A program made the position numbers and the translations under genes. A model generated the notes under the pieces. That model did no database searches. It had not been told where the DNA came from and was given only the letters and a program-made list of their open reading frames with translations. Shown in pieces: positions 1 to 64,000 of a stretch of DNA of 64,000 nucleotides (position 1 is the first letter of the stretch; each line of letters starts with the position of its first letter). The stretch is from an uncultured delta proteobacterium (GTDB taxonomy: Bacteria; Desulfobacterota; Binatia; UBA9968), in NCBI GenBank assembly GCA_963727625.1, contig CAVSHR010000005.1, positions 608,001-672,000 of the forward strand, read 5' to 3'.

Positions 1-42
1 CGATTCATTTCGCTCCTGGATTCTCTATTTTCGCCCCGGCGA

Positions 43-242
43 TTGGACGCGCTGATCAATGACCCCCGCCCGGGCCCGTTCATCACGATCAACCTCCGCG
101 GTGAGCCGATTCTCGCGGTTGGAGGAAACGACGGCGTCCTGCCGGGCTTCTACAACGTCCGCCGCCATGACGCTGCGGTCGTAATGGCGCAATGCGAAGG
201 GACTAGGGCAAATCTTCGCTGCCCTTAACAAGTTGACCTATT
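43..242 (+). pseudogene. Decayed Rieske-domain fragment (aromatic ring-hydroxylating oxygenase / choline monooxygenase-like N-terminus)
   Basis: GEPILAVGGNDGVLPGFYNVRRH...LRCP* mirrors the Rieske pattern GEPI.V.RG.DG.LR.F.NVCRH...CPYHGWTY. The first Cys is lost, a stop replaces Tyr, and a degenerate tgacctat (WTY-like) follows. Confidence 0.6.
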
Positions 243-396
243 ATCTAGCAGGCGCAATCCTACGACACCGGTCGGCTGTCAGTGGGGCGTAAAGCCGGCG
301 AACACTTGTTTCACAAGCTCCTTCACGCGAGCTTGCGCGCCGGCATGTCAGAGAAAATAGAGCGCGCACCGCCGTTCCGTTACCCACCCCGCGCTT

Positions 397-425
397 TTGC
401 CAAGCCATTAAAATCGGCGTAGAAT
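397..425 (+). promoter_or_regulatory. sigma70-like promoter of argC
   Basis: TTGCCA-17 bp-TAGAAT, 32 bp upstream of the ATG. Confidence 0.55.
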
Positions 426-457
426 TCTTCTCGATTCTTGATCTCGAGGACTCAGGG

Positions 458-1414
458 ATGCCACCTAAAATTTACATCGACGGCCAGGCCGGCACGACCG
501 CGCTCAGAATCCGCGACTGGCTGGCCGGTCGAAAAGATCTTGACGTCGTTACCCTCCCCGAGGAATTGCGCAAGGATGCCGCCGCGCGAATGAAAGCGCT
601 CCAGGACGCGAACGTCGTACTCTTGTGCTTGCCGGACGATGCTGCGAAAGAAGCTGCGGCATGGCTGGCCGACTCGCCGGTGCGGATTCTCGACGCCAGC
701 ACGGCACATCGAGTCAACGATGATTGGGTGTATGGTTTGCCGGAATTGGTTGCGGGGCAGCGCGAGCGAATCGCTAAAGCCCGGCTCGTCGCCAATCCGG
801 GCTGCTACTCCTCCGCCGTGATCCTGCTCGTGCGCCCGCTCGTCGACGCCGGCTTCATCGCATCCGATGCCGCGCTGCCGATCCACGCACTTTCGGGTTA
901 TTCCGGCGGCGGCCGGGCTTTGATCGAACGCTGGGAAGATCCTCAGCGAGGGCTCTCGAAGCTCGCCTACGAAGCTCCCTACAGCATAACCAAGCTTCAC
1001 AAGCATATTCCCGAAATCATGCGCCACGGCGGGCTAAATGCCGAACCGCAATTTCTACCCAACGTCGGACCGTTTCGCTGCGGCATGCGCGTGGAAATTA
1101 TGCTGCCAAAAACTTTGCTGGCCAAACCCGCCAACGCCAAAGCGATATGGGAAGCCCTGGCGGCGCGCTACGAAAAAGAATTCTTCGTTGAGGTCGAACC
1201 GTTGACGGACGCAAGCGGGGCCGATGAATTCACCTTCGACCCGCAAGCACACAACGATACCAACCGCATCTCGCTCCGCATCCTGCCGCATCGATCGGGC
1301 CACGTCTTGCTGATGGCGCGGCTCGACAACCTCGGCAAAGGCGCGGCCGGCGTCGCGATTCAGAATTTGAATCTGATGCTCGGCGTGCCGGAGGATACCG
1401 GGTTGCCACGCTAG
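458..1414 (+). CDS. argC: N-acetyl-gamma-glutamyl-phosphate reductase (type 2)
   Basis: IYIDGQAGTTAL, LCLPDDAA, DASTAHR, ANPGCY, SGYSGGG and DNLGKGAAG motifs. Confidence 0.95.
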   Translation: MPPKIYIDGQAGTTALRIRDWLAGRKDLDVVTLPEELRKDAAARMKALQDANVVLLCLPDDAAKEAAAWLADSPVRILDASTAHRVNDDWVYGLPELVAGQRERIAKARLVANPGCYSSAVILLVRPLVDAGFIASDAALPIHALSGYSGGGRALIERWEDPQRGLSKLAYEAPYSITKLHKHIPEIMRHGGLNAEPQFLPNVGPFRCGMRVEIMLPKTLLAKPANAKAIWEALAARYEKEFFVEVEPLTDASGADEFTFDPQAHNDTNRISLRILPHRSGHVLLMARLDNLGKGAAGVAIQNLNLMLGVPEDTGLPR

Positions 1415-2266
1415 TCAGCTTCGAATGATCTTTTCCGCGACCCGCGCATTCGGCACGATTCGTATTCGCGCGGGTACGAAAGGGAGCGCCGCTCGGACCG
1501 CTCCGGCAAAACTAACCAAGCATTTTTCTTTCCGAACACTCCAGTTGAGCGCGTAACCGTCTCGCAGTTTTTCCGGCAACAAGCCGGCCGTCACGAGACG
1601 AAACAGCGGGCCGCCGGGTCTGAAAATCCACTGGCGTGGATACAGGATATCTTGAGCAAGTTTTCTGGCAGTGGGACCAACCGTAATGACATCGCCGGAG
1701 ATCATACTATCCATGTACGCGTTAAACTCGCCGGGGGAGTCGGGGATAAGTTCGTCCTTTATGCCGAACAGCGCTGCGAGTTTTTTCGAGTCTTGGTAAT
1801 AAGCCGTTGCTTGCGCTTCCGCCAACGGTGCGACAAAGAAGCTATAAGCGACCATCGCCGAGTCCATCAACGTGGCGTGAACCCAGAGCAGCAGATCTTG
1901 ATCGAAAGCGTCATATCGCACACCCGCGTGGCCCAATTCAACGTCGGGGACGATGCCGTAAACTTTCTCATGGCGGCTCGCCACGCGCTCGAGTGCGGCG
2001 CGCGCCTGCGCCTGCTCGTCGAACACGATCGACCACATGGCGCCCATCGTGCGGTGGAGACGGGCGAGGGGGTCGTCTTGAAAATGGCTATGCTCGGCGA
2101 CCCCGGCGGCAACTTTGGGATGAGCGATTTGCATGAGCAGCGCCCGCCCGCCGGCGAGCAACAGCGCCATCTCACGGTTTACCCGCCAGATTTGACTCTC
2201 CGGACTGAAGAATCCTTCATTTGAATTTGCGATAACCGTTATCCTCGTCGAACTTCTAATCAGCAA
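1415..2266 (-). CDS. Oxygenase MpaB / DUF2236 family protein
   Basis: GGRALLMQIAHP.VAAGV.EHS.F..DP..RL.RT, Y.A.D.DLLLWVHATL. Confidence 0.85.
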   Translation of the reverse strand: MLIRSSTRITVIANSNEGFFSPESQIWRVNREMALLLAGGRALLMQIAHPKVAAGVAEHSHFQDDPLARLHRTMGAMWSIVFDEQAQARAALERVASRHEKVYGIVPDVELGHAGVRYDAFDQDLLLWVHATLMDSAMVAYSFFVAPLAEAQATAYYQDSKKLAALFGIKDELIPDSPGEFNAYMDSMISGDVITVGPTARKLAQDILYPRQWIFRPGGPLFRLVTAGLLPEKLRDGYALNWSVRKEKCLVSFAGAVRAALPFVPARIRIVPNARVAEKIIRS

Positions 2267-2325
2267 ATAAACGGCTCAGCGATAACAGTCGGAAACCCGC
2301 GCACGTTTTATGCCGGGAAATCTGT

Positions 2326-3561
2326 TCACGCCGGTGTATCGCTCGGCAACGCGGTTTCCCGGATATCTTGCGCCGGGCGCTGCGCTCCCAGCAACATCCA
2401 CGGCGCCGACGCGCCCAACATTAATGAGCCGAGGCCGCAAATCAAGTAGAGCAGATCGATGCCACTCCGATCGATCAGCCAACCCGCCGAGATATTCGAA
2501 GCAATACCGGCCACGCCGCTGCCCACCATCGAGAGTACGCCCTGGGCGGTTGAACGCAATTTTTCCGGCGCGACCTCGTCGAGATAAAGCGGGCTGCCGA
2601 TGTTGAGACCGACGACGGTGATACCGTGCAGCGCCTGCACGGCGAAAAGCAGTATGGGATCGCTGATCAGCGCGCACAATGTCCATCGTAAGCCGCCGAC
2701 CAGCACGCCGACGGCGAGCAGGCCTCGCGCGCCGAGCCGTTTCAATCCGCTGCCCGTCGAGAGCACCAGCGGGATTTCGATGAGCAACATGAGAATCCAC
2801 ATATTCCGAATCGTGCCCACGTCGCCGCCGCGCGAACGCACGAACAGCGGAAACAGCCACATGGGGCCATGCATGAGAAAATGGGCGAGCAGCGAGAACA
2901 GGAGAAATCGAAAAAAGGCGCGATTATGAATCAGCTCGCGCCAATCGCCGCGCGCTGCGCGCACCGAAACAGCCCCTCTCTTGGGCAGAAAAAAAGCAAT
3001 GAAGGCGGCAGCCAGCACCAGGCTCGCGGTGGTCGGAAACATCAGGCCAAGACCCGGCTGCGAAACCGCCGACGCCGCCGCACCGTCCTTATGGGCCGGG
3101 AGAATTTTCAGCAGCCAGGGAAACAGGACGATCACAACAAAATAGCCGACAGTTCCCCAGGCGCGCACGTAACCGAAAGCGTGGCTGCCGGCGTCGCGCA
3201 AAATCGCCAGGCTCACCGAAGTCATCATCGGGAAAATGGCCGTACCGACGAAGGCCAGTGCGGCCATCGCCAGAACGATAGGCCAGAATCCGTCCGCCTG
3301 CCCCACTCCTAAATAACCGAGGGCCGTACCGACGGTTAGAAACGCCAAGGTCCGGCTGCGCGCGCCGGTGCGATCCGCCAGTTGTCCCCAGATAGGCTGG
3401 GCGATCATCCCCACCAACGGCGAGATCGCCAGGATCAAGCCGACTTCCGTGCCGGTAAGCCCAGCGTTCTCTCGAAGATAAAGACTAAAATACGGATAGA
3501 AGATTCCTAAAGAGCCGAAGTAGACAAACCAAAAAAGCGTTAGCGGAATAGAATGCCACAT
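2326..3561 (-). CDS. MFS transporter (HcaT/LacY-like MFS_1_like)
   Basis: About 12 hydrophobic segments; PYFSLYL, WGQLADRTG, FGYVRAWGTVG, LRSTAQG. Confidence 0.9.
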   Translation of the reverse strand: MWHSIPLTLFWFVYFGSLGIFYPYFSLYLRENAGLTGTEVGLILAISPLVGMIAQPIWGQLADRTGARSRTLAFLTVGTALGYLGVGQADGFWPIVLAMAALAFVGTAIFPMMTSVSLAILRDAGSHAFGYVRAWGTVGYFVVIVLFPWLLKILPAHKDGAAASAVSQPGLGLMFPTTASLVLAAAFIAFFLPKRGAVSVRAARGDWRELIHNRAFFRFLLFSLLAHFLMHGPMWLFPLFVRSRGGDVGTIRNMWILMLLIEIPLVLSTGSGLKRLGARGLLAVGVLVGGLRWTLCALISDPILLFAVQALHGITVVGLNIGSPLYLDEVAPEKLRSTAQGVLSMVGSGVAGIASNISAGWLIDRSGIDLLYLICGLGSLMLGASAPWMLLGAQRPAQDIRETALPSDTPA

Positions 3562-3748
3562 GGCGTGATGGTAGCATCGATCATCTTTCTTATCAGCCGC
3601 GACCGGGGTGTTCTCCTCGGCACCCAGCCAATTCTTACTAAGGGCGCGCTATAGTTGCAAAAGATCGCACTTGCAGCTGCCCTGAGACACGTTTTAAGCA
3701 GTGCGCAACTTGTCGATGCGGAGCGTTTCATATATTGAAACTGTCAAC

Positions 3749-5197
3749 ATGCTGTACCGCCTATTGGTAAACCAGAGCGACAAAAATCCGCGAAAGATCG
3801 CAGTTGTCGGCGAGCGACGGTCGGTTTCTTACCGCCAGCTAGTCAAGGAGGTGCGAAGCGCCGCTACCTATTTACATAAACATGGTTTTCGGGCCGGTGA
3901 TTATGTAATCCTCGGCATACCGCCAAGTCCGGAATTCTACGTCTTATTCTACGCCGCCGCCACACTAGGAATCGTTTCACTTCCGGTCCCGCCGGCGGGA
4001 AAGTTATCCTCCCATGTGAAGCCTCGCGGGCGCGTCGCCATTGCCGGGGACCAAACATTTCTGCGTAACTCGGGGAATTTCAACTTCGAAGTCGGTTTGG
4101 TTATGCCGTGGAATAGAGATACCGGTCTTGGCATTCCGACCGCAGCGGGAAAACTAAGCAGAAACAAAATCGTACGAGCGGCCGATGTCCTCGGCACCTC
4201 GACGTCAGGAACTACCGGTGAACCGGTTATTTTCACACGCTCGGCGACAGAGCTCTATCATCGTGCCCGCTTGCGCATCGAGAGCATGAAAATACGCCGC
4301 GACGACATCCTGCTCTCGGCGGGACCGTTCACGAGCGGTGTCAACGCGGTCTTTCATTTGGTCCTGCCAATTATCGCAGGCTGCCAGGTCGTGGTGTTGG
4401 AGCAATTCGACCGCCGCAAAACCGTCGATGCGATTCAGCATCGAAGGATCACCGTGCTTTGCTCCATTCCCCTCACCTTCGAGGTGCTCGCCCATCTTCC
4501 CAAGAATTACCCGGCTGATCTCTCATCGCTGCGCCTGTGCATTTCCAACGGCGCGCCGCTGTCCAAAAACATTTACCAAAGGTTCTACGAGCGATTCGCG
4601 ATCGGCATCGGCCAGATGTACGGCGGCAGCGACTTCGCACCGGCCTTCACATGCAACCGCGGCGACGCAGCGGAAGCGGTCGGGCAACGATCCGGTCCCT
4701 TTCCGACCAAAGTCGTCGGCGATCACGGCCGCGCGCTACCTAACGGCCGGGTCGGCGAAATCGTATTTGATCTCGCCGGTGTTTCGAACCGCGCCTTGAA
4801 GGCGGTTCTGCTGAAAAATCCCAATTGCCGTGGCCGTTATCTCTATACCGGCGATCTCGGGCGCTTCGATGACCGGGACAATCTGTTCGTGGTCGGACGA
4901 AAAAACTCTCTCATCAAAGTTGGCGCGGTGCGAGTCATGGCTGGAGAAGTGGAAAATGTTTTAAGATCGCATCCGAAGGTTCGTGAAACACTCGTATACC
5001 CATTACGGCCGGGAGAAACCGATGAAGCCGTGGGCGCCGTGGTGGTGCGCGATGGCGAGCTGTCCGCGGAAGATCTTATCGCATATTGCGCCCGGCGATT
5101 GGATCGATACAAATGCCCCCGGTCGATTGTGTTTCGGCGCCATTTGCCGCGCAACCAGCATGGCAAAATCAGCCCGTATTTATTCATGCATCGATAA
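3749..5197 (+). CDS. Class I adenylate-forming enzyme (AMP-binding ligase), module copy 1
   Basis: TSGTTGEP, YTGDLG, GRK..LIKVG, EVENVL..HP, LPRN.HGKI; start taken at MLYR (3749) by comparison with the paralogs at 7509 and 13269. Confidence 0.85.
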   Translation: MLYRLLVNQSDKNPRKIAVVGERRSVSYRQLVKEVRSAATYLHKHGFRAGDYVILGIPPSPEFYVLFYAAATLGIVSLPVPPAGKLSSHVKPRGRVAIAGDQTFLRNSGNFNFEVGLVMPWNRDTGLGIPTAAGKLSRNKIVRAADVLGTSTSGTTGEPVIFTRSATELYHRARLRIESMKIRRDDILLSAGPFTSGVNAVFHLVLPIIAGCQVVVLEQFDRRKTVDAIQHRRITVLCSIPLTFEVLAHLPKNYPADLSSLRLCISNGAPLSKNIYQRFYERFAIGIGQMYGGSDFAPAFTCNRGDAAEAVGQRSGPFPTKVVGDHGRALPNGRVGEIVFDLAGVSNRALKAVLLKNPNCRGRYLYTGDLGRFDDRDNLFVVGRKNSLIKVGAVRVMAGEVENVLRSHPKVRETLVYPLRPGETDEAVGAVVVRDGELSAEDLIAYCARRLDRYKCPRSIVFRRHLPRNQHGKISPYLFMHR

Positions 5198-5243
5198 CTC
5201 CTTGTACCTTGACCTGTCCAAGATAAGCATCAACGATTTATAA

Positions 5244-6116
5244 ATGAAATTTTCTCCTGTCGCTCTCTGTTACAAGACGCCGTGGCTGAGACCGGTCATG
5301 AAACAGGTTCCGTATTCCTGGCTCTACCGTTTCTGTCGGCTCAATACCGCGCTGTCAATGCATTATAGCTCGCACCGAAAAAGGTTTCTGCGCCCGGTTC
5401 GGACCGTGCTATCGGGTTACCTGAGCGATGAACGGTTATCGGAAATCTGTTACGAATATCTGGCTCAGCGTCAATATCTAAATTATTTGGAAACTATTTG
5501 GCAGCATATGACCCGGGATCAACGGCCCGCCGCTATTTTCGACGGAGCGGAGCGTCTACGCGAGGCGTTATCAAATGGCACAGGGGCAGTGTTGATCTCC
5601 GGTCATAATTACGGATTCAGTCGGATGGTAGGTCCCATCTTGGCCGACGATGGCTATGAGATTTCCCGAGCCGGCAGTTTAACTGAAGACATCGTTCGAC
5701 ACAGATGGGGTGCCGAAGCGCCGTGGCAGTATATTTATTTGACCAAAGACCCTTGGGACCGCGTCCGCGCTCTCAAACAACTTCTTTCCGCCTTGAAAAA
5801 CAACCGGATTATACATCTTCTAATTGTCAACCGTCGATTCGGCGATAAAATTGCCGAGGTGGATTTCTATGGGCGAAACTTTTTTCTCGATATCAGCACT
5901 TTTGAGCTGATCAATGGATTGCGAGCGCCAGTGCTGCCCTGTTTTGCGCTCTGTAACAACAACGGCGATTTCACTATTAAGATCCATCCGCATTTAGGCG
6001 ACACAATCGAAGAATTGACCGCCGGCTTTGCAAAACTATTTTCCTGGTATCTGAAAGAGCTTCCCCAATACGTGCGATTTTGGAAACCGTTGCTAAACCA
6101 AAAGGCGTTTTGGTAA
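5244..6116 (+). CDS. LpxL/HtrB-like lysophospholipid acyltransferase family protein, copy 1
   Basis: GAERLREALSNGTGAVLISGH, VDFYGR, APVLPCF, C-terminal PQY.RFWK; paralog of 15303 and 9500. Confidence 0.75.
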   Translation: MKFSPVALCYKTPWLRPVMKQVPYSWLYRFCRLNTALSMHYSSHRKRFLRPVRTVLSGYLSDERLSEICYEYLAQRQYLNYLETIWQHMTRDQRPAAIFDGAERLREALSNGTGAVLISGHNYGFSRMVGPILADDGYEISRAGSLTEDIVRHRWGAEAPWQYIYLTKDPWDRVRALKQLLSALKNNRIIHLLIVNRRFGDKIAEVDFYGRNFFLDISTFELINGLRAPVLPCFALCNNNGDFTIKIHPHLGDTIEELTAGFAKLFSWYLKELPQYVRFWKPLLNQKAFW

Positions 6117-6172
6117 AAGTCGCGGCATGGTTGGAATCGAACGATTGCTAAGCTCGTTCATTGAGGGATTCG

Positions 6173-6470
6173 AAGTTATACCAAACCCACGCCAAACGAG
6201 TGCACAACAGGAGCGGAAAGCGGCAGTGACCGGTGAGCGTAGAACGCTCTACTACGAGCAACTCTTGCGCGCAATGTGCCGAGCGGCGCCCTCTTTCACC
6301 GCGGTGGACTCCGGTCCGGCGCCCGCTTGCCCCTGGAATACCGCCTTGCCTAGAATTCTATATTCTCTTTTATGCGGCGCGCGGCACGGCAATCATCCCG
6401 GTGAGCCGGCTCCGGCGCTACCCCGACCGCCCATCTGCACCAATGTCGTGATCAACCTGGAATGGAATAA
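6173..6470 (+). pseudogene. Frameshifted 5' remnant of an adenylating enzyme paralog
   Basis: AVTGERRTLYYEQLLR (cf. AVVGERRSVSYRQLVK at 3749) and, in another frame, GIPPCLEFYILFYAA (cf. GIPPSPEFYVLFYAA). Confidence 0.75.
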
Positions 6471-6659
6471 GCTGCGCGCCTCCCCTCGCCCATGGAACGG
6501 CATCCGTCGGCCCGTGAGCGGAAGGGCTCGTCTTGAATTGCCGCGGCTTTTTTATATGATTGTCAGCACAACGCGCGTTTAAGTTAAGAAATCGGCGATT
6601 CTTTCTCAGGACAGCCGTAGTCTACCGTCAAACAACCGCACACGGAGATCGGAAACCCG

Positions 6660-6977
6660 ATGAACCAGGCAACGATCCGAAAGCGACTGGAACCTCTGAT
6701 TAGAAAAGTAAATCATGCAAAAGGGGCTAAAACGATTTCCGACAGCGTGATACTCTTCGGCGAAGACGGAGTGCTCGACTCCGTTGGCACAATAAAACTG
6801 ATCATGTCAGTGGAGGACGAGTTCGACATCGCCGTCGAGGAGAAAGAAATAAGCCCAACAAACTTTAAGACGATCGCCGCATTGGCTCGCTTCATAGAAT
6901 CCAAGCTGGTCGGCAGTTTAGCCTGGACGTTGGCTTGCGCTCTTTCTTTGGCGATCTCGGAGGGAACCCAGTTTTAG
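6660..6977 (+). CDS. Acyl/aminoacyl carrier protein (DltC/AlmF-like)
   Basis: GVLDSVG phosphopantetheine Ser motif; EDEFDI.VEE.EI.P.NF.TI; about 22 extra C-terminal residues relative to the 12744 paralog. Confidence 0.85.
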   Translation: MNQATIRKRLEPLIRKVNHAKGAKTISDSVILFGEDGVLDSVGTIKLIMSVEDEFDIAVEEKEISPTNFKTIAALARFIESKLVGSLAWTLACALSLAISEGTQF

Positions 6978-7508
6978 ATTCACCTCCTATACCTGTTTAA
7001 GACCTATCTGCTTCGTGGCCATCGGCGCCACCACGGCCGTGTAGATTCGCGGCGGGCCATGACGAGCCGGATCCGAATGTCCAGTGGAATCACACCGCCC
7101 TGCGATTCAACCGCGCCACGAGCGTTCTTTAGCACAGTCACTTGCTCATGAGTCGGCAGCTTTCGAAAGAGATTAAGAGAGCGTAATAAATCCTCAAGTC
7201 CCTGTGCGTTGTACAGCCGCTTTGTGAGGTAGAGCCGTTTCTCAAGGTTTCCAAACGCCTGACTTTCGCAGAATTGCCGCTCAAAAGGCCATTGCTGCGG
7301 ACCCTGCCTCTCTCTATGGAGAGATCGGTGAGCGATCCGATTCTACGCCAGATCGTTTGTTGCTTCCGTCGATGTGTCCGGTTTTTACCCGGTTGCAGCC
7401 CTTTCAACAAGATAGCATTTACGATGAACGAACTCTTCTCAACCCGGAAAGGTTCGATAACGAGACGACGTTCTTTGAAAACGAAACTCCGACAACAAAC
7501 AGTCACCC

Positions 7509-8348
7509 ATGTTGTATAGGGCACTTGATAATATCGCTAAAAAACATCCCCACAAGGTCGCAATCGTCGGCGCGCACGCCGCGTATACATTTAGCGAACG
7601 GCTGCGCCAAGTTCGCGGCGTCACGCTGCACCTACAAGACCAGGGTCTAGGCCCCGGCGATCATCTGGTCGTCGGCATTAGTCCCAGCCCGGAGTTTTAT
7701 GCTCTGTTCTTCGCCGCGGCGGCGCCGGGAATCACCACGACCTCGGCTCCAGCCTCCGGCAAACTGCCCGCTTCGATCAAGGCTCTTCAGCCCCTCGCGC
7801 TTGCCGGGAGCAAGGATTTCATCGCGACCGTAACCGGCGGCGGCATCAAACTCCGACATACAATTCTCTGGCAAGCGCAGCATGACTTGGCAATCGCGTC
7901 CCCCCCTGCGGAAATAGAAGATGCGCTGCGTTCTCATCCGCACGTTCAAGACGCTATCGTGTTTCCCGTAAGAACCAGACAAGCCGACGAGGCTGTTGGC
8001 GCGGTCGTGGTTCCGAACGGTAGAGCAACCACCGACGAGCTCGCCGAGCACTGCGCGCGCCAACTCGACGCCTACAAATGTCCCCCGACCTTTTCCTTTC
8101 GAAAGTCGTTGCCCCGCAACGCTCGTGGCAAGGTGATTCGATATCTCTATGAACAGCCGTCCGGCGGATTGCAACCGGTTAGCAACAACCGTTCACGATT
8201 GTATCGTGTGAAACAGCGCATTCGCCGGGATGGAAAAAGCTTCTCGTCGCCAAACCATCTCACCGGTGGTCGGCTCGCCGGTTACCCGCTCGCAGGACCG
8301 ATTCAATGCGTCCAAAGGCACGTTGAGGCGATTTCGTCGCAACATTGA
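7509..8348 (+). pseudogene. Adenylating enzyme, copy 2, with a large in-frame internal deletion
   Basis: The N-terminal ~130 aa and C-terminal ~85 aa match the 13269 protein, but the ~800 bp core (P-loop to TGD) is absent; junction LAIASP|PAEIEDAL near 7895-7910. Confidence 0.85.
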
Positions 8349-9352
8349 CATACAGATGGCACTCCATTAGATTCAGCGCTTCAGAAAGGACTTCTATGCT
8401 TGTCCTGTTGGCATTACTGTTATTCGTGGCTCCGACGGAGTCCGCGCACGGCAGAACCGTTAGAGTTGCGATACCAGGCTTTTCTTACGTGATCGCTTTT
8501 GTGGCCGCTCAAGAGCAAGGTTATTACCGCGAGGAAAATTTGGACGTAGAACTCGTCCGAATGCCTGTCGGGGTGGGCGTAAAAGCGTTACTGGCGGGAA
8601 ACGTCGAATTTGCCGCGATGGGCTCGGCGCTTTTTTCGGCCATCCTCGGCGGTGCCTCATTGCGAATTATCATGAGCTCCTTTCATCGACCGCTCTTTTT
8701 TCTTTACGCCAACCCCGGGCTCACGCGGCTGCAGGATTTGAAGGGGAAAACGGTCGGGGTGCCGGCACTCGGCACCGCAGGACACTCCATGCTCGTCGAA
8801 ATCTTGCAGAGAAACGGACAATTGCCCGACAGCGATATCGCGCTTGTGGGCATTGGCAGCACGGAAACCAGACTCCAAGCTCTTCTACGCGGTGTCATCG
8901 ACGCAGCGGTCCTCTCGCCGCCTTCGACTTTTCTCGCCGAAGACGCTGGATTTAGCCAGATCCTATCCTTTGTCAATCAAGACTTGGTGTTTCCCGGCGG
9001 CGGAATCGGCGTCAGCGAACAACTGCTGCGCACAGACTCTACCCACGTCGAGAATTTCGCTCGCGCAACGCTCAAGGGACACCACTACGTTTTCGCCAAC
9101 GAAACCGGCATGATTCCGCTGATTTCGAAGAGCTTGCACATGAAAAAATCTCACGCCGAAAAATATTACCGAATGATGCGCGGGGCTCTGACGCCGGACG
9201 GCACGATCGACAGTAAGAGCCAGAAACAAGCGCTCGCTCCGGCTTTACGGCTGCGCGGCGCTACTGAATCGCCACCCTTGCAGAGAATTTTTGACTTCTC
9301 TTTACTGCGCAAGCTTAATGCCGAGCTCAAAGCTGTGCGATGGAAACCGTAA
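8345..9352 (+). CDS. ABC transporter substrate-binding protein, NMT1/THI5-SsuA type (start possibly 8396)
   Basis: Signal peptide; AQEQGYYREENLDVELV, DLKGKTVGV, R.QALL.G.IDA, FDFS.LR. Confidence 0.85.
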   Translation: MTYRWHSIRFSASERTSMLVLLALLLFVAPTESAHGRTVRVAIPGFSYVIAFVAAQEQGYYREENLDVELVRMPVGVGVKALLAGNVEFAAMGSALFSAILGGASLRIIMSSFHRPLFFLYANPGLTRLQDLKGKTVGVPALGTAGHSMLVEILQRNGQLPDSDIALVGIGSTETRLQALLRGVIDAAVLSPPSTFLAEDAGFSQILSFVNQDLVFPGGGIGVSEQLLRTDSTHVENFARATLKGHHYVFANETGMIPLISKSLHMKKSHAEKYYRMMRGALTPDGTIDSKSQKQALAPALRLRGATESPPLQRIFDFSLLRKLNAELKAVRWKP

Positions 9353-9499
9353 TCTGCCGGAACTCCATCGCTGACGCGCAATCCTGCATTTGGTCCTTAG
9401 TCGAATTCGGCAACTCGCCGCAGCTCGGGAAGTCCCATCGAAGTGTTGCCGTGCCATTCTCCGATGATCGTGCGATTATAGCGTGAGCCCTTGCGACGG

Positions 9500-10377
9500 A
9501 TGAAGCTGTCGATCCTGCACCTGTTTTATCAGTGTTCTGCGCTGTATGGGTTCAGCAAGAATACATCGCTGAAACTCTCCTCGCCATTTGTCGGCGCACA
9601 GCCGGCCTATCGCTTTGCTTTACTTCAATCCGCACACGCGGAGATACTTACGACCGCTCCGCAGCGTGCTCGAATCCCAAGGCGACCCGGAGCGCTTGAG
9701 CGACATCGCCAAAAAGCATCTGGTCTACCGACGCTATCTCGACAACCTGGCCTTTGCCTGGCGCGGACAAATCCAGCGCCAACTAGACCTGTTCGATGTC
9801 GATGGGGAAGCACATCACCAAGCCGCGCTCGCGGCGGGCAAGGGCGCGATCATTTTTTCGAGCCATAACTTCGGCGTCAATCGGCTGATCTCGCCGGTGC
9901 TATCGAAGTTCGGCTATTCCATCCGCCGGGTCGGCGCCTGGGACGACGAAGCGATGACGCGACTCTGGGGCAATGAGGAGGAGCGCAGGTGGAAAAATTC
10001 CGCTCGGCGCCGATCGCTGGAGTCGCCTTCGTGCCGGCCAGCAAATTACTTCGGCTCTCAAAGGCAACTCACTGGTCTGTGTCTCGATTTCCAACCAAGC
10101 CATCGGCCCTCCGGAACAGCAGGTGTGCGTTTTTGGCAGGACTTTTTACGTCGACTCGGCAATCCTTCAGCTCTTGGAAAATCTCAACACGGTTATTCTA
10201 CCGTGTTTCGTGCTTTGCAACGATCGTGGGAGGGTCCAACTGATCTTGCATCCGCCTCTGGCCGGGACGATCGATGCAACGTCACAGACCTACTGCAAGG
10301 TATTCTCGGATTACCTCACCCGATTCCCGGAGTTTTGCCGTTTCTGGAAGCCCTTGGTACAAAACAGGCCGCGGTGG
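9500..10377 (+). pseudogene. LpxL-like acyltransferase, copy 2, frameshifted
   Basis: Three frames together align to the 15303 protein (MKLS..., ETLLAICR...FNPHTRRYL...HNFGVNR, KIPLGADRW...PEFCRFWKPLVQ); frameshifts near 9570 and 9995; stop codon lost. Confidence 0.85.
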
Positions 10378-10487
10378 CAGGTGATTTTCTTTTGCCGCAA
10401 CAATGAAATCTTCTCCTGCGAAAGTTCGCGACCGGGTAAATCCGCAAGCGAAGATGAACCCGTTATTTTTGCTCTCCGGCAATCAAA

Positions 10488-10798
10488 CTATTTTATCACA
10501 TTCGCCATACGATCGAAGACCTTGCCGCTCAACTGCCGGCTTTCGTCGCGCAGGATATTTTTCTGCACCTTGGAACTCGGCGTTTTGGGCAGCTCGCTGC
10601 GCGCGCCGGTGCGGTCCGCCAGCTGCCCCCAGAGCGGCTGAGCGATCATGCCCACTAGCGGCGAGATCGCCAGGATCAGACCCACTTCCGTGCCGCTGAG
10701 AGCGGCGTTCTCCCGCAGCTAAAGACTAAAATAGGAATAAAATCCAGTGAGCAGAAATAAACGAACCAAAAAGACGTGAGCGGAACGGAATGCCACAT
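10488..10798 (-). pseudogene. Chimeric remnant: 5' end of the MFS gene fused to the 3' end of the CaiC-like ligase
   Basis: 10596-10798 matches MFS 3355-3561 (with a premature TAG at 10719-10721); 10488-10595 matches the ligase C-terminus 16266-16375 (ELPKTPSSKVQKNILRDESRQ). Confidence 0.9.
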
Positions 10799-10950
10799 GA
10801 GTCAACGCCGAGTTTCTCCGGAGTCTGTTTGCAGCCACAAGTTTGGCGCGCTGCTGCCGGAGCACTGCCACGCGACCGTCCGGCGCCGCGATCCGTCCTC
10901 GGATTCGCTGCCCAGTCCGTTGGATGAGATCGATCGGATGCGCGGCGAGA

Positions 10951-11784
10951 TCACTTGGACCGGCTCAACCACCGCCGGTATAAGCTTTTCCAGCGCGGCG
11001 GGTCCGGCACGCGCCGCGCCATGATCAGCTTGACACGAAACTTGAGCGAAAGGTCGCCGCCTTGGGCGTCCACGGCTGCGCGCGCGATCCCCGCGAGCTC
11101 GCCCTGTTCGGAATCCGACAGGCTGCGAAAGCGGTTCAACGACCGAAGCAAACTTTCCAGCCCGGCTCCGTCGTAACTCCGCTCCACGGCGTACAGCCGC
11201 CTAGCGATCCGCCCGAAGCTGCCGCTTTCCTGAAACTGTTTCTCAAACGGCCATTTTTCTCCGGCTTGGACTTGGTCATGATCGCGTCTCAAGATTCGCT
11301 TCACAGGATCGGGCAGCGCCGACGACGTCGCGTCGGCAACGGCGTTGAAGACCGCCAGCGTACCGCCGGGACGCAGAATTTGGGCTGCCTTGATGAATCG
11401 AATCCGGCGCGGCACCCAGTGAAACGCCGTTGCCGAATAAACCAGATCAAATGGCGGCTCTTCCACGTGCCAGGCTTCAAACGCCTCGGTCACGATCTTG
11501 ACCCGGTCGTGGGCGCTCAACCGCTGTCTGGCGATCTCGGCCAAAGCGGGCGCGGGCTCGAGGCCCAAAAGCTCCAAGCCGCGCGCGGCAAAGGAGCCTG
11601 TCGCCTGGCCGGTGCCGCAGCCGATTTCCAGCGCTCTCGCTCCGGCCGGAGCTTCGGCATATGCCAGAACGTCATCAATCAGCTCGTCCGGATAACTCGG
11701 TCGGGCGCGATCGTAGACTTCGGCGACGGCATTGTAGTTGGTGCGAGGCTCGAAAAGCGCGAAGCGATTTGAAGCATTGTCCAT
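10951..11784 (-). CDS. Class I SAM-dependent methyltransferase
   Basis: YDRARPSYP, LEIGCGTGQAT, FDLVYSATAFHW, LRPGG; ATG at 11784 preferred. Confidence 0.9.
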   Translation of the reverse strand: MDNASNRFALFEPRTNYNAVAEVYDRARPSYPDELIDDVLAYAEAPAGARALEIGCGTGQATGSFAARGLELLGLEPAPALAEIARQRLSAHDRVKIVTEAFEAWHVEEPPFDLVYSATAFHWVPRRIRFIKAAQILRPGGTLAVFNAVADATSSALPDPVKRILRRDHDQVQAGEKWPFEKQFQESGSFGRIARRLYAVERSYDGAGLESLLRSLNRFRSLSDSEQGELAGIARAAVDAQGGDLSLKFRVKLIMARRVPDPPRWKSLYRRWLSRSK

Positions 11785-11931
11785 TTTTATGCTGTGGATT
11801 CTGGCCTCCGCTCTGATAGAAGTCAATTGTTTCCGGCACGAATTGGCCGGTCAGCGCTTCGCTCGCGAGATCACCGCTGGGTTCCGGAGGAGAAACCGGT
11901 TCAACAGCCTCGACCGGCCGCGAGAATCGCC

Positions 11932-12489
11932 ATGAATAACCCTTGCGACACGCCGAGCACACTCCACACCATCGGCCATTCGACGCGAAATTTTTCGTCC
12001 TTCGCTGAATTGCTGGCCGCCCATTCGATGCGCTTGGTGATCGACGTGCGGCGCTGGCCGGCGTCGCGCCGCTATCCCCACTTCAACCGCGAGCCTCTCG
12101 CCGCAGCGTTAAAAGAGAGCGGCATCGATTATCTCTGGCGCGGCGATCTGGGCGGCTTTCGCAAACCGCAACCCGGCTCACTCAACACGGGATGGCGGGT
12201 CGCAGCCTTCCGCGCCTATGGCGATTTCATGCTGACAGAGGCGTTCGAGCGCATCGCTAAGGAGATCGAAGCGCGCGCCGAACGGTCGCCCAGCGCGCTC
12301 ATGTGCGCGGAGGCGGTACCCTGGCGCTGCCACCGCCGGCTGCTCGCCGATGCGTTCCTGGTACGCGGCTGGACCGTGCGGCATATCATGGATGACGGAT
12401 GCCATGAACATGGGCTGACGGAATTCGCCGCAGTCGACGGGATTCGGATCGTTTACGAAAAGCGCCCTTCTTGCGGCGAAATCCGATGA
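11932..12489 (+). CDS. DUF488 family protein
   Basis: TIGHSTR, DVRRWP.SRR.PHFN, LGGFRK, LMCAEAVPWRCHRRL.AD. Confidence 0.9.
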   Translation: MNNPCDTPSTLHTIGHSTRNFSSFAELLAAHSMRLVIDVRRWPASRRYPHFNREPLAAALKESGIDYLWRGDLGGFRKPQPGSLNTGWRVAAFRAYGDFMLTEAFERIAKEIEARAERSPSALMCAEAVPWRCHRRLLADAFLVRGWTVRHIMDDGCHEHGLTEFAAVDGIRIVYEKRPSCGEIR

Positions 12490-12743
12490 ACCGCCGCTTC
12501 GCATTCGTATTGCGCTCGAATTCAGTCTGAACGGTGTCCTCTTTCCATCCACGGCAGAGAGCCACGATCAGGCACGGGACATCCGAACCTCTGCGCAGGA
12601 TCGTGCCGCTCCGCTCGTCGATGATCTTGGAGTCGAGTCGCTTGCCCTGGAAAGCGCGAAAGTATATGAATCTTACTTGCGCGAGGCTCCCGAACTCGCT
12701 CGATAGTGGCCCCGCCCGGCGTAACGGGCGAACCAAATTCCCT

Positions 12744-13001
12744 ATGGCAGCCGCAGATATTCGCAATAAGATCGAGACCATCCTGCGCAAGACCAATCAG
12801 ATCAAGCCAAAAGATCCGGTGCCCGAGAGACTCGTGCTGTTCACTCAGGAGGGCTCGGCGGATTCGGTGACGGCTTTGAAAGTGATCATGCAGATCGAAG
12901 AGACCTTCGGCATTACCGTCGAAGACGACGAAATCCTGCCGCAAAATTTTGAAACCCTGTCGGGCCTGGTTCGGTTCATAGAGAAAAAGCTCGACGGCTA
13001 G
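12744..13001 (+). CDS. Acyl/aminoacyl carrier protein (DltC/AlmF-like)
   Basis: 85 aa, acidic; ADSV motif; IEETFGITVEDDEILPQNFETL. Confidence 0.85.
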   Translation: MAAADIRNKIETILRKTNQIKPKDPVPERLVLFTQEGSADSVTALKVIMQIEETFGITVEDDEILPQNFETLSGLVRFIEKKLDG

Positions 13002-13268
13002 TGAATGCGGGCTTCGTCCGCAAGCAAAACTCGCGGTCTTCACTGGCGAAGGCTGTTCGCGCTGCGGGCGGTTTAGCATCATGATATTTCGCCCGTGGGG
13101 ATGCGGCCGAAAAGCCCCTTGATCTTCGATTCGAGAATACCGGGCGACCGATAGAGCTAATTTTCCGGCAAGCGAACGCTCCGGACCGTTACCATCGCCG
13201 GGACCCGAACGGCGCCGTCAGTCCGGTTTCGGCCGCGCCGACGATGTTCCCAAGGCAAAGCGATTGCT

Positions 13269-14726
13269 ATGTTGTATCGAGCGCTGGAAAGTACCGCGAG
13301 GAAATATCCCGACAAGCTGGCCGTCGTCGGTCCACACCGAAAATATACCTTCTCAGAACTGTTGCAGCAGGTTCGCAGCGTCGCGCTCTATCTCCAGAAA
13401 CAGGGCTTCGGACCGGGCGACCATCTGGTCATGGGGATTCCCCCCAGTCCGGAGTTCTACCTGGTCTTTTTCGCCGCGGCGGCGCTAGGAATGACCACCA
13501 TCCCGGCGCCCCCCTCCGGCAAGCTTCCGTCGGCGGTCAGACCCTTCGAGCCTCTCCTGCTCGCGGGCAGCGAAGAGTTCATCTCGAACGTCTTAGCGAG
13601 CGGGATCGGCTGCAAACATAAGATCCTGTGGGAAGCGAAGCGGGGATTGGCGATTTCTCCGCCGAAAGGCCGCTTCCTGCGAAAAAAGTTTTTCAAGCAG
13701 CGGCCAGTCCTCGGCACCTTCTCTTCCGGCACCACCGGCGAGCCGGTGATTTTTGAGCGCACCGCACAGTATCTGTTCCAGCGCGCCCACCTAGGCGCGG
13801 CTGCCTGGCGCATTACGCCGGACGACACGCTGCTCGCGACCGGTCCGTTTACCAGCGGTCTCAACACCACCAATCATCTGGTTCTACCCATGGTGCAGGG
13901 AACCAAGGTGGTGGTGCTGGAGAACTTCCACCGCCGCCAGGTCGTCGACGCCATTGCCCGCGAGCGCGTCACCGTGCTGTTCGTCGTGCCGATGGTCTTC
14001 GATGTGCTGGCACGGCTCCCAGCCGGTTACGACGCGGACTTTTCCTCCTTGCGCTGCTGCATCGCGGGCGGCACTCACCTGCCGAAGGAGATCGCCGAGC
14101 GCGTTTATCGGCGCTTCGGCCTGCGCATCGCTCAGGGCTACGGCGGCGCCCACTTCACGCCCGCGTTCACGGTCAATCTCGACGGCGTGCCCGGCTCCGT
14201 CGGCCGCGCCGACGGCCTGTTTCCGGTGAAAATCGTCAACGACCATGGAAAAGCCGTCGCGCCGAGCGGCGTGGGCGAGATCGTTTTCGATCTCGGCAAG
14301 CTCAAGATCGCCTGGGCCATGGCGGTTCTACAAAAAAATCCCAATCGGAAGGGCGGTTTTGTTTTTACGGGCGATTTGGGCCGGCTCGACGACGACGGCA
14401 ATCTATACATCGTCGGCCGCAAAGCGCTGCTCATCAAAGTGGGCGCCAACCGCGTCGCCCCCGCGGAAGTCGAGGACGCGCTGCGCACCCATCCCCATGT
14501 TCAAGACGCCATCGTATTCGCGGTTCGACCGGGACAGACCGACGAAGCGGTGGGTGCCGTGGTGGTGCCGGCCCGTCCGGTCACCGCCGGGGAGCTGATC
14601 GCGCATTGCGCTCGACGGCTCGACCCCTACAAATGCCCGCAGACCATTTCGTTTCGAAAATCGCTGCCGCGAAACGCCCACGGCAAAGTGATTCGCCGTC
14701 TCCCTCGACGCTCGACGGGGGGCTAG
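13269..14726 (+). CDS. Class I adenylate-forming enzyme, module copy 3 (intact)
   Basis: SSGTTGEP, FTGDLG, GRK..LIKVG, EVEDAL..HP, LPRNAHGKV. Confidence 0.88.
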   Translation: MLYRALESTARKYPDKLAVVGPHRKYTFSELLQQVRSVALYLQKQGFGPGDHLVMGIPPSPEFYLVFFAAAALGMTTIPAPPSGKLPSAVRPFEPLLLAGSEEFISNVLASGIGCKHKILWEAKRGLAISPPKGRFLRKKFFKQRPVLGTFSSGTTGEPVIFERTAQYLFQRAHLGAAAWRITPDDTLLATGPFTSGLNTTNHLVLPMVQGTKVVVLENFHRRQVVDAIARERVTVLFVVPMVFDVLARLPAGYDADFSSLRCCIAGGTHLPKEIAERVYRRFGLRIAQGYGGAHFTPAFTVNLDGVPGSVGRADGLFPVKIVNDHGKAVAPSGVGEIVFDLGKLKIAWAMAVLQKNPNRKGGFVFTGDLGRLDDDGNLYIVGRKALLIKVGANRVAPAEVEDALRTHPHVQDAIVFAVRPGQTDEAVGAVVVPARPVTAGELIAHCARRLDPYKCPQTISFRKSLPRNAHGKVIRRLPRRSTGG

Positions 14727-14791
14727 AGCAATGGTGCGCATCGACAGCGGCCGCGTTTACTTGCGCGCGAAACTTTAGTAGTTTGATCGCC

Positions 14792-15220
14792 ATGAAAGCC
14801 GTCGCTTTCCTCCTGACCGCGTCGCAATTTTCTTTGGGATTCTGCCGGCCGGCGCTCAGCCGAACCGCTCGAGCGGCGATCCCGGGATATTCCTATGTCA
14901 TCGCGTCGGCGGCGGCCAAGCACCTGGGCTATTATCGCGAATACAATCTTGACGTCGAGCTGGTCCGCATTTCGGTCGGACTGGGAGTCAAGGCGCTGGT
15001 GACCGGGGATGTCGAATTCGCAGCCATGGGCTCGGGACTTTTCTCCGCCATTCTCGGCGGCGCCCCCGTGCGAATTATCATGAGCTCGTTTCACCAGCCG
15101 CTTTTTCTGCTCTACGGCAAACCCGAATTGAAGACGCTGGCGGAGCTCAAACAGAAAAAAGTCGGCGTCCCGGCTCTGGGCACCACCGGCGGCTCACCGA
15201 GTGTTAGGTCGAAGGCCTGA
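14792..15220 (+). pseudogene. Truncated NMT1-type binding protein, paralog of 8345
   Basis: AIPGYSYVIA...VEFAAMGSGLFSAILGG...KVGVPALGTTG is near-identical to 8345, then homology stops abruptly near 15190. Confidence 0.85.
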
Positions 15221-15302
15221 TATAGACGGCGCCGCGAACGGCGAGCGCCGACGGCTGGATCCATTCAGCGCCCGTTCCCTTGATCTCTTTGGGCGTGAAA
15301 CA

Positions 15303-16181
15303 ATGAAATTTTCGCTCTATCCGCTTCTCTTCCGCGCTCCTGCGGTTCAACGCCTGAGCCGGAAGATGCCTCCGGAAACCCTGCTGGCGCTCTGTCGTTT
15401 TACAACGGGTTTCTCGCGCCGCTTCAATCCGCACACGCAGCGATACCTGGGGCCGCTGCTCAGCGTCATCGAGCCCCACGTCGACAGCGTCCGCGCGCGC
15501 GAAATCGCGGCTAACTTTCTGGCCTACCGCCGATACGCCGACCATCTTCCCCACCTCTGGGAGGAGCAATCCCGGCGCGGGCGAAAGTTCTTCGCCATCG
15601 AAGGCGAAGAACATATCAAAAACGCGCGGGCCGATGGAAAAGGAGCGATCATCCTCTGCAGCCACCTCTTCGGCATCAATCGCTTGATTCCTGCCGTCAT
15701 CGCGGCGTTCGGTTATCCGATCTGGCGCGTCGGCGGTTGGGACGAAGAGGCCATGACGCAGCTTTGGGGCGATCACGACCAGCGGCCGTGGAAGAAAATT
15801 TTTCTCACCAAGGATCGTTGGAAACGGCTCCGCGCCGCCAAACAAGTTGCCGCAGCGCTCAAAGACAACGGCTTGGTTCTCATGTCGATGTCGAACCGCC
15901 CCACCGGCAGCCCGGACGCGGAGGTCTGCGCGTTCGGAAAGAAATTTTACGCCGACCCGGCGCTGCTGCCGCTTTTCGAGCATCTCGATACGGCGGTGCT
16001 TCCCTGCTTCGGGCTCTGCGATGAGCGCGGCCGCCTACGTATCATCGTTCATGCGCCGCTCCGCGGCTCGGACGAAGAGATTCTGCGGGCCTATTGCCGG
16101 CTCTTTTCCGAGTATCTGTTTAAGTACCCCGAATTCTGCCACTTCTGGAAGCCCCTGGTGCAGCAGAGAGCCAAGTGGTGA
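15303..16181 (+). CDS. LpxL-like acyltransferase, copy 3 (intact)
   Basis: IEGEEHIKNARADGKGAIILCSH, AFGKKF, AVLPCF, YPEFCHFWK; start MKFS as in the paralogs. Confidence 0.8.
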   Translation: MKFSLYPLLFRAPAVQRLSRKMPPETLLALCRFTTGFSRRFNPHTQRYLGPLLSVIEPHVDSVRAREIAANFLAYRRYADHLPHLWEEQSRRGRKFFAIEGEEHIKNARADGKGAIILCSHLFGINRLIPAVIAAFGYPIWRVGGWDEEAMTQLWGDHDQRPWKKIFLTKDRWKRLRAAKQVAAALKDNGLVLMSMSNRPTGSPDAEVCAFGKKFYADPALLPLFEHLDTAVLPCFGLCDERGRLRIIVHAPLRGSDEEILRAYCRLFSEYLFKYPEFCHFWKPLVQQRAKW

Positions 16182-16265
16182 GCGGATTGGCAACTACGGG
16201 TGTCCGAAGCTCGGAACCCAGCTGGCCTCTTCGGCGACCGGACGCGTTCTAGATAAGAAGGAGCT

Positions 16266-17848
16266 TTATTTCGTCGGCTGCGCGGCGCGGTCATAGACGC
16301 GGCCGCCCGACTGCCGGCTTTCGTCGCGCAGGATATTTTTCTGCACTTTTGAGCTCGGTGTCTTGGGCAACTCCGCGCGGTATTCGATGTAGCGCGGCAC
16401 TTTGAAAGCCGCGAGGTGAAGTTTGCAGAAGTTCCAGATCTCTTTGGGCGGGACGGTTTCCGGCGTCGCCGGCGGTTTTAAGACAATATAAACTTTCACC
16501 TCTTCGCCGCGGATCTGATCGGGTACCGCGATCACCGCTGACTCGGCAACCTGCCGATGGGAGTTGAGCACGCGCTCCACTTCTTCCGACGAAATATTTT
16601 CATCGCCGCGCCGAACCATGTCTTTAACACGGTCGACGAAATAGAGGTATCCGTCCTCGTCGAGGTAGCCGAGATCGCCGGTGTAAAGCCAGCCGTTCTT
16701 TAAAGCTTTTGCGGTCGCTTCCGGGATTTTTGTAATAACCTCTTCATCACCGTCGGACTTTGTTTGACGATCTCGCCGGCTTCTCCCGGCGCGAGCCCGC
16801 GACCGGTTTCATCATGAATCGCAACCCGATGAACCTCCGGCGCCAGCGGCACACCGCAGCTGCCGAGCTTTTCTTTGGGCATATTTTGCGGTCCGATCAG
16901 ACTCAAAATATCTTCGGTCAAACTGTATGACGGCACCCCTTTGACACCGAATCTCTCTTCGAAGCGCAAGTGCATCTCCGGCGACAACAGGGTCACGATC
17001 AGACGCAACGGATTGTCGCGATCATCGGGCTTTTCCGGCAGGCTTAACAGGATCTGCGGGATCGTACGCATCAAGCTCGAAGTCGTGATGCCGTGCTCGC
17101 GCACGTCGTCCCAGAAGCGCGACGCACTGAATTTTTCCACGAGCACGATGCTGCCGCCGACCGAGAGCATGGCGATGCAGGTGTGGCAAAGCGCGTTGAC
17201 GTGAAACAGCGGCAGTACGCAGAGTACCCTGTCTGTTTCATTCCAGCCCAAACCCTGCGCGCGCATGCGCGGCGCAAATGCGTAAGCGTACTGCGACAAC
17301 ATCACGCCCTTGGGCCGATCCGTGGTACCGCTGGTGTATGTGATCGAAGCGAGACCCTCGGGATCGATCGAGATGTCGGCTGAAGCCTCGGCACCCCCTG
17401 CCAACAATTTGTCCCACGATAGCGCGCTCGATGGTTCGCCCGGCGCCGTGACGATGACTTGTTTGAGATCCGGCAGTTTCGCGCGCACCGAATCGAGCAA
17501 CGGCAAAAGCTCCGGCGACGTAAGCACGATCGAAGCCTCCGAGTGGTGCAAAACATACTCGGCTTCCTCGGCTGTGTACTGAGGATTGAGCGGCACGAAT
17601 ACCGCGCCGATCTGGGTCACTGCGAAGGTCGCGAAGAGAAACTCAGCCGAGTTGGGCAGCAAAAACGCGATCCGGTCGCCTTTCTTGACGCCGAGCCCAA
17701 GAAAAGCCTTGGCGACGTGGTCAACCTCACGCTGGAAATCGGTGTAAGTCCAGCGGCGATCCTTAAAGATCAGCGCCAATTTGTCCGGATGTTGTTTTAC
17801 ACGACCGCCGAGCAATTCCGTCAATGTTGCGGGGGATGAATGTTCCAT
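16266..17848 (-). CDS. CaiC-like acyl-CoA ligase, interrupted by two +1 insertions near 16720-16742 (sequencing error or pseudogene)
   Basis: YTSGTTDRPKGV, LPLFHVNA, YSLTE. Removing two bases restores [25 protein letters not shown], which joins ORFs 16700..17848 and 16266..16619. Confidence 0.85.
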
Positions 17849-17850
17849 GG

Positions 17851-19200
17851 CTACCGAAGCCTCTTCGCTTTCTCCAAAACCTCGTCGATAAAATCTTCGG
17901 TGGCGCCGAGATAGTTTTCCGGGCGCGCCAGCGCCTGCCAGTCGATTTCATCCTTCTTGACCGAGCCGCCGGCCATTTTTTTCACGACATCAATCAGCGG
18001 CTTATTTTCCGATACGGCAATAGCACACGCTTTTTTGACCAGCTCTTCGGCTTCGGGCCGCGCCAGCGCTTTCGCCAAAACAAAAACGGCTGCTTCGGCC
18101 AGACTGACATCGTTGGCGCGTGCGATATTGGCCGCCATCGCTTGGGCATCCACTTGCAGATTCTTCGCCAGATCAGCGCCATGCTTCAGCGCGCCGCCGG
18201 TGAGCAAAAGCATTTGTGGCAGCGTCAGCCACTCCACCTGCCAGCCATGCGTCGCTCGCTCGTGTTCCTGGACCTGCGCGTGATGCATGGCTGAGAGCAG
18301 CGACGCATTGCCGCGCGCCGCGGCCAGGATCAACTCGCTGGTGATTGGATTACTCTTCTGCGGCATGGTGCTGCTACCGCCGCGCCCCTGCTCCGCAGAC
18401 TCGCCGACTTCCCCGACTTCAGTCTGCGCCAGCAATATGATATCCTGCGCCATCTTGCCGAGCGAGCCGGTAACAAGACTCAGCCAGCCGGCGAATTCGA
18501 CGATGGAATCCCTTTGCGAGTGCCAGGGCATCGCCGGCAGATTGAGTCCGAGCTCTTTGGCCAGCGCTCCCGCCACCGCCAGCCCTTTGTCGTTTAGCGC
18601 AGCCAGAGTACCAGCCGCGCCACCGAACTGAACGACGAATAACCGCTGTTGCAATTCCTGCAACCGCTCAACATGGCGCAGCAGCGGCGCGAGCCACCCG
18701 GCAACCTTCAAACCGAACGTGATCGGCAACGCTTGTTGCCCATGGGTTCGCCCGGCCAGCACCGTGAGGCGATGGCGCTGCGCGAGGGCGGCTAAATGGC
18801 GCGCGGTCTCGGCGAGCCTAGCCTTGAATACGGAAACCGCAGCGCGCAATTGCAGAACGTTGGCGGTATCCACGATGTCCTGCGTCGTCGCGCCCCAGTG
18901 CACATACGGCGCGCTCTCTGGCGCCACCTGTCGCCGCAGCTCTTGAACCAGAGCGATAACCGGAAAACCGGAGCGAACCGTTCCCTTGGTCAGCGCAGTG
19001 ATGTCAACCTTTCCGGCTTCCACGTTGGCGATCTGTTCCGCCGCACTCGCCGGAATCACACCGACCCGAGCTTCAACACGGGCCAACGCAACTTCCACTT
19101 CGACCAGCGCGCGCACGAACGCCTGGTCAGTCAATAGGGAGGTTATCTCGTCGTCGGTAAAAAGCGGACCGAGGATAGCAGAATCGAGTGGAGTGGCCAT
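17851..19200 (-). CDS. pcaB: 3-carboxy-cis,cis-muconate cycloisomerase
   Basis: VHWGATTQD, GRTHGQQALPITFG, GGSSTMPQKSNP, QEHER; pca context. Confidence 0.92.
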   Translation of the reverse strand: MATPLDSAILGPLFTDDEITSLLTDQAFVRALVEVEVALARVEARVGVIPASAAEQIANVEAGKVDITALTKGTVRSGFPVIALVQELRRQVAPESAPYVHWGATTQDIVDTANVLQLRAAVSVFKARLAETARHLAALAQRHRLTVLAGRTHGQQALPITFGLKVAGWLAPLLRHVERLQELQQRLFVVQFGGAAGTLAALNDKGLAVAGALAKELGLNLPAMPWHSQRDSIVEFAGWLSLVTGSLGKMAQDIILLAQTEVGEVGESAEQGRGGSSTMPQKSNPITSELILAAARGNASLLSAMHHAQVQEHERATHGWQVEWLTLPQMLLLTGGALKHGADLAKNLQVDAQAMAANIARANDVSLAEAAVFVLAKALARPEAEELVKKACAIAVSENKPLIDVVKKMAGGSVKKDEIDWQALARPENYLGATEDFIDEVLEKAKRLR

Positions 19201-19349
19201 TGGATTTATCCGCGGAGAACCCTTAAAGCGGATCCCTTACTTCGTTCAGAATGACGGATCGAGCGTTGTCAAAATGAGCTCCGCGGAAGCGGTCCAAATG
19301 AGCCGACGTACACGCTTTCCAATACTCCAACACTTTAATCCTCACCCTG

Positions 19350-19922
19350 TCACATATCGAAAAACACCGTTTCGTTTTCTCCTTGCAGGCGAATGTCGAA
19401 GTGATAAACGGTCTTGCCATTCTCCGTACCAGGTAACGCCATCAGAGTCTGGCGCCGCTTCTTGTTTTTGATCGAATTCAGCACCGCATCGTTGGCGTTG
19501 GTCGGCTCGTCGGCGAAGTAAATCCGCGTGTAGGCATGCACCAGCATGCCGCGCGCGAATACGCAGACGTTGATGTGCGGTGCCTGCACGGTATCTTCCG
19601 TGCCAGGCACCGGTCCCGGCTTGATGGTTTCAAAGCTGTAAAAACAGTTTTCATCCGTGCCGGAGCGGCCCCAACCCTTGAAGGTCTCATCCAACGGCTT
19701 CTCTTGTTTATCGTCGGGGTGATTGTAGCGGCCGTAGGAGTTGGCCTGCCAGATTTCTACCATGACGTCGGGAATCGCCACGCCTTCGCCGTCGAAGACC
19801 TGCCCTTCGATGCGAATGCGCTGCCCCTGGGTGGAATCCGTGGCCATCACGTTCATCGGTTTGCGTGTCAGGCCGATGGCGTAAAACGGACCGACGGTTT
19901 GCGAAGGAGTTTCTTTTTTCAT
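19350..19922 (-). CDS. pcaG: Protocatechuate 3,4-dioxygenase alpha subunit
   Basis: MKKETPSQTVGPFY, EIWQAN, QAPHINV.VFARG, FDIRLQGENETVFFD; true start 19922. Confidence 0.93.
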   Translation of the reverse strand: MKKETPSQTVGPFYAIGLTRKPMNVMATDSTQGQRIRIEGQVFDGEGVAIPDVMVEIWQANSYGRYNHPDDKQEKPLDETFKGWGRSGTDENCFYSFETIKPGPVPGTEDTVQAPHINVCVFARGMLVHAYTRIYFADEPTNANDAVLNSIKNKKRRQTLMALPGTENGKTVYHFDIRLQGENETVFFDM

Positions 19923-20633
19923 CGCGGCTCCTCGAACGGTGTGGCCTTGCGCCCGCGCAGGACGATGTCGAAGCGGTAACCGAGCGCGAACTGGGGTTCG
20001 CTCACGTCGTGGGCGTAGCTCGACATCAACCGCTCGCGCCCGCTTTTGGTCGGAACCGAGTTGAAAATAGGATCGAGCGGAATCAGCGGGTCGCCGGGGA
20101 AGTAGAATTGCGTCACCAAGCGCGTCACGAAGGCCGGACCGAATATCGACAGATGAATGTGCGCCGGCCGCCAGGCGTTCGGATGATTCAGCCAAGGGTA
20201 CGGACCGGGTTTGATGGTGAGATAGCGATACTCGCCTTTATCATTGGTGACGCAGCGCCCCGCGCCGATGAAGTTCGGATCGAGCGGGGCGTTGTGTTGA
20301 TCCACCGGATGGTGGTAGCGCCCCGCGGCGTTGGCCTGCCAGATCTCGATCAGAGTGTTCGGCACCGGCCGCTCGTCCTCATCCATCACTTTGCCGATCA
20401 CGATGATGCGCTCTCCCAACGCCTCCTTGCCGGTCGCGGGATGGCGCGTGAGATCGTTTTCTCCCGGTTCAAGTTTGATGTCGCTGAACAATGGGCCCGG
20501 TGACTTCCGACAGGGTTTGCGTGATCCGCGCCAGTCGTTTGAGCGGCCCGCGTTTCACCGACGAGCCGTAGGCTTTAAAGCTATACGGCGGATGCGACCT
20601 CCAGTCGCGCGGACTATATTCCGGGATCTTCAT
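19919..20633 (-). CDS. pcaH: Protocatechuate 3,4-dioxygenase beta subunit with a +1 frameshift near 20492
   Basis: MKIPEYSPRDWRSHPPY...TLSEVTGP in one frame, then LFSD...EIWQANAAGRY.H...PGPYPW.NH.NAWRPAHIH in the next. Confidence 0.9.
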
Positions 20634-20651
20634 GATTGGGCACCTCTACGA

Positions 20652-21038
20652 CTATTTGGTTTCCTTTTCCATCTCCTGGTAGGTTTTCTTTGCGACGGCG
20701 AATGCCGAGTTGGCCGCGGGCGCACCCGCGTAGACGGCGACTTGGAGCAGCACTTCCTTTACTTCCTCTTTGCTCACGCCGGTGTTTTTCGACGCCCGAA
20801 TGTGCAGCGCCAACTCTTCCTGCCGTCCCAGTGCGGCAAGCATCGCGATCGTCAGCATGCTGCGGATATTTTTCTCCAGCCCCGGCCGCGTCCAAACCGC
20901 GCCCCAGGCGTTCTCGGTTGCGTAGCGCTGCCAGTCGGCGTCGAACTCGGTCTTGTTTGCCTCCGCGCGCGCCACATATTCCGCGCCGAGCACTGACTTG
21001 CGCACCGCCATGCCCCTGTCGAATAGGTCGTCAGACAA
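20652..21038 (-). CDS. pcaC: 4-carboxymuconolactone decarboxylase
   Basis: GMAVRKSVLG, AWGAVWTRPGL, RSMLTIAML, LLQVAVYAG.PAAN.AF. Confidence 0.92.
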   Translation of the reverse strand: MSDDLFDRGMAVRKSVLGAEYVARAEANKTEFDADWQRYATENAWGAVWTRPGLEKNIRSMLTIAMLAALGRQEELALHIRASKNTGVSKEEVKEVLLQVAVYAGAPAANSAFAVAKKTYQEMEKETK

Positions 21039-21825
21039 GTTTCACCTCCCGAAAAAATTCCAATATGCGCTCAGTCACCGCCTCGGGCTGCTCGATGCAC
21101 GGCAGGTGCGCGGCGTTTTGGATCAACGAGAACTGGGCGCCGCGAATCAAGCCCGCCAGCTCACGACCGAGCTCCGGCGGAGTAGCGATATCGATGGCGC
21201 CCGACAGCACCAGGGTCCGACATTTGATTTTTGCATTCATGCCGCGAAAATCCGCGTCGCGCAACGCCGCGCAGGTGCCGACATAACCCTCCACGGTCGT
21301 TTGACGCAGCATATTCGCGTAGCCGCGCACGTCCGCAGGCCGCCGATCGCGAAATCCGGTGGAGAACCAACGCTCCATGGTAATTTTCTCCAGCGACGCA
21401 ATACCGCTCGCCTTGACCATGTCGATGCGCTGCTGCCAGGATTCCGCCGAACCGATCCGCGCCCCAGTGTCGCAAAGCACCAAACCGCGTACCCGCTTAG
21501 GATGACCCAGTGCCAGTGCTTGGGCGATCACGCCGCCCACCGATACACCGCAAATTACGGCCTGCTCAATCTTTAGCTCATCAAGCAACGTGACGACATC
21601 GCGTGCCAGATCACTGGCCGAATACGGCGGCTTTGCCGCCTCCGTCAATCCATGTCCGCGCAAATCATAACGAACGACGCGAAATCTCCCCGCCAGACGC
21701 TTGGCCACCTCGTCCCAGATGCGCAGGTCACTACCAAGGGAATTGGCGAACAGAATCGCCGCTTTCCCTCTCGCTCCTTCATCGACGCAGCGATGGACAA
21801 TGTCGTTGATTTGGACAAATGGCAT
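21031..21825 (-). CDS. pcaD: 3-oxoadipate enol-lactonase
   Basis: NSLGSDLRIWD, YDLRGHG, GVSVGG nucleophile, ERWF, AAHLPCIEQP. Confidence 0.92.
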   Translation of the reverse strand: MPFVQINDIVHRCVDEGARGKAAILFANSLGSDLRIWDEVAKRLAGRFRVVRYDLRGHGLTEAAKPPYSASDLARDVVTLLDELKIEQAVICGVSVGGVIAQALALGHPKRVRGLVLCDTGARIGSAESWQQRIDMVKASGIASLEKITMERWFSTGFRDRRPADVRGYANMLRQTTVEGYVGTCAALRDADFRGMNAKIKCRTLVLSGAIDIATPPELGRELAGLIRGAQFSLIQNAAHLPCIEQPEAVTERILEFFREVKLV

Positions 21826-21976
21826 GGCCGTAATTTGAAACTATCCGAGCCTCTCACTGAAAGTCAACTTTGAGGGGACAAGCGAGAATCCCTTTGACTT
21901 CGTCCTGCGAACAACCTTAGTATCGATCCGAAACGTTGAGCGTTAGCACCTTGGATCTTTGAATTGTCTGCGCGCT

Positions 21977-22010
21977 TGGAACGACTGGAACCTTTGGAAC
22001 TTCTGGAACC
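21977..22010. repeat. Intergenic 9-bp-period TGGAAC tandem repeat
   Basis: TGGAAC at 21977, 21986, 21995 and 22004. Confidence 0.8.
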
Positions 22011-22044
22011 ATAGAATCTTGAATCATTGAAACAGGAGGAAATC

Positions 22045-22662
22045 ATGCCAGAGCCCCTAGTTTTTGAAATCTTTTCCGATTTCGTTTGACCCTGGTGCTA
22101 CCTCGTCACCGGGCGTGTCGAGAAACTGAAAAAAAATTACGGTCTGGAAATCAAGTTTACCCAGTTCCCCCTCCATCCGGAAACCCCGGAGGAAGGCAGC
22201 TTGCGCGGTCCGGAGATCATCGCGCGCAACCAGCGCATGAAGGTCAACATGGAAAGCGAGGGTTTGCCCTTCAACGCCGAGCGCAATATGTCCTACAACA
22301 GCCGTCTCGCCCAGGAGTTTTCGAAATGGGCCGAAGAAAAAGGCAAAGGCGATGAAGTGCACGACGCGCTGTTTCGCGCCTACTTCGTCGATGTCAAGAA
22401 CATCGGCAAGGTCGAGCCGCTGACGGAGGTCGCTCAAGGCATCGGCTTGCCTGCGGACGAAGCCACCGACGTCCTGCTCAGCCGCAAGTACAAAGACGCG
22501 GTCGACGACGACTGGCACCGCTGCGCCGCCTACGGCGTCAATGCAGTGCCGACGTTTCTCGCCGGGCGGTATCTGATGGTCGGCGCGCAGCCCTACGAAG
22601 AACTGGAACGACTGATTCAACATGTATCGAAGGAACCGGCAGAGCAAAAAGCAGCCGACTAG
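22045..22662 (+). CDS. DsbA/FrnE-like oxidoreductase, probable selenoprotein (UPWC)
   Basis: AGGAGG RBS; ATG 22045; MPEPLVFEIFSDFV-TGA-PWCY continues in frame into ORF 22201..22662 (GVNAVPTF, VGAQPYE); TGA at 22087-22089 occupies the first Cys of CPWC. Confidence 0.85.
22102..22122 (+). promoter_or_regulatory. Candidate bacterial SECIS hairpin
   Basis: CTCG-T-CAC [CGGGC] GTG-T-CGAG stem-loop; starts 13 nt after the UGA, apical loop ~21 nt from the UGA, G at loop position 2. Confidence 0.6.
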
Positions 22663-22826
22663 TTTAATCGCATCAAGCAGCTCAAGACGTTGTAATTCGA
22701 GTCGAAAGCGGAACGGGGCGCCACCGACGTTTTCGAATGGATTTAACAGCTTGAACGAAGCGCAGCGGTTGAACGTTTGAACCTACTCGAGCCGTAACCA
22801 GAACTCCAATCCAAGGAGGTCAAAAT

Positions 22827-23906
22827 ATGTTTTTAGGACTTTCGCACGGCGGAACCACCATTTATTCAACTCCATCGCGTCCCGACGAAGTGTGGGTCGG
22901 CACCAAGGAAGGAATCGTCGTCATCGAGCGCGCCGCTGGAGGCGGCGGCTGGCGGATCGCGCGCCGGCTGCTTAAGGACAAGCACATCAGCGCTATCTTG
23001 ACAGAGCCTGAGGGTGATTTGACGTTTGTCGGAGCCTTTCATGGTTCTGTGCAGGTAACCCCCGATGGCGGCAAATCCTGGGGAACGAGAGACAGCGGTC
23101 TAACCGAGCACGATGTCTATAGCCTGGCGGCAGTGCGGCTCAACGGTGGAACCCGTCTTTATCTGGGAACAGAGCCTGCTCACATCTTCTGCAGCGACGA
23201 TCTCGGACTGCACTGGCGCGAGCTACCCGGCATGAGGTCGGTACCAAGCGTGCCCAAGTGGAAATTCCCGGTGCCGCCGCACATCGCGCACACCAAACAC
23301 ATCACCTTTGCCCCCGGAGATCCCGACACGGTTTACGCCTGCATCGAAGTTGGCGCTTTGCTCAGAAGCCGGGACGCTGGCGCGACTTGGGAACAAATCG
23401 AAGGGGTATACGAAGACGTTCATCGTCTGGCGATCCATCCGCAAGATCCCAACCGTCTCTACGTGGTTACCGGCCACGGCCTTTACGTGAGCTCTGATGG
23501 CGGCGCCAGTTTCGAGGAATGGGTCGCGAGGCCCTCGCCCATCGCCGGCTACCCGGACGGGATCGTGATCCATCCGCGAAAACCGGAATTGATGTTTCTC
23601 GGCTCGGCCGACACCGGCCCCGGCACATGGATGAAAACCCACTACGCCGGCGCAAAGATTTCCCGCAGCAAAGACGGCGGCCGCAACTGGGAGATGCTGC
23701 AAAATGGCTTGCCCGAGCGTATGCAAGCCAGTATCGAAGCCTTTTGTCTGGACGATTGGGGCGAATCTGCATCGCTCTTTGCGGCCACAACCGCCGGAGA
23801 GGTCTATTGCAGCGACGATACCGGCGAGCACTGGAGCCGCATCATCACCGGCTTGGCGCCAATTTCGAAGGGGGGGCATTATGAAGCGCTTGCCGTCGCA
23901 GTCTAA
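22827..23906 (+). CDS. BNR/Asp-box beta-propeller protein (Ycf48/sialidase-like)
   Basis: Repeated S.DgG..W Asp-boxes (TPDGGKSW, SDDLGLHW, SRDAGATW, SSDGGASF, SKDGGRNW, SDDTGEHW); AGGAGG RBS. Confidence 0.85.
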   Translation: MFLGLSHGGTTIYSTPSRPDEVWVGTKEGIVVIERAAGGGGWRIARRLLKDKHISAILTEPEGDLTFVGAFHGSVQVTPDGGKSWGTRDSGLTEHDVYSLAAVRLNGGTRLYLGTEPAHIFCSDDLGLHWRELPGMRSVPSVPKWKFPVPPHIAHTKHITFAPGDPDTVYACIEVGALLRSRDAGATWEQIEGVYEDVHRLAIHPQDPNRLYVVTGHGLYVSSDGGASFEEWVARPSPIAGYPDGIVIHPRKPELMFLGSADTGPGTWMKTHYAGAKISRSKDGGRNWEMLQNGLPERMQASIEAFCLDDWGESASLFAATTAGEVYCSDDTGEHWSRIITGLAPISKGGHYEALAVAV

Positions 23907-24033
23907 GGAGCCGGGGCTTGGGTTAACTTCCAATGTTACACGCTCCCCAAGACGATCCCAAAAATTTCTTTATTATGTTTTTCGAGTTTGTCTCGAGACA
24001 CGCGAGTCGAGAGTGTCCAGAGGAGGCGTTGCG

Positions 24034-25020
24034 ATGAAACTCCGACAAATCGTTATCTGCTCTCTTATTTCAACATTGTTCTGCCTTGCAGTTACACCTG
24101 CGGTTTTTGCAGCTGGCGCCGGTAATCTGACGCGCGTCCGCATGGGCCTGGCGGCACGCAGCACGACGTCGATGCCTTACTTCGTCGCCAAGGAGCGCGG
24201 CTTTTTTCACGAGGAAGGCCTGGAGGTGGAGCTGATCGTGATGCAGGCGATCCAAACGATCCAGGCGACGTTGGCAAACAGCACTCAATTTGCCTCCGCC
24301 ACCGGATCGGCGGTGAGCTCGGCCGTCAGGGGCGCGGATATGCGGGTGATCTTTGCCGTCACGGACCGGCCGTCCTTCGATCTGATCGCGCAGCCCAATA
24401 TCACCAGCATCCAACAATTACGCGGCAAAAAAATCGGCACCGGCGGCGTCGGCTCCCTGGCGGAGATTCTCGCGCGACGGATTTTAATCGCCAACAAGGT
24501 CCCACTTGAAGAAGTCTCGATTCTCGCAACCGGCCCCAGTCACGTGACCTATTTGTCGTTAAAGGCCAAGGTGATCGACGCCGCGCCCTTGCAAATGCCG
24601 TTGACCTTCACCGCGCAGGACGAAGGTTTTCGCAAGCTAGCCTCGGCGCGCGATGTGTATCGATCGGTTCAGGGTGGCCTGGCGACGACCACGAAGATGC
24701 TGACCGAGCAGCCGGAGTTGGTCACCAAGGTCGTGCGCGCCATGCTGCGCGCGACCCGCTTGATCAAGTCCGACAGAAAATACGCCATCGACTTTCTGAA
24801 GGGGCCCTGGGTCGATCTCGGCAAGGATCCCGAAAAACTCGCCGCGCGCGTCTACGACGTGGCCGGCCCGGATTTTTTAGAAAACGGCATGGTCAGCGAA
24901 GCGGTTCAAAAGCAAATGATCGCCGACGCGTCGGTACGAGTAAAGCCCGCGCATCCTGTGCTCCCCGAGCAGGTCTTCGACTTCAGCGTCGTTCGTAAGG
25001 TCAGCGAGTCGCTGCGCTAG
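24034..25020 (+). CDS. NMT1/THI5-type substrate-binding protein
   Basis: AGGAGG RBS before ATG 24034; signal peptide; AKERGFFHEEGLEVELI, LRGKKIG, VFDFS. Confidence 0.88.
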   Translation: MKLRQIVICSLISTLFCLAVTPAVFAAGAGNLTRVRMGLAARSTTSMPYFVAKERGFFHEEGLEVELIVMQAIQTIQATLANSTQFASATGSAVSSAVRGADMRVIFAVTDRPSFDLIAQPNITSIQQLRGKKIGTGGVGSLAEILARRILIANKVPLEEVSILATGPSHVTYLSLKAKVIDAAPLQMPLTFTAQDEGFRKLASARDVYRSVQGGLATTTKMLTEQPELVTKVVRAMLRATRLIKSDRKYAIDFLKGPWVDLGKDPEKLAARVYDVAGPDFLENGMVSEAVQKQMIADASVRVKPAHPVLPEQVFDFSVVRKVSESLR

Positions 25021-25029
25021 CGGCCACAG

Positions 25030-25341
25030 CTAGCGATCGAGCAGCGCCACGGCGGCTCGCCCAACGCCGCGATTGCCACACCGGACCGCTGGGCGGTGTA
25101 GGCCAGCAGGTAAAAGTTGACCGAAAGCAAAAGTCCCTTGGATGACCGCGAGGCCTATCCACGGCTGTGCAATCAGGGCGGACCGAGTGAGGGAGCCCCT
25201 GGTCAAAATACTGCCGAGCGCTACGCAAGTTAGATAATTCACGGGGATGGCCCAAAACAAGTTCACGCGCCAGGCTTCAAAACCGCGGAAAATAACCGGG
25301 ATGACGCCGGAGGCGAAGATCGCGAGAAGCGAGTAGATCAT
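25030..25341 (-). pseudogene. Truncated, frameshifted DMT/EamA-like membrane protein
   Basis: Hydrophobic N-terminus (AIPVNYLTC); shifted frame continues VNFYLLAYTAQRSGVAIAAL, then ends against the convergent gene. Confidence 0.6.
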
Positions 25342-25365
25342 TGGATGGCAAGATCCGGTCTGAGA

Positions 25366-25443
25366 AGGATTTCTCGCGGTGCTCGAAATGACAGCCGCGG
25401 CGGGATTGTCATTTCGAAGAAGCGAAGCGACTGAGAAGTCTTC
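25366..25443. repeat. REP-like palindromic intergenic element
   Basis: TCGAAATGACA (25383) / TGTCATTTCGA (25407) inverted repeat followed by AGCGAAGCGA; related single unit TGCCATCCTGAGCAAAGCGAAGGATCT at 28631-28657. Confidence 0.6.
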
Positions 25444-25506
25444 CGTCTCGATGGGTTCAGGACAGCGACTTCTGTGATTCGACCCGCGATGTTCGCCACA
25501 CTCGTT

Positions 25507-26859
25507 TCAGAAGGACAACTGATTCAGCCGCTCCAAGAGATCGTGGTGCCCGGTCTTCGCCTCCGCAAGTACCCTCTTCTCATCGAGCCGCGCAAGCTCG
25601 CGATCCCGCATCAGGATTTCCCCGTTGACCGTCACGGTGCGGACGTCGCTCGCCTTGGCGCAGTGAACGATTTGGCTAAAAATATCATTGATCGGCTGAT
25701 TGTGAATGGTGTCGAGGTCAACGAGGATCAAGTCCGCGCGCTTGCCGACTTCAATCGTTCCGCAGAGTGCATCAAGCCCGAGCGCCTTGGCGCCGCCCAC
25801 CGTCGCCATGCGCAGGACGGCGTAGGGATCGATGACGCCGGCATCTTGATGATGCACCTTTTGCAGGAGCGACGCCGCTTTCATCGTATCGAACAAATCC
25901 TGCGAGTGATTACTCGCGGCGCCGTCGGTGCCGAGCGCGACGTTCACCCCGTCGCGCAGCATTTCCACCACCGGCGCGACGCCGTCGCCAAGCATCATGT
26001 TGCTGACCGGATTATGCGATACCGAAGCGCCGGTTTCGCTCAATATCTTGATTTCATCCGCCGAGACATGAACTGAATGGGCGAATATGGAGTTGGCCGA
26101 GGGAACGCCGAACTGCTGGAGGAACTCGACGACGCCGTTTTTGCCATGTTCCCGGCGCACGCATTCGACGACCGATTTCGATTCTGCGACATGAGCGCTG
26201 ATACCGAGCGCGCGGTCGTCGGCGAACCTGCGGATCTCGCGCAGCAACCCGGGAGTCGTATTGATGGGCGGCGTATTGGGCCCGGTCATAAACGAGAGCA
26301 GGTCATCGCCTCGATGTTTTGCAAGAATCGTATCGATGCGCTGAAACGCTTGCTCCGGCTTTTCTTTGGTACAGTCGGGCACGATCTCGCCGGTATCCAT
26401 GATCGTGCGCGCGAAAACGGCGCGCAGGCCGGAGGCCTGAATGGCCCGGAGGGTCTCGAATCCGCACTCAGGGCTCGGGTTGAGAAAATTATGCTCGCAG
26501 ACGGTGGTCACGCCGCTGCGAATTGCCTCGACGCAGCCGAGCAGGCTGCCGGCGTAAAAATGCTCCGGCCGCAGCACATGGGCGCAGCCGTAGATGCGCT
26601 TGAGCCAGGGCATGAGGTCCAAGTCTTCCCACACCGCGCGCAGCAGCACTTGATAAAGGTGGGTGTGCGCATTGATCAAACCGGGCATGAGCGCGCAGCC
26701 GGTGCCGTCAATACTTTGCTCTGCCTCCGTGCTCGGCCCCGGCGTCCCTGCGTTCACTTCGCTGATCACTCCGTCGCGTACGCGCAGGTATCCGACAAAC
26801 GACCGACGCTCTTCGATCATCGGCAAAATCAGCGCGTCAGTGATAACAAGATCTGCCAT
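25507..26859 (-). CDS. Amidohydrolase, MTA/SAH-deaminase (TRZ/ATZ)-like
   Basis: PGLINAHTH, HVAES, AHSVH, HNP.SN, LGTDG.ASN, GKRADL. Confidence 0.9.
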   Translation of the reverse strand: MADLVITDALILPMIEERRSFVGYLRVRDGVISEVNAGTPGPSTEAEQSIDGTGCALMPGLINAHTHLYQVLLRAVWEDLDLMPWLKRIYGCAHVLRPEHFYAGSLLGCVEAIRSGVTTVCEHNFLNPSPECGFETLRAIQASGLRAVFARTIMDTGEIVPDCTKEKPEQAFQRIDTILAKHRGDDLLSFMTGPNTPPINTTPGLLREIRRFADDRALGISAHVAESKSVVECVRREHGKNGVVEFLQQFGVPSANSIFAHSVHVSADEIKILSETGASVSHNPVSNMMLGDGVAPVVEMLRDGVNVALGTDGAASNHSQDLFDTMKAASLLQKVHHQDAGVIDPYAVLRMATVGGAKALGLDALCGTIEVGKRADLILVDLDTIHNQPINDIFSQIVHCAKASDVRTVTVNGEILMRDRELARLDEKRVLAEAKTGHHDLLERLNQLSF

Positions 26860-26878
26860 TGCGGTGTTTTGTACCCGT

Positions 26879-27859
26879 TTATTTGCCGTGCAGCTTGTCC
26901 ATGAAGCCGCTCTTGCGAATTTCTTCCATCAGGGTCGTGTCTATGAAATCCTCGGCTTTGGCGCCGCGCGCTTTGGGCACCGGCAGCGAGTCGATGACGT
27001 TTTGAATGCCACGGGTTTCAGGCGATGGAAAATCCCGGAACGACTTTGACAGCCGTTCGTAAAGCGGTCCGACGGCGGCTTCGCCGTTGCTCTCGCGTAA
27101 CACCGCTCTGGCCACTTCGGGCTTTGATTTAAATATGTAAATGCCTTCGATGATCGCCCGCAAAAACCGCTTGATAGAGTCCCGCTGATTCTTTAGCAAA
27201 GCGCCCGACACGACCACGCCGTAGTTGGCGTACTCGAGCGGCAGCTCGGCCAGGTCGGCCAGCACGCGGCAACAACCGGTGGCGACGATTTTGGCCACTC
27301 CCGTCGAGCTCACCAGGGCGGCGTCCATGTGGCCGGCGACCAGCGCGGCAACGCGCGTCGGGGTATTGCCGGACTGAAAGAAGCTCACGTCCTTTTCCGG
27401 GTCGAGCTTCCAGTAACGCAAAGCAACGCGCGTCATGATATCCGAGCCCGAGCCGAAGCGGCTGATCGCGACCTTTTTACCCCTGAGATCCGCGGGCGTC
27501 TTGATGTCGCTGCGCACGACGAAGAACGGCTCAAGATGATTGATCGGCACGGCGATCACCTTGAGGCTTTGGCCGGCCAAGGCCAAATTCAGCATCGCCG
27601 GAGTATCAAAGCCGGCGATGCCGATGTCGCCCGACGAAAGGGTCTGAGCCATCAGCGAGCCGCTCGAAAGATAAATCGTCCGGACATCGATGCCGTGCTT
27701 GCGCCACAGCCTGTTGCGGTCGATCACTTTGAGCAGATCGGAGCCAATCCCGGCGCCGCTGAAACCCATATTGAGCGTGGGTGAATTTTGACCGTGCGCA
27801 AACGTTGCGCCGAGCACAAGACAAACCGTCAGCGACATGATATTAAGCCACTTCCTCAT
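26879..27859 (-). CDS. NMT1/THI5-type substrate-binding protein
   Basis: Signal peptide; DLRGKKVAISRFGSGSD, R.AALVAG, FIDT. Confidence 0.88.
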   Translation of the reverse strand: MRKWLNIMSLTVCLVLGATFAHGQNSPTLNMGFSGAGIGSDLLKVIDRNRLWRKHGIDVRTIYLSSGSLMAQTLSSGDIGIAGFDTPAMLNLALAGQSLKVIAVPINHLEPFFVVRSDIKTPADLRGKKVAISRFGSGSDIMTRVALRYWKLDPEKDVSFFQSGNTPTRVAALVAGHMDAALVSSTGVAKIVATGCCRVLADLAELPLEYANYGVVVSGALLKNQRDSIKRFLRAIIEGIYIFKSKPEVARAVLRESNGEAAVGPLYERLSKSFRDFPSPETRGIQNVIDSLPVPKARGAKAEDFIDTTLMEEIRKSGFMDKLHGK

Positions 27860-28035
27860 GAGTCCTCCAAACTCCGTAAAATTCGCCAAACGCAAAGTAA
27901 TACACTCGAGCGCAAACCGTCAACGGCAGCGTCGAGTCGGTTCGATCGCTCAATTGCATCCGCAATGACGACAACCCTTGACCGCCGCCCCCAAACCGGA
28001 ATAAGCTCGCAAACAATTTTCCAGCGAGGTGACCT

Positions 28036-28443
28036 ATGGCCCAGGAAACAAAAGAATTCAGACACCAGACTCCCGAGTTCGAGGGCGTCAAAAAGACCTG
28101 GCAAGTTTGCAACAGCGACCTGATGAAGGTCCAGGTGCAGGTGGTGAAAAACGGCGGCGAAAACAACCTCCACACCCATACCGGCGAGGATGCCTTCTGG
28201 TACGTCATCAGGGGCACGGTTAAGTTCTACGGCGAAGGCGACAAACTGATCGGCGAATACAAAAAAGGCGAAGGCATTTTGGTCCCACGCGGCTACAAGT
28301 ACTGGTTTGAGAGCGCTTCGCCGGAACCGCTCGAAATTCTACGCGTCACCGCCAAGGATCAGAACATCGACAACAAGCGCGTCGACCTCTCGCCGCAAAA
28401 GCAATGGATGGTCGAGCAGAAAACCTTCGGGACCCGTCCCTGA
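28036..28443 (+). CDS. Cupin domain protein
   Basis: GGENNLHTHTGED.FWYV..G, G.GILVPRG..YWF; GAGG RBS. Confidence 0.85.
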   Translation: MAQETKEFRHQTPEFEGVKKTWQVCNSDLMKVQVQVVKNGGENNLHTHTGEDAFWYVIRGTVKFYGEGDKLIGEYKKGEGILVPRGYKYWFESASPEPLEILRVTAKDQNIDNKRVDLSPQKQWMVEQKTFGTRP

Positions 28444-28465
28444 TCATTCCGGTCGAATCCCGGAA

Positions 28466-28500
28466 CGGGGAACGGCGAAAGCCGTTCCCCGCGGCTCTTT
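28466..28500 (+). terminator. Hairpin, probable terminator after the cupin gene
   Basis: CGGGGAACGGC-GAAA-GCCGTTCCCCG, weak U tract. Confidence 0.55.
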
Positions 28501-28689
28501 CCTCAAGAGCCGCCAACAACTCAATGAAGGATTAGCCGGTCACAAATTAACATGGAAGCGACAACGCTGCCGGCTCGGAATGCCACCGCCGCTTGTTGTT
28601 GACAAAGTCATTGTCCTTGGACCAAGCCGGTGCCATCCTGAGCAAAGCGAAGGATCTACTTTTCAATCAATCACGATAGGGTTACCAAC

Positions 28690-29829
28690 TTGGATTTCGG
28701 TTTTACCTCAGAGCAAAAACGCCTGATCGATCGCGTCGCCGCGCTCGTCCGCGAGCGCATCGCGCCGCGCGCCGCCAAGTACGATCAAGCCTTCGAAGCT
28801 CCGGTCGAAGACATTCGAGAGCTCCATCGCGAAGGCTGGCTGCTCGCGAACCTCGATAAACGCCGCGGCGGGCTCGGCTTCGGGCTTTACGGCGATGATC
28901 CACTGGCGTTTTTTCTCATCGACGAGCACCTGGCCTACGGTAACCCTTCGACGGCGCACTGCTTCCAAGTCCACAACAACGCGCTTATGATGATCGACGC
29001 CATGGCCAGGGATAACCAGGTTGAAACTTGGATCGGACCGACCGTCAAGCGCGGCGCCTTGATCCCCGGCGCCGGCGCCGAACCCCATGGCGCCCAGCCG
29101 ACGACCGCGAAGCGCGTCAGAGGCGGCTATATTGTCAGCGGCACCAAGCATTACGCCACCAATGCTAGTTTAGCCGAGTGGCTCTGGGTCGGGCGAGTAC
29201 GTTCCGACTCCCATCCCAAACCGATCATGTTCATGGTCCATAGAGACACGCCCGGCCTCAAGATCGACAGCGAGATCTGGCGCCCCACCGGCATGCGCGC
29301 CTGCGTCAGCCCATGGATCTATTTCGAAGACTGCTTTATCCCGGAAGAAAACCTGCTCGGGAACCCTGGGCAATTTCTCGACGAAAACTGGATGGGCAAA
29401 ATCAATTTCGCCTTTACCGCGAATTATCTCGGTTCGGCGCGCGCCATGTATGACTGGGCGCTGGCTTATATACGAGAGCGCGGCGGCGGCAAGGATCCTT
29501 ACCGGCAACTGCGCTTCGGCGAACTCAAAAGCATGATCGACGCCTCGCGCTCGATTCTCTACAACGCCGTGCGCATGTTCAAGACCGACTCCGACGGCGC
29601 CATGATCGCCGCCCACGAGGCCAAGTGGATGGCAAAAGAAACTCTCGAGAAAGTCATGTGGAGCGCCGGGGAGGTCTGCGGCTCGACGTCACTCTTCCAA
29701 AAATATCCGCTGGAGCGTTTCTACCGCGACATGCATCTGCACATGATGCATGGCCGCCACGACATCGCCGCCCAGATTGTCGGTGCCGCCGAGCTAGGCG
29801 AGCCCTACGACGTCAATCGCGCCCATTAG
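28690..29829 (+). CDS. Acyl-CoA dehydrogenase family protein (possibly DszC/SfnB-like monooxygenase)
   Basis: MDFGFT.EQ, GY..SGTKHYAT, W.PTGMRA..S, PLERFYRD. Confidence 0.85.
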   Translation: MDFGFTSEQKRLIDRVAALVRERIAPRAAKYDQAFEAPVEDIRELHREGWLLANLDKRRGGLGFGLYGDDPLAFFLIDEHLAYGNPSTAHCFQVHNNALMMIDAMARDNQVETWIGPTVKRGALIPGAGAEPHGAQPTTAKRVRGGYIVSGTKHYATNASLAEWLWVGRVRSDSHPKPIMFMVHRDTPGLKIDSEIWRPTGMRACVSPWIYFEDCFIPEENLLGNPGQFLDENWMGKINFAFTANYLGSARAMYDWALAYIRERGGGKDPYRQLRFGELKSMIDASRSILYNAVRMFKTDSDGAMIAAHEAKWMAKETLEKVMWSAGEVCGSTSLFQKYPLERFYRDMHLHMMHGRHDIAAQIVGAAELGEPYDVNRAH

Positions 29830-29902
29830 CAGCAATAAACGAAAGGTGGCCACGTCATTCGTGATCGTGGAACGTGTTCGTCCAAATCACGGACACGCCG
29901 CA

Positions 29903-30865
29903 TTATTTCTCGGATAGAAGCTCTTTCATCGCCTGCCGCGCGAAGGAAAAGTCGCGGACCTCGTCGAGCGGGCGCTTTTTCTCGCCGACCCGCGCGATGA
30001 TCGCCTCGATCTCGGCGTCGGTCATGATGCCGTTGCGGCTCAGCGTATTGAGCTCGTTGTCGTAAGAATGTTCCGCGATGTCGATCGGCTGTGGCAACCA
30101 TTTGATCAGAGTTTGAATAGTCTCTCGCCGGTTCTCTAGGATATACTTGTGCGAGCGCAACAACGCCTTTAACGTTCGCTTGACGAGCTGAGGATTTTCC
30201 TTAATCAGGCGATCGGACGTGAGCATTCCGGCCGATGGGAGCCCGATCTCCGGCGGTCCCGCCAACGCGCGATAACCCATTTTCTTGAGCATCAAATCAT
30301 GCGGCGGCGCCACCGAGATCGCATCGACGGCGCCGCTGATCAACGCCTGCATCCTGAGCGGGCCATCGCCGATGGCGACTGCTTGCAGCTGATTCGGGTT
30401 GAACCCCTTGGCTTGGAGCATTTCTTCGGCCACCAGTTGATCGGTCCCCCGGATCGTCGCCACACCAATCTTCTTGCCTTTTAACTGCTGCACGTCTTTG
30501 ATTTCCGGCCGCACCATGACGAAGTAGGGTCCCTTTTTGAGGTGGATAAACACCAACTTCATCGGAAAGCCCTGAAGAATGCCGCGAAAGGTGCTGGTGA
30601 ACGGTGTCGCGAAGGAGACGTCGCCGTTGACCACGGCGGTGGCGCCAAGGCGCGGATTCATCTGAATGATTTCTACATCCAATCCTTCAGCCTTGAAGTA
30701 GCCCTTTTGCAAAGCCATATAGAGCGGCATCGCCGAGCTGCTTCGGCTGGCGTAGGCGATGCGAACTCGAGCCGCCGCCTCGGCGCCTATTGCTGACCTC
30801 GGTGCACTGAGAGCAAGGCCTACACTGGTCAATAAAACTATTTTTACGATTATGAGCCTAATCAT
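29903..30865 (-). CDS. NMT1/THI5-type substrate-binding protein
   Basis: ALQKGYFKAEGLDVEII, LKGKKIGV, RMQALISGAVDA, DFSF. Confidence 0.88.
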   Translation of the reverse strand: MIRLIIVKIVLLTSVGLALSAPRSAIGAEAAARVRIAYASRSSSAMPLYMALQKGYFKAEGLDVEIIQMNPRLGATAVVNGDVSFATPFTSTFRGILQGFPMKLVFIHLKKGPYFVMVRPEIKDVQQLKGKKIGVATIRGTDQLVAEEMLQAKGFNPNQLQAVAIGDGPLRMQALISGAVDAISVAPPHDLMLKKMGYRALAGPPEIGLPSAGMLTSDRLIKENPQLVKRTLKALLRSHKYILENRRETIQTLIKWLPQPIDIAEHSYDNELNTLSRNGIMTDAEIEAIIARVGEKKRPLDEVRDFSFARQAMKELLSEK

Positions 30866-31027
30866 GCTCCCTTCCCTTCCACTTCTACTGAACGGTCAGT
30901 TCCTTTTGTACTTCCCGTAACAACGTGCAGTCATCATCGCTCCCGTCAGAATGAAAGTGTTCGAGGTTCGGAGTGGTGAAGTGACGGGGTTACCATCCAA
31001 TGCTTCGATACTCCGTCGCTTCAGTCT

Positions 31028-32128
31028 TCAGAGCGCGTAGAACGCGCGCGGATTGTCGTACATAATTTTTTGCCGCAATTGCGGCGATAAATCCTCGCGA
31101 GCATTGAGGACATTGACGAACTGGTCCTCGCGCGACGGATCGCTGTGCGGGTAATCCGAGCCGATCAGCAAATGCTCATCACCGGTATATCGCGCGAGAT
31201 AAGGAATATCCTCGTCGGCTTCGCAAGCGACAAACAGCCGATATTCGCGAAACAGCTCGGCGCTCGAGCCGAAGCGAAATTTATCCTTCTGCAAGCGCCG
31301 TACGATATGAATCAAAAACGGCACCCAGCCGGCGGCGGCTTCGATAAAACCGAAGCGCAGGCCGGGAAACTGCTCAGGAATTTTGTTGGCGATCAGGTCG
31401 CGGAACGCGAGCAGCGGCATCACGCGAGTGTGGCCGAAGGTATGGTTGCGCGCGCCGTTGAACATCTCAAGAATTTCTCTGACGCCGCAGCCGGTGTGCA
31501 CGCAAATCGACAAATCATGCTTCTGCGCTTCCGCATAGACCGGATGCAGATTCGGGTGGTCCAGCGTGTAATTGCCTTCAATGCCCCGAAAGAAGATCCC
31601 CACTGCGCCGTTCTCTTTGGCGAAGCCGATCTCATCGATGGCGTCTTTCATCGATTGAAAGGGCAGCACGGCGAGCCACTTGATTCGTTCCGGCGCCTGC
31701 GCCGCGGCCTGGGCGAGAAATCGGTTGTAGGCGCGGCATAGCGCGATTTCGAGCTCGACGTCCTTGGTGTTGTAGACCAGGAACAGAGTCGGATAGACCA
31801 CCTGCACAGCCGTTCTGAGCTTATCCATGTCGGCGACGCGGCCTTTGATGTCGGTCATTTCCCGTGTCGCCGGCGTCGAGTCTTTGCGCCCTTCCTGGAC
31901 CTTTTGCCCGGACGGGGTGACCAGATTGAAGCTCCCCTTGCCCGCTGGCTTTGGGTAAATCTCGCCGTCAATCAGCCAGAAGGCGTTGCGGTTGCCGAAC
32001 CAGGTATCCTCGGGCACCGACAGCATGATCGGCCGGCGCGGGTACATCGCTTTATCCATCATTGCCCACATCGCTTCGCCCTCGGAAATATGAGTGTCGG
32101 CGTCAATGATTCCGTTCATAGTGCTCAC
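31028..32128 (-). CDS. Amidohydrolase_2 family protein
   Basis: IDADTH, YPT, RAYNRF, CVHTG, FIEAAAGWVP, GSDYPH.D, NPRAFY. Confidence 0.9.
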   Translation of the reverse strand: MSTMNGIIDADTHISEGEAMWAMMDKAMYPRRPIMLSVPEDTWFGNRNAFWLIDGEIYPKPAGKGSFNLVTPSGQKVQEGRKDSTPATREMTDIKGRVADMDKLRTAVQVVYPTLFLVYNTKDVELEIALCRAYNRFLAQAAAQAPERIKWLAVLPFQSMKDAIDEIGFAKENGAVGIFFRGIEGNYTLDHPNLHPVYAEAQKHDLSICVHTGCGVREILEMFNGARNHTFGHTRVMPLLAFRDLIANKIPEQFPGLRFGFIEAAAGWVPFLIHIVRRLQKDKFRFGSSAELFREYRLFVACEADEDIPYLARYTGDEHLLIGSDYPHSDPSREDQFVNVLNAREDLSPQLRQKIMYDNPRAFYAL

Positions 32129-32140
32129 CTCGATAAAAAC

Positions 32141-32407
32141 TTAGATTCGAATGAAAACGCGCCGTAAGGACAAAAAGACTGCTCGCGCTGACTGAGTGAA
32201 GCTCGGCGCCCAGCCGCGCCGCTGCGAGTCGTTGATGTCAGCCGCAGTGAAGATGCATTGAACTACCCCGGCTTCTTGATTATACGCCTCTTCGATCAGA
32301 AAACTGTTGTCTTTGATCACGTCGATCGGCTGCTCCTCGGTGGCAAACCTCACGATCGGACAAAAACATGTGAGGATCGCCGCCAGCAAGACCCGTATCC
32401 GTGTCAT
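32141..32407 (-). pseudogene. 5' stub of a putative outer-membrane transporter-like gene
   Basis: Signal peptide + DNSFLIEEAYNQEAGVVQ motif recalled from ~270-aa proteins; similarity appears to end at SFTQ. Confidence 0.5.
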
Positions 32408-32439
32408 TTGCCTAGTGGCCCCCCCCTCCGGAAAATCAG

Positions 32440-33387
32440 TTAGGGAAGGTAGCGTAAATCGACCAATTGTTGGACGGTCAGGCCCCGCGCTTTGGGATTA
32501 TCTTTGGCCAAGGCATCGAGCACAACTTCCATCCCCTTCACGGTTGGCTTGCCGTCGTCGGGGGTCGAACGCAGCGATCCGTCATAGACGAGCTCGCCCA
32601 TCTGTCGACTCGGCAGCTTGCTCAGCGAAACGATTTTACTCACCGCTTCGCTGCGGTGGGTTTTGAAGTAACGCAACGATTCCAGATAAGCGCGCAAAAA
32701 CGTCCGTAGGGTTTGCGGTTGGCTCTCTAAAAAATCCTCACGGACAACAAAATTGACATGGGGAAACTCGATGCCCTTCGCGATGAAATCGAGCAGGATC
32801 CCGTAACCCATCTTCTGCGCCACGACCGCTTCCTCGGGACTCAGGACCGTTGCCTGTATCGCGCCCGATTTCATCGCCGCCAGGCGTGCCTGGGACCCGC
32901 CGACCTGGATGATCTGAACTTCACCTGGGCTGAGCGCGAACTGATTGAGCGCCAACCGGACCACATACTCCGTGTTGCTGCCGAAACGGCTGATACCGAT
33001 TTTTTTGCCTTTGAGCTGTTCCGGCGCGCGAATGTTACCGCTCGCAACGAAGGTGTAGGGGAGCAAGTTGACCACTCCGCCGACGATTTTGATCTTGGCC
33101 CCCTGCAAGTAAGCGTTTACCACCGGCGGGCCGCCGGTTAACAGCAGCTCAAGACTCTTGCCGATTAAGGCCTGCAGCGACAGCGACCCGCCGGGGATGA
33201 AAATCATTTCCAGATTCAGATTATGCTTCTTAAAAATCCCGGCATCCTGCCCAAGGTAGATCGGCGCAGTCCCGCCAAATCCGTTAAACGCAATGCGCAG
33301 GTTGATCGTCTGCGCATTCGACCGACCACCTTGGCTGAGCACCGCCGCCAGCGCTAGCAGCGAAACGAAAGCGATTTTGAGTTTCAT
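32440..33387 (-). CDS. NMT1/THI5-type substrate-binding protein
   Basis: GIFKKHNL, LKGKKIGISRFGS, RLAAMKSG, VDLRYL. Confidence 0.88.
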   Translation of the reverse strand: MKLKIAFVSLLALAAVLSQGGRSNAQTINLRIAFNGFGGTAPIYLGQDAGIFKKHNLNLEMIFIPGGSLSLQALIGKSLELLLTGGPPVVNAYLQGAKIKIVGGVVNLLPYTFVASGNIRAPEQLKGKKIGISRFGSNTEYVVRLALNQFALSPGEVQIIQVGGSQARLAAMKSGAIQATVLSPEEAVVAQKMGYGILLDFIAKGIEFPHVNFVVREDFLESQPQTLRTFLRAYLESLRYFKTHRSEAVSKIVSLSKLPSRQMGELVYDGSLRSTPDDGKPTVKGMEVVLDALAKDNPKARGLTVQQLVDLRYLP

Positions 33388-33427
33388 TCCTGTCCACCTT
33401 TGCGTCAGCGAGACTACGGTATGGTCC

Positions 33428-33460
33428 TAAACGACTGGAACGATTGAAACGGCTGGAACC
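33428..33460. repeat. Intergenic 9-bp-period TGRAAC tandem repeat
   Basis: TGGAAC 33436, TGAAAC 33445, TGGAAC 33454; same unit as 21977. Confidence 0.7.
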
Positions 33461-34522
33461 TTACTTTTGATTCCACACCGAAACCGCCATGCGCAACTTG
33501 CCGTGTTCGAGGTCCGCCAACGCCTCGTTGATCTGATCGTAGCGGTAACTCTTCGTGATCAGGTTTTTCAACTCGATTCGCCCCAGTTTCGCCATCTGGA
33601 AAACTTCGTCGACGTCGTTGGCCTGGCGGCTCGACACGCCGGTGATGGTGATTTCGCGCGTGACGAAGTTACCGCTGCTGATCGTGAACGGCCCGCTGCC
33701 TAGGCCGCCGATGATCGTCGCCGTGCCGCCCGGCCGGGTCGCCTGGATGATCTGATCGGAGGTCTTCGGATTGCCGATCGCTTCGAAAGCCTTGTCCACC
33801 CCGCCGCCGGTGAGCTTGATCACCGCCTGCACCGGGTCATCCGCCGTCGCGTTGATCACATGCGTCGCGCCGAACTGCCGCGCCGCTTCCAGCTTATCGT
33901 CGGCGATATCGACCGCGACGATCGGGTAGGCGCCGAAGCATTTGAGAAACTGAATCGTATTGAGGCCGATGCCGCCGCAGCCGATCACCAGTGCCGAATC
34001 GCCTGGTTCTAAGCGCGCGCGATGCTTGACCGCGTTATAAGCCGTCGTCACCCGGCAACCGACCACGCTCGCCTCGTCCATCGACATGCCGTCGGGAATT
34101 TTGAACGCCATATACGCCGGTACGGCGACGTATTCGGCGAAGCCGCCGACGTTCCAACGCGTCACCACGCTGCCGTCGGTTTTCTTTAACGTCGGCGGCG
34201 CCGGCCGCCGCTCGCAGAGATTTTCTCGCGCGCTTAGGCAATAGCGGCAGCGGCCGCATTTATAGCGCATGCCGATGATCACCCGGTCGCCGATCTTGAA
34301 ATCCTTGCAATGCGCGCCGACCTGTTCGACCGTGCCGGCGACTTCGTGGCCGAGGATCGTCGGCGGGGCAAAACGATTTCGCCCTTCGTAAACCTTCAAA
34401 TCCGTGTGGCACACGCCGCAGGATGCAACCTTGATGAGCACGTCCTCGTCGTGCACCTCCGGCATGTCAAGCTCTTCGAATTTCAAGGGTTGGCGAGCTT
34501 CGTACAGTACGGCAGCTTTCAT
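33461..34522 (-). CDS. Zinc-dependent alcohol dehydrogenase (MDR)
   Basis: GVCHTD, GHE.AG, C..C..C.......C structural Zn site, G.GGIG. Confidence 0.92.
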   Translation of the reverse strand: MKAAVLYEARQPLKFEELDMPEVHDEDVLIKVASCGVCHTDLKVYEGRNRFAPPTILGHEVAGTVEQVGAHCKDFKIGDRVIIGMRYKCGRCRYCLSARENLCERRPAPPTLKKTDGSVVTRWNVGGFAEYVAVPAYMAFKIPDGMSMDEASVVGCRVTTAYNAVKHRARLEPGDSALVIGCGGIGLNTIQFLKCFGAYPIVAVDIADDKLEAARQFGATHVINATADDPVQAVIKLTGGGVDKAFEAIGNPKTSDQIIQATRPGGTATIIGGLGSGPFTISSGNFVTREITITGVSSRQANDVDEVFQMAKLGRIELKNLITKSYRYDQINEALADLEHGKLRMAVSVWNQK

Positions 34523-34725
34523 CGGAGTTCTTTCATCGACGAAATAAGTAAACGGGCAGTCACGCGGGTTGCCCAGAGTTTTTCATCGCTTTTACTTACG
34601 CCACTCGAGGCTTGGCCGTCAAGCGACTGGACGCGTTTGACGCGCAGTCTCGAGGGAGATAGTTTCGCGGGTAACGCCGCGTGAGAAACGAGTTGTCACG
34701 CAAAATTTTTGCAAGGAGCTGCATT

Positions 34726-35274
34726 ATGCCCAACAAGCCCGTTCCTCAAGAAGTCACCGTCGAGGCCAAATCAACGGCACTGCTCGTTCTGGACTTGAAC
34801 TGTCGCTGCGAAGATCCGAAGGAGCGCTGCTATCAACTGATCGAGCCGGTGGCCAAATTTTTAGACCGCGCCCGGCAAGCGAGCATGTTTATCCTGTATA
34901 CCGCCGCCGACCGCTACAAAGACACGTCGCAAGCGCGCATGCCCGCCGCTTTCAAGCAGCGCTCGGACGAACCGACGATTTTTCCGCCGGCCTTCGATAA
35001 ATTTTATAGCGGCGAGATGCAACCGATGCTTCAGCAACGAGGTATCAAGACGGTCATCTGCTGCGGCGCGTCGAGCAACCAGGCGGTTATGTACACGGCA
35101 ACCGCAGCGGTACGCCCGTTCGGCTACACCTGCGTGATCCCGGTGGACGGCCTGATCGCCCGCAGTGATTACGAGCACGAGTTTACCTTGCACCAGTTCA
35201 CGATCCTCCCCGGCGGTGCGGCGGAGAAGTTCCGGATAACGGAATTCGATAAAATAAAAATTATGGGAGGCTGA
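34726..35274 (+). CDS. Isochorismatase-fold protein lacking the catalytic Cys
   Basis: TALLVLDL, L..RGIKTVI..G, AV.YTA..A, VIPVD; AGGAG RBS before ATG 34726. Confidence 0.8.
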   Translation: MPNKPVPQEVTVEAKSTALLVLDLNCRCEDPKERCYQLIEPVAKFLDRARQASMFILYTAADRYKDTSQARMPAAFKQRSDEPTIFPPAFDKFYSGEMQPMLQQRGIKTVICCGASSNQAVMYTATAAVRPFGYTCVIPVDGLIARSDYEHEFTLHQFTILPGGAAEKFRITEFDKIKIMGG

Positions 35275-35439
35275 ATCTCGGCTTATCGCGTAAACAGGAT
35301 GATGCTGCCGCTCTCTCGGCGCCCACGCTTGTAGCGCCGCCCGTATCTCGACGGCTGCCGCCTCCAGTGACGCACGGCACGGCCGGTGAATGGAGTTCTT
35401 CGGGAATCGAAGGCCAAACCTATCTCTTATAACAGCAGA

Positions 35440-36384
35440 ATGAAATTTGGTATTTTATTGCCGACCCGCGAAGCAGTCCTGTCCGGCCGGGCCGATCCGT
35501 CCGGCCTATTGCACATCGCCGATCGCGCCGAGGCTTTGGGCTATCATTCGGTCTGGGTGGGCGACAGCCTCACGGCCAGGCCGCGCATTGACGCGTTGAC
35601 CACGCTCGCCGCCGTCGGCGCCCGCACCCGCCGGGTGCGTCTGGGCACGGCGATCTTTTTAGCGGCGCTGCGCCATCCGGTCCTGCTCGCTTACCAACTT
35701 GCCAGCCTCGATTGGCTCACCGGCGGTCGGATCGACTTTGGCATCGGCTACGGCCGCGCCGGTGAGCCGTCGCAGGTGCATGAATTTGAAATCCTCGGCC
35801 TCGATCCCGGCGCGCGCATCAAGATGAGCGAAGAAGCGGTCCACATCATGCGCCGGCTTTGGCGCGAAAGTAATGTTTCATATGACGGCAAGTTCACCCG
35901 CTTCGAGCATGTCACTCTCGAACCCAAGCCGGCCCAGCCAGCCGGCGTGCCGATCTGGCTCGCGTCCAATGACGTCGAAACGGGACTTCGCCGCGTCGGG
36001 CGTTATGGCGACGCCTGGATCAACAACATCAAGAGCCCCCAGACCTATCGGCTTTGCTGGGAAAAGGTGTGCGCTTACGCCGCGCAAGCGGGCCGTGATC
36101 CGGATGCGATCGAGCCTGGAGCTTACTTGACCGTGGCTGCCGGAGACAAAAACGCTGTCGACGAGGGACAACGATTTCTCGCCGAGTACTACAATCGTTC
36201 CTACGAAGCCATCGTCAAAGCGCAGCTCTGCGTCACCGGCTCATGGGACGAAGTCATCGACCGCTTAGAGCTGTTTGGCGAAGCCGGCGCGCGCACCTTC
36301 GTCCTGCGCTTCGCCTCCCGCGACCAGTTGGGACAAGTCGAGGCCTGCGCCCAAGCGCTTGATCGCCGCGGCCTGCTGCGGTGA
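35440..36384 (+). CDS. LLM-class flavin-dependent oxidoreductase
   Basis: MKFGILLP, AE.LGY.SVWVGD, T.RVRLGT, PKP.Q..GVPIW. Confidence 0.9.
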   Translation: MKFGILLPTREAVLSGRADPSGLLHIADRAEALGYHSVWVGDSLTARPRIDALTTLAAVGARTRRVRLGTAIFLAALRHPVLLAYQLASLDWLTGGRIDFGIGYGRAGEPSQVHEFEILGLDPGARIKMSEEAVHIMRRLWRESNVSYDGKFTRFEHVTLEPKPAQPAGVPIWLASNDVETGLRRVGRYGDAWINNIKSPQTYRLCWEKVCAYAAQAGRDPDAIEPGAYLTVAAGDKNAVDEGQRFLAEYYNRSYEAIVKAQLCVTGSWDEVIDRLELFGEAGARTFVLRFASRDQLGQVEACAQALDRRGLLR

Positions 36385-36470
36385 CCCATACGCAAGAATT
36401 CGCCAAGACGCGTTTAAACCACCGCGGCGATCGGTCACGTCAAAGATGTGATTGAGTTTTTTTGGGGGAG

Positions 36471-36494
36471 GGGTGTCCCCTTTCGGGGACACCC
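36471..36494. terminator. GC-rich hairpin between convergent genes
   Basis: GGGTGTCCCC-TTTC-GGGGACACCC perfect 10-bp stem; no adjacent U tract. Confidence 0.5.
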
Positions 36495-36591
36495 TGCGGT
36501 AATAGCCGCAAACTTGAACCGAGGAGGAGAGTCCAAATTTGCGCTTGGGAACATCGATCGCCGGTATCACACCGGCAAGCTGGGAAAACTT

Positions 36592-36792
36592 TTATCGCAT
36601 TCTGTTCATCGAGTACTGGAGCTTTTTTAACTCGCCTTGCAAGTACATATCTTTCAGCTCGTGACGATCCATATGGGCTTCAAGCAGCTCCGCCGGATAC
36701 ATCTTTGCGCCACAGCGGTGACAAACCACGGCGTGAAAGGTAGCCTTCTCATACTCGATGTCGTAAAATTTCTGAGTGGTTGCTGATTCCAT
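36592..36792 (-). CDS. Small C2H2 zinc-finger-like protein
   Basis: 66 aa; C-HR-C-x12-H-MDR-H; AGGGA RBS-like sequence and upstream promoter. Confidence 0.7.
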   Translation of the reverse strand: MESATTQKFYDIEYEKATFHAVVCHRCGAKMYPAELLEAHMDRHELKDMYLQGELKKLQYSMNRMR

Positions 36793-36839
36793 CTTGTCCC
36801 TCACTGTCGATCGATTGCAACTTGATGCTCGTTGTCTAA

Positions 36840-36856
36840 AGCAATCGGCATACCAA
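36840..36856 (-). promoter_or_regulatory. sigma54 (-24/-12) promoter
   Basis: Minus strand TTGGTATGCCGATTGCT (GG-N10-GC), 48 bp upstream of ATG 36792. Confidence 0.7.
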
Positions 36857-37010
36857 CTTTAGACAAATCTTTTGGGACCTGCCAAGCTGTTGATATTGTG
36901 GAAGATTCCTGTTTTCCAGAAAACCGATCGGGTTTTTTCTGGTCAGCATCAGCTGACTTCTGTTGTCAACGGTTTACATTTTTGTGCTTGAATAGATCAG
37001 GACCCCACCG

Positions 37011-38159
37011 ATGACATTGAGCCTTCAGAGCCAAACCGGGGTGCAATTTGCCGAAGCAAGCGCCGGCGATTTCAAAATCGGCTTCATTGCTCTGGACAAT
37101 CCTCGCGCCCTCAATGCTTTGACGTTAGTAATGTTTCAGGCCATGGAGCGCCAATTACTTCAATGGCTCAGGCGCGATGACCTTGCGTGCCTCGTGCTGC
37201 ACGGGACGTCGGATCGAGCTTTCTGTGCCGGCGGTGACGTCAAGACGCTGCTCGCGGCATTGACAAGCCGGACGGGAATACAAGCAGCGGCGAATTTTTT
37301 CACCAGCGAGTACTTCGTTGATTACCTCATTCACCGCTATCCTAAACCGATACTCTGTTGGGCAAATGGCATCACCATGGGCGGCGGCATCGGAATCATG
37401 AACGGGACATCGTTTCGCGTCGTCACCGAACGTACCCTGATGGCGATGCCCGAGATCGGTATCGGTCTGTTCCCCGATGTCGGCGGGACGTACTTTTTAA
37501 ACCGTATGCCCGAAGGAGTCGGCCTATTTCTCGGCTTGACTTCGGCGGGATTCACCGGCGCTGACGCCGTCGCCATCGGCATGGCGGATGGATTGATCGC
37601 GGCGACCAAGAAAGAAGACGTTTTCGACGGCCTATCGCAGCTAAATTGGTCAACCGACGGCACGCACAACCACAAAATGTTGCGCCGCTATCTGGAAACT
37701 TTCGCTGAGCCTGCCGCAAGCGCCGACGCGCCGATCATCAGGCGACTTCGACAGATTCAATCCCTGACCCGGAAACCCTCGATCGAGGAAATCGACGGCG
37801 CGATGCGCGAATGGCAAGGCGAAGACGCCTGGCTGAAAAACTGTATCGCCAACTATTTCGGCGGATCGCCGACTTCGGCCAAGGCGATCTTCGCACAACT
37901 CGCGGGCGGGAAACAGCTGTCGCTCAAGCAAGTTTTCCTACGCGAGTGGGACATGGCATTAAATTTCTGCTCCCGCTCGGATTTCCGCGAAGGGGTGCGC
38001 GCGCGCTTGATCGACAAAGATCAAAAACCGAAATGGAACCCACCCGCGCTCTCTGAAGTCAGCGACGGCGCGATAGCGCGACTGTTGTCGTCCGCCCATG
38101 GTCAGCCGCCTCATTTGCTACGCAAGTTTGACGAATTCGCGGTAAACGGCGCCAAGTGA
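37011..38159 (+). CDS. Enoyl-CoA hydratase/isomerase family, 3-hydroxyisobutyryl-CoA hydrolase-like
   Basis: LNAL, RAFCAGGDV, GITMGGG.G, AMPE.GIGLFPDVG, DFREGVRA.LIDKD..P.W. Confidence 0.92.
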   Translation: MTLSLQSQTGVQFAEASAGDFKIGFIALDNPRALNALTLVMFQAMERQLLQWLRRDDLACLVLHGTSDRAFCAGGDVKTLLAALTSRTGIQAAANFFTSEYFVDYLIHRYPKPILCWANGITMGGGIGIMNGTSFRVVTERTLMAMPEIGIGLFPDVGGTYFLNRMPEGVGLFLGLTSAGFTGADAVAIGMADGLIAATKKEDVFDGLSQLNWSTDGTHNHKMLRRYLETFAEPAASADAPIIRRLRQIQSLTRKPSIEEIDGAMREWQGEDAWLKNCIANYFGGSPTSAKAIFAQLAGGKQLSLKQVFLREWDMALNFCSRSDFREGVRARLIDKDQKPKWNPPALSEVSDGAIARLLSSAHGQPPHLLRKFDEFAVNGAK

Positions 38160-38268
38160 CGCACCCAGTCCACGGCACTCGCTATTCAGTGCCGGCGAGC
38201 TCTTGACAGACCCGGACCAGCGCGCAATTCTACGGCCAGCAAATTTTCCGAATGAGAAGAAATCCGAT

Positions 38269-39243
38269 ATGAGTTTCGATCAACCGCTTGAAATCGAATT
38301 CCCGGTGATGCGCTACGATATCACCCTGCCGCTGCTGGAAGGCCGCGTGGCCGTCGACGGCGTCAAGTTAAAACCGGTCAAATCCTCTTCGATGATCAAC
38401 AAGGAAGATCCCAAGTTGAAAGCCGGTGACTTCGGCTTGATGGACCTCAACATCGGCTACCTCCTGCCGGCCATCGAAGCGGGCTGGGAAATCATCGGCC
38501 TGCCGGTCTTCTCCAAGCGCAAGCCGGTCTATCAGCTGATCTTTTGCCACGCCGATGCCGCCATCCGGGAGCCCAAAGATCTCGCCGGCAAGCGCATCGG
38601 CTCGCGCACTTACCGCACTGCGCTCACCGTGTGGGCCCGCGGCCTCTTGCGCGAACGCTACGGCGTCGACTTCTCGGCGGTGCGTTGGGTTCTCCAAGCG
38701 AAGGAAGTTTTCCCGGTGCACGACGCCAAGCTCAACGTTGAATATGTCGACGACGGCAAGAACATCTCCCAGCGGCTGATCGCCGGCGAGTTGGACGCCA
38801 TCATCACCGATATTTCCGACACCAAAATGTTCGAGAACCTTGAAAACAATCCCAAGGTAAAACGCTTGTTCCCCTATTGCCTCGAAGAAGATCAAAAGCT
38901 CTACCGCGACAGCGGCATCTTCACGCCGGTCCATATGATCGTCATGAGCCGCAAACTCGACCGCGAGCATCCCGAGCTCGCCGGCAAATTCTACGCCGCC
39001 TTCGAAAAGGCCAAAGCGATCGCCTACGACGATATCTTGAGCGACCGCGGCGGTTTCTCGGTCGTCTATTTGCGCGAGCGGATGAAGGAACAGATGAAGA
39101 CCTGGGGCGATCCGTGGAAATACGGCGTCAAAGCGAATCGCAGCACTGTGGATAAGTTTATCAGTTACAACGTCGAGCAAGGCATGATCGGCCAAGCGCC
39201 GTCCTACGAAGACATCTTCGCCGCCGGCACCCTCGACACTTGA
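38269..39243 (+). CDS. 4,5-dihydroxyphthalate decarboxylase-like protein (binding-protein fold, no signal peptide)
   Basis: YD.T.PL.EGRV..DG, LPVF, P.DL.GKRIG, TA..VWARGLL, GIF.P.H, GDPW.YG..ANR. Confidence 0.7.
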   Translation: MSFDQPLEIEFPVMRYDITLPLLEGRVAVDGVKLKPVKSSSMINKEDPKLKAGDFGLMDLNIGYLLPAIEAGWEIIGLPVFSKRKPVYQLIFCHADAAIREPKDLAGKRIGSRTYRTALTVWARGLLRERYGVDFSAVRWVLQAKEVFPVHDAKLNVEYVDDGKNISQRLIAGELDAIITDISDTKMFENLENNPKVKRLFPYCLEEDQKLYRDSGIFTPVHMIVMSRKLDREHPELAGKFYAAFEKAKAIAYDDILSDRGGFSVVYLRERMKEQMKTWGDPWKYGVKANRSTVDKFISYNVEQGMIGQAPSYEDIFAAGTLDT

Positions 39244-39257
39244 TTTTCTTCGACGGC

Positions 39258-39310
39258 TTGAACGATTTGAACGTTGATTAGATGGAACTTGAACTCTTGA
39301 ACTTTTGAAC
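39258..39310. repeat. Intergenic TTGAAC short repeats
   Basis: T(T/G)GAAC at 39258, 39267, 39283, 39289, 39297 and 39305; similar cluster at 22751-22783. Confidence 0.7.
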
Positions 39311-39330
39311 AAACCCGCAAGGAGCCCTGC

Positions 39331-40614
39331 ATGCTTTCCAAAGAAGACAATGAGTTGCTCACTCAAACAAATCCCGACACGCCCATGGGCAAGCTGATCC
39401 GATGCTACTGGGTTCCCGCGCTGCTGTCGCAGGAAATCCCGGCGGTGGATTGCCCGCCGGCCCGCGTCAAATTGTTGGGCGAAGAGTTGGTCGCCTTCCG
39501 CGACACCGAGGGACGGATCGGTCTTATCGGCGAGCACTGCGCTCACCGCGGCACCTCGCTTTTCTTCGGCCGCAACGAAGAGTGCGGATTGCGCTGCGTG
39601 TATCACGGCTGGAAATTTGACGTCGAAGGCAACATCGTCGACACGCCGGCCGAGCCTGCCGGCAGCGACTTCGGGAAAAAACTGCGCCACACGGCCTATC
39701 CGACCCATGAGGCCAACGGCATTATCTACGCCTATCTGGGGCCGCGCCAGCTCATGCCGCTGTTTCCCAATTATGAATGGACTCAAGTGCCGCTGGAAAA
39801 CAGCTACGTGACCAAGTGCCTGTTGGAGTGCAATTATCTCCAGGGGCTCGAAGGCGAGTGCGATTCATCGCATCTCTCCTTTCTCCATCGCGCCTTCACC
39901 AACGAGCGCAACCAGCCTCTCTACAAGAGCGACACCTCGCCGGTTTATGAGACCGAAGAGACCGACTTCGGCGTGCGCTTGATCGCCACGCGCAACACCG
40001 ATCACCAGCATTACGTGCGTTTCTCGGCCTTCGTCATGCCGGTGTACGGCTGCGTGCCGGCGGGCCGGCCGACCAATGAGATGGAAGGCTTCGAAATCCA
40101 CACCTACGTGCCCGCCGACGACACCCATTGCTGGCGCTACGACATCGGCTTTCGCCGCGACCGCGCCGTGCGCGACGACGAAGTGCACCGGCGCAAACAA
40201 ATCCATCCCGACTTCACCAAGGTGCGCAACGCGCGCAACAACTACCTGCAGGACCGCGCCATGCAGAAGACGGTCAACTTCACCGGCATCGAAGACTTTC
40301 TTAACCACGATGCCGCTGCCACCGAGAGCATGGGAGCGATCTTCGATCGCAGCAAAGAACATCTCGGCGTGAGCGACAAGGCGGTGATCGCCGTGCGCAA
40401 GTTTTTATTGACCACGGTGAAGGAGTTGCAAGAAGGCAAGGAGCCGCCCCACGTAGCGCGCGTGGCCGAGCAGAACTGGTTTCCGCATATCGATTGCTTC
40501 GCCCACCTGTTGCCGCGTGACATGCCCTGGCAGCAACACTTCAACTATCTGACCGCCAAAGCAGAAAGAGAAAACCCGGCGTCTTACCAGGCGCGGCGCA
40601 AAGCTGCGTCGTGA
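39331..40614 (+). CDS. Rieske non-heme iron oxygenase, phthalate 4,5-dioxygenase/LigXa-like
   Basis: ML..E.NELLT, CAHRG..L..GRNEECGLRC.YHGWKFD, EG..DSSHLSFLH, D.A.TESMG.I.DR..EHL..SD. Confidence 0.9.
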   Translation: MLSKEDNELLTQTNPDTPMGKLIRCYWVPALLSQEIPAVDCPPARVKLLGEELVAFRDTEGRIGLIGEHCAHRGTSLFFGRNEECGLRCVYHGWKFDVEGNIVDTPAEPAGSDFGKKLRHTAYPTHEANGIIYAYLGPRQLMPLFPNYEWTQVPLENSYVTKCLLECNYLQGLEGECDSSHLSFLHRAFTNERNQPLYKSDTSPVYETEETDFGVRLIATRNTDHQHYVRFSAFVMPVYGCVPAGRPTNEMEGFEIHTYVPADDTHCWRYDIGFRRDRAVRDDEVHRRKQIHPDFTKVRNARNNYLQDRAMQKTVNFTGIEDFLNHDAAATESMGAIFDRSKEHLGVSDKAVIAVRKFLLTTVKELQEGKEPPHVARVAEQNWFPHIDCFAHLLPRDMPWQQHFNYLTAKAERENPASYQARRKAAS

Positions 40615-40670
40615 CACGAGCGCTTCACCCTTCAAGCGACTGACTCTAAACATCGAGAGGGAATTTTTCC

Positions 40671-41429
40671 ATGAGCAAATCTGACAGAGCCGTCGGCCAG
40701 CAAGACAAAAAATCGAGCAAAACAATCGAGCAAGAGCTCAACATCGCCGCGCAAATTCTCGACTGGGAGATCGGCGATATCTGGGGCCACGTCGGTTGCC
40801 GCCTGCCCGGTGACCGCGGCATCGCCGTGCGCATGTTTCGCCGGGCCGAGCAAAGCAAGAAGGACTGGCTGGTACATTTCGATTACGCGCTGCAAAAACT
40901 CTCGGGCGTCGGCACCATCCCGCGCGAGTCGGTCATCTATACGGAAATTTTCAAGGCCCGGCCCGATGTCAACGCGGCGGTGCACTGCCACGCCGCCATG
41001 TGTGTAGCTCTGAGCCTGGCGGACAAGCCGATCGATTGGGTGCATATGCAATCGTCGCGCTTCAAAGGCGGCACGCCGATCTTTCCTCGGCCGATTTACA
41101 TTTTGGACGAGTCCGAGGGCGCGGCCTTGGCAAAGTGCTTGGGCGACGCCTCCGCCGTCATGATCAAGGGACATGGCATCGTCACGGTGGGCGAGACTAT
41201 CGACGAGGCCTGCATGAACGCTCTCTACATGGAACGCACGGCCAAAATCATGGCCATCGCCCGCTTGCACGGTTACGCAGGACCCACCACGGATGCTATC
41301 GACACCCTGACGGAAAGCCGGAAAAAGCTATTTCGCCGGCCCAGAGACGAAATGTTCCACTCTGCCGAGTGGAACTACTATGCCGACAAGGTCAAGCGCG
41401 GCGAGCATTGGACCCGAGGCTGGAATTAA
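40671..41429 (+). CDS. Class II aldolase/adducin family protein
   Basis: GHV..R, E..IY.EIF.ARPDV.A.VHCH, L.....V...GHG.V.VG. Confidence 0.85.
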   Translation: MSKSDRAVGQQDKKSSKTIEQELNIAAQILDWEIGDIWGHVGCRLPGDRGIAVRMFRRAEQSKKDWLVHFDYALQKLSGVGTIPRESVIYTEIFKARPDVNAAVHCHAAMCVALSLADKPIDWVHMQSSRFKGGTPIFPRPIYILDESEGAALAKCLGDASAVMIKGHGIVTVGETIDEACMNALYMERTAKIMAIARLHGYAGPTTDAIDTLTESRKKLFRRPRDEMFHSAEWNYYADKVKRGEHWTRGWN

Positions 41430-41468
41430 GCAGATCATAGTACATAGAAGTAACCGGAGGAGCCTGCG

Positions 41469-42542
41469 ATGGCGGAATTTGTAATCGACGCCGACGGCCA
41501 TATCATGGAAGACCACAAGGAGATCTTTGGCCGTATCAAGGGCAACTTCGGTGAAATGAACTGGCATTCGACCTGGCCGATGTTCGACGCGGACGGCTGG
41601 CAGCGCGGCCTGTCGCGCAAGGGCAAGCGCGAAGATCCCGACGCCGAAGCCTGGATTCGATTTCAGGATGAAAACGGCATTGACTGCGCCGTCCTCTATC
41701 CGACCTCCGCGCTGGCGATCGGAATGATTCAGCTGCCCGCCTGGGCATCAGCGCTGGCGCAAGGCTACAACGACTGGCTTTACGACCGCTTCACCAGCCA
41801 AACTCCGCGCTTGAAAGGCGTAGCCCTGCTCGCTCCGCAGGACCCCAAAGCTGCCGCCGCCGAGCTGCGCCGTTGTGTCAAAGAACTCGGCTTTTGCGCC
41901 GGTCTGCTACCGTCCGTAACCAACAACCGGCTGCCGCTCTATGGCTCGCCGGTGTTCCACGAGATTTACGACGAAGCCCAGCGACTCGACGTGCCGCTTA
42001 CCATCCACGGCGGCGTCAGCCAAAACTTGGGCCTCGATCGTGTCGCAAGCTTTCTGGAAGCGCACATGCTCGAGCACCCGCTCGGTCTATTTTTGCAAAT
42101 TACCAATATGATGTTTCAGGGCGTGTTTCAGGAGTTTCCCAAGCTGCGCGTGGCCTACCTCGAAGCCGGCGCCGGCTGGGTGCCGTTCATGATGGACCGG
42201 ATGGAGGAAGACTACGAAAAATTCGCCGCCCGCCTGGCGCCGCACTTGAAGAATCCGCCCAGCCATTTTTTCACGAGCGGCAATATCTTCGTCACCATGG
42301 AAGTCGAAGAACGCACCGCCCCTTACATCGCCGACCTGTTCCGCGACGACGTCATCATGTGGGCCTCCGACTTTCCCCACGAGCGCGAGCGGGATCAGTT
42401 CGGCGGCGACCTCCCCCACTTAAAAGCACGTAAGGATCTATCCGACGACTTCAAGCGCAAAATGCTTTACGACAACCCGGTGCGGTTCTACCGCTTCAGC
42501 GAAGGCGATATCGCGGCGGTAAAGAAGACAAAAGGCAGTTAA
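41469..42542 (+). CDS. Amidohydrolase_2 family protein
   Basis: IDADGH, LYPT, YNDWL, IHGG, YLEAGAGWVP, WASDFPH, DNP.RFY. Confidence 0.9.
   Translation: MAEFVIDADGHIMEDHKEIFGRIKGNFGEMNWHSTWPMFDADGWQRGLSRKGKREDPDAEAWIRFQDENGIDCAVLYPTSALAIGMIQLPAWASALAQGYNDWLYDRFTSQTPRLKGVALLAPQDPKAAAAELRRCVKELGFCAGLLPSVTNNRLPLYGSPVFHEIYDEAQRLDVPLTIHGGVSQNLGLDRVASFLEAHMLEHPLGLFLQITNMMFQGVFQEFPKLRVAYLEAGAGWVPFMMDRMEEDYEKFAARLAPHLKNPPSHFFTSGNIFVTMEVEERTAPYIADLFRDDVIMWASDFPHERERDQFGGDLPHLKARKDLSDDFKRKMLYDNPVRFYRFSEGDIAAVKKTKGS
42398..42542 (+). repeat. Direct repeat copy 1: functional 3' end of the amidohydrolase gene
   Basis: GTTCGGCGGCGACCT...TTCAGCGAAGGCGATAT...AAAAGGCAGTTAA recurs at 43495 and 44379. Confidence 0.9.
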
Positions 42543-42715
42543 CTGCGATATTTAACCGGCGGTCTCTGCCCGACGGCGCTGTGTTTTTCGCGACGCCGGT
42601 TTCTTTATCGAAAGGTTTTGGCAACCCCTAAGGCGCTTGCCGCGAGCCAGGGTGCGTCGTCGGCCACATTATAGATCCACGCGAAGGCTGAACCGGAATC
42701 GGCTCAAGCCACCGG

Positions 42716-43054
42716 CTAGATTCCGACAATCTCGTTCAATCCTTCAACGATCTGAGCTATTTCTTCCGGAGATGCCCTTCCAATGAGATTTCCAATTCTT
42801 TCAACCGCAAGCGTTCGAATTTGGCTAATCTTCACCCACGACTTTTTCGGAAGCCCCCTGGCATGAAGTTCAAGGGTTAGAGGAAAGCCTGCGCGTTGAG
42901 GTTGACTCGTGAGAGCAACAGCAATCACGGTTCCAGAACGTTCATTAAAGACGTCCTGACTTAGAATCAAAACCGGACGTTGCCCTGCTTGTTCTCGCCC
43001 TCGTACCGGGTTCAAGTCGGCCCAGCGAATTTCTCCCCTCAGTATTCGGGCCAC
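42716..43054 (-). CDS. mazF: PemK/MazF family toxin
   Basis: RGEI.WADLNPV.G.EQAG.RPVLILS...FN, SQIRTL..ERI. Confidence 0.92.
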
Positions 43055-43281
43055 TCCGCTAAGTCCTCCGAAAGACCCTCTTCTGCAAGCGCCTTCTCAA
43101 ACGTGGAATCAAGTTTCGCGCACTCTTGGGCTAGGCGACTTTTCTCAAGCCGCGCGAGTTTCTCCGTAACAGCTTCCTCGATGGCCTGGCTACGGTTGGG
43201 AAAGACCTGTTTCTTAACCAGTTGATCGAGACGATCCAGGGTGGATTCATCTAAAGAAATTGCAACTTTGGATCTTGCCAT
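43039..43281 (-). CDS. Ribbon-helix-helix (CopG-type) antitoxin
   Basis: KVAISLD...L..LD.LV....[12 protein letters not shown]; acidic C-terminus WPEY overlapping the toxin start. Confidence 0.9.
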
Positions 43282-43293
43282 GACTCACCTCAA

Positions 43294-43328
43294 GGTATGA
43301 CGATACTTCATACCATAATCTGGGTCAA
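43294..43328 (-). promoter_or_regulatory. TA promoter with palindromic operator
   Basis: Minus-strand TTGACC-17-TATCGT overlapped by the GGTATGA-N7-TCATACC inverted repeat (43294-43314). Confidence 0.7.
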
Positions 43329-43344
43329 GCCACTGTGTCTTTGA

Positions 43345-43501
43345 ACCTAACGATTAAGTGAGCTGCCATAAATGGCGACAAACGCCGGTCGCCTTGCGTT
43401 CGAAGACGGGTCTGACGATAAAGTTCAAATCATTCGCAATATCCGCTTAGCTACCTCTACTTGTCAACGTGAAGGTTCGCGCCAAACGCCGCCGGTTCGG
43501 C
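43345..43501 (+). other. Degenerate attC-like element
   Basis: ACCTAAC-GATTAAGTGAGC left end; ...GCCAAACGCCGCCG-GTTCGGC right end; left end echoed at 46087-46107. Confidence 0.4.
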
Positions 43502-43635
43502 AGCGACCTGTCCTGCCTTTACGCAAAGACTTGTCCGGTGACTTCAAAGGAAAATGGCTCTTCGACAACCCTGTGCGGTTTTACCGCTTCAGCGAAGGCG
43601 ATATTACGGCGGCGAAGGGGGCAAAAGGCAGCTGA
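43495..43635 (+). repeat. Direct repeat copy 2: orphan amidohydrolase 3' end
   Basis: Encodes RKDLSGDFKGKWLFDNPVRFYRFSEGDITAAKGAKGS*; small deletion near its 5' end. Confidence 0.9.
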
Positions 43636-43655
43636 AGGCCCTTCGCCACGACGGC

Positions 43656-44027
43656 TTACGACCAGAATCGGCGCAGGTCGAACGATAATTGACGATGGCG
43701 TTTGATGGCTATGAAATAAATTCGAGTTCGCCTGACCAAATAGAGCACAACATAATCGTCGACCACGAATTCACGCAGGTTGTCGCCGGCCCGAAGCCTT
43801 TCGCGAAGACGTTCAATCAGCTTCTCCGCGTCAGCCGAACCGGCATGGTGCCCCAAGAACGAACGGCCAGACAAAGGGAATCGGGATAATTGCGGACAGA
43901 TATCGTCGAATAAACGATCGAGCAAACGTTGAAACGCTATACGCCCCTCGACGGATAGAAACTCTTGAATTTCGTCTAAGTTGGCGGTGAAGTTCTGAGT
44001 GAAAAAGAGCTGCGACTTACCGGCCAT
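43656..44027 (-). CDS. RelE/ParE family toxin
   Basis: FTQNF..NLDEI, L.RFP.SGR, LRE....DY.VLY, IAIK.HRQLSFD; overlaps the upstream Phd gene. Confidence 0.8.
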   Translation of the reverse strand: MAGKSQLFFTQNFTANLDEIQEFLSVEGRIAFQRLLDRLFDDICPQLSRFPLSGRSFLGHHAGSADAEKLIERLRERLRAGDNLREFVVDDYVVLYLVRRTRIYFIAIKRHRQLSFDLRRFWS

Positions 44028-44298
44028 ACCGGGCTTTCAGTTTCGCGGCGCTGACAACCTTTCCGGCCTCCACATCATCCAATCCTCGAACGGCCTCCTC
44101 AAGTAGCCTAATGTGGATATGTTCGCGCTCCAATCGATGGTAGTAGTCCAACCGTTCCGCATCGATCAAGGCCGCGCAACTCTCGCCATTTTTTGTGAGA
44201 ATTTTTTCCCCGTGATCTCGCTGGACCTCAGCGCAGAGCTCGGTCAACTTTGACCGCGCCCGCGTGAGCGAGATGATGTCCTTCGATGAAATTGGCAT
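44017..44298 (-). CDS. Phd/YefM family antitoxin
   Basis: IISLTRARSKLTEL..EV.....KILTKNGE..AALI. Confidence 0.88.
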   Translation of the reverse strand: MPISSKDIISLTRARSKLTELCAEVQRDHGEKILTKNGESCAALIDAERLDYYHRLEREHIHIRLLEEAVRGLDDVEAGKVVSAAKLKARYGR

Positions 44299-44333
44299 CG
44301 GGCTGTCTCCTTTTAGAAAAGCTTAAATAACGT

Positions 44334-44348
44334 ACAGAATTCTGTCAA
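44334..44348 (-). promoter_or_regulatory. Palindromic operator overlapping the -35 of the phd-relE promoter
   Basis: ACAGAATTCTGT perfect palindrome; minus-strand TTGACA at 44343-44348. Confidence 0.6.
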
Positions 44349-44378
44349 CTACCAACTCTGGTGCACCTCGCAATGAAG

Positions 44379-44520
44379 CGGTGGCGACCTCCCCCACCTC
44401 TACGCCCGCAAGGACCTATCCAACGATTTCAAACGGAAAATGCTCTACGACAACCCGGTGCGCTTCTACCGTTTCAGCGAAGGCGATATCGCGGCGGTGA
44501 GGCAGGCAAAAGGCAGCTAA
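44379..44520 (+). repeat. Direct repeat copy 3: orphan amidohydrolase 3' end
   Basis: Open frame GGDLPHLYARKDLSNDFKRKMLYDNPVRFYRFSEGDIAAVRQAKGS*, 41/46 aa identical to the gene end. Confidence 0.92.
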
Positions 44521-44633
44521 CTTCGACATTTGATCCGTTAGTCTTTGACTGACGTTGCCGCGCTTTTCACGGCGCCGTTTTCTTTTCCAAAAAAATCTAG
44601 CAACCACTTAGCGCCACCGAACGGGACAGTATT

Positions 44634-45066
44634 TCACCGACCTTGATCGCATCTACGAACGCGTATGGCTAGTACTACACCCAAGGCGCCTGCGATCGAC
44701 ACCGCCGCAAGGAGAAGCAAAGCGATATCGATGCGACACCCATTACATCGTCCGCCTCGAGGTGCCAAGAGCCGCTGGCTCGCGAGAACACAAAGATAAG
44801 CATCAACGGTAACCCAAGGAGCGCAACACTCAACAGTATGTGGTAGCCGAACGCAAGTATCGGAGACGTAACAGACCTCGACACTCTTCTCCACTGCGCA
44901 AAGACGCTCACCGGCAGAGTGGAAACACACAGCAAACAGGCAAGAAATATGGGCAGCCGCGTGTGACGGTTGTAGAGGAAGAAGTTTGAGCTATACGCAA
45001 AGTGAAGGCCCAAAACCAGACGCCCACCCAGATTATACCGGCGACTGCCAACAGCGTTTTCTTCAT
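44634..45066 (-). pseudogene. Frameshifted small membrane protein of unknown function
   Basis: Hydrophobic segments spread over three frames (MKKTLLAVAGIIW..., LPIFLACLLCV...LLSVALLGLPLMLIF, IDIALLLLAAVSIAGALG). Confidence 0.45.
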
Positions 45067-45157
45067 TAGTCTTTGTAGAGAACTATCCATCTATTACAAC
45101 ATCAAGAAAAGTAGTAGCCGTCACTGCAGCGTCCACTGCAATACGTCGTTAGAAACC

Positions 45158-46060
45158 CTATCTGCGATACTCTTCAAAGAAGCTGTCGTCTAGGTCGTAA
45201 GTTGTGATCGGCCGCAAGCCGAGTTCGAGCGATGCGAATAGATCAACTAGTTTCTCGCCATCTACGAGCTCGATCGGGGGAGCGCCATCCCGTGTTGCTT
45301 CGCGACGCGCTTCTGCAGAAAACGAGCCGGTTGTAACGATGAGACCCTTATCGGCGCGTCCTTGCATCGCGCCACGAAAATCTCGCACATGGCTTGGTGA
45401 GACCGATCCCACAAATCGCTTACACTGAAAGAGGACACGAAAGCTGACGAATGCGTTAAGGGCCAAAACTCCATGGCCATCAATTCCACCGTCACCACTT
45501 TTGCCGGTCACTATGACCTGCTCAAATCCGGCTTCTCGCAGTAGACGCTGACATATCCGTTCGAATCCACCTGGCGGAAGTCCTTTTAGAATTTCAAGTA
45601 ATTTTGAACGATAGTCGCCTTTATCGGAATCCGGTGCCAGCTGCTCAGCATCGCTTTCACTAGGCTTGGCAGCAACTGGAGCTTTAGATTGCGCGCTTGA
45701 TTGCGAAGTGAGAACAGTGCGAGCACTCACATCCCGCGACCCTTGTTGCACACGCTCTACAAGCTCTGAAATTGCACCCGTGCTAAGTTGTCCACACCTT
45801 GCGCCGGCATCCGTCAGCTTCCACACCCCGTGACGCGACCGATCGATGAGTCCTCCCTCTGCGAGATAGAAGCGTGCCCAGTGTACTTGGTTTGGGAAAC
45901 GTTGCCCACCCGCAGGGTTGATTTGATCTAGGATATCGTCTCCGACGTTCTCGTTCCTTGCGACTCGCTCAACGACTTCGCGAGGTCGCGCGGATCCGCC
46001 AAGTTCAGTCAGAGCACGAAGAACTGGATTGATCCGTTTCGAGAATTCTGGGCCAGTCAT
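45158..46060 (-). CDS. mrr: Mrr-family type IV restriction endonuclease
   Basis: N-terminal wHTH (LGGSA...F.NQVHWAR.YL...G.W.LT) + FERIC.RLL, SGDGGIDG, QCKR, VRDFRGAM, IELVDG; lower GC than flanks. Confidence 0.92.
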   Translation of the reverse strand: MTGPEFSKRINPVLRALTELGGSARPREVVERVARNENVGDDILDQINPAGGQRFPNQVHWARFYLAEGGLIDRSRHGVWKLTDAGARCGQLSTGAISELVERVQQGSRDVSARTVLTSQSSAQSKAPVAAKPSESDAEQLAPDSDKGDYRSKLLEILKGLPPGGFERICQRLLREAGFEQVIVTGKSGDGGIDGHGVLALNAFVSFRVLFQCKRFVGSVSPSHVRDFRGAMQGRADKGLIVTTGSFSAEARREATRDGAPPIELVDGEKLVDLFASLELGLRPITTYDLDDSFFEEYRR

Positions 46061-46274
46061 ATCGCGATAGTAAAATTCTTAAGCCGTTCTTATTATTAAG
46101 TGAGCCGTCGTTATCTGTGACACATGCGGGTCAGGCATCCTAGCGTCGGAGTCCAGTTAAGTTCTAATCGTTCGCGATATCCACTGGCCACCTTAAGCCG
46201 TAAACGCAACGATAGTTGGGCGGTGTCGGTTTTGCTAGCGCTCGGTGCCTTATTTCACCAAAGTATAAACGAGC

Positions 46275-47270
46275 TTACCGCCCCATAAGTTTTTTCAGAA
46301 AACCTTCTTCTTCCAGCTTTTTCAAATAGCGGTCGTTAATAAACTTTTTCGCGTCGGCTTTGGCTGCCTTCGGATCGGTTTCCGCTAGGGTATCGACCAC
46401 CGCCTGCATCGCCACTAAAGAAGGATAGGGAATGTCGGGGATGCGCGCCTTATTGTACTCATAAGCCTCTTTAAGCAGCTCCATGTCGTTCACTTTGCTG
46501 AACTGGGAGAGCGCCTTTAAGGTGTATTCCGGCTCGGTTTTGAAAATCTTGATCGCCTCAAGGTAGGCACGCAGAAAATTTAACATCCGCGGCTCATTTT
46601 TCTGCATCATTTGAGCACTGCCGCACATCCCCGTATTGAAGTACGTGATGTTGAGCGCGCCGGCGTCGGCAAGAATATTGAAATTGAATTTCTTCGCCTC
46701 GGCGCCGAAGGGAGCGTTGAAAATCGTCCCGTCGATGCCGCCCGACTTGAGCGCCACCAGCCGCTGGGTTTCATTGCCGATTTGGAGAATCGTTACGTCC
46801 TTGGGATCGATGCCGACTCTCTTGAGCAGGACTTTCGTGCTGAAGTCGGAGGAAGAACCAAAGCGGCTGATGCCCAATCGTTTGCCCTTCAGATCGGCGG
46901 GCTTTTTGATGTCCTGGCGCGTCACCATTTGATAGCCCATTTTGTCATCGGTCATCGCAATATAGACGATATCCGCGCCTTTCAGGTTGGCGATAACGCC
47001 CGGAGGGCCGGTCAACTGAGCCAAGTCGATGTCCCCGGAAACCAGCGCTTGAATCGCTACCGACCCGCCCGGAACATAAACCAGCACCGACGATAGACCG
47101 TACTTGGCATACAGTCCCCGCTTCTCGGCAATCCACGCAAGTAGCGCATGGGGATTCACCGAGCTGTAGGCGATCCGAATCGGCTCGGCAGCCCGTGCGG
47201 AAACCGCGCCAAAAGAAGAAAAAACCAAACTGACGATAAATAAAACGATACTGCCGACAAATCGTGCCAT
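46275..47270 (-). CDS. NMT1/THI5-type substrate-binding protein
   Basis: Signal peptide from ATG 47270; IAEKRGLYAKYGL, DLKGKRLGISRFGSSSD. Confidence 0.88.
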   Translation of the reverse strand: MARFVGSIVLFIVSLVFSSFGAVSARAAEPIRIAYSSVNPHALLAWIAEKRGLYAKYGLSSVLVYVPGGSVAIQALVSGDIDLAQLTGPPGVIANLKGADIVYIAMTDDKMGYQMVTRQDIKKPADLKGKRLGISRFGSSSDFSTKVLLKRVGIDPKDVTILQIGNETQRLVALKSGGIDGTIFNAPFGAEAKKFNFNILADAGALNITYFNTGMCGSAQMMQKNEPRMLNFLRAYLEAIKIFKTEPEYTLKALSQFSKVNDMELLKEAYEYNKARIPDIPYPSLVAMQAVVDTLAETDPKAAKADAKKFINDRYLKKLEEEGFLKKLMGR

Positions 47271-47293
47271 GAATTTACCCCCAAATGTTTTTC

Positions 47294-48337
47294 TCAAAGC
47301 GCAAACAACGCCTTGGCATTCTTGTAGAGAATCTTCTCTTTGGTCTCGTTCGACAGCTGCTTGTGGCCGCGCAGGTCGTGCAAGTTGTGCGGAAACTCGT
47401 TGTCCCAGTGCGGGATGTCCGAGGCATAGAGAAAGTGATCGGCGCCGACGTAGTCGACGGTAGCCGCGAGCTGTGACTCGCCCGGCTCGACGCTGAAATA
47501 CAGCTTCGACTCCCGCACGATCTCGCTGGGCTTTTTCTTGAGCAGCGGCATTTCGATCTCCGCGCGTTTCTCCCAATGCTCGTCCAGCCGGTCGAGATAG
47601 TACGGCAGCCAGGTCGCGCCGATTTCCAAGAAAGCCAGCTTCAACTTTGGAAAGCGAATCGGCAAACCCTGGCAGACGATGCTGGTGAATTGCAATAGAA
47701 TCCCGACGGGAAACGCGTACGAGTGAACTTCGGCGAAGGTGGCCAAACTCGATGTACCGAGCTCGCGCGAGGTGTTGCGTGTGCCATGAATGCCCAGGAC
47801 AATGCCGAGACGCTCGGCTTCCTCGTAGATTGGATCATAGAAGGAATCGCCGAGCGCCAGCGGCAATCCGGTCGGCAGGATCTCGAAGCCTTTCAAGCCC
47901 AACTGCGTCACTGCCCGGCGCATTTCCTCGGCGGCAGCTTTCGGCGAGCGCATCGGCAGGCAGCCGACGCACGAGAGCCGATCCGAGCGCGCGTTGTATT
48001 CCTTGGCGAAGTGGGTGTTGCTGGCGCGGCTGACGGCGATTTGATACGGCACCTCCTGATTCTTGGCGATGTTTCCCGAACCGGTCGGAAAGCAAATCGC
48101 TTTCTCGATATCGTATTCGTCCATGAGCTTGTGCCAGCGGTCGACTTGCTCGGCGGCGCCCAGCCCTTTCCACTCCCGTGCCATCTCGAAGGAGTTCATC
48201 ATGTCGTTGTCCCAGGGCTGATCGCCGGGCCAAAGCGGCGTCGGCCGTTTGATCCAGGGTTCTTCGAGATATTTGCGGATGTCGGCTTGCCGTTCGAGAA
48301 CGTGACCGTCGGTATCGATGACCGGAAAATTCTCCAT
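47294..48337 (-). CDS. Amidohydrolase_2 family protein
   Basis: IDTDGH, FPT, IHG, FLEIGATWLP, YASDIPHWD, NA..LF. Confidence 0.9.
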   Translation of the reverse strand: MENFPVIDTDGHVLERQADIRKYLEEPWIKRPTPLWPGDQPWDNDMMNSFEMAREWKGLGAAEQVDRWHKLMDEYDIEKAICFPTGSGNIAKNQEVPYQIAVSRASNTHFAKEYNARSDRLSCVGCLPMRSPKAAAEEMRRAVTQLGLKGFEILPTGLPLALGDSFYDPIYEEAERLGIVLGIHGTRNTSRELGTSSLATFAEVHSYAFPVGILLQFTSIVCQGLPIRFPKLKLAFLEIGATWLPYYLDRLDEHWEKRAEIEMPLLKKKPSEIVRESKLYFSVEPGESQLAATVDYVGADHFLYASDIPHWDNEFPHNLHDLRGHKQLSNETKEKILYKNAKALFAL

Positions 48338-48520
48338 AAGACTGCCCTCCTGCGCAGGATCTGACTACTACCGACCTTGTAGACCCGACGCAAGACGGCT
48401 GTCAATGGGAGGCAAGATTGGAGAGATGGGTTGATGAATACTGGAGTGTTGGGTTTCGGAAAAGTTCGGAATTGACTTGAAAGCAGATTTAATTTTGACG
48501 CATTACTACAAAACTCTCCA

Positions 48521-49390
48521 TCACTCCATCACTCCACTTCCGCCCTTCACGTACGCCGCTAGCGCTTCGCGCCAGTCGCGCATCGGGGTCATCCCGAGCT
48601 TTTCAGATTCCAGGCAGCACAGCGGCGTGTAGCGCGGCCGGGCGGCGATGCGCTTCATGGCGCGCTCGTGGGTGATCTCGATCAGCGAGTCGGTTTCTTC
48701 GCGGGATAATCCCAGTAACCGGCCCGCTTCGAGGGCGAACTCGTAATAGGTGCAGACCCCGGCGTTGACGACGTGATAGGTCGCGTAGCGGCGCGTGCGG
48801 AGGATTTCAAGGCAGCGGTTGATCAAGTCTTCGACATAGGTCGTGCTCGACCAGATGTCGTCGATGGCGCGAACTTTCTTGCCGGCTTTAAGATCACAGT
48901 GCGCGTTGCAGAGAAAGCTCGCCTTGCCGCTGCCATAGACCCACGAGGTTCGCACGATGTAGCTTTGCGCGCACGCGTCGCGTACCGCCCTCTCGCCGGC
49001 GACTTTGGTTCTGCCGTAGACATTGACCGGCTGCGGCTCGTCCTCGATCGTGTATGGCGAGCGCCCGACCGGCTCCCCCGAGAAAGCGTATTGAGTGCTG
49101 AACTGAACGATCTCAGCGCCGATTGCGTGCGCCGCCTCGGCGAGATAGCGCGGCCCGTCCGCGTTGATCACCCGCGCCTTGGCCGGGTCCTGCTCCGATT
49201 CATCGACCTGCAGCACGGCGCAGTTAAAAATCATCTCCGGCTTGGACTCGCCGACGATTCGACGCACGGCATTGCGAAACGTGATGTCGAGCGCCGCGTG
49301 CGTGAGCGCCGTTACTTCATGCTCGCGCCCAAGCTTTCTCGTCAGATGACTGCCGACGAGTCCCGCCGCGCCCGTGATTAAAATTTTCAC
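48521..49390 (-). CDS. rfbD: dTDP-4-dehydrorhamnose reductase family SDR
   Basis: ILITGAAGLVG, LDIT, P.NVYG.TK..GE, IVRTSWVYG, A.RP.Y..L. Confidence 0.85.
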   Translation of the reverse strand: MKILITGAAGLVGSHLTRKLGREHEVTALTHAALDITFRNAVRRIVGESKPEMIFNCAVLQVDESEQDPAKARVINADGPRYLAEAAHAIGAEIVQFSTQYAFSGEPVGRSPYTIEDEPQPVNVYGRTKVAGERAVRDACAQSYIVRTSWVYGSGKASFLCNAHCDLKAGKKVRAIDDIWSSTTYVEDLINRCLEILRTRRYATYHVVNAGVCTYYEFALEAGRLLGLSREETDSLIEITHERAMKRIAARPRYTPLCCLESEKLGMTPMRDWREALAAYVKGGSGVME

Positions 49391-49535
49391 TGCCGCAGAG
49401 TCTAAAGCGAGACCATGGACCGATCAAGGAGGTTAGAGCAGGCTCTCCGCGCCACCAAGGCGTGCCGCCAGCACTCAGAGAATCGGAATGTCTCGCGGTA
49501 GAGTAAAGGACGCCAAGAAAGACGAGCTGAAAAAA

Positions 49536-50531
49536 TTAGCCCGGCAACGCAAAGTGCTTGAAGAATCTCCACATTTCCTGATTGGCATCGATGATATCGG
49601 TGGACGGTCCGAGGATGCGTTCCAGGAATTTCGCCTTGCCGCCGGGCCAGACATGCCCGGCACCGGTGAGCTTCCAGAGATCGACCTCGGCGCCGTCCCG
49701 GCAGTGCGAATAAACGTACCGAATGGCGCTGTGGCCGCGGCCGTCATGGTCGGCGCGGCGCTCAGCCACCGTCGGTTCCGCCGCACAACCGTTGTGTTTT
49801 ACCCAGCGCAAGATCATCTGATCGATATTGGGATGGAACACCCGGCTTTTGGTCAGTGGAAACGGCGGTCCGAGACCGCCGCTGTAATGCGCGCGCGGGT
49901 CGTCGACGCTGTGAATGTGCATGAGCGGCACGGCCCGAGCCGATTTAATTGAGGCGAGCACCAGCCCGCCGGCCACCGGCGCCACCGCGGCAATCAGGTT
50001 TCCGGCTTCTGCGGCGAGCCGATGCGCCATCATGCCGCCGTTCGACAATCCGGTTGCGTAAACCCGGCGCCGGTCAATCGGCACGATTTCAGCCAATTTG
50101 CCGATCAGTGCGCGGGCGAAGCCGACATCATCGACGTTGTTGATCGCCGCGAAGCCGCAGCAGGTGCCGGCGTTCCAGGTAAGCAGCCGCTTTGCGAACC
50201 GCCCGGTGCCGTTGGGATAGACCACCAGAAAAGTCTCGCGATCGGCGAGGCGATCCATCAGGGAATATTCCTGCTCGTTGGCACCATGCCCTCCGCCGCC
50301 ATGAAAATTGAGCACCACCGCCAGCTCGCGCTTGCCGGCTGCCTGCGGCGGCACGTGAACGATGGCGCTGCGTTCGCGCCCGCCATGATTCAAATCGATC
50401 GTATGATTTCCGGGAGAAAGACCGGCCGCAAGCGCGGCCCCAACGGCGCATCCCATCGGCGCCACCGAGATACGTAGGAACAAAATCGCAGCGACCGATA
50501 ATCGAAGTCGCCTTGCGCGCCGTCGGCTCAT
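49536..50531 (-). CDS. PHB depolymerase / LpqC-like secreted esterase
   Basis: FHGGGG, VVYPNG, WNAG.CCG, DDVGF, GLSNGG, GAGH.WPGG. Confidence 0.88.
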   Translation of the reverse strand: MSRRRARRLRLSVAAILFLRISVAPMGCAVGAALAAGLSPGNHTIDLNHGGRERSAIVHVPPQAAGKRELAVVLNFHGGGGHGANEQEYSLMDRLADRETFLVVYPNGTGRFAKRLLTWNAGTCCGFAAINNVDDVGFARALIGKLAEIVPIDRRRVYATGLSNGGMMAHRLAAEAGNLIAAVAPVAGGLVLASIKSARAVPLMHIHSVDDPRAHYSGGLGPPFPLTKSRVFHPNIDQMILRWVKHNGCAAEPTVAERRADHDGRGHSAIRYVYSHCRDGAEVDLWKLTGAGHVWPGGKAKFLERILGPSTDIIDANQEMWRFFKHFALPG

Positions 50532-50602
50532 GAAATTCTTGGTGAACAACGAATGCGCAACGCCGAGAATGATCCGTTCATTAGCATTGGTCGAAATACA
50601 AT

Positions 50603-50624
50603 TTGGGGGGCGATTGCCCCCCAA
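50603..50624 (-). terminator. Probable terminator after the glycine-zipper lipoprotein
   Basis: TTGGGGGGC-GATT-GCCCCCCAA hairpin followed by AT-rich sequence on the minus strand. Confidence 0.55.
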
Positions 50625-50653
50625 TTGATTAGACTATGTCGGGAATTGCGGAA

Positions 50654-51016
50654 CTAATACTCAGGCCGGCGTTTGAGCTCTTCGAGCTCGCGCCGCTGGC
50701 GCTCGATTTCCAGCTGATTTTGGTTAATCTGCTGATCTTGCCCAGCCGCCTGATTTTCGCGTCCCTGTAACTGGTCGCCGATCAAAGCGCCCGCGCCCAA
50801 ACCTAAAGCCCCGCCAATCAAAGCGCCCGCGCCCGGATGACGCACTGCCGAGCCGATAATACCGCCCGCTGCGGCGCCGCCGAGTGCGCCGATCCCGGCG
50901 CCCTTTTCGCGGGTCGTCAGCGCACCTCCCGCGCACCCGGCCACCAACGTGGCGGCTAGAGCCATACTCAGGACAATTCGCGAATGATTTTGCAAAGCGC
51001 CCCGGTTAGATTTCAT
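50654..51016 (-). CDS. Glycine-zipper lipoprotein
   Basis: GGAGG RBS, VAGC lipobox, GAGIGALGGAAAGGIIG zipper, C-terminal coiled coil. Confidence 0.8.
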   Translation of the reverse strand: MKSNRGALQNHSRIVLSMALAATLVAGCAGGALTTREKGAGIGALGGAAAGGIIGSAVRHPGAGALIGGALGLGAGALIGDQLQGRENQAAGQDQQINQNQLEIERQRRELEELKRRPEY

Positions 51017-51125
51017 GATATTCGGCCTCCTTGACCAGTTAGACGCGGTGGCTACGAATTTGTTTACTGACCTGACCGAGTTGGCGGAAAAAGCAGTTGA
51101 TATCGAGGCGGGTTGGAAACGCCAG

Positions 51126-51901
51126 CTAGCGTAGTCTCCGAATGGTCTCAATGCGGTCGTCGATCGCCGGATGGGTCGAGAGAAACCCGCCCCACCCCCG
51201 CCCCCACCCGATGACCGGCGAATCCAGGTTAGCGCATCGACAAGAGCCTCTTTCGAATAACCGCTGCGGCGCAAGATATCGACGGCATGACGGTCGGCGG
51301 CGTATTCTTCGTTGCGGCTGTAACCGCGCGCGACCAGCTCGCCGGCGATCGGCGCAAGCGCTCCGGCTCCGGGAAACAATTGTTGAAGGCCCGCCGCCAA
51401 AATATTAAGCCCGGCGCCGACCACCTGTGCTTTCGCCACATGGCCGAGATCCTGATGCGCGACCTCGTGCGCTAAAACCCCGCGCAATTGGTCGTCATTG
51501 GCACGCCGTAACAGCCCCATAGTCACATAGAACTCGCAATTACCGGCGTTGGCGGCGTTGATTTCGTCCTGATTGATGATGCCGACGCGCGCTTGGTCCA
51601 ACCTGCAGGGATGATCCATGCCGCGAAATAGCGGCACCATCACCCGGCGCAAGCGCTCAACCGTGTACGAGTCGACGCGTCCGGACGCAGATGAGCGGGA
51701 CGAGGGATAATCCTGCCGCGGCGCGCGCCGGCTCGGCGCCGGCCCGACCGCGACGCAGGCCGGCAGTACTGCGGTCGCGAACAATAGAGCTACGACGGCG
51801 GCCAAGCCATTTCGCTTTTGGCTTGGGATTGCCCGCGTTAGCGAAAACCCGCGCCGCACCGCCGTTCGGCTTTTACAAATCTCACTATTTCCGCGAAACA
51901 T
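51126..51901 (-). CDS. M48 family metallopeptidase (lipoprotein), 1-base deletion in a G-rich tract near 51190
   Basis: INA, L.GVLAHEVAH, YSR.EE..AD; canonical end FLSTHP..DDRI..IRRLR* lies in the adjacent frame (stop 51126-51128); start uncertain. Confidence 0.85.
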
Positions 51902-51922
51902 AACGGCTGGATTTTAGATTTT

Positions 51923-52780
51923 TTAGGAAGCCGGCCGCTGCTCTCGGGCAGCGGTGGATTGAACGCCAAACTTGTCTTCCACCAGATCCAAGTAGACGGT
52001 GCCAAAGACGATCTTGCTGCTGAGCTTGACCGGCACGCGCCGCTCGTCGGCGGAGATCCAGATCGCCGCTTCGTTCAAGCGATTGGCGTAACCTCTCTTG
52101 GTAATATTTTGGATCTGCGGCACGATCCGGTAGGCTTCGACCGTCTTGCCCGACGCCATCGTCACCGGTTCCTTGGCTTCCACGGACAATTCGAGCAAAT
52201 ACTGATACCGCCCGCCGAAAACTTTGAAGTAGAGCTTGTCGCCGACCTTGAAATCCGTGCTGCGCGCCAGATAGGACGCCGTGATCGGATCGAGCGTATT
52301 GTGCGAATCGAAATGATACACTTTGGCCCGCTTGCCCACCTGCCGCCGGTTCACCGCCCAGCGGTTGGCGGCATGATCGAAATGAGCTTCCGTGTCGATA
52401 ATCCGGGAGTTTTCCCGCTGTTTGAAGGTGAATTGCGACGGCATCAAAGCCTTGGCATCAAAGGTCGAGCGGATCGTATCGCGCATCCGCCAGATAAAAT
52501 CGAGGACCCTGGAAGATTTTGCTTCGACGCGCACCTGGTAAACTTTTCTGCCGTCAACCACCGTCGGTGTGGTGTAAACCTCGGCCGTCGCCACCGAGAT
52601 CATGCCGTTCCAGGTGGCGTGATAGACGGCTTTCTCGCCGTATTCGAAGGGGAAATATTTCGGATGATAGTCCGGCACGGCATCGGCTTTGACCGCCATC
52701 GGCTGTCCCGCCTCAGCGACCGAAAACAGTAGGAAACCGAAAATGACGCTCAAGGCCGTGAAAACTTTGGATTTGTGCAT
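51923..52780 (-). CDS. DUF3108 domain exported protein
   Basis: PF..GEK..Y...W, LDP....Y..R, G.VEA..I.P, IWIS.D.RRVPVK.....FG.V...L. Confidence 0.8.
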   Translation of the reverse strand: MHKSKVFTALSVIFGFLLFSVAEAGQPMAVKADAVPDYHPKYFPFEYGEKAVYHATWNGMISVATAEVYTTPTVVDGRKVYQVRVEAKSSRVLDFIWRMRDTIRSTFDAKALMPSQFTFKQRENSRIIDTEAHFDHAANRWAVNRRQVGKRAKVYHFDSHNTLDPITASYLARSTDFKVGDKLYFKVFGGRYQYLLELSVEAKEPVTMASGKTVEAYRIVPQIQNITKRGYANRLNEAAIWISADERRVPVKLSSKIVFGTVYLDLVEDKFGVQSTAAREQRPAS

Positions 52781-53239
52781 GGTGGACTGTTAGACGTTCC
52801 AGACGGGTAATCGTTTATCGGTCAATTTATCATAAAATCCACACTAAACGAATCTTTTCTTGCGGCGCTCTGACAGAATTCGAGGAATAATCGGTGCAAA
52901 CGTTTGCTCGCGCGAATAAGTAGCTGAATAAACCTGGCAGCCGAAAGTTTTGGCTGCTATCCGGCAAAATATATGAGAGGCCATTGAGGGCATAATTCAA
53001 AGCCGCGCCGTGCGGCCATTTAGGTTGATGTGTTAAGCTAATTCATCGCCCGGCGATCTGTTCCGGAATCGCATCATACCAGCCAACAGATTTCCGCTTG
53101 CCGATGGCTTTGGCATTGGGCCAAACAATTTTAATCTTGAGATTGCCATCCTGGAGCCCTCGGCCCTTGTCACTTTTCAGGTCAGATGACAAAGTGACTG
53201 GCGAGGGTTAAAAGATATACCAAGGATTGACCTGTACTA

Positions 53240-53620
53240 ATGAACCCGCCGGTTTTGCTGCTGGTTGACGACGAAATGAGCGTGCGCGAGTCGCTGAAAA
53301 TGGTTTTTGGCCGGGGTTATCAGGTGTTCGAAGCCGATTCCGTGGACAGCGCCTTGATCAAGGTCAACGAAGCTCACCCCGATGTCGTTCTGCTCGACGT
53401 GTTGATGCCGAAGGCTGACGGCTTGCAGGCGCTCCGACGCATCAAAGAAATTCACCCGGGTTGTGCCGTGATCATGCTCACCGGCATCAATTCCCAACAG
53501 TTGGCGGAAAAGGCAATCGCAGACGGGGCTTTCGACTTTATCGGCAAGCCCTTCGACGTTGGCGACTTACGCCAGAAAGTCGCCCGCGCGCTGGAACATG
53601 TCGCGGCCAAGGCACCGTGA
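53240..53620 (+). CDS. Single-domain response regulator (NtrC-like receiver)
   Basis: LLVDDE, VLLDV.MP..DG, VIMLTG, GAFDFI.KPF. Confidence 0.92.
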   Translation: MNPPVLLLVDDEMSVRESLKMVFGRGYQVFEADSVDSALIKVNEAHPDVVLLDVLMPKADGLQALRRIKEIHPGCAVIMLTGINSQQLAEKAIADGAFDFIGKPFDVGDLRQKVARALEHVAAKAP

Positions 53621-53629
53621 GGGTGGCTG

Positions 53630-54367
53630 ATGGCATCGCCTCGGACCCTGTTCGGTGATCGCCGCCGAACCCTCACGTGCTTTTTCCTCGCCGTCCTGCT
53701 CCTTGCCGGCTGTGCCCGCCTCAAACAATGCGCTTATCAGGGCGTCAATCGTGACCAATGGCAACAGCCGCAGAAAGTCGTCGCGGCGCTACAAATCCAG
53801 CCCGGCGCTCTCGTCGCCGACCTCGGCGCGGGCGGGGGCTACTTTACATTGAAGCTCACCGATGCGGTGGAATCCGATGGTATCATTTTCGCTGTGGACT
53901 TCGACCCCGGCATGGTCGATCTCGTTGCCAGCGAAACTAAACAAATGGCCGCCGCCAATGTCAAAGCGATTCTGGGAAGCCCCGCCGACCTTCGCCTTCG
54001 GAAAACCGGCGTCGATTTGATCTTTACCTCGAACACTTACCACCACATCCAAAATCGCGTCGCCTATTTTGCCAAGTTGCTAAACTATCTTCGTCCCGGC
54101 GGCCGCATCGCGATCATCGAATTCGACCGGCGTAGCTGGATCGTCGGGCTTTTGCGTCACTACACCCCGAGCGAGTTCATCAAACGGGAATATGGAGCAA
54201 GCCGGATACGAGCTGCGCCAAGAATTCGATTTTTGGATCGCCAATCCTTTTTAATCTTCGCTGCCAAGCAGCCTTTATCAATCCCCAAAAAACCGGGTTC
54301 GCCGGCAAGCAACGATTCCCGGCGAACCCGGCGATCGGCAAACTCTACTTCTGCCGAATTAACTTAA
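53630..54367 (+). CDS. Exported SAM-dependent methyltransferase (lipoprotein)
   Basis: LAGC lipobox, RD.WQ.P..V, VADLGAGGGYFT, NTYHHI, LRPGGRIAIIEF; C-terminal region disturbed. Confidence 0.82.
   Translation: MASPRTLFGDRRRTLTCFFLAVLLLAGCARLKQCAYQGVNRDQWQQPQKVVAALQIQPGALVADLGAGGGYFTLKLTDAVESDGIIFAVDFDPGMVDLVASETKQMAAANVKAILGSPADLRLRKTGVDLIFTSNTYHHIQNRVAYFAKLLNYLRPGGRIAIIEFDRRSWIVGLLRHYTPSEFIKREYGASRIRAAPRIRFLDRQSFLIFAAKQPLSIPKKPGSPASNDSRRTRRSANSTSAELT
54287..54331 (-). terminator. Rho-independent terminator of the 54380 gene
   Basis: 13-bp stem CCGGGTTCGCCGG/CCGGCGAACCCGG followed by T6 on the minus strand. Confidence 0.7.
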
Positions 54368-54379
54368 AGCGTAGCGGGC

Positions 54380-54622
54380 TTATTTGGCCGGCGATTTCGT
54401 GTTTTCGTCTGGCTTTGCCGCCGCGGGTGTCGTGCTTTGGTCCGAGCCGGTGGCCGGGGCCGTCATGCCTTCCGCGGTTGCCGATGGCGCCGGCTCGGGT
54501 GACGCAGCAATGCTGGACGATGATTGCGGCGACTCACTTTCATTTTTCTTCTCGCACGCTGCTAAAAACAATACCAGTCCAAGGATTGTTGCAACTGCAC
54601 CCATCAAACTTGTCTTGATCAT
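54380..54622 (-). CDS. Small low-complexity lipoprotein
   Basis: GGAGGG RBS, LAAC lipobox, S/P/A/T-rich tail. Confidence 0.75.
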   Translation of the reverse strand: MIKTSLMGAVATILGLVLFLAACEKKNESESPQSSSSIAASPEPAPSATAEGMTAPATGSDQSTTPAAAKPDENTKSPAK

Positions 54623-54842
54623 TCTTTCATCCCTCCCGTGAATTTCTATTCATTTCTTGCCCTCCGACCGCGCCGATGAGAACCGGTAAGCGCGCTCCTC
54701 GATCTGCATTTTCACGCCCTTAAAAAACCACGCGGATCAAACCGCCTTCTGATTCGTCAGCTTCATTGATGCCAGGTGGATTTCCCAGCTTTCGCTCATA
54801 CGCCAAGGGAAGAAACCTGCGCGAGCTTGCTGCGATATCCGT

Positions 54843-55199
54843 CTAATATTCTTCGCGTTCGAGCCGCAGTCTTTCCAGCTCGTACCGCTGCCGGTCGATC
54901 TCCGACTGGTTGTTTCGGATTGCGTTTTCTTGGCGTTCATTCTGAATCTCCTGTCCTTGCAGCTGATCGCCGACCAACGCTCCGGCGCCTAAGCCGAGCC
55001 CGCCGCCGATGGCGGCGCCGGCCGCCGGATGGCCCACGGCGCTGCCGACAATTCCGCCGACCGCGGCACCGCCGAGGGCGCCGATGCCCGCGCCTTTCTC
55101 ACGCGTCGTAAGCGCGCCGCCGGCGCACCCGGCCAACAGCAGAGTTGCCGCCATCAACAAAACCGCCTTATGATTGCCTAGCGTTGTTGTCGATATCAT
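54843..55199 (-). CDS. Glycine-zipper lipoprotein, paralog of 50654
   Basis: LAGCAGGALTTREKGAGIGALGGAA...GDQLQG shared with 50654. Confidence 0.8.
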   Translation of the reverse strand: MISTTTLGNHKAVLLMAATLLLAGCAGGALTTREKGAGIGALGGAAVGGIVGSAVGHPAAGAAIGGGLGLGAGALVGDQLQGQEIQNERQENAIRNNQSEIDRQRYELERLRLEREEY

Positions 55200-55231
55200 A
55201 GAAGAAGTCTCCTTTCCGAGCTTCGCCAACG

Positions 55232-55435
55232 TCAATAAAGATAATGCGAGTAGCGCGCGGCATTGCCGCGAATGAACGCGAGAAGCTCTTCCTCCTGCGG
55301 TTCCACATACAATCGAAAAAAGGTTCCCTGCCTGTCGGTGATCGCGTAGCCGGCGCGAAGATTGCTTGCCGGGAGGATCGTTAAGCCGAACAAGACTAAA
55401 GCCGCGCTTAGCCGTTTTCGTCGCTTCACTTTCAT
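55232..55435 (-). CDS. Small hypothetical exported protein
   Basis: AGGGGG RBS, basic N-terminus + hydrophobic stretch, sits within an operon. Confidence 0.45.
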   Translation of the reverse strand: MKVKRRKRLSAALVLFGLTILPASNLRAGYAITDRQGTFFRLYVEPQEEELLAFIRGNAARYSHYLY

Positions 55436-55460
55436 CGGGCCCCCCTTTCGCTAAGATTGC

Positions 55461-55856
55461 CTACGACGTCTGTCGCTCGGCCCGGATCAACTCCAACGCT
55501 TTCTGCCGCAGCTCCGGATTACCGTTTACCGCGACAAAAACTTGATTGTATTTCTGCGGCGTGAACCCTTGTTTCAAGAGGACGCGGCGCACTTTTTCGT
55601 TCCCTTCCTTGGCGATTTTCTCTTTGGCCTTTTCATCTTTCGTTGCTCTTAGTTGAGGCTCGTAGCTCCGCTTGATTCTATGATACTCGACGTAGGCCTT
55701 GGCAAAGGCTTTGAGTTCTTTATCGCTTACCTTCGACTGCGCCGCCGCGGACCCTTGCCTCGAGCCCGCCCAGGCGCTACCCGACGCCCTAAAGCCGACA
55801 ATCAACGATGCCAAAAGCGCTGCTCCGATTAGAAATTTAACGGTGATGCGTGTCAT
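55461..55856 (-). CDS. DUF4168 domain exported protein
   Basis: VSD.EL.AFAKAY, G.T...YN......N..PELR. Confidence 0.75.
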   Translation of the reverse strand: MTRITVKFLIGAALLASLIVGFRASGSAWAGSRQGSAAAQSKVSDKELKAFAKAYVEYHRIKRSYEPQLRATKDEKAKEKIAKEGNEKVRRVLLKQGFTPQKYNQVFVAVNGNPELRQKALELIRAERQTS

Positions 55857-55889
55857 CCGATCCTCCTTGTCGCTTTGCCCCGCCGGCCC

Positions 55890-56510
55890 TTAGGTACGGA
55901 CGTCTTTCGCCTCGGGCGACTTCGCTTCGAGCTTCTTGAGTAAATCGTTAAACGTCGACTTGGCGAGAATTCGGTTGAATTGGGAACGGTAATTGTTCAC
56001 CAGGCTGATGTTTTCGATCACCACATCGTAAACCTTCCAATCCCCGCCCGCCGATCGCAGTTTATAATTCAGCGCGATTTCCTGGCCTTTCCTGGTGATA
56101 ATTTTGCTGTCGACTTCAGCCAGGTTTTGCGTAACCTTTTCCCGCCCGTAAACGATCTTTTCGCCGTCGTAGGACTCGATCTGGTCCGCGTAGGATTTTT
56201 CCAGGAGGTCGGTGAAGAGTTGCACGAACCTTTTTTGTTCCTCGCCACTGACTCTCCGCCAATTCGCACCAAGCGAGCGCTTGGCCATCTCGTCAAAGTC
56301 AAACCTATTTCCAATGATCTGGCGCAGCCGTTCGCGGCGCCGGCTCTCTTTATCCCCCCCCTTGAACCGCGGATCTTGGAGCAGGGTAAGCACTTGATCC
56401 GCGGTTTGACGGACTTGATCCGTCGGCGCTCCCGCTCTTAGTTCGGCGGGACCAACGATTTGCCACAACAACACAATGACAGGCACGAAAACGATTTTTA
56501 GATAGCGCAT
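55890..56510 (-). CDS. mlaC: MlaC/Ttg2D family phospholipid-binding protein
   Basis: FDF.EMAKRSLG..W, F..LF..LL..SY, WKVYDV.IE.ISLV.NYR.QF. Confidence 0.85.
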   Translation of the reverse strand: MRYLKIVFVPVIVLLWQIVGPAELRAGAPTDQVRQTADQVLTLLQDPRFKGGDKESRRRERLRQIIGNRFDFDEMAKRSLGANWRRVSGEEQKRFVQLFTDLLEKSYADQIESYDGEKIVYGREKVTQNLAEVDSKIITRKGQEIALNYKLRSAGGDWKVYDVVIENISLVNNYRSQFNRILAKSTFNDLLKKLEAKSPEAKDVRT

Positions 56511-56527
56511 GGATTCCCCCTCTTCTT

Positions 56528-56764
56528 TTAGACCGCCCAATGGACCGGCTTGTTCGTCTGCGTTTTAGGTTTGGAAATACCGCGCGTCATGAGCGGCGCG
56601 AGTCGAACCGATGATGGCGATGCGGAATTTTTCAGAAGTCCGGCCAACAGAACTGCCACCACTCGGTATTTTTTCCGCTCGTTGCCCACATAGTGTCCCG
56701 CTTCATCGGTCAAAGTGACGATCAAATCCCCCAAAGTCGTGTCGAATTTTCTTACTCTCTGCAT
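56528..56764 (-). CDS. Small hypothetical protein
   Basis: GAGGA RBS; TTLGDLI..LTDEA; first gene of the operon. Confidence 0.55.
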   Translation of the reverse strand: MQRVRKFDTTLGDLIVTLTDEAGHYVGNERKKYRVVAVLLAGLLKNSASPSSVRLAPLMTRGISKPKTQTNKPVHWAV

Positions 56765-57040
56765 GATTTCCTCCTCTCCAAAACAACCGTGCCGTTTATT
56801 GAAATCTGTCTTGCGACATTTCAAAAATTTACTCGCACTGTCGCAACACGCTGCGGGTCGCAGACAAACTTTCGCCTTGCGATGACTTGCCGGTCATCGA
56901 TCGCTGATTCTCCCCTCGCGTTGATATTGTGCTCGGTTTACGAGCCGGGCGATTTCGTCTGCGGAATTATTTATTGCTACCCAAGTTAGCCACCTCCGAT
57001 AAATTTACATTTCGTGGTTTCGCTCACGCCCTAATGTAAC

Positions 57041-57057
57041 CGCAAGGCCCATACCAA
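57041..57057 (-). promoter_or_regulatory. sigma54 (-24/-12) promoter
   Basis: Minus strand TTGGTATGGGCCTTGCG (GG-N10-GC); same TTGGTATG start as the 36840 site. Confidence 0.6.
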
Positions 57058-57512
57058 CGGCTTCAAGCCGGGCGTAAGCCGCGCAAATACAAGAGGGATT
57101 CGACCGTTACCGGGCGACCAGGATGAATCTCTATTGTAGGGCATTTCCTACGTTGGCGTCTGACAGTAAGCAAATAACCGCCACAAATCTGGTGACCTGA
57201 ATGCTGAAGGAATTCGCCGTCACGGAATTTGGCGATTACTCTATGCGTATGTGTGGAATTTTTGAATTTATCGCGCCGGCTCCGCAGGCAGCGTCGCAGT
57301 GATGATTATCCGCATTACGTCCTTCGCTGCTTAACCCTTGGCAAAATCCCGGGCAAGGCTGCGCCGTCGTCAACGAGCGCGCGAGCAAACCGCCGATTTG
57401 CAGACCGGCCGCCCGGTAATTTTCTAATTCTTACTGGAAGCCCGCCTAGGCGCGCGTCAACGCTTGCTCCACTGAAGGAAAATCGGTACCTTACATTGCG
57501 ATTGGAGATTCC

Positions 57513-59513
57513 TTGACGACGACCTATATCCTCAAAAACCCGCCGCTACCGGAACGCAGCAGTTCAGGTCTTGATTACCGCAAGGAATTAAATGACGCGC
57601 AGTATCAGGCAGCGACCGCAATGGAGGGGCCGTTGTTAATTATTGCCGGCGCCGGCACCGGGAAGACTCGGACCTTGGTCTATCGCGTCGCCCATCTCAT
57701 CGACCAGGGGATTGACCCGCGCTCGATTTTATTGCTGACTTTTACCCGCCGCGCCGCCGAAGAAATGATCCGGCGCGCCAGCCTGTTGATCGACGGGCGC
57801 TGTAATCAGGTGGCCGGAGGAACCTTTCATTCCTTTGCCAATCTGGTTCTGCGCAGTCACGGCCGCCATATCGCGCTCTCGCCGTCGTTCACCATCATGG
57901 ACCGCACCGACAGCGAGGACGTGATCCAGCTTATCCGCAGCGACATGGGGCTGAACACCAAAGAGAAGCGCTTTCCGCGCAAACAAACCGTGGCGGAAAT
58001 CTTCAGCATGACCCATAACAAGCAGACGCCGCTGAACGATCTGCTCGAGCTCGAGTACCCGCACCTGGTCGATGCCAACTTCGAACTGGGTGAGCTGTAT
58101 CGCCGATACGTCGATTATAAGTCGACCAAATCGCTGCTCGACTACGACGATCTACTGATCAAACTGCGCGATCTCCTGGCCAATCACGGCGAGGTCCGCG
58201 AGCGTCTTTCCGATCTCTTTCGCTACATCATGGTCGACGAGTACCAGGACACCAATCATCTGCAGGACGAGATCGTCCGCCTGCTCGCCGCCACCCATGA
58301 CAACGTCGCCGTGGTCGGCGACGACGCTCAGAGCATCTATTCGTTTCGCGGCGCCAATTTCCGCAACATCATGGACTTCCCCAAGCAGTTTCCCGCTGCG
58401 CGGCTTATCAAGCTGGAAGAAAACTACCGCAGCACCCAGCCGATATTGAATCTCACCAATGAGATCATCGAACGCGCCAAAGAGGGCTATGAGAAGCGGT
58501 TGTTCACGCGCAAGAGCGTCGGCACTAGACCCAAGCTGGTGCAGGCTGGCAGCGAGCAAATGCAATCGCAATTCGTCTGCCAGAAGGTTCTGGAGTTGCG
58601 CGAGCAAGGCGTGCCGCTGTGGGATATCGCGGTGCTGTTTCGCTCGAGTTTTCACTCTTTCGATTTGGAAATCGAGCTCGCGCGCCATAAAATTCCATTC
58701 GTCAAGCGCGGCGGTTTTCAATTTATGGAAGCCGCCCATGTGAAAGACCTGCTCGCCCATATGCGGATTCTCGCCAACCCGCAGGACGCGATCTCCTGGA
58801 ACCGGGTGCTGCTTCTGCTCGAGGGCGTCGGGCCGGGGGCCTGCCGGAAGATCACCAAATGGCTGCTCGAAGGCAGCGACGCGGTCGCTCGCCTGCGCAG
58901 CTACCAAGCTAAAGGTAAGATCGCCCACGGTTTGCGTACCCTGGCGCAGGTGCTCGAAGAAGCCAAGCAGGCTGAGTTGCCGTCGGAGCAGGCCCAGTAT
59001 CTGATGCAATATTACATGCCGATCCTGAAGCAGAATTACCCCGACGACCATCCCAAGCGCTTGAGGGACATGGAGCATTTTCAGGGCATGACCGAGCGTT
59101 ATCGCAGCCTAGAGCGTTTGCTCAGCGACATGGCGCTGGAACCGCCTAACGACAGCATCGCCGGGGTTTTGGCAGTCGACCCGGACGAGGGGCCGCTCAT
59201 CTTATCGACAATTCATTCGGCGAAGGGTTTGGAATTTCATTCGGTGTTCATCATCTGGGCCTTGGAAGGCAGATTCCCTTCGTTTTACAACACCAACTCC
59301 GACGAAGAGTTGGAGGAAGAACGCCGGCTGCTCTACGTCGCCGCCACCCGCGCCAAGCAAAATCTCTTTATCAGTTACCCGACCCGGGTTTTCGACAAGA
59401 GTCTCCGCATGGTGTTGTCCCGCCCGTCGCAATTCATCGACGGCATGCCGCAACGGCTGCTCGAACCGGTCGCGCTTGTGCCCGAGGGGTCCTACTGGGA
59501 TTGGGAGAGTTAA
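57513..59513 (+). CDS. UvrD/PcrA/Rep family ATP-dependent DNA helicase
   Basis: AGAGTGKT, LTFTRRAA, GTFHS, VDEYQDTN, VGDDAQSIYSFRGA, NYRST, STIHSAKGLEF, EERRLLYVA.TRA. Confidence 0.95.
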   Translation: MTTTYILKNPPLPERSSSGLDYRKELNDAQYQAATAMEGPLLIIAGAGTGKTRTLVYRVAHLIDQGIDPRSILLLTFTRRAAEEMIRRASLLIDGRCNQVAGGTFHSFANLVLRSHGRHIALSPSFTIMDRTDSEDVIQLIRSDMGLNTKEKRFPRKQTVAEIFSMTHNKQTPLNDLLELEYPHLVDANFELGELYRRYVDYKSTKSLLDYDDLLIKLRDLLANHGEVRERLSDLFRYIMVDEYQDTNHLQDEIVRLLAATHDNVAVVGDDAQSIYSFRGANFRNIMDFPKQFPAARLIKLEENYRSTQPILNLTNEIIERAKEGYEKRLFTRKSVGTRPKLVQAGSEQMQSQFVCQKVLELREQGVPLWDIAVLFRSSFHSFDLEIELARHKIPFVKRGGFQFMEAAHVKDLLAHMRILANPQDAISWNRVLLLLEGVGPGACRKITKWLLEGSDAVARLRSYQAKGKIAHGLRTLAQVLEEAKQAELPSEQAQYLMQYYMPILKQNYPDDHPKRLRDMEHFQGMTERYRSLERLLSDMALEPPNDSIAGVLAVDPDEGPLILSTIHSAKGLEFHSVFIIWALEGRFPSFYNTNSDEELEEERRLLYVAATRAKQNLFISYPTRVFDKSLRMVLSRPSQFIDGMPQRLLEPVALVPEGSYWDWES

Positions 59514-59516
59514 TCA

Positions 59517-61025
59517 ATGATGCAATTGCTGCTCAACTTTGTCGTCTTCACCAGCGGCGCGGTGTTGATGGCGCTGGAAATCGTCGGCAGCCGCATCTTG
59601 GCACCCTATTTCGGCAGCTCGATCTTCGTCTGGGGCAGCCTGATCTCGGTGGTGATGACCGCATTGAGCATCGGCTATTATTGGGGCGGCTGGTTGTCAG
59701 CGCGAGAACCGACCTACGGTAAGCTTTTGACCCTCCTGGCGATCCCCGGAGTGCTGATTTTTTTTCTGCCGTTCATTTATCCATCGGTCAATGAATGGAT
59801 CGCCGGCATCGATTTCGGCAACCGGCTCAACCCGCTGATCGCCTGCAGCGCGCTTTTTCTGTTGCCGGGAGTCTTTATCGGCGCCATCTCACCCTACGTT
59901 ATCCGGCTCGCCGCAACCCAGCTCCATACTGTCGGCAGCACCGCCGGCACGCTCTATGCAGTGTCGACCTGCGGCAGTATTTTCGGCACGCTGCTGACGG
60001 CCTTTTATCTGATTCCGGTTCTAGGCGTGAGCAATATCATTCACGCTCTAGGCATCACACTGGTATGTTTGTCCCTAGTTGTAGTACCCTTGGTCCGGCT
60101 GCAGGGCGTTACACTATCGCGAGCTGTTGCCACCATGTTTTGCATCCTGGGGCTTACGGATATGTTTTGGGCGCCCTTAGCTTGGACGAAAACCATTTTG
60201 CAAAGAGACACCTTCTATCACCGCATCCGCATCGAGGAGGACAACGAAGCGCGCTACATGTACTTCGACCGCACACTTCAAAGCGCCATGAATTTGAAAG
60301 ACCCCACGGCGCTTCGATTGCTTTACTCGCGTTACACTTCGCTCGGTATGGCGTTTCGACCGGACGCAAAAAAGATGCTCGTCATCGGGCTCGGCGGCGG
60401 TTCGATCCCGAAAAAGATCCGGAAGGAATTTCCCCATATGGAAATAGACGCCGTCGAGATCGACCCCGAGGTGATCAAGATGGCTAAGGACTATTTCCAG
60501 GTCAAAGAGAGCGATCTGCTCAGGCTCTATGCCCAGGATGGCCGGCTCTTTCTGACCCGCACACAGCAGCAGTACGACATCATCTTGCTCGACGCCTATT
60601 TTACCGATTCCATGCCGTTTCATCTCACCACCAGACAATTTTTCGAGTTGGCGCAGAAAAGACTTACGCCGAACGGCGTGGTCGTGGCCAACTTGATCAG
60701 CGCCGTCACCGGCTCGCACGGCAAGATCGCGCGCGCCTTCGTACGCACGCAGCGCCAGGTTTTTCCCCAAACCTACGTATTCGCCACGCGTCGCCCCGAT
60801 AACGTCAGCCTCGATGCCATTCAAAACGTCATTGTCGTCGCCACCCGCGATAAGCAACGCGTCGACATCAGGGAAATCGTCAAGCGGGCCACCGTCGTGG
60901 ACAGCGGCCTTTTTCCGGATCCCATTCAAGACATCGGCGTCGCCTACTATGACAAATCCCTCCCGGAAGACGTGCCGGTACTCACCGATGATTTCGCGCC
61001 GACGGATAACCTGCTCAATCCTTAG
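59517..61025 (+). CDS. Fused membrane domain / spermidine synthase-like methyltransferase
   Basis: SG...M.LEI..SR.LAPYFG TM region; LVIGLGGG, VEIDP, DGR.FL, YD.I.LDAY, LTDD.AP. Confidence 0.9.
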   Translation: MMQLLLNFVVFTSGAVLMALEIVGSRILAPYFGSSIFVWGSLISVVMTALSIGYYWGGWLSAREPTYGKLLTLLAIPGVLIFFLPFIYPSVNEWIAGIDFGNRLNPLIACSALFLLPGVFIGAISPYVIRLAATQLHTVGSTAGTLYAVSTCGSIFGTLLTAFYLIPVLGVSNIIHALGITLVCLSLVVVPLVRLQGVTLSRAVATMFCILGLTDMFWAPLAWTKTILQRDTFYHRIRIEEDNEARYMYFDRTLQSAMNLKDPTALRLLYSRYTSLGMAFRPDAKKMLVIGLGGGSIPKKIRKEFPHMEIDAVEIDPEVIKMAKDYFQVKESDLLRLYAQDGRLFLTRTQQQYDIILLDAYFTDSMPFHLTTRQFFELAQKRLTPNGVVVANLISAVTGSHGKIARAFVRTQRQVFPQTYVFATRRPDNVSLDAIQNVIVVATRDKQRVDIREIVKRATVVDSGLFPDPIQDIGVAYYDKSLPEDVPVLTDDFAPTDNLLNP

Positions 61026-61641
61026 CGCGCTTTTCCTATCCGCCTGTTCGGTCCTAGGCCCCGACGCTCCGCAAAGGGTCGTGCGCATCAAGGTGGTCGC
61101 CGACGTTCCGTTCCGGGCGCGTAATCCTAACTGGGCCGAGGCAGCACGCGGACTCGTCGAATCGGCTTCGGATTATTACGAGCGCGAGTTTGACATCCGC
61201 TTTGCCACGCAGAGCGTTTTCGCATGGCCGGCAGCGGAGCGCATCGATTCCACGCCGGTGCTGCTCGCAAGGCTGAAGAAGGAGTTTCCGGTTCGTGCCA
61301 AGGATGGCAGTTACGATTTGATTGTCGCTTTTACCGCTGAAAATGTGAGCCCATATCTAACCGCCGGCCGGCCTCGCGTGGACCGCATCGGCAACTGCCG
61401 ACAGGGCTTGGCCAGTTACGCGGTGGTGCCGATTCATAAAGTCTTCCACTATCAGGGGACCGACGCCGAACCCGAGCTGGACGTGGTCGCCCTGATTCAC
61501 GAGCTCGCCCACGTGTTCGGCGCCGAGCATGTCGAAGACATCAACTCGATAATGAACGAAACCTTCGGCTATCGAACTGAGTTCGATGCGAAGAACCGCT
61601 CCGTGATCCTGAAAAACCGCGCCTGCCCGTTTGCCAAATGA
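60988..61641 (+). CDS. Metzincin (M12/reprolysin-like) metallopeptidase lipoprotein
   Basis: LSAC lipobox, HELAHVFGAEH, SIM Met-turn; start 60988 overlaps the upstream gene. Confidence 0.8.
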   Translation: MISRRRITCSILSALFLSACSVLGPDAPQRVVRIKVVADVPFRARNPNWAEAARGLVESASDYYEREFDIRFATQSVFAWPAAERIDSTPVLLARLKKEFPVRAKDGSYDLIVAFTAENVSPYLTAGRPRVDRIGNCRQGLASYAVVPIHKVFHYQGTDAEPELDVVALIHELAHVFGAEHVEDINSIMNETFGYRTEFDAKNRSVILKNRACPFAK

Positions 61642-61646
61642 GGAAA

Positions 61647-61740
61647 GAGGCGGTAGGCATGAGTCGCGAGGCGGCAGTGCGAAAGATTCGTCGAAGGAAT
61701 TCAGTCCGGCTCACGCCTCAAGCCTCACGCCTCATACCTA
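61647..61740. repeat. Intergenic heptamer repeats (GCCTCAN) with complementary GAGGC units
   Basis: ctcac gcctcaa gcctcac gcctcat acct at 61710-61739, facing gaggc/taggcatgag/cgaggc at 61647-61673. Confidence 0.55.
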
Positions 61741-61744
61741 AATC

Positions 61745-62503
61745 ATGCTAGCCAATCTTCGGGTCATAATGGTCCGTCCGCGCAGCTCCGGCAATATCGG
61801 TTCGGTGGCCCGCGCCATGAAAAATTTCGCAGCCGCCGAGCTCGCCATTGTCGGCAAGGCGCGCACGCGGAGCTTTTGGGCGCGGGCGATGGCGGTCCAC
61901 GGCCGCGACGTGCTCGCCGATGCCAAATGCTATGACTCGATCCGCGAAGCGATCGCCGACTGCACGCTGGTCGTCGGCACCACCTGCCGCGCCGGTCTCT
62001 ATCGAAGCCACAGCCGAACGCTTTGTGATGTCGCCCCGGATATCGCCGCGGCCGCGCGCAAGTTCAGAGTCGCGCTGCTTTTCGGACCGGAAGATCATGG
62101 TCTCAGCAACAAGGATCTCGAACATTGCCAGCTGCTCTTGACGATTCCGACCAACGCCGAGTATCAGTCGCTCAATGTCGCCCAGGCCGCGGTGATCTGT
62201 CTCTACGAAATTTTCGCCGCCGCGTTGGCGCCGGCGGAGGATGTCGGAATTCAGCGCGCCGAGGCAGAACAGGTAGAGCGGCTGTTCGACATCATGCGCA
62301 AATCGCTGCTCAAGATTGGCTTTCTCGATTCGGAAAACCCCGAGCATATTCTTCTTGCCTTGCGCCGCATCCTCGGCCGAGGCGGCCTGGAAGATAAAGA
62401 CGTGAGGATTCTTACCGGCATGTTTCGCCAGATCGAATGGTACGCCAATCAGGGCTGGAAAGTCGTGGAGGAAAAAGAAAAGAGAGGCATCAAAATTCGC
62501 TAG
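61745..62503 (+). CDS. trmJ: TrmJ/LasT family SPOUT tRNA methyltransferase
   Basis: P...GNIGSVARAMKNF, ALLFGPEDHGL.N, Y.SLN.AQA..I.LYE. Confidence 0.88.
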   Translation: MLANLRVIMVRPRSSGNIGSVARAMKNFAAAELAIVGKARTRSFWARAMAVHGRDVLADAKCYDSIREAIADCTLVVGTTCRAGLYRSHSRTLCDVAPDIAAAARKFRVALLFGPEDHGLSNKDLEHCQLLLTIPTNAEYQSLNVAQAAVICLYEIFAAALAPAEDVGIQRAEAEQVERLFDIMRKSLLKIGFLDSENPEHILLALRRILGRGGLEDKDVRILTGMFRQIEWYANQGWKVVEEKEKRGIKIR

Positions 62504-62516
62504 GAGGCGCCATCGG

Positions 62517-63155
62517 ATGAACGTCAACCATTTCGAACTCAAGAAAACCGCCATGCTGTTTTTCGATATTTTAAATGGCTACGTGCCGGAACCCGCGCCG
62601 GGCCAAACACGAAGTCTCAAACCGTGGATTCACAATGCCGTCCGTCTCGGCAAAGCGGCCCGCGCCGCCGGCCTGCCGGTTTTTTTCGCCAAGGGCAACC
62701 ATCGCCCGGACAACGCCACGACGGCGCTGATTCTGACCGATACCAACAATTCCCTCACTCCCTGGCCCAACGGCGAGGTGACGAAGACGAAAATGCATGT
62801 GATCGCCGGCGACAAGAGCTCCGACGTGCTCGCCGATCTCGAACCGCGGCCGGATGATTATTACATCGTGAAATATCGCTGGAGCGCGTTCTTCCAAACT
62901 TACCTGGACCTGGCGCTGCGCACCCGCGGCGTCGACACCATCATCATTTCCGGCGGCTCTACCGACGTCGGTGTGACTTCGACTTTGTATTCTGGGCGAG
63001 ACCTGGACTATAACATGATCGTCGCCAGCGACGCCTGCGGCACCTCCCACGACCAGCGTGCCCATGACATGCTCATGAAGCTGGTTTTCCCGCGCATGTC
63101 ACGCGTGCGCACGACGGACCAAGTGATCGCGATGCTGCAGAAGGGCAAACCATAA
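62517..63155 (+). CDS. Isochorismatase-fold protein (Cys replaced by Gly)
   Basis: TA.LFFD..N, K.RWSAFF.T.LD..LR.RGVDT, G.STDVGV.ST. Confidence 0.85.
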   Translation: MNVNHFELKKTAMLFFDILNGYVPEPAPGQTRSLKPWIHNAVRLGKAARAAGLPVFFAKGNHRPDNATTALILTDTNNSLTPWPNGEVTKTKMHVIAGDKSSDVLADLEPRPDDYYIVKYRWSAFFQTYLDLALRTRGVDTIIISGGSTDVGVTSTLYSGRDLDYNMIVASDACGTSHDQRAHDMLMKLVFPRMSRVRTTDQVIAMLQKGKP

Positions 63156-63187
63156 TTTTCGTACAAACATCTTTCAGGAGGGCGACC

Positions 63188-64000
63188 ATGGCATCGAACG
63201 GCACAGCACCAGTCGGTATCAGCAAGAACATAAAACAGATTGGCCGAACGGACCTCCCTGGAGGCGGCTCGGTGGTTGTCGAGAACGGCTACGCGTACGT
63301 AGGCCATATCGATCCGCCGCACGGAACCTCCATTCTCGACGTGCGCGATGCCAAACATCCTAAGCTCGTAGCCCAGCTCGAGGTCCCCGAGGGGATTCAT
63401 TCGCACAAGGTGCGCGTGAGCGGCGACCTGATGCTGATAAATTACGAGCGTTACAAAACCAAGGAAGAGCCTGACGCCGGGCTCAAGATTTTCGATATTT
63501 CCAATCGGTCCATGCCGCGCGAGATCGCTTTTTTCAAAGCACCGGGCAAAGGCTTGCACCGCTTTACCTTCGACGGCCGCTACGCGTATCTGTCGCCCAC
63601 CCTGGAGGGTTACGTCGGCAACATCGCGATGATCATGGATCTTAAAAATCCGGAGAAGCCGGAAGAGGTCTGCCGCTGGTGGATGCCGGGGCAATGGACT
63701 GCCGGCGGCGAGACGCCGACCTGGCATGGCACCGACACCCGCTGCCACCATCCGATTCGGCGCGGCAACCGTCTCTATATCAGCTACTGGCACGGGGGAT
63801 TCGCTATCGTCGATATTTCCGACATGAGCAAGCCCAAAACCGTAAGCACGCTGGATTATAGTCCGCCCTATCCCTGTCCGACGCATACCACTCTGCCGAT
63901 GCTCAACAAAATCATGGATCGCGATTGGTTGATCGTCACCGACGAAGAAGTCGGAGAAAAGCTTAACGACACGCATAACGCCTTTCTCTGGGTAATCGAT
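63188..64000 (+). CDS. LVIVD repeat beta-propeller protein (partial, runs off the window)
   Basis: AGGAGG RBS; GYAYVGH, TSILDVRD.KHPK.V, HSHKV, LKIFDIS, IMDLK.PEKP.EV.RWW.PG, AIVDISD.SKP; absent from the ORF track because it has no stop codon in the window. Confidence 0.85.
   Translation, partial: MASNGTAPVGISKNIKQIGRTDLPGGGSVVVENGYAYVGHIDPPHGTSILDVRDAKHPKLVAQLEVPEGIHSHKVRVSGDLMLINYERYKTKEEPDAGLKIFDISNRSMPREIAFFKAPGKGLHRFTFDGRYAYLSPTLEGYVGNIAMIMDLKNPEKPEEVCRWWMPGQWTAGGETPTWHGTDTRCHHPIRRGNRLYISYWHGGFAIVDISDMSKPKTVSTLDYSPPYPCPTHTTLPMLNKIMDRDWLIVTDEEVGEKLNDTHNAFLWVID

Follow-up and report, generated by a model that had tools for sequence, protein, structure and literature searches.

Gene 3'-end repeats separate tandem, integrase-less units in the ICESt1/CIME accretion at fda, where a known tyrosine integrase of a sister element generates the repeats, which are fixed-core att sites. 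Rhs C-terminal displacement and the orphan CdiA/Rhs modules are kindred displacement arrays. Insertion of restriction-modification units with long target duplication reportedly goes back to Nobusato et al. in 2000, and the minimal mobile elements of Neisseria are said to have been described by Saunders & Snyder in 2002 and by Snyder in 2007. As excerpted, the account by Furuta, Abe & Kobayashi 2010 (PMC2853133) has restriction-modification units bounded by direct repeats, long and of varying length (30 to ~420 bp), of which relatives with an empty site have a single copy; its cases carry no transposase or integrase, and one of them is a lone Type IV restriction gene. In the T6SS effector-immunity arrays, according to parts of Kirchberger et al. 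2017 (PMC5361080), a module enters via a conserved upstream anchor and the old 3' part is displaced downstream, giving orphaned 3' ends together with small genes; homology-facilitated illegitimate recombination, with no integrase, is the route proposed there. The Neisseria elements, in the portion of PMC3787668 that treats them, hold variable small content between conserved genes and change it by homologous exchange without mobility genes.

The tail-plus-cassette array described here varies on two known themes, long-target-duplication insertion and the C-terminal displacement array. It lies in a 64,000-nucleotide stretch of DNA (the window) from an uncultured soil bacterium. An intact gene for a 357-aa amidohydrolase (41469..42542, plus strand; Amidohydro_2, PF04909, 2.2e-31), whose orthologues are 88-94% identical in amino acids across 26 same-genus genomes, ends in a tail of ~145 bp (copy 1, the working 3' end, 42398..42542, plus strand, reference copy of repeat family D1). 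This tail is present again, as the initial annotation had noticed and as the repeat search and MAFFT alignment bear out, at 43495-43635 (copy 2) and 44379-44520 (copy 3), both on the plus strand. The repeat search delimits a single direct family of three members, 42401-42553, 43494-43646 (66% ungapped) and 44379-44531 (86%), with no further copy in the whole 6.6 Mb genome (next match E=0.009). Alignment and codon comparison mark copies 2 and 3 as relics: copy 2, which ends in a stop codon of its own, has a 4-nt gap ~9 codons in and is consequently frameshifted; copy 3 keeps an open frame, with an in-frame TGA immediately upstream. The coding tail is 84-86% identical, and the conserved RFSEGDIAA block has stretches of ~26 nt or more that are the same in all three copies. 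The three copies do begin within a few bases of one another (homology sets in at GTTCGGC for copy 2, a few bases further on for copy 3), but their supposed common end at the stop codon applies to copy 2 only: between copies 1 and 3 homology runs on for ~90 bp (42401-42632 against 44379-44611, 79%). These ~90 bp open the post-stop stretch T1 (42543..42715, plus strand) and make up its counterpart past the stop of copy 3, T3 (44521..44611, plus strand, with a terminator-like hairpin at 44560-44575); the two non-coding stretches are 69% identical. T1 also matches what follows the gene in certain relatives: it is 77% identical, across 135 nt, to the sequence behind the relic of G005 (an unpublished genome), with further matches to G025 and G006.

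The cargo consists, as first read and as Pfam and PADLOC matches agree, of minus-strand addiction and defence genes. Between copies 1 and 2 stand a MazF/PemK-type toxin (42716..43054; PF02452, 3.1e-29, profile positions 2-108 of 109) and a ribbon-helix-helix (RHH) antitoxin (43039..43281; PF01402, 3.6e-09). Between copies 2 and 3 are a ParE-type toxin (43656..44027; PF05016, 7.8e-08), with its stop within ~20 nt of the stop codon of copy 2, and a Phd/YefM-type antitoxin (44017..44298; PF02604, 1.7e-06, 28.1 bits, just below the Pfam cut-off of 29.8). Past copy 3 lies an Mrr-type Type IV restriction endonuclease (45158..46060; Mrr_N PF14338 and Mrr_cat PF04471; PADLOC mREase_IV, 1.5e-24), and between the two a set of overlapping minus-strand ORF pieces (44634..45090), initially called a membrane-protein remnant, that have no Pfam or PADLOC match. 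A ~105-bp flank repeat, D' (43353..43457; repeat family D2), recurs as D (46095..46199): the two are about two-thirds identical by eye and 71% identical over the first 38 nt; their 11-mer ATTAAGTGAGC occurs at these two places only, genome-wide, and D' has no match in the loci of relatives. The right border is a conserved convergent neighbour encoding an NMT1-type substrate-binding protein (46275..47200, minus strand; PF09084).

Might a metagenome assembler simply have strung strain variants of one locus in tandem? A host genome that is metagenome-assembled (15 contigs, 98% complete) with 6.3% contamination, and the shared identical runs of at least 26 nt, speak for such an artefact. It is nonetheless highly improbable: the junctions are unique sequences rather than shared k-mers, the array sits inside a 1.1 Mb contig, and the same architecture turns up in assemblies made independently, from 5 other species and on 5-7 metagenome contigs. 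(A technical note: of the window, the one public sequencing run found represents only 41830-42199.)

Rather than in-situ duplicates that have decayed, the relics are working alleles that were displaced. Copy 3 differs from copy 1 by 6 amino acids in 47 codons; leaving out the boundary codon gives 5 in 46, and with it the recount reproduces the 13 synonymous and 5 non-synonymous codons first tallied. With Sd 13 and Nd 9, dN/dS is 0.14, in keeping with the early reading of copy 3 as a former working C-terminus. The wider conclusion rests on 16 verified relic/intact pairs of the host genome, hand-picked out of 54 so that the ORF has Pfam support as a gene and is read in the correct frame: over 955 codons (Sd 231, Nd 134, 4 stops, 6 gap columns) pN/pS is 0.18, against ~0.55 expected for neutral decay of an in-situ duplicate (P = 3e-26), and the differences are evenly spread and mostly at third codon positions. 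As former working gene ends, the relics imply that each event most likely supplied a new 3' end and pushed the previous one downstream, as had been proposed from copy 3. The opposing account, that both copies arose in one genome and one of them decayed afterwards, is the reading given, in the excerpted text, for restriction-modification units with 30-420 bp flanking repeats (PMC2853133), and it finds some encouragement in relics of G005, G021, L122 and L129 that are 90-96% identical to their own genome's working tail, above any other species, and in a Usp locus elsewhere in the host genome whose pair is 98.5% identical. The scarcity of stops and indels in the relic pairs, their codon ratio, the 13 synonymous and 9 non-synonymous substitutions separating copies 1 and 3, and the mere 69% likeness of T1 and T3 all run against it, and we consider it improbable.

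Variable cargo makes a hotspot of the interval separating the amidohydrolase gene from its convergent neighbour. Inserts differ among the 22 same-genus loci (related species) and the 53 metagenome loci (each covering the gene end plus 300 bp or more beyond it) compared at the site, as had been anticipated. Five of the 22 species (G005, G006, G014, G019, G021) have 1-3 extra gene tails each, adjoining ParE-Phd, PIN-VapB, HTH or DoxX genes; two others (G012, G018) are empty sites, the NMT1-type neighbour following ~50-330 bp past the amidohydrolase stop. The metagenome loci divide into 21 empty (an NMT1-type gene, a second amidohydrolase or an RmlD-like gene within 250 bp), 8 with ParE-Phd first, 3 with a relic first, 11 with other inserts and 10 unrelated. 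ParE-Phd (65-84% and 75-90% identical in amino acids, respectively, between the window and the copies of relatives) has one constant and one variable joint at this site: one end always adjoins the gene's stop codon, a gene-stop/ParE-stop junction like the window's recurring in G005, G021 and G019, while the far end is always TGTCAA, followed by different sequence at each locus, with relics at differing offsets in some and none in L164. In the window this conserved far end occupies 44323..44348 (TTAAATAACGTACAGAATTCTGTCAA), contains the palindrome ACAGAATTCTGT and probably serves as operator or promoter of Phd. Of the 11 junctions listed (the window counted), 10 have it in nearly the same form, L111 having lost it along with most of Phd; directly past it every locus diverges, and leader homology stops there too.

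The single fixed integration site posited near GTTCGGC does not survive this comparison. Among relatives, the relics have their inner ends anywhere between about -49 and -218 nt relative to the stop, with ~6 of 16 joints at -141 to -155 (15 nt) and the others spread over ~170 nt: the breakpoint is a hot zone with no fixed point. A site-specific origin is put low, if slightly above in-situ duplication. It would make the array a set of decayed integrative elements (islands, or tandem cis-mobilisable units) with att in the gene's 3' end, their tyrosine recombinase lost or acting in trans and their addiction genes left behind. Direct 3'-end repeats with a replacement tail are a classic integration trace; the clustered relic starts lie near GACCARTTCGGCGGCGAC; and the host genome has 14 PF00589 matches. 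Yet none of these 14 is on the window's contig, so that the search suggested at the outset, which did turn up tyrosine recombinases and an integron integrase in the genome, came up empty close to the array. Integrase, recombinase and transposase families are likewise absent from all 167 ORFs scanned in the inserts of relatives and metagenomes (105 from relatives' loci downstream of the gene, some bordering genes counted, and 62 of 75 metagenome-insert ORFs, the 13 omitted being ParE-Phd homologues), which agrees with the original description of units without a recombinase. Genome-wide, moreover, 54 short-range repeat pairs are left after filtering, and in at least 13 of the ~34 loci examined a gene end is separated from its relic by a cassette of toxin-antitoxin or defence genes. 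Each of these loci duplicates its own flank, 5' ends included, and the repeat homology spans the full 140-400 bp with no core common to loci; one att site with a trans-acting recombinase cannot explain them. Of the two suggestions made originally, trans-mobilised or homology-driven cassettes, the second fits better. The likeness to ICESt1/CIME accretion is in the 3'-end copies between integrase-less tandem units; the difference is that the loci scanned here have neither an integrase-bearing sister element nor a fixed core.

Directional stacks of ~1 kb, toxin-antitoxin-rich cassettes with their own promoters also recall chromosomal integrons. The genome encodes a full-length integron integrase (G000:C4:370957-371898; TIGR02249, 467.8 bits, cut-off 265), copy 2 begins at G|TTCGGC, and reverse-oriented toxin-antitoxin cassettes are, in the excerpted text of PMC2654758, typical of chromosomal integrons. 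The integrase might then have recombined a cassette attC with a secondary GTT site in the tail, the tail joining the cassette. This is very unlikely: the stretches left of relic boundaries hold no attC-like hairpins and fold no better than shuffles (z -0.36 to +1.30); the mere 80 nt from the Phd start to copy 3 are taken up by the conserved operator-like end; copy 3, and genome-wide joints in general, are off G|TT; and the repeat search found none common to the cassettes save D/D'. Unlike chromosomal integrons, the array has no adjacent integrase, and its repeat is the host gene's own tail.

How, then, might small self-stabilising cassettes (two toxin-antitoxin pairs and an Mrr gene) have been captured in succession without a dedicated recombinase? 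We favour, at a probability of roughly 0.6, homology-anchored capture, by homology-facilitated illegitimate recombination or by a single crossover of a circular fragment. The incoming DNA would be from a related lineage and carry a cassette fused to the 3' end of the gene. Its conserved tail would pair with the resident gene; its other end, lacking usable homology, would be joined illegitimately inside the resident tail. Equivalently, the fragment might circularise and enter through one crossover in the tail. Either way the enzyme gene would come out whole, now ending in a donor-type tail; the cassette would follow it, and the displaced resident tail would come last, as a relic. The present array would represent two such rounds atop an older Mrr-bearing arrangement. 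Survivors would be only those events that leave the enzyme gene whole, and toxin-antitoxin pairs and restriction genes would dominate because they are hard to lose once inserted. The variation of cargo at the site, one joint constant and the other variable, the displaced-allele signature of the relics, the lack of recombinases nearby, the recurrence of the architecture at other genes of the genome and donor-scale divergence even in non-coding parts (T1/T3, D'/D) support capture, and a homology-driven route fits these data better than a site-specific one. Array, variable cargo, missing recombinases and codon signature are observed; the route of recombination and the sequence of rounds are inferred from them.

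Several observations count against capture. Anchor identity is just 80-87%, which is poor for RecA-type pairing despite the ~26 nt identical runs. Purely illegitimate joining does not predict the clustering of ~6 of 16 joints. The absence of Ku from the 98% complete host genome weakens circularisation by end-joining. No donor-type genome with MazF-RHH at the site appears among 22 + 63 loci. The relics that lie nearest their own genome's tail could alternatively reflect local duplication or gene conversion.

Homology-anchored capture places the array among, but apart from, the recombinase-free precedents. With long target duplication, so far as the excerpted cases go, it shares small addiction-type units between long repeats, its Mrr gene matching the Type IV case. 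It differs in that its cargo is mostly type II toxin-antitoxin pairs, stacked gene tails serve as its repeats, and its copies are different alleles rather than one target duplicated. (Literature pairing "long target duplication" with "toxin-antitoxin" concerned, in the portions retrieved, restriction-modification or methylation, with the exception of a toxin-antitoxin review that has the phrase in a reference title only.) The T6SS arrays, as excerpted, have in common with it a conserved upstream anchor, displaced 3' ends in array and freedom from integrases; there it is the variable toxin domain itself that is pushed out, and its immunity partner that is kept, while here a conserved enzyme tail, which serves only as a handle, is pushed out, and the cargo has no relation to the gene. 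The Neisseria elements, again going by excerpts, are alike in small variable cargo, conserved flanking genes and absent mobility genes; their two-arm exchange leaves no duplicated flank, while here one arm would fail and the relic tail record the event.

Other loci of this kind in the host genome include an Ldh_2 gene with AbiE, two further Amidohydro_2 genes, a PALP gene with DUF4258/DUF2283, a cupin gene with DUF4160/DUF2442, and hsdM with NYN and YhcG, besides the Usp locus already mentioned.

The Amidohydro_2 gene of the window (41469-42542, 357 aa) is followed, in the same orientation, by two further copies of its last ~145 bp, at 43495-43635 (copy 2) and 44379-44520 (copy 3). This recurrence, reported in the initial annotation, is confirmed by repeat search and alignment; a genome scan finds no copy of the tail in 6.6 Mb beyond these two and the working end (copy 1). 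Copy 3 matches the working end at 84-86% identity, with its reading frame intact: 6 of 47 residues differ, and the nucleotide differences from copy 1 are 13 synonymous and 9 non-synonymous (pN/pS 0.14). Copy 2 is more diverged (66-79%), and a 4-nt gap shifts its frame, an amendment to a description of the array that is otherwise correct overall. All copies had also been taken to end at the stop codon: copy 2 does so exactly, with the ParE stop at most ~20 nt further on, but the homology between copies 3 and 1 extends ~90 bp beyond the stop, across a terminator-like hairpin.

The genes between and after the copies are all on the minus strand. Family matches identify a MazF/PemK toxin with a ribbon-helix-helix (RHH) antitoxin and a ParE toxin with a Phd-type antitoxin between copies, and, after ORF pieces without assignment, an Mrr Type IV restriction enzyme; a convergent NMT1-type binding-protein gene closes the array. 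The two predicted type II toxin-antitoxin pairs rest on PF02452 (101.8 bits), PF01402 (36.7) and PF05016 (33.2), each above its cut-off, and on a Phd match (PF02604) at 28.1 bits, slightly under its cut-off of 29.8. A Pfam profile search of these inserts finds no mobility genes. A flank repeat of ~105 bp lies upstream of the RHH gene (43353-43457) and, in similar form, upstream of Mrr (46095-46199); these are its only two copies in the genome, and it has no homologue in relatives' loci, no Rfam family and no fold signal. Two genes downstream there is a second Amidohydro_2 paralogue (47294-48337, minus strand); it is 86-93% conserved in amino acid sequence in relatives, and its tail is unrelated to the repeated one. 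In a public sequencing run, 6% of words were found, and its contigs cover only 41830-42199 of the window.

Across the genus, 26 genomes have an orthologue of the amidohydrolase (88-94% aa), and 22 loci with downstream sequence were compared. The cargo variation anticipated for this site is found there, as well as in metagenomes. Two relatives (G012 and G018) have empty sites, with the binding-protein gene ~50-330 bp past the amidohydrolase stop, G018 retaining an apparent remnant of the 3' end of ParE. In five species there are between one and three additional gene tails, accompanied by ParE-Phd (G005, G021, G019), PIN-VapB (G021), a helix-turn-helix gene (G014) or DoxX (G006); in others the site is occupied by 1-12 kb of unrelated genes. 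(A technical note: G005, an unpublished genome, is the source of one of the five relic-bearing relatives, of a joint at -174, of the linker shared with metagenome locus L111, and of part of the homology in the stretches that follow the tail stops.) A metagenome scan adds 63 orthologous loci, none above 93% aa identity. Of these, 53 include the end of the gene plus 300 bp or more of downstream sequence; they divide into 21 empty sites, 8 with ParE-Phd first, 3 with a relic first, 11 with other inserts and 10 with unrelated sequence; relics are found in 5 metagenome loci by tblastn and in 7 of the 33 loci self-compared by blastn. Across the relatives' and metagenome loci, MazF-RHH and Mrr occupy this site only in the window.

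The arrangement is not confined to one gene. Self-comparison of the genome gives 333 short-range direct-repeat matches, reduced to 54 pairs by removing dense repeat-protein regions; 40 regions were fetched and ORFs scanned in 38 (L098 and L101 being omitted), which with the window represent ~34 of the ~45 separate loci from which the 54 pairs come. Counting the window, at least 13 loci consist of an intact gene end, a toxin-antitoxin or defence cassette with Pfam support, and a relic of the same end: Ldh_2 with AbiEii/AbiEi, another Amidohydro_2 gene with a PIN-like pair, PALP with DUF4258/DUF2283 and a cupin gene with DUF4160/DUF2442 are examples, and HepT/MNT, HicAB and HigBA are further cassettes at such loci. 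The examples also include a second three-copy array (G000:C6:130231-133705), in which several small pairs (Gp49/HigB-like, HigB-like, BrnA antitoxin) separate the copies; an ApeA-like HEPN gene follows it. As a further example, the 3' end of a Type I hsdM gene occurs three times within its hsd operon (G000:C12:100051-102327), with NYN and YhcG-nuclease genes between; Fic/DOC, RhuM and DUF3644 genes lie further along. Two further species (G009:C395:2983-3167 and G023:C118:1148-1319) have equivalents of a FAD_binding_2 tail relic (G000:C4:849545-850967) at that gene, which makes this locus a hotspot too. The other loci examined include six with small gene pairs lacking assignment, about twelve with ordinary genes, and two Rhs-repeat genes with arrays of repeated orphan tails (G000:C5:1074000-1078802 and G000:C2:444047-448265); in between the orphan tails of the first lie two IS200-type Y1 transposase genes with a fused DnaA-C-like helix-turn-helix. 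Some of the genome-wide repeats are gene 5' ends.

Are the displaced ends duplicates or alleles? A neutral duplicate made in situ beside a constrained working copy is expected to show pN/pS of ~0.55. For many of the 54 pairs the automatically chosen ORF was in an unverified frame and gave pN/pS of at least 1, and the comparison was for that reason restricted to the 16 relic/intact pairs with Pfam-supported genes. Over their 955 codons there are 231 synonymous and 134 non-synonymous differences, 4 stops and 6 gap columns: pN/pS is 0.18 (P = 3e-26 against 0.55). The FAD_binding_2 pair alone has 41 synonymous and 6 non-synonymous differences; pooling all 54 pairs, many of them in unverified frames, gives 0.36. 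The relics have no in-frame translation (a TGA stands in frame ahead of copy 3), and a ratio of 0.18 despite this implies that until recently they functioned as gene ends in some lineage. They differ from the working ends by 13-20%, which is the divergence between species of the genus. Judged from these codon patterns, relic and working end are donor and recipient alleles. The earlier proposals that the displaced ends evolved as working C-termini, and that a replacement 3' end was installed as the old end was displaced, thus gain support. Identity between copies 1-3 and 31 other tails points to no clear nearest lineage, segment identities along the gene reveal no breakpoint, and at the FAD_binding_2 locus intact end and relic are equidistant (~87%) from the closest species.

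Among described phenomena, insertion with long target duplication comes nearest; PMC2853133 describes restriction-modification units and, among the cases, a lone Type IV enzyme, between long flank repeats of variable length and without mobility genes. The loci considered here share with it long direct repeats around the insert, a tail that is single-copy at empty sites (G012, G018 and the 21 metagenome loci) and, in the window's inserts, the lack of a mobility gene. They lack its defining origin: the copies do not derive from one target, the ratios of 0.18 and 0.14 marking separate working alleles. No paper was found that ties long target duplication to type II toxin-antitoxin pairs: of 7 in which both terms occur, 6 deal, by title and opening of the abstract, with restriction-modification or methylation, and a toxin-antitoxin review has the phrase only in a reference title. 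What is new is the class of cargo, the stacking of enzyme tails in arrays genome-wide, and the codon evidence for a displaced allele.

A site-specific island or a cis-mobilisable array is characterized by a tyrosine or serine recombinase in the element or in sister elements at the same site, which is absent here: integrase, recombinase and transposase families match none of 105 ORFs downstream of the gene in relatives' loci, and none of 62 metagenome-insert ORFs scanned out of 75 listed (the 13 omitted being ParE-Phd homologues), in agreement with the earlier statement that the cargo encodes no recombinase. A single att site is ruled out because each locus genome-wide repeats its own flank. 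The tyrosine recombinases or IntI that might have acted in trans do exist in the genome, as 14 PF00589 (Phage_integrase) matches and an integron integrase, but none is on the window's 1.1 Mb contig (C5). Integron-type capture would call for an adjacent integrase and attC-bounded cassettes, neither of which is found here. The full-length integron integrase (G000:C4:370957-371898, or L292:1925-3082, minus strand; TIGR02249, 467.8 bits, cut-off 265) is the genome's only TIGR02249 match over cut-off and is on a different contig from the array. DNA folds of both strands show nothing attC-like at 43352-43500, 46090-46238 and 44299-44385 (z -0.36 to +1.30), the spacing between Phd and copy 3 is only 80 nt and is taken up by conserved operator-like sequence, and the joints are in general not at G|TT; integron-type capture is rejected. 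Beside the C4 integrase lie 9-bp-periodic GTTCAANNN repeats clustered in inverted pairs (L292:4226-4264, 4705-4763, 5027-5083, 9986-10026 and 11841-11954), one pair bracketing a 23S-rRNA-IVP-type gene; their appearance is not that of classical attC sites.

The positions of the joints (the inner boundaries of relics, in nt before the stop) bear on mechanism. Relic inner ends fall at -141 to -155 in window copies 2 and 3, G014, two G019 relics and metagenome loci L122, L129 and L162; at about -174 in G005 and L111, which have a common linker; at about -190 in L134 and L110; at -205 to -218 in G019, G021 and L129; at about -115 in G006; and at -49 in L109. Counting joints with related linkers once, ~6 of 16 lie within 15 nt (-141 to -155) and the rest range from -49 to -218. 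The clustering exceeds chance, yet it is not a single site; the breakpoint, proposed initially as constant, would be fixed only in part. A GC-rich boundary motif is rejected, CGGCGG/CCGCCG being found at 11 of 54 inner and 10 of 54 outer boundaries, the frequency of the genome background (2.6 per kb). No common motif or microhomology appears at 13 junction sets, and no donor sequence was found for any joint.

The cassette itself has two unlike ends. The window, G005, G021 and G019 share the same joining of gene stop to ParE stop, and the far end of ParE-Phd stops at TGTCAA, after which the sequence differs from locus to locus (10 of the 11 junctions compared): relics begin at a range of offsets, and L164 has none. 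A constant gene-side joint and a variable far end are the signature of homology-anchored recombination on one side only. They are also the trait of homology-facilitated illegitimate recombination, proposed in PMC5361080 for T6SS effector-immunity arrays and Rhs tails. Capture would have followed that route or, alternatively, a single crossover with a circularised fragment; Ku-dependent circularisation is rejected, the genome having no Ku match. ComEC is present, and is merely permissive for DNA uptake. Where both arms match, a cassette would transfer cleanly and leave no relic, as in minimal mobile elements (PMC3787668); variable genes between the same conserved flanks in close relatives, a trait of those elements, are present here. 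For the window we infer three steps: 1) the resident order would have been gene, terminator, Mrr, binding-protein gene; 2) a tail with ParE-Phd would have been captured; 3) a tail with terminator and MazF-RHH would have been captured together with ~140 nt of donor flank, whose 43353-43457 portion resembles 46095-46199 beside Mrr. The weak points of such a capture mechanism are low anchor identity and the clustered joints. It is conceivable, though we consider it improbable, that the clustering of joints around GACCARTTCGGCGGCGAC and the dozens of similar loci do not arise by chance through general recombination but stem from a dedicated, hitherto undescribed pathway in Binatia. It would transfer addiction cassettes along with part of the adjoining host gene and stack them in one direction, amounting to an integron that has host gene tails in place of attC and no need of an integrase.

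The means by which chromosomal toxin-antitoxin systems spread in the absence of transposases and integrases have long been a puzzle, and this locus and its counterparts in the genome give a readable record of the process. The cassette would move joined to a housekeeping or metabolic gene's conserved end, which serves as a recombination handle, and the old end would be left behind as a datable relic. The codon test bears equally on long target duplication: at least here, the two repeats are donor and recipient alleles instead of a duplicated target. If this is general, relic tails could be used for finding recent gene captures in uncultured bacteria, and the C-termini of ordinary enzymes would be swapped between species as a side effect.

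Among the genes directly 3' of the amidohydrolase gene in relatives, an ORF of 453-470 aa without a Pfam match recurs in seven (L108:6441-7850, L116:4756-6168, L117:1148-2554, L131:8097-9458, L137:8132-9538, L158:618-2027 and L060:7621-9033) and may be a conserved gene of this neighbourhood. In G007 the same hotspot is taken, directly after the orthologous gene (L057:4131-5477), by a gene for a 448-aa protein that joins a TIR domain to the C-terminal domain of a DnaB-like helicase; it looks like a defence gene.
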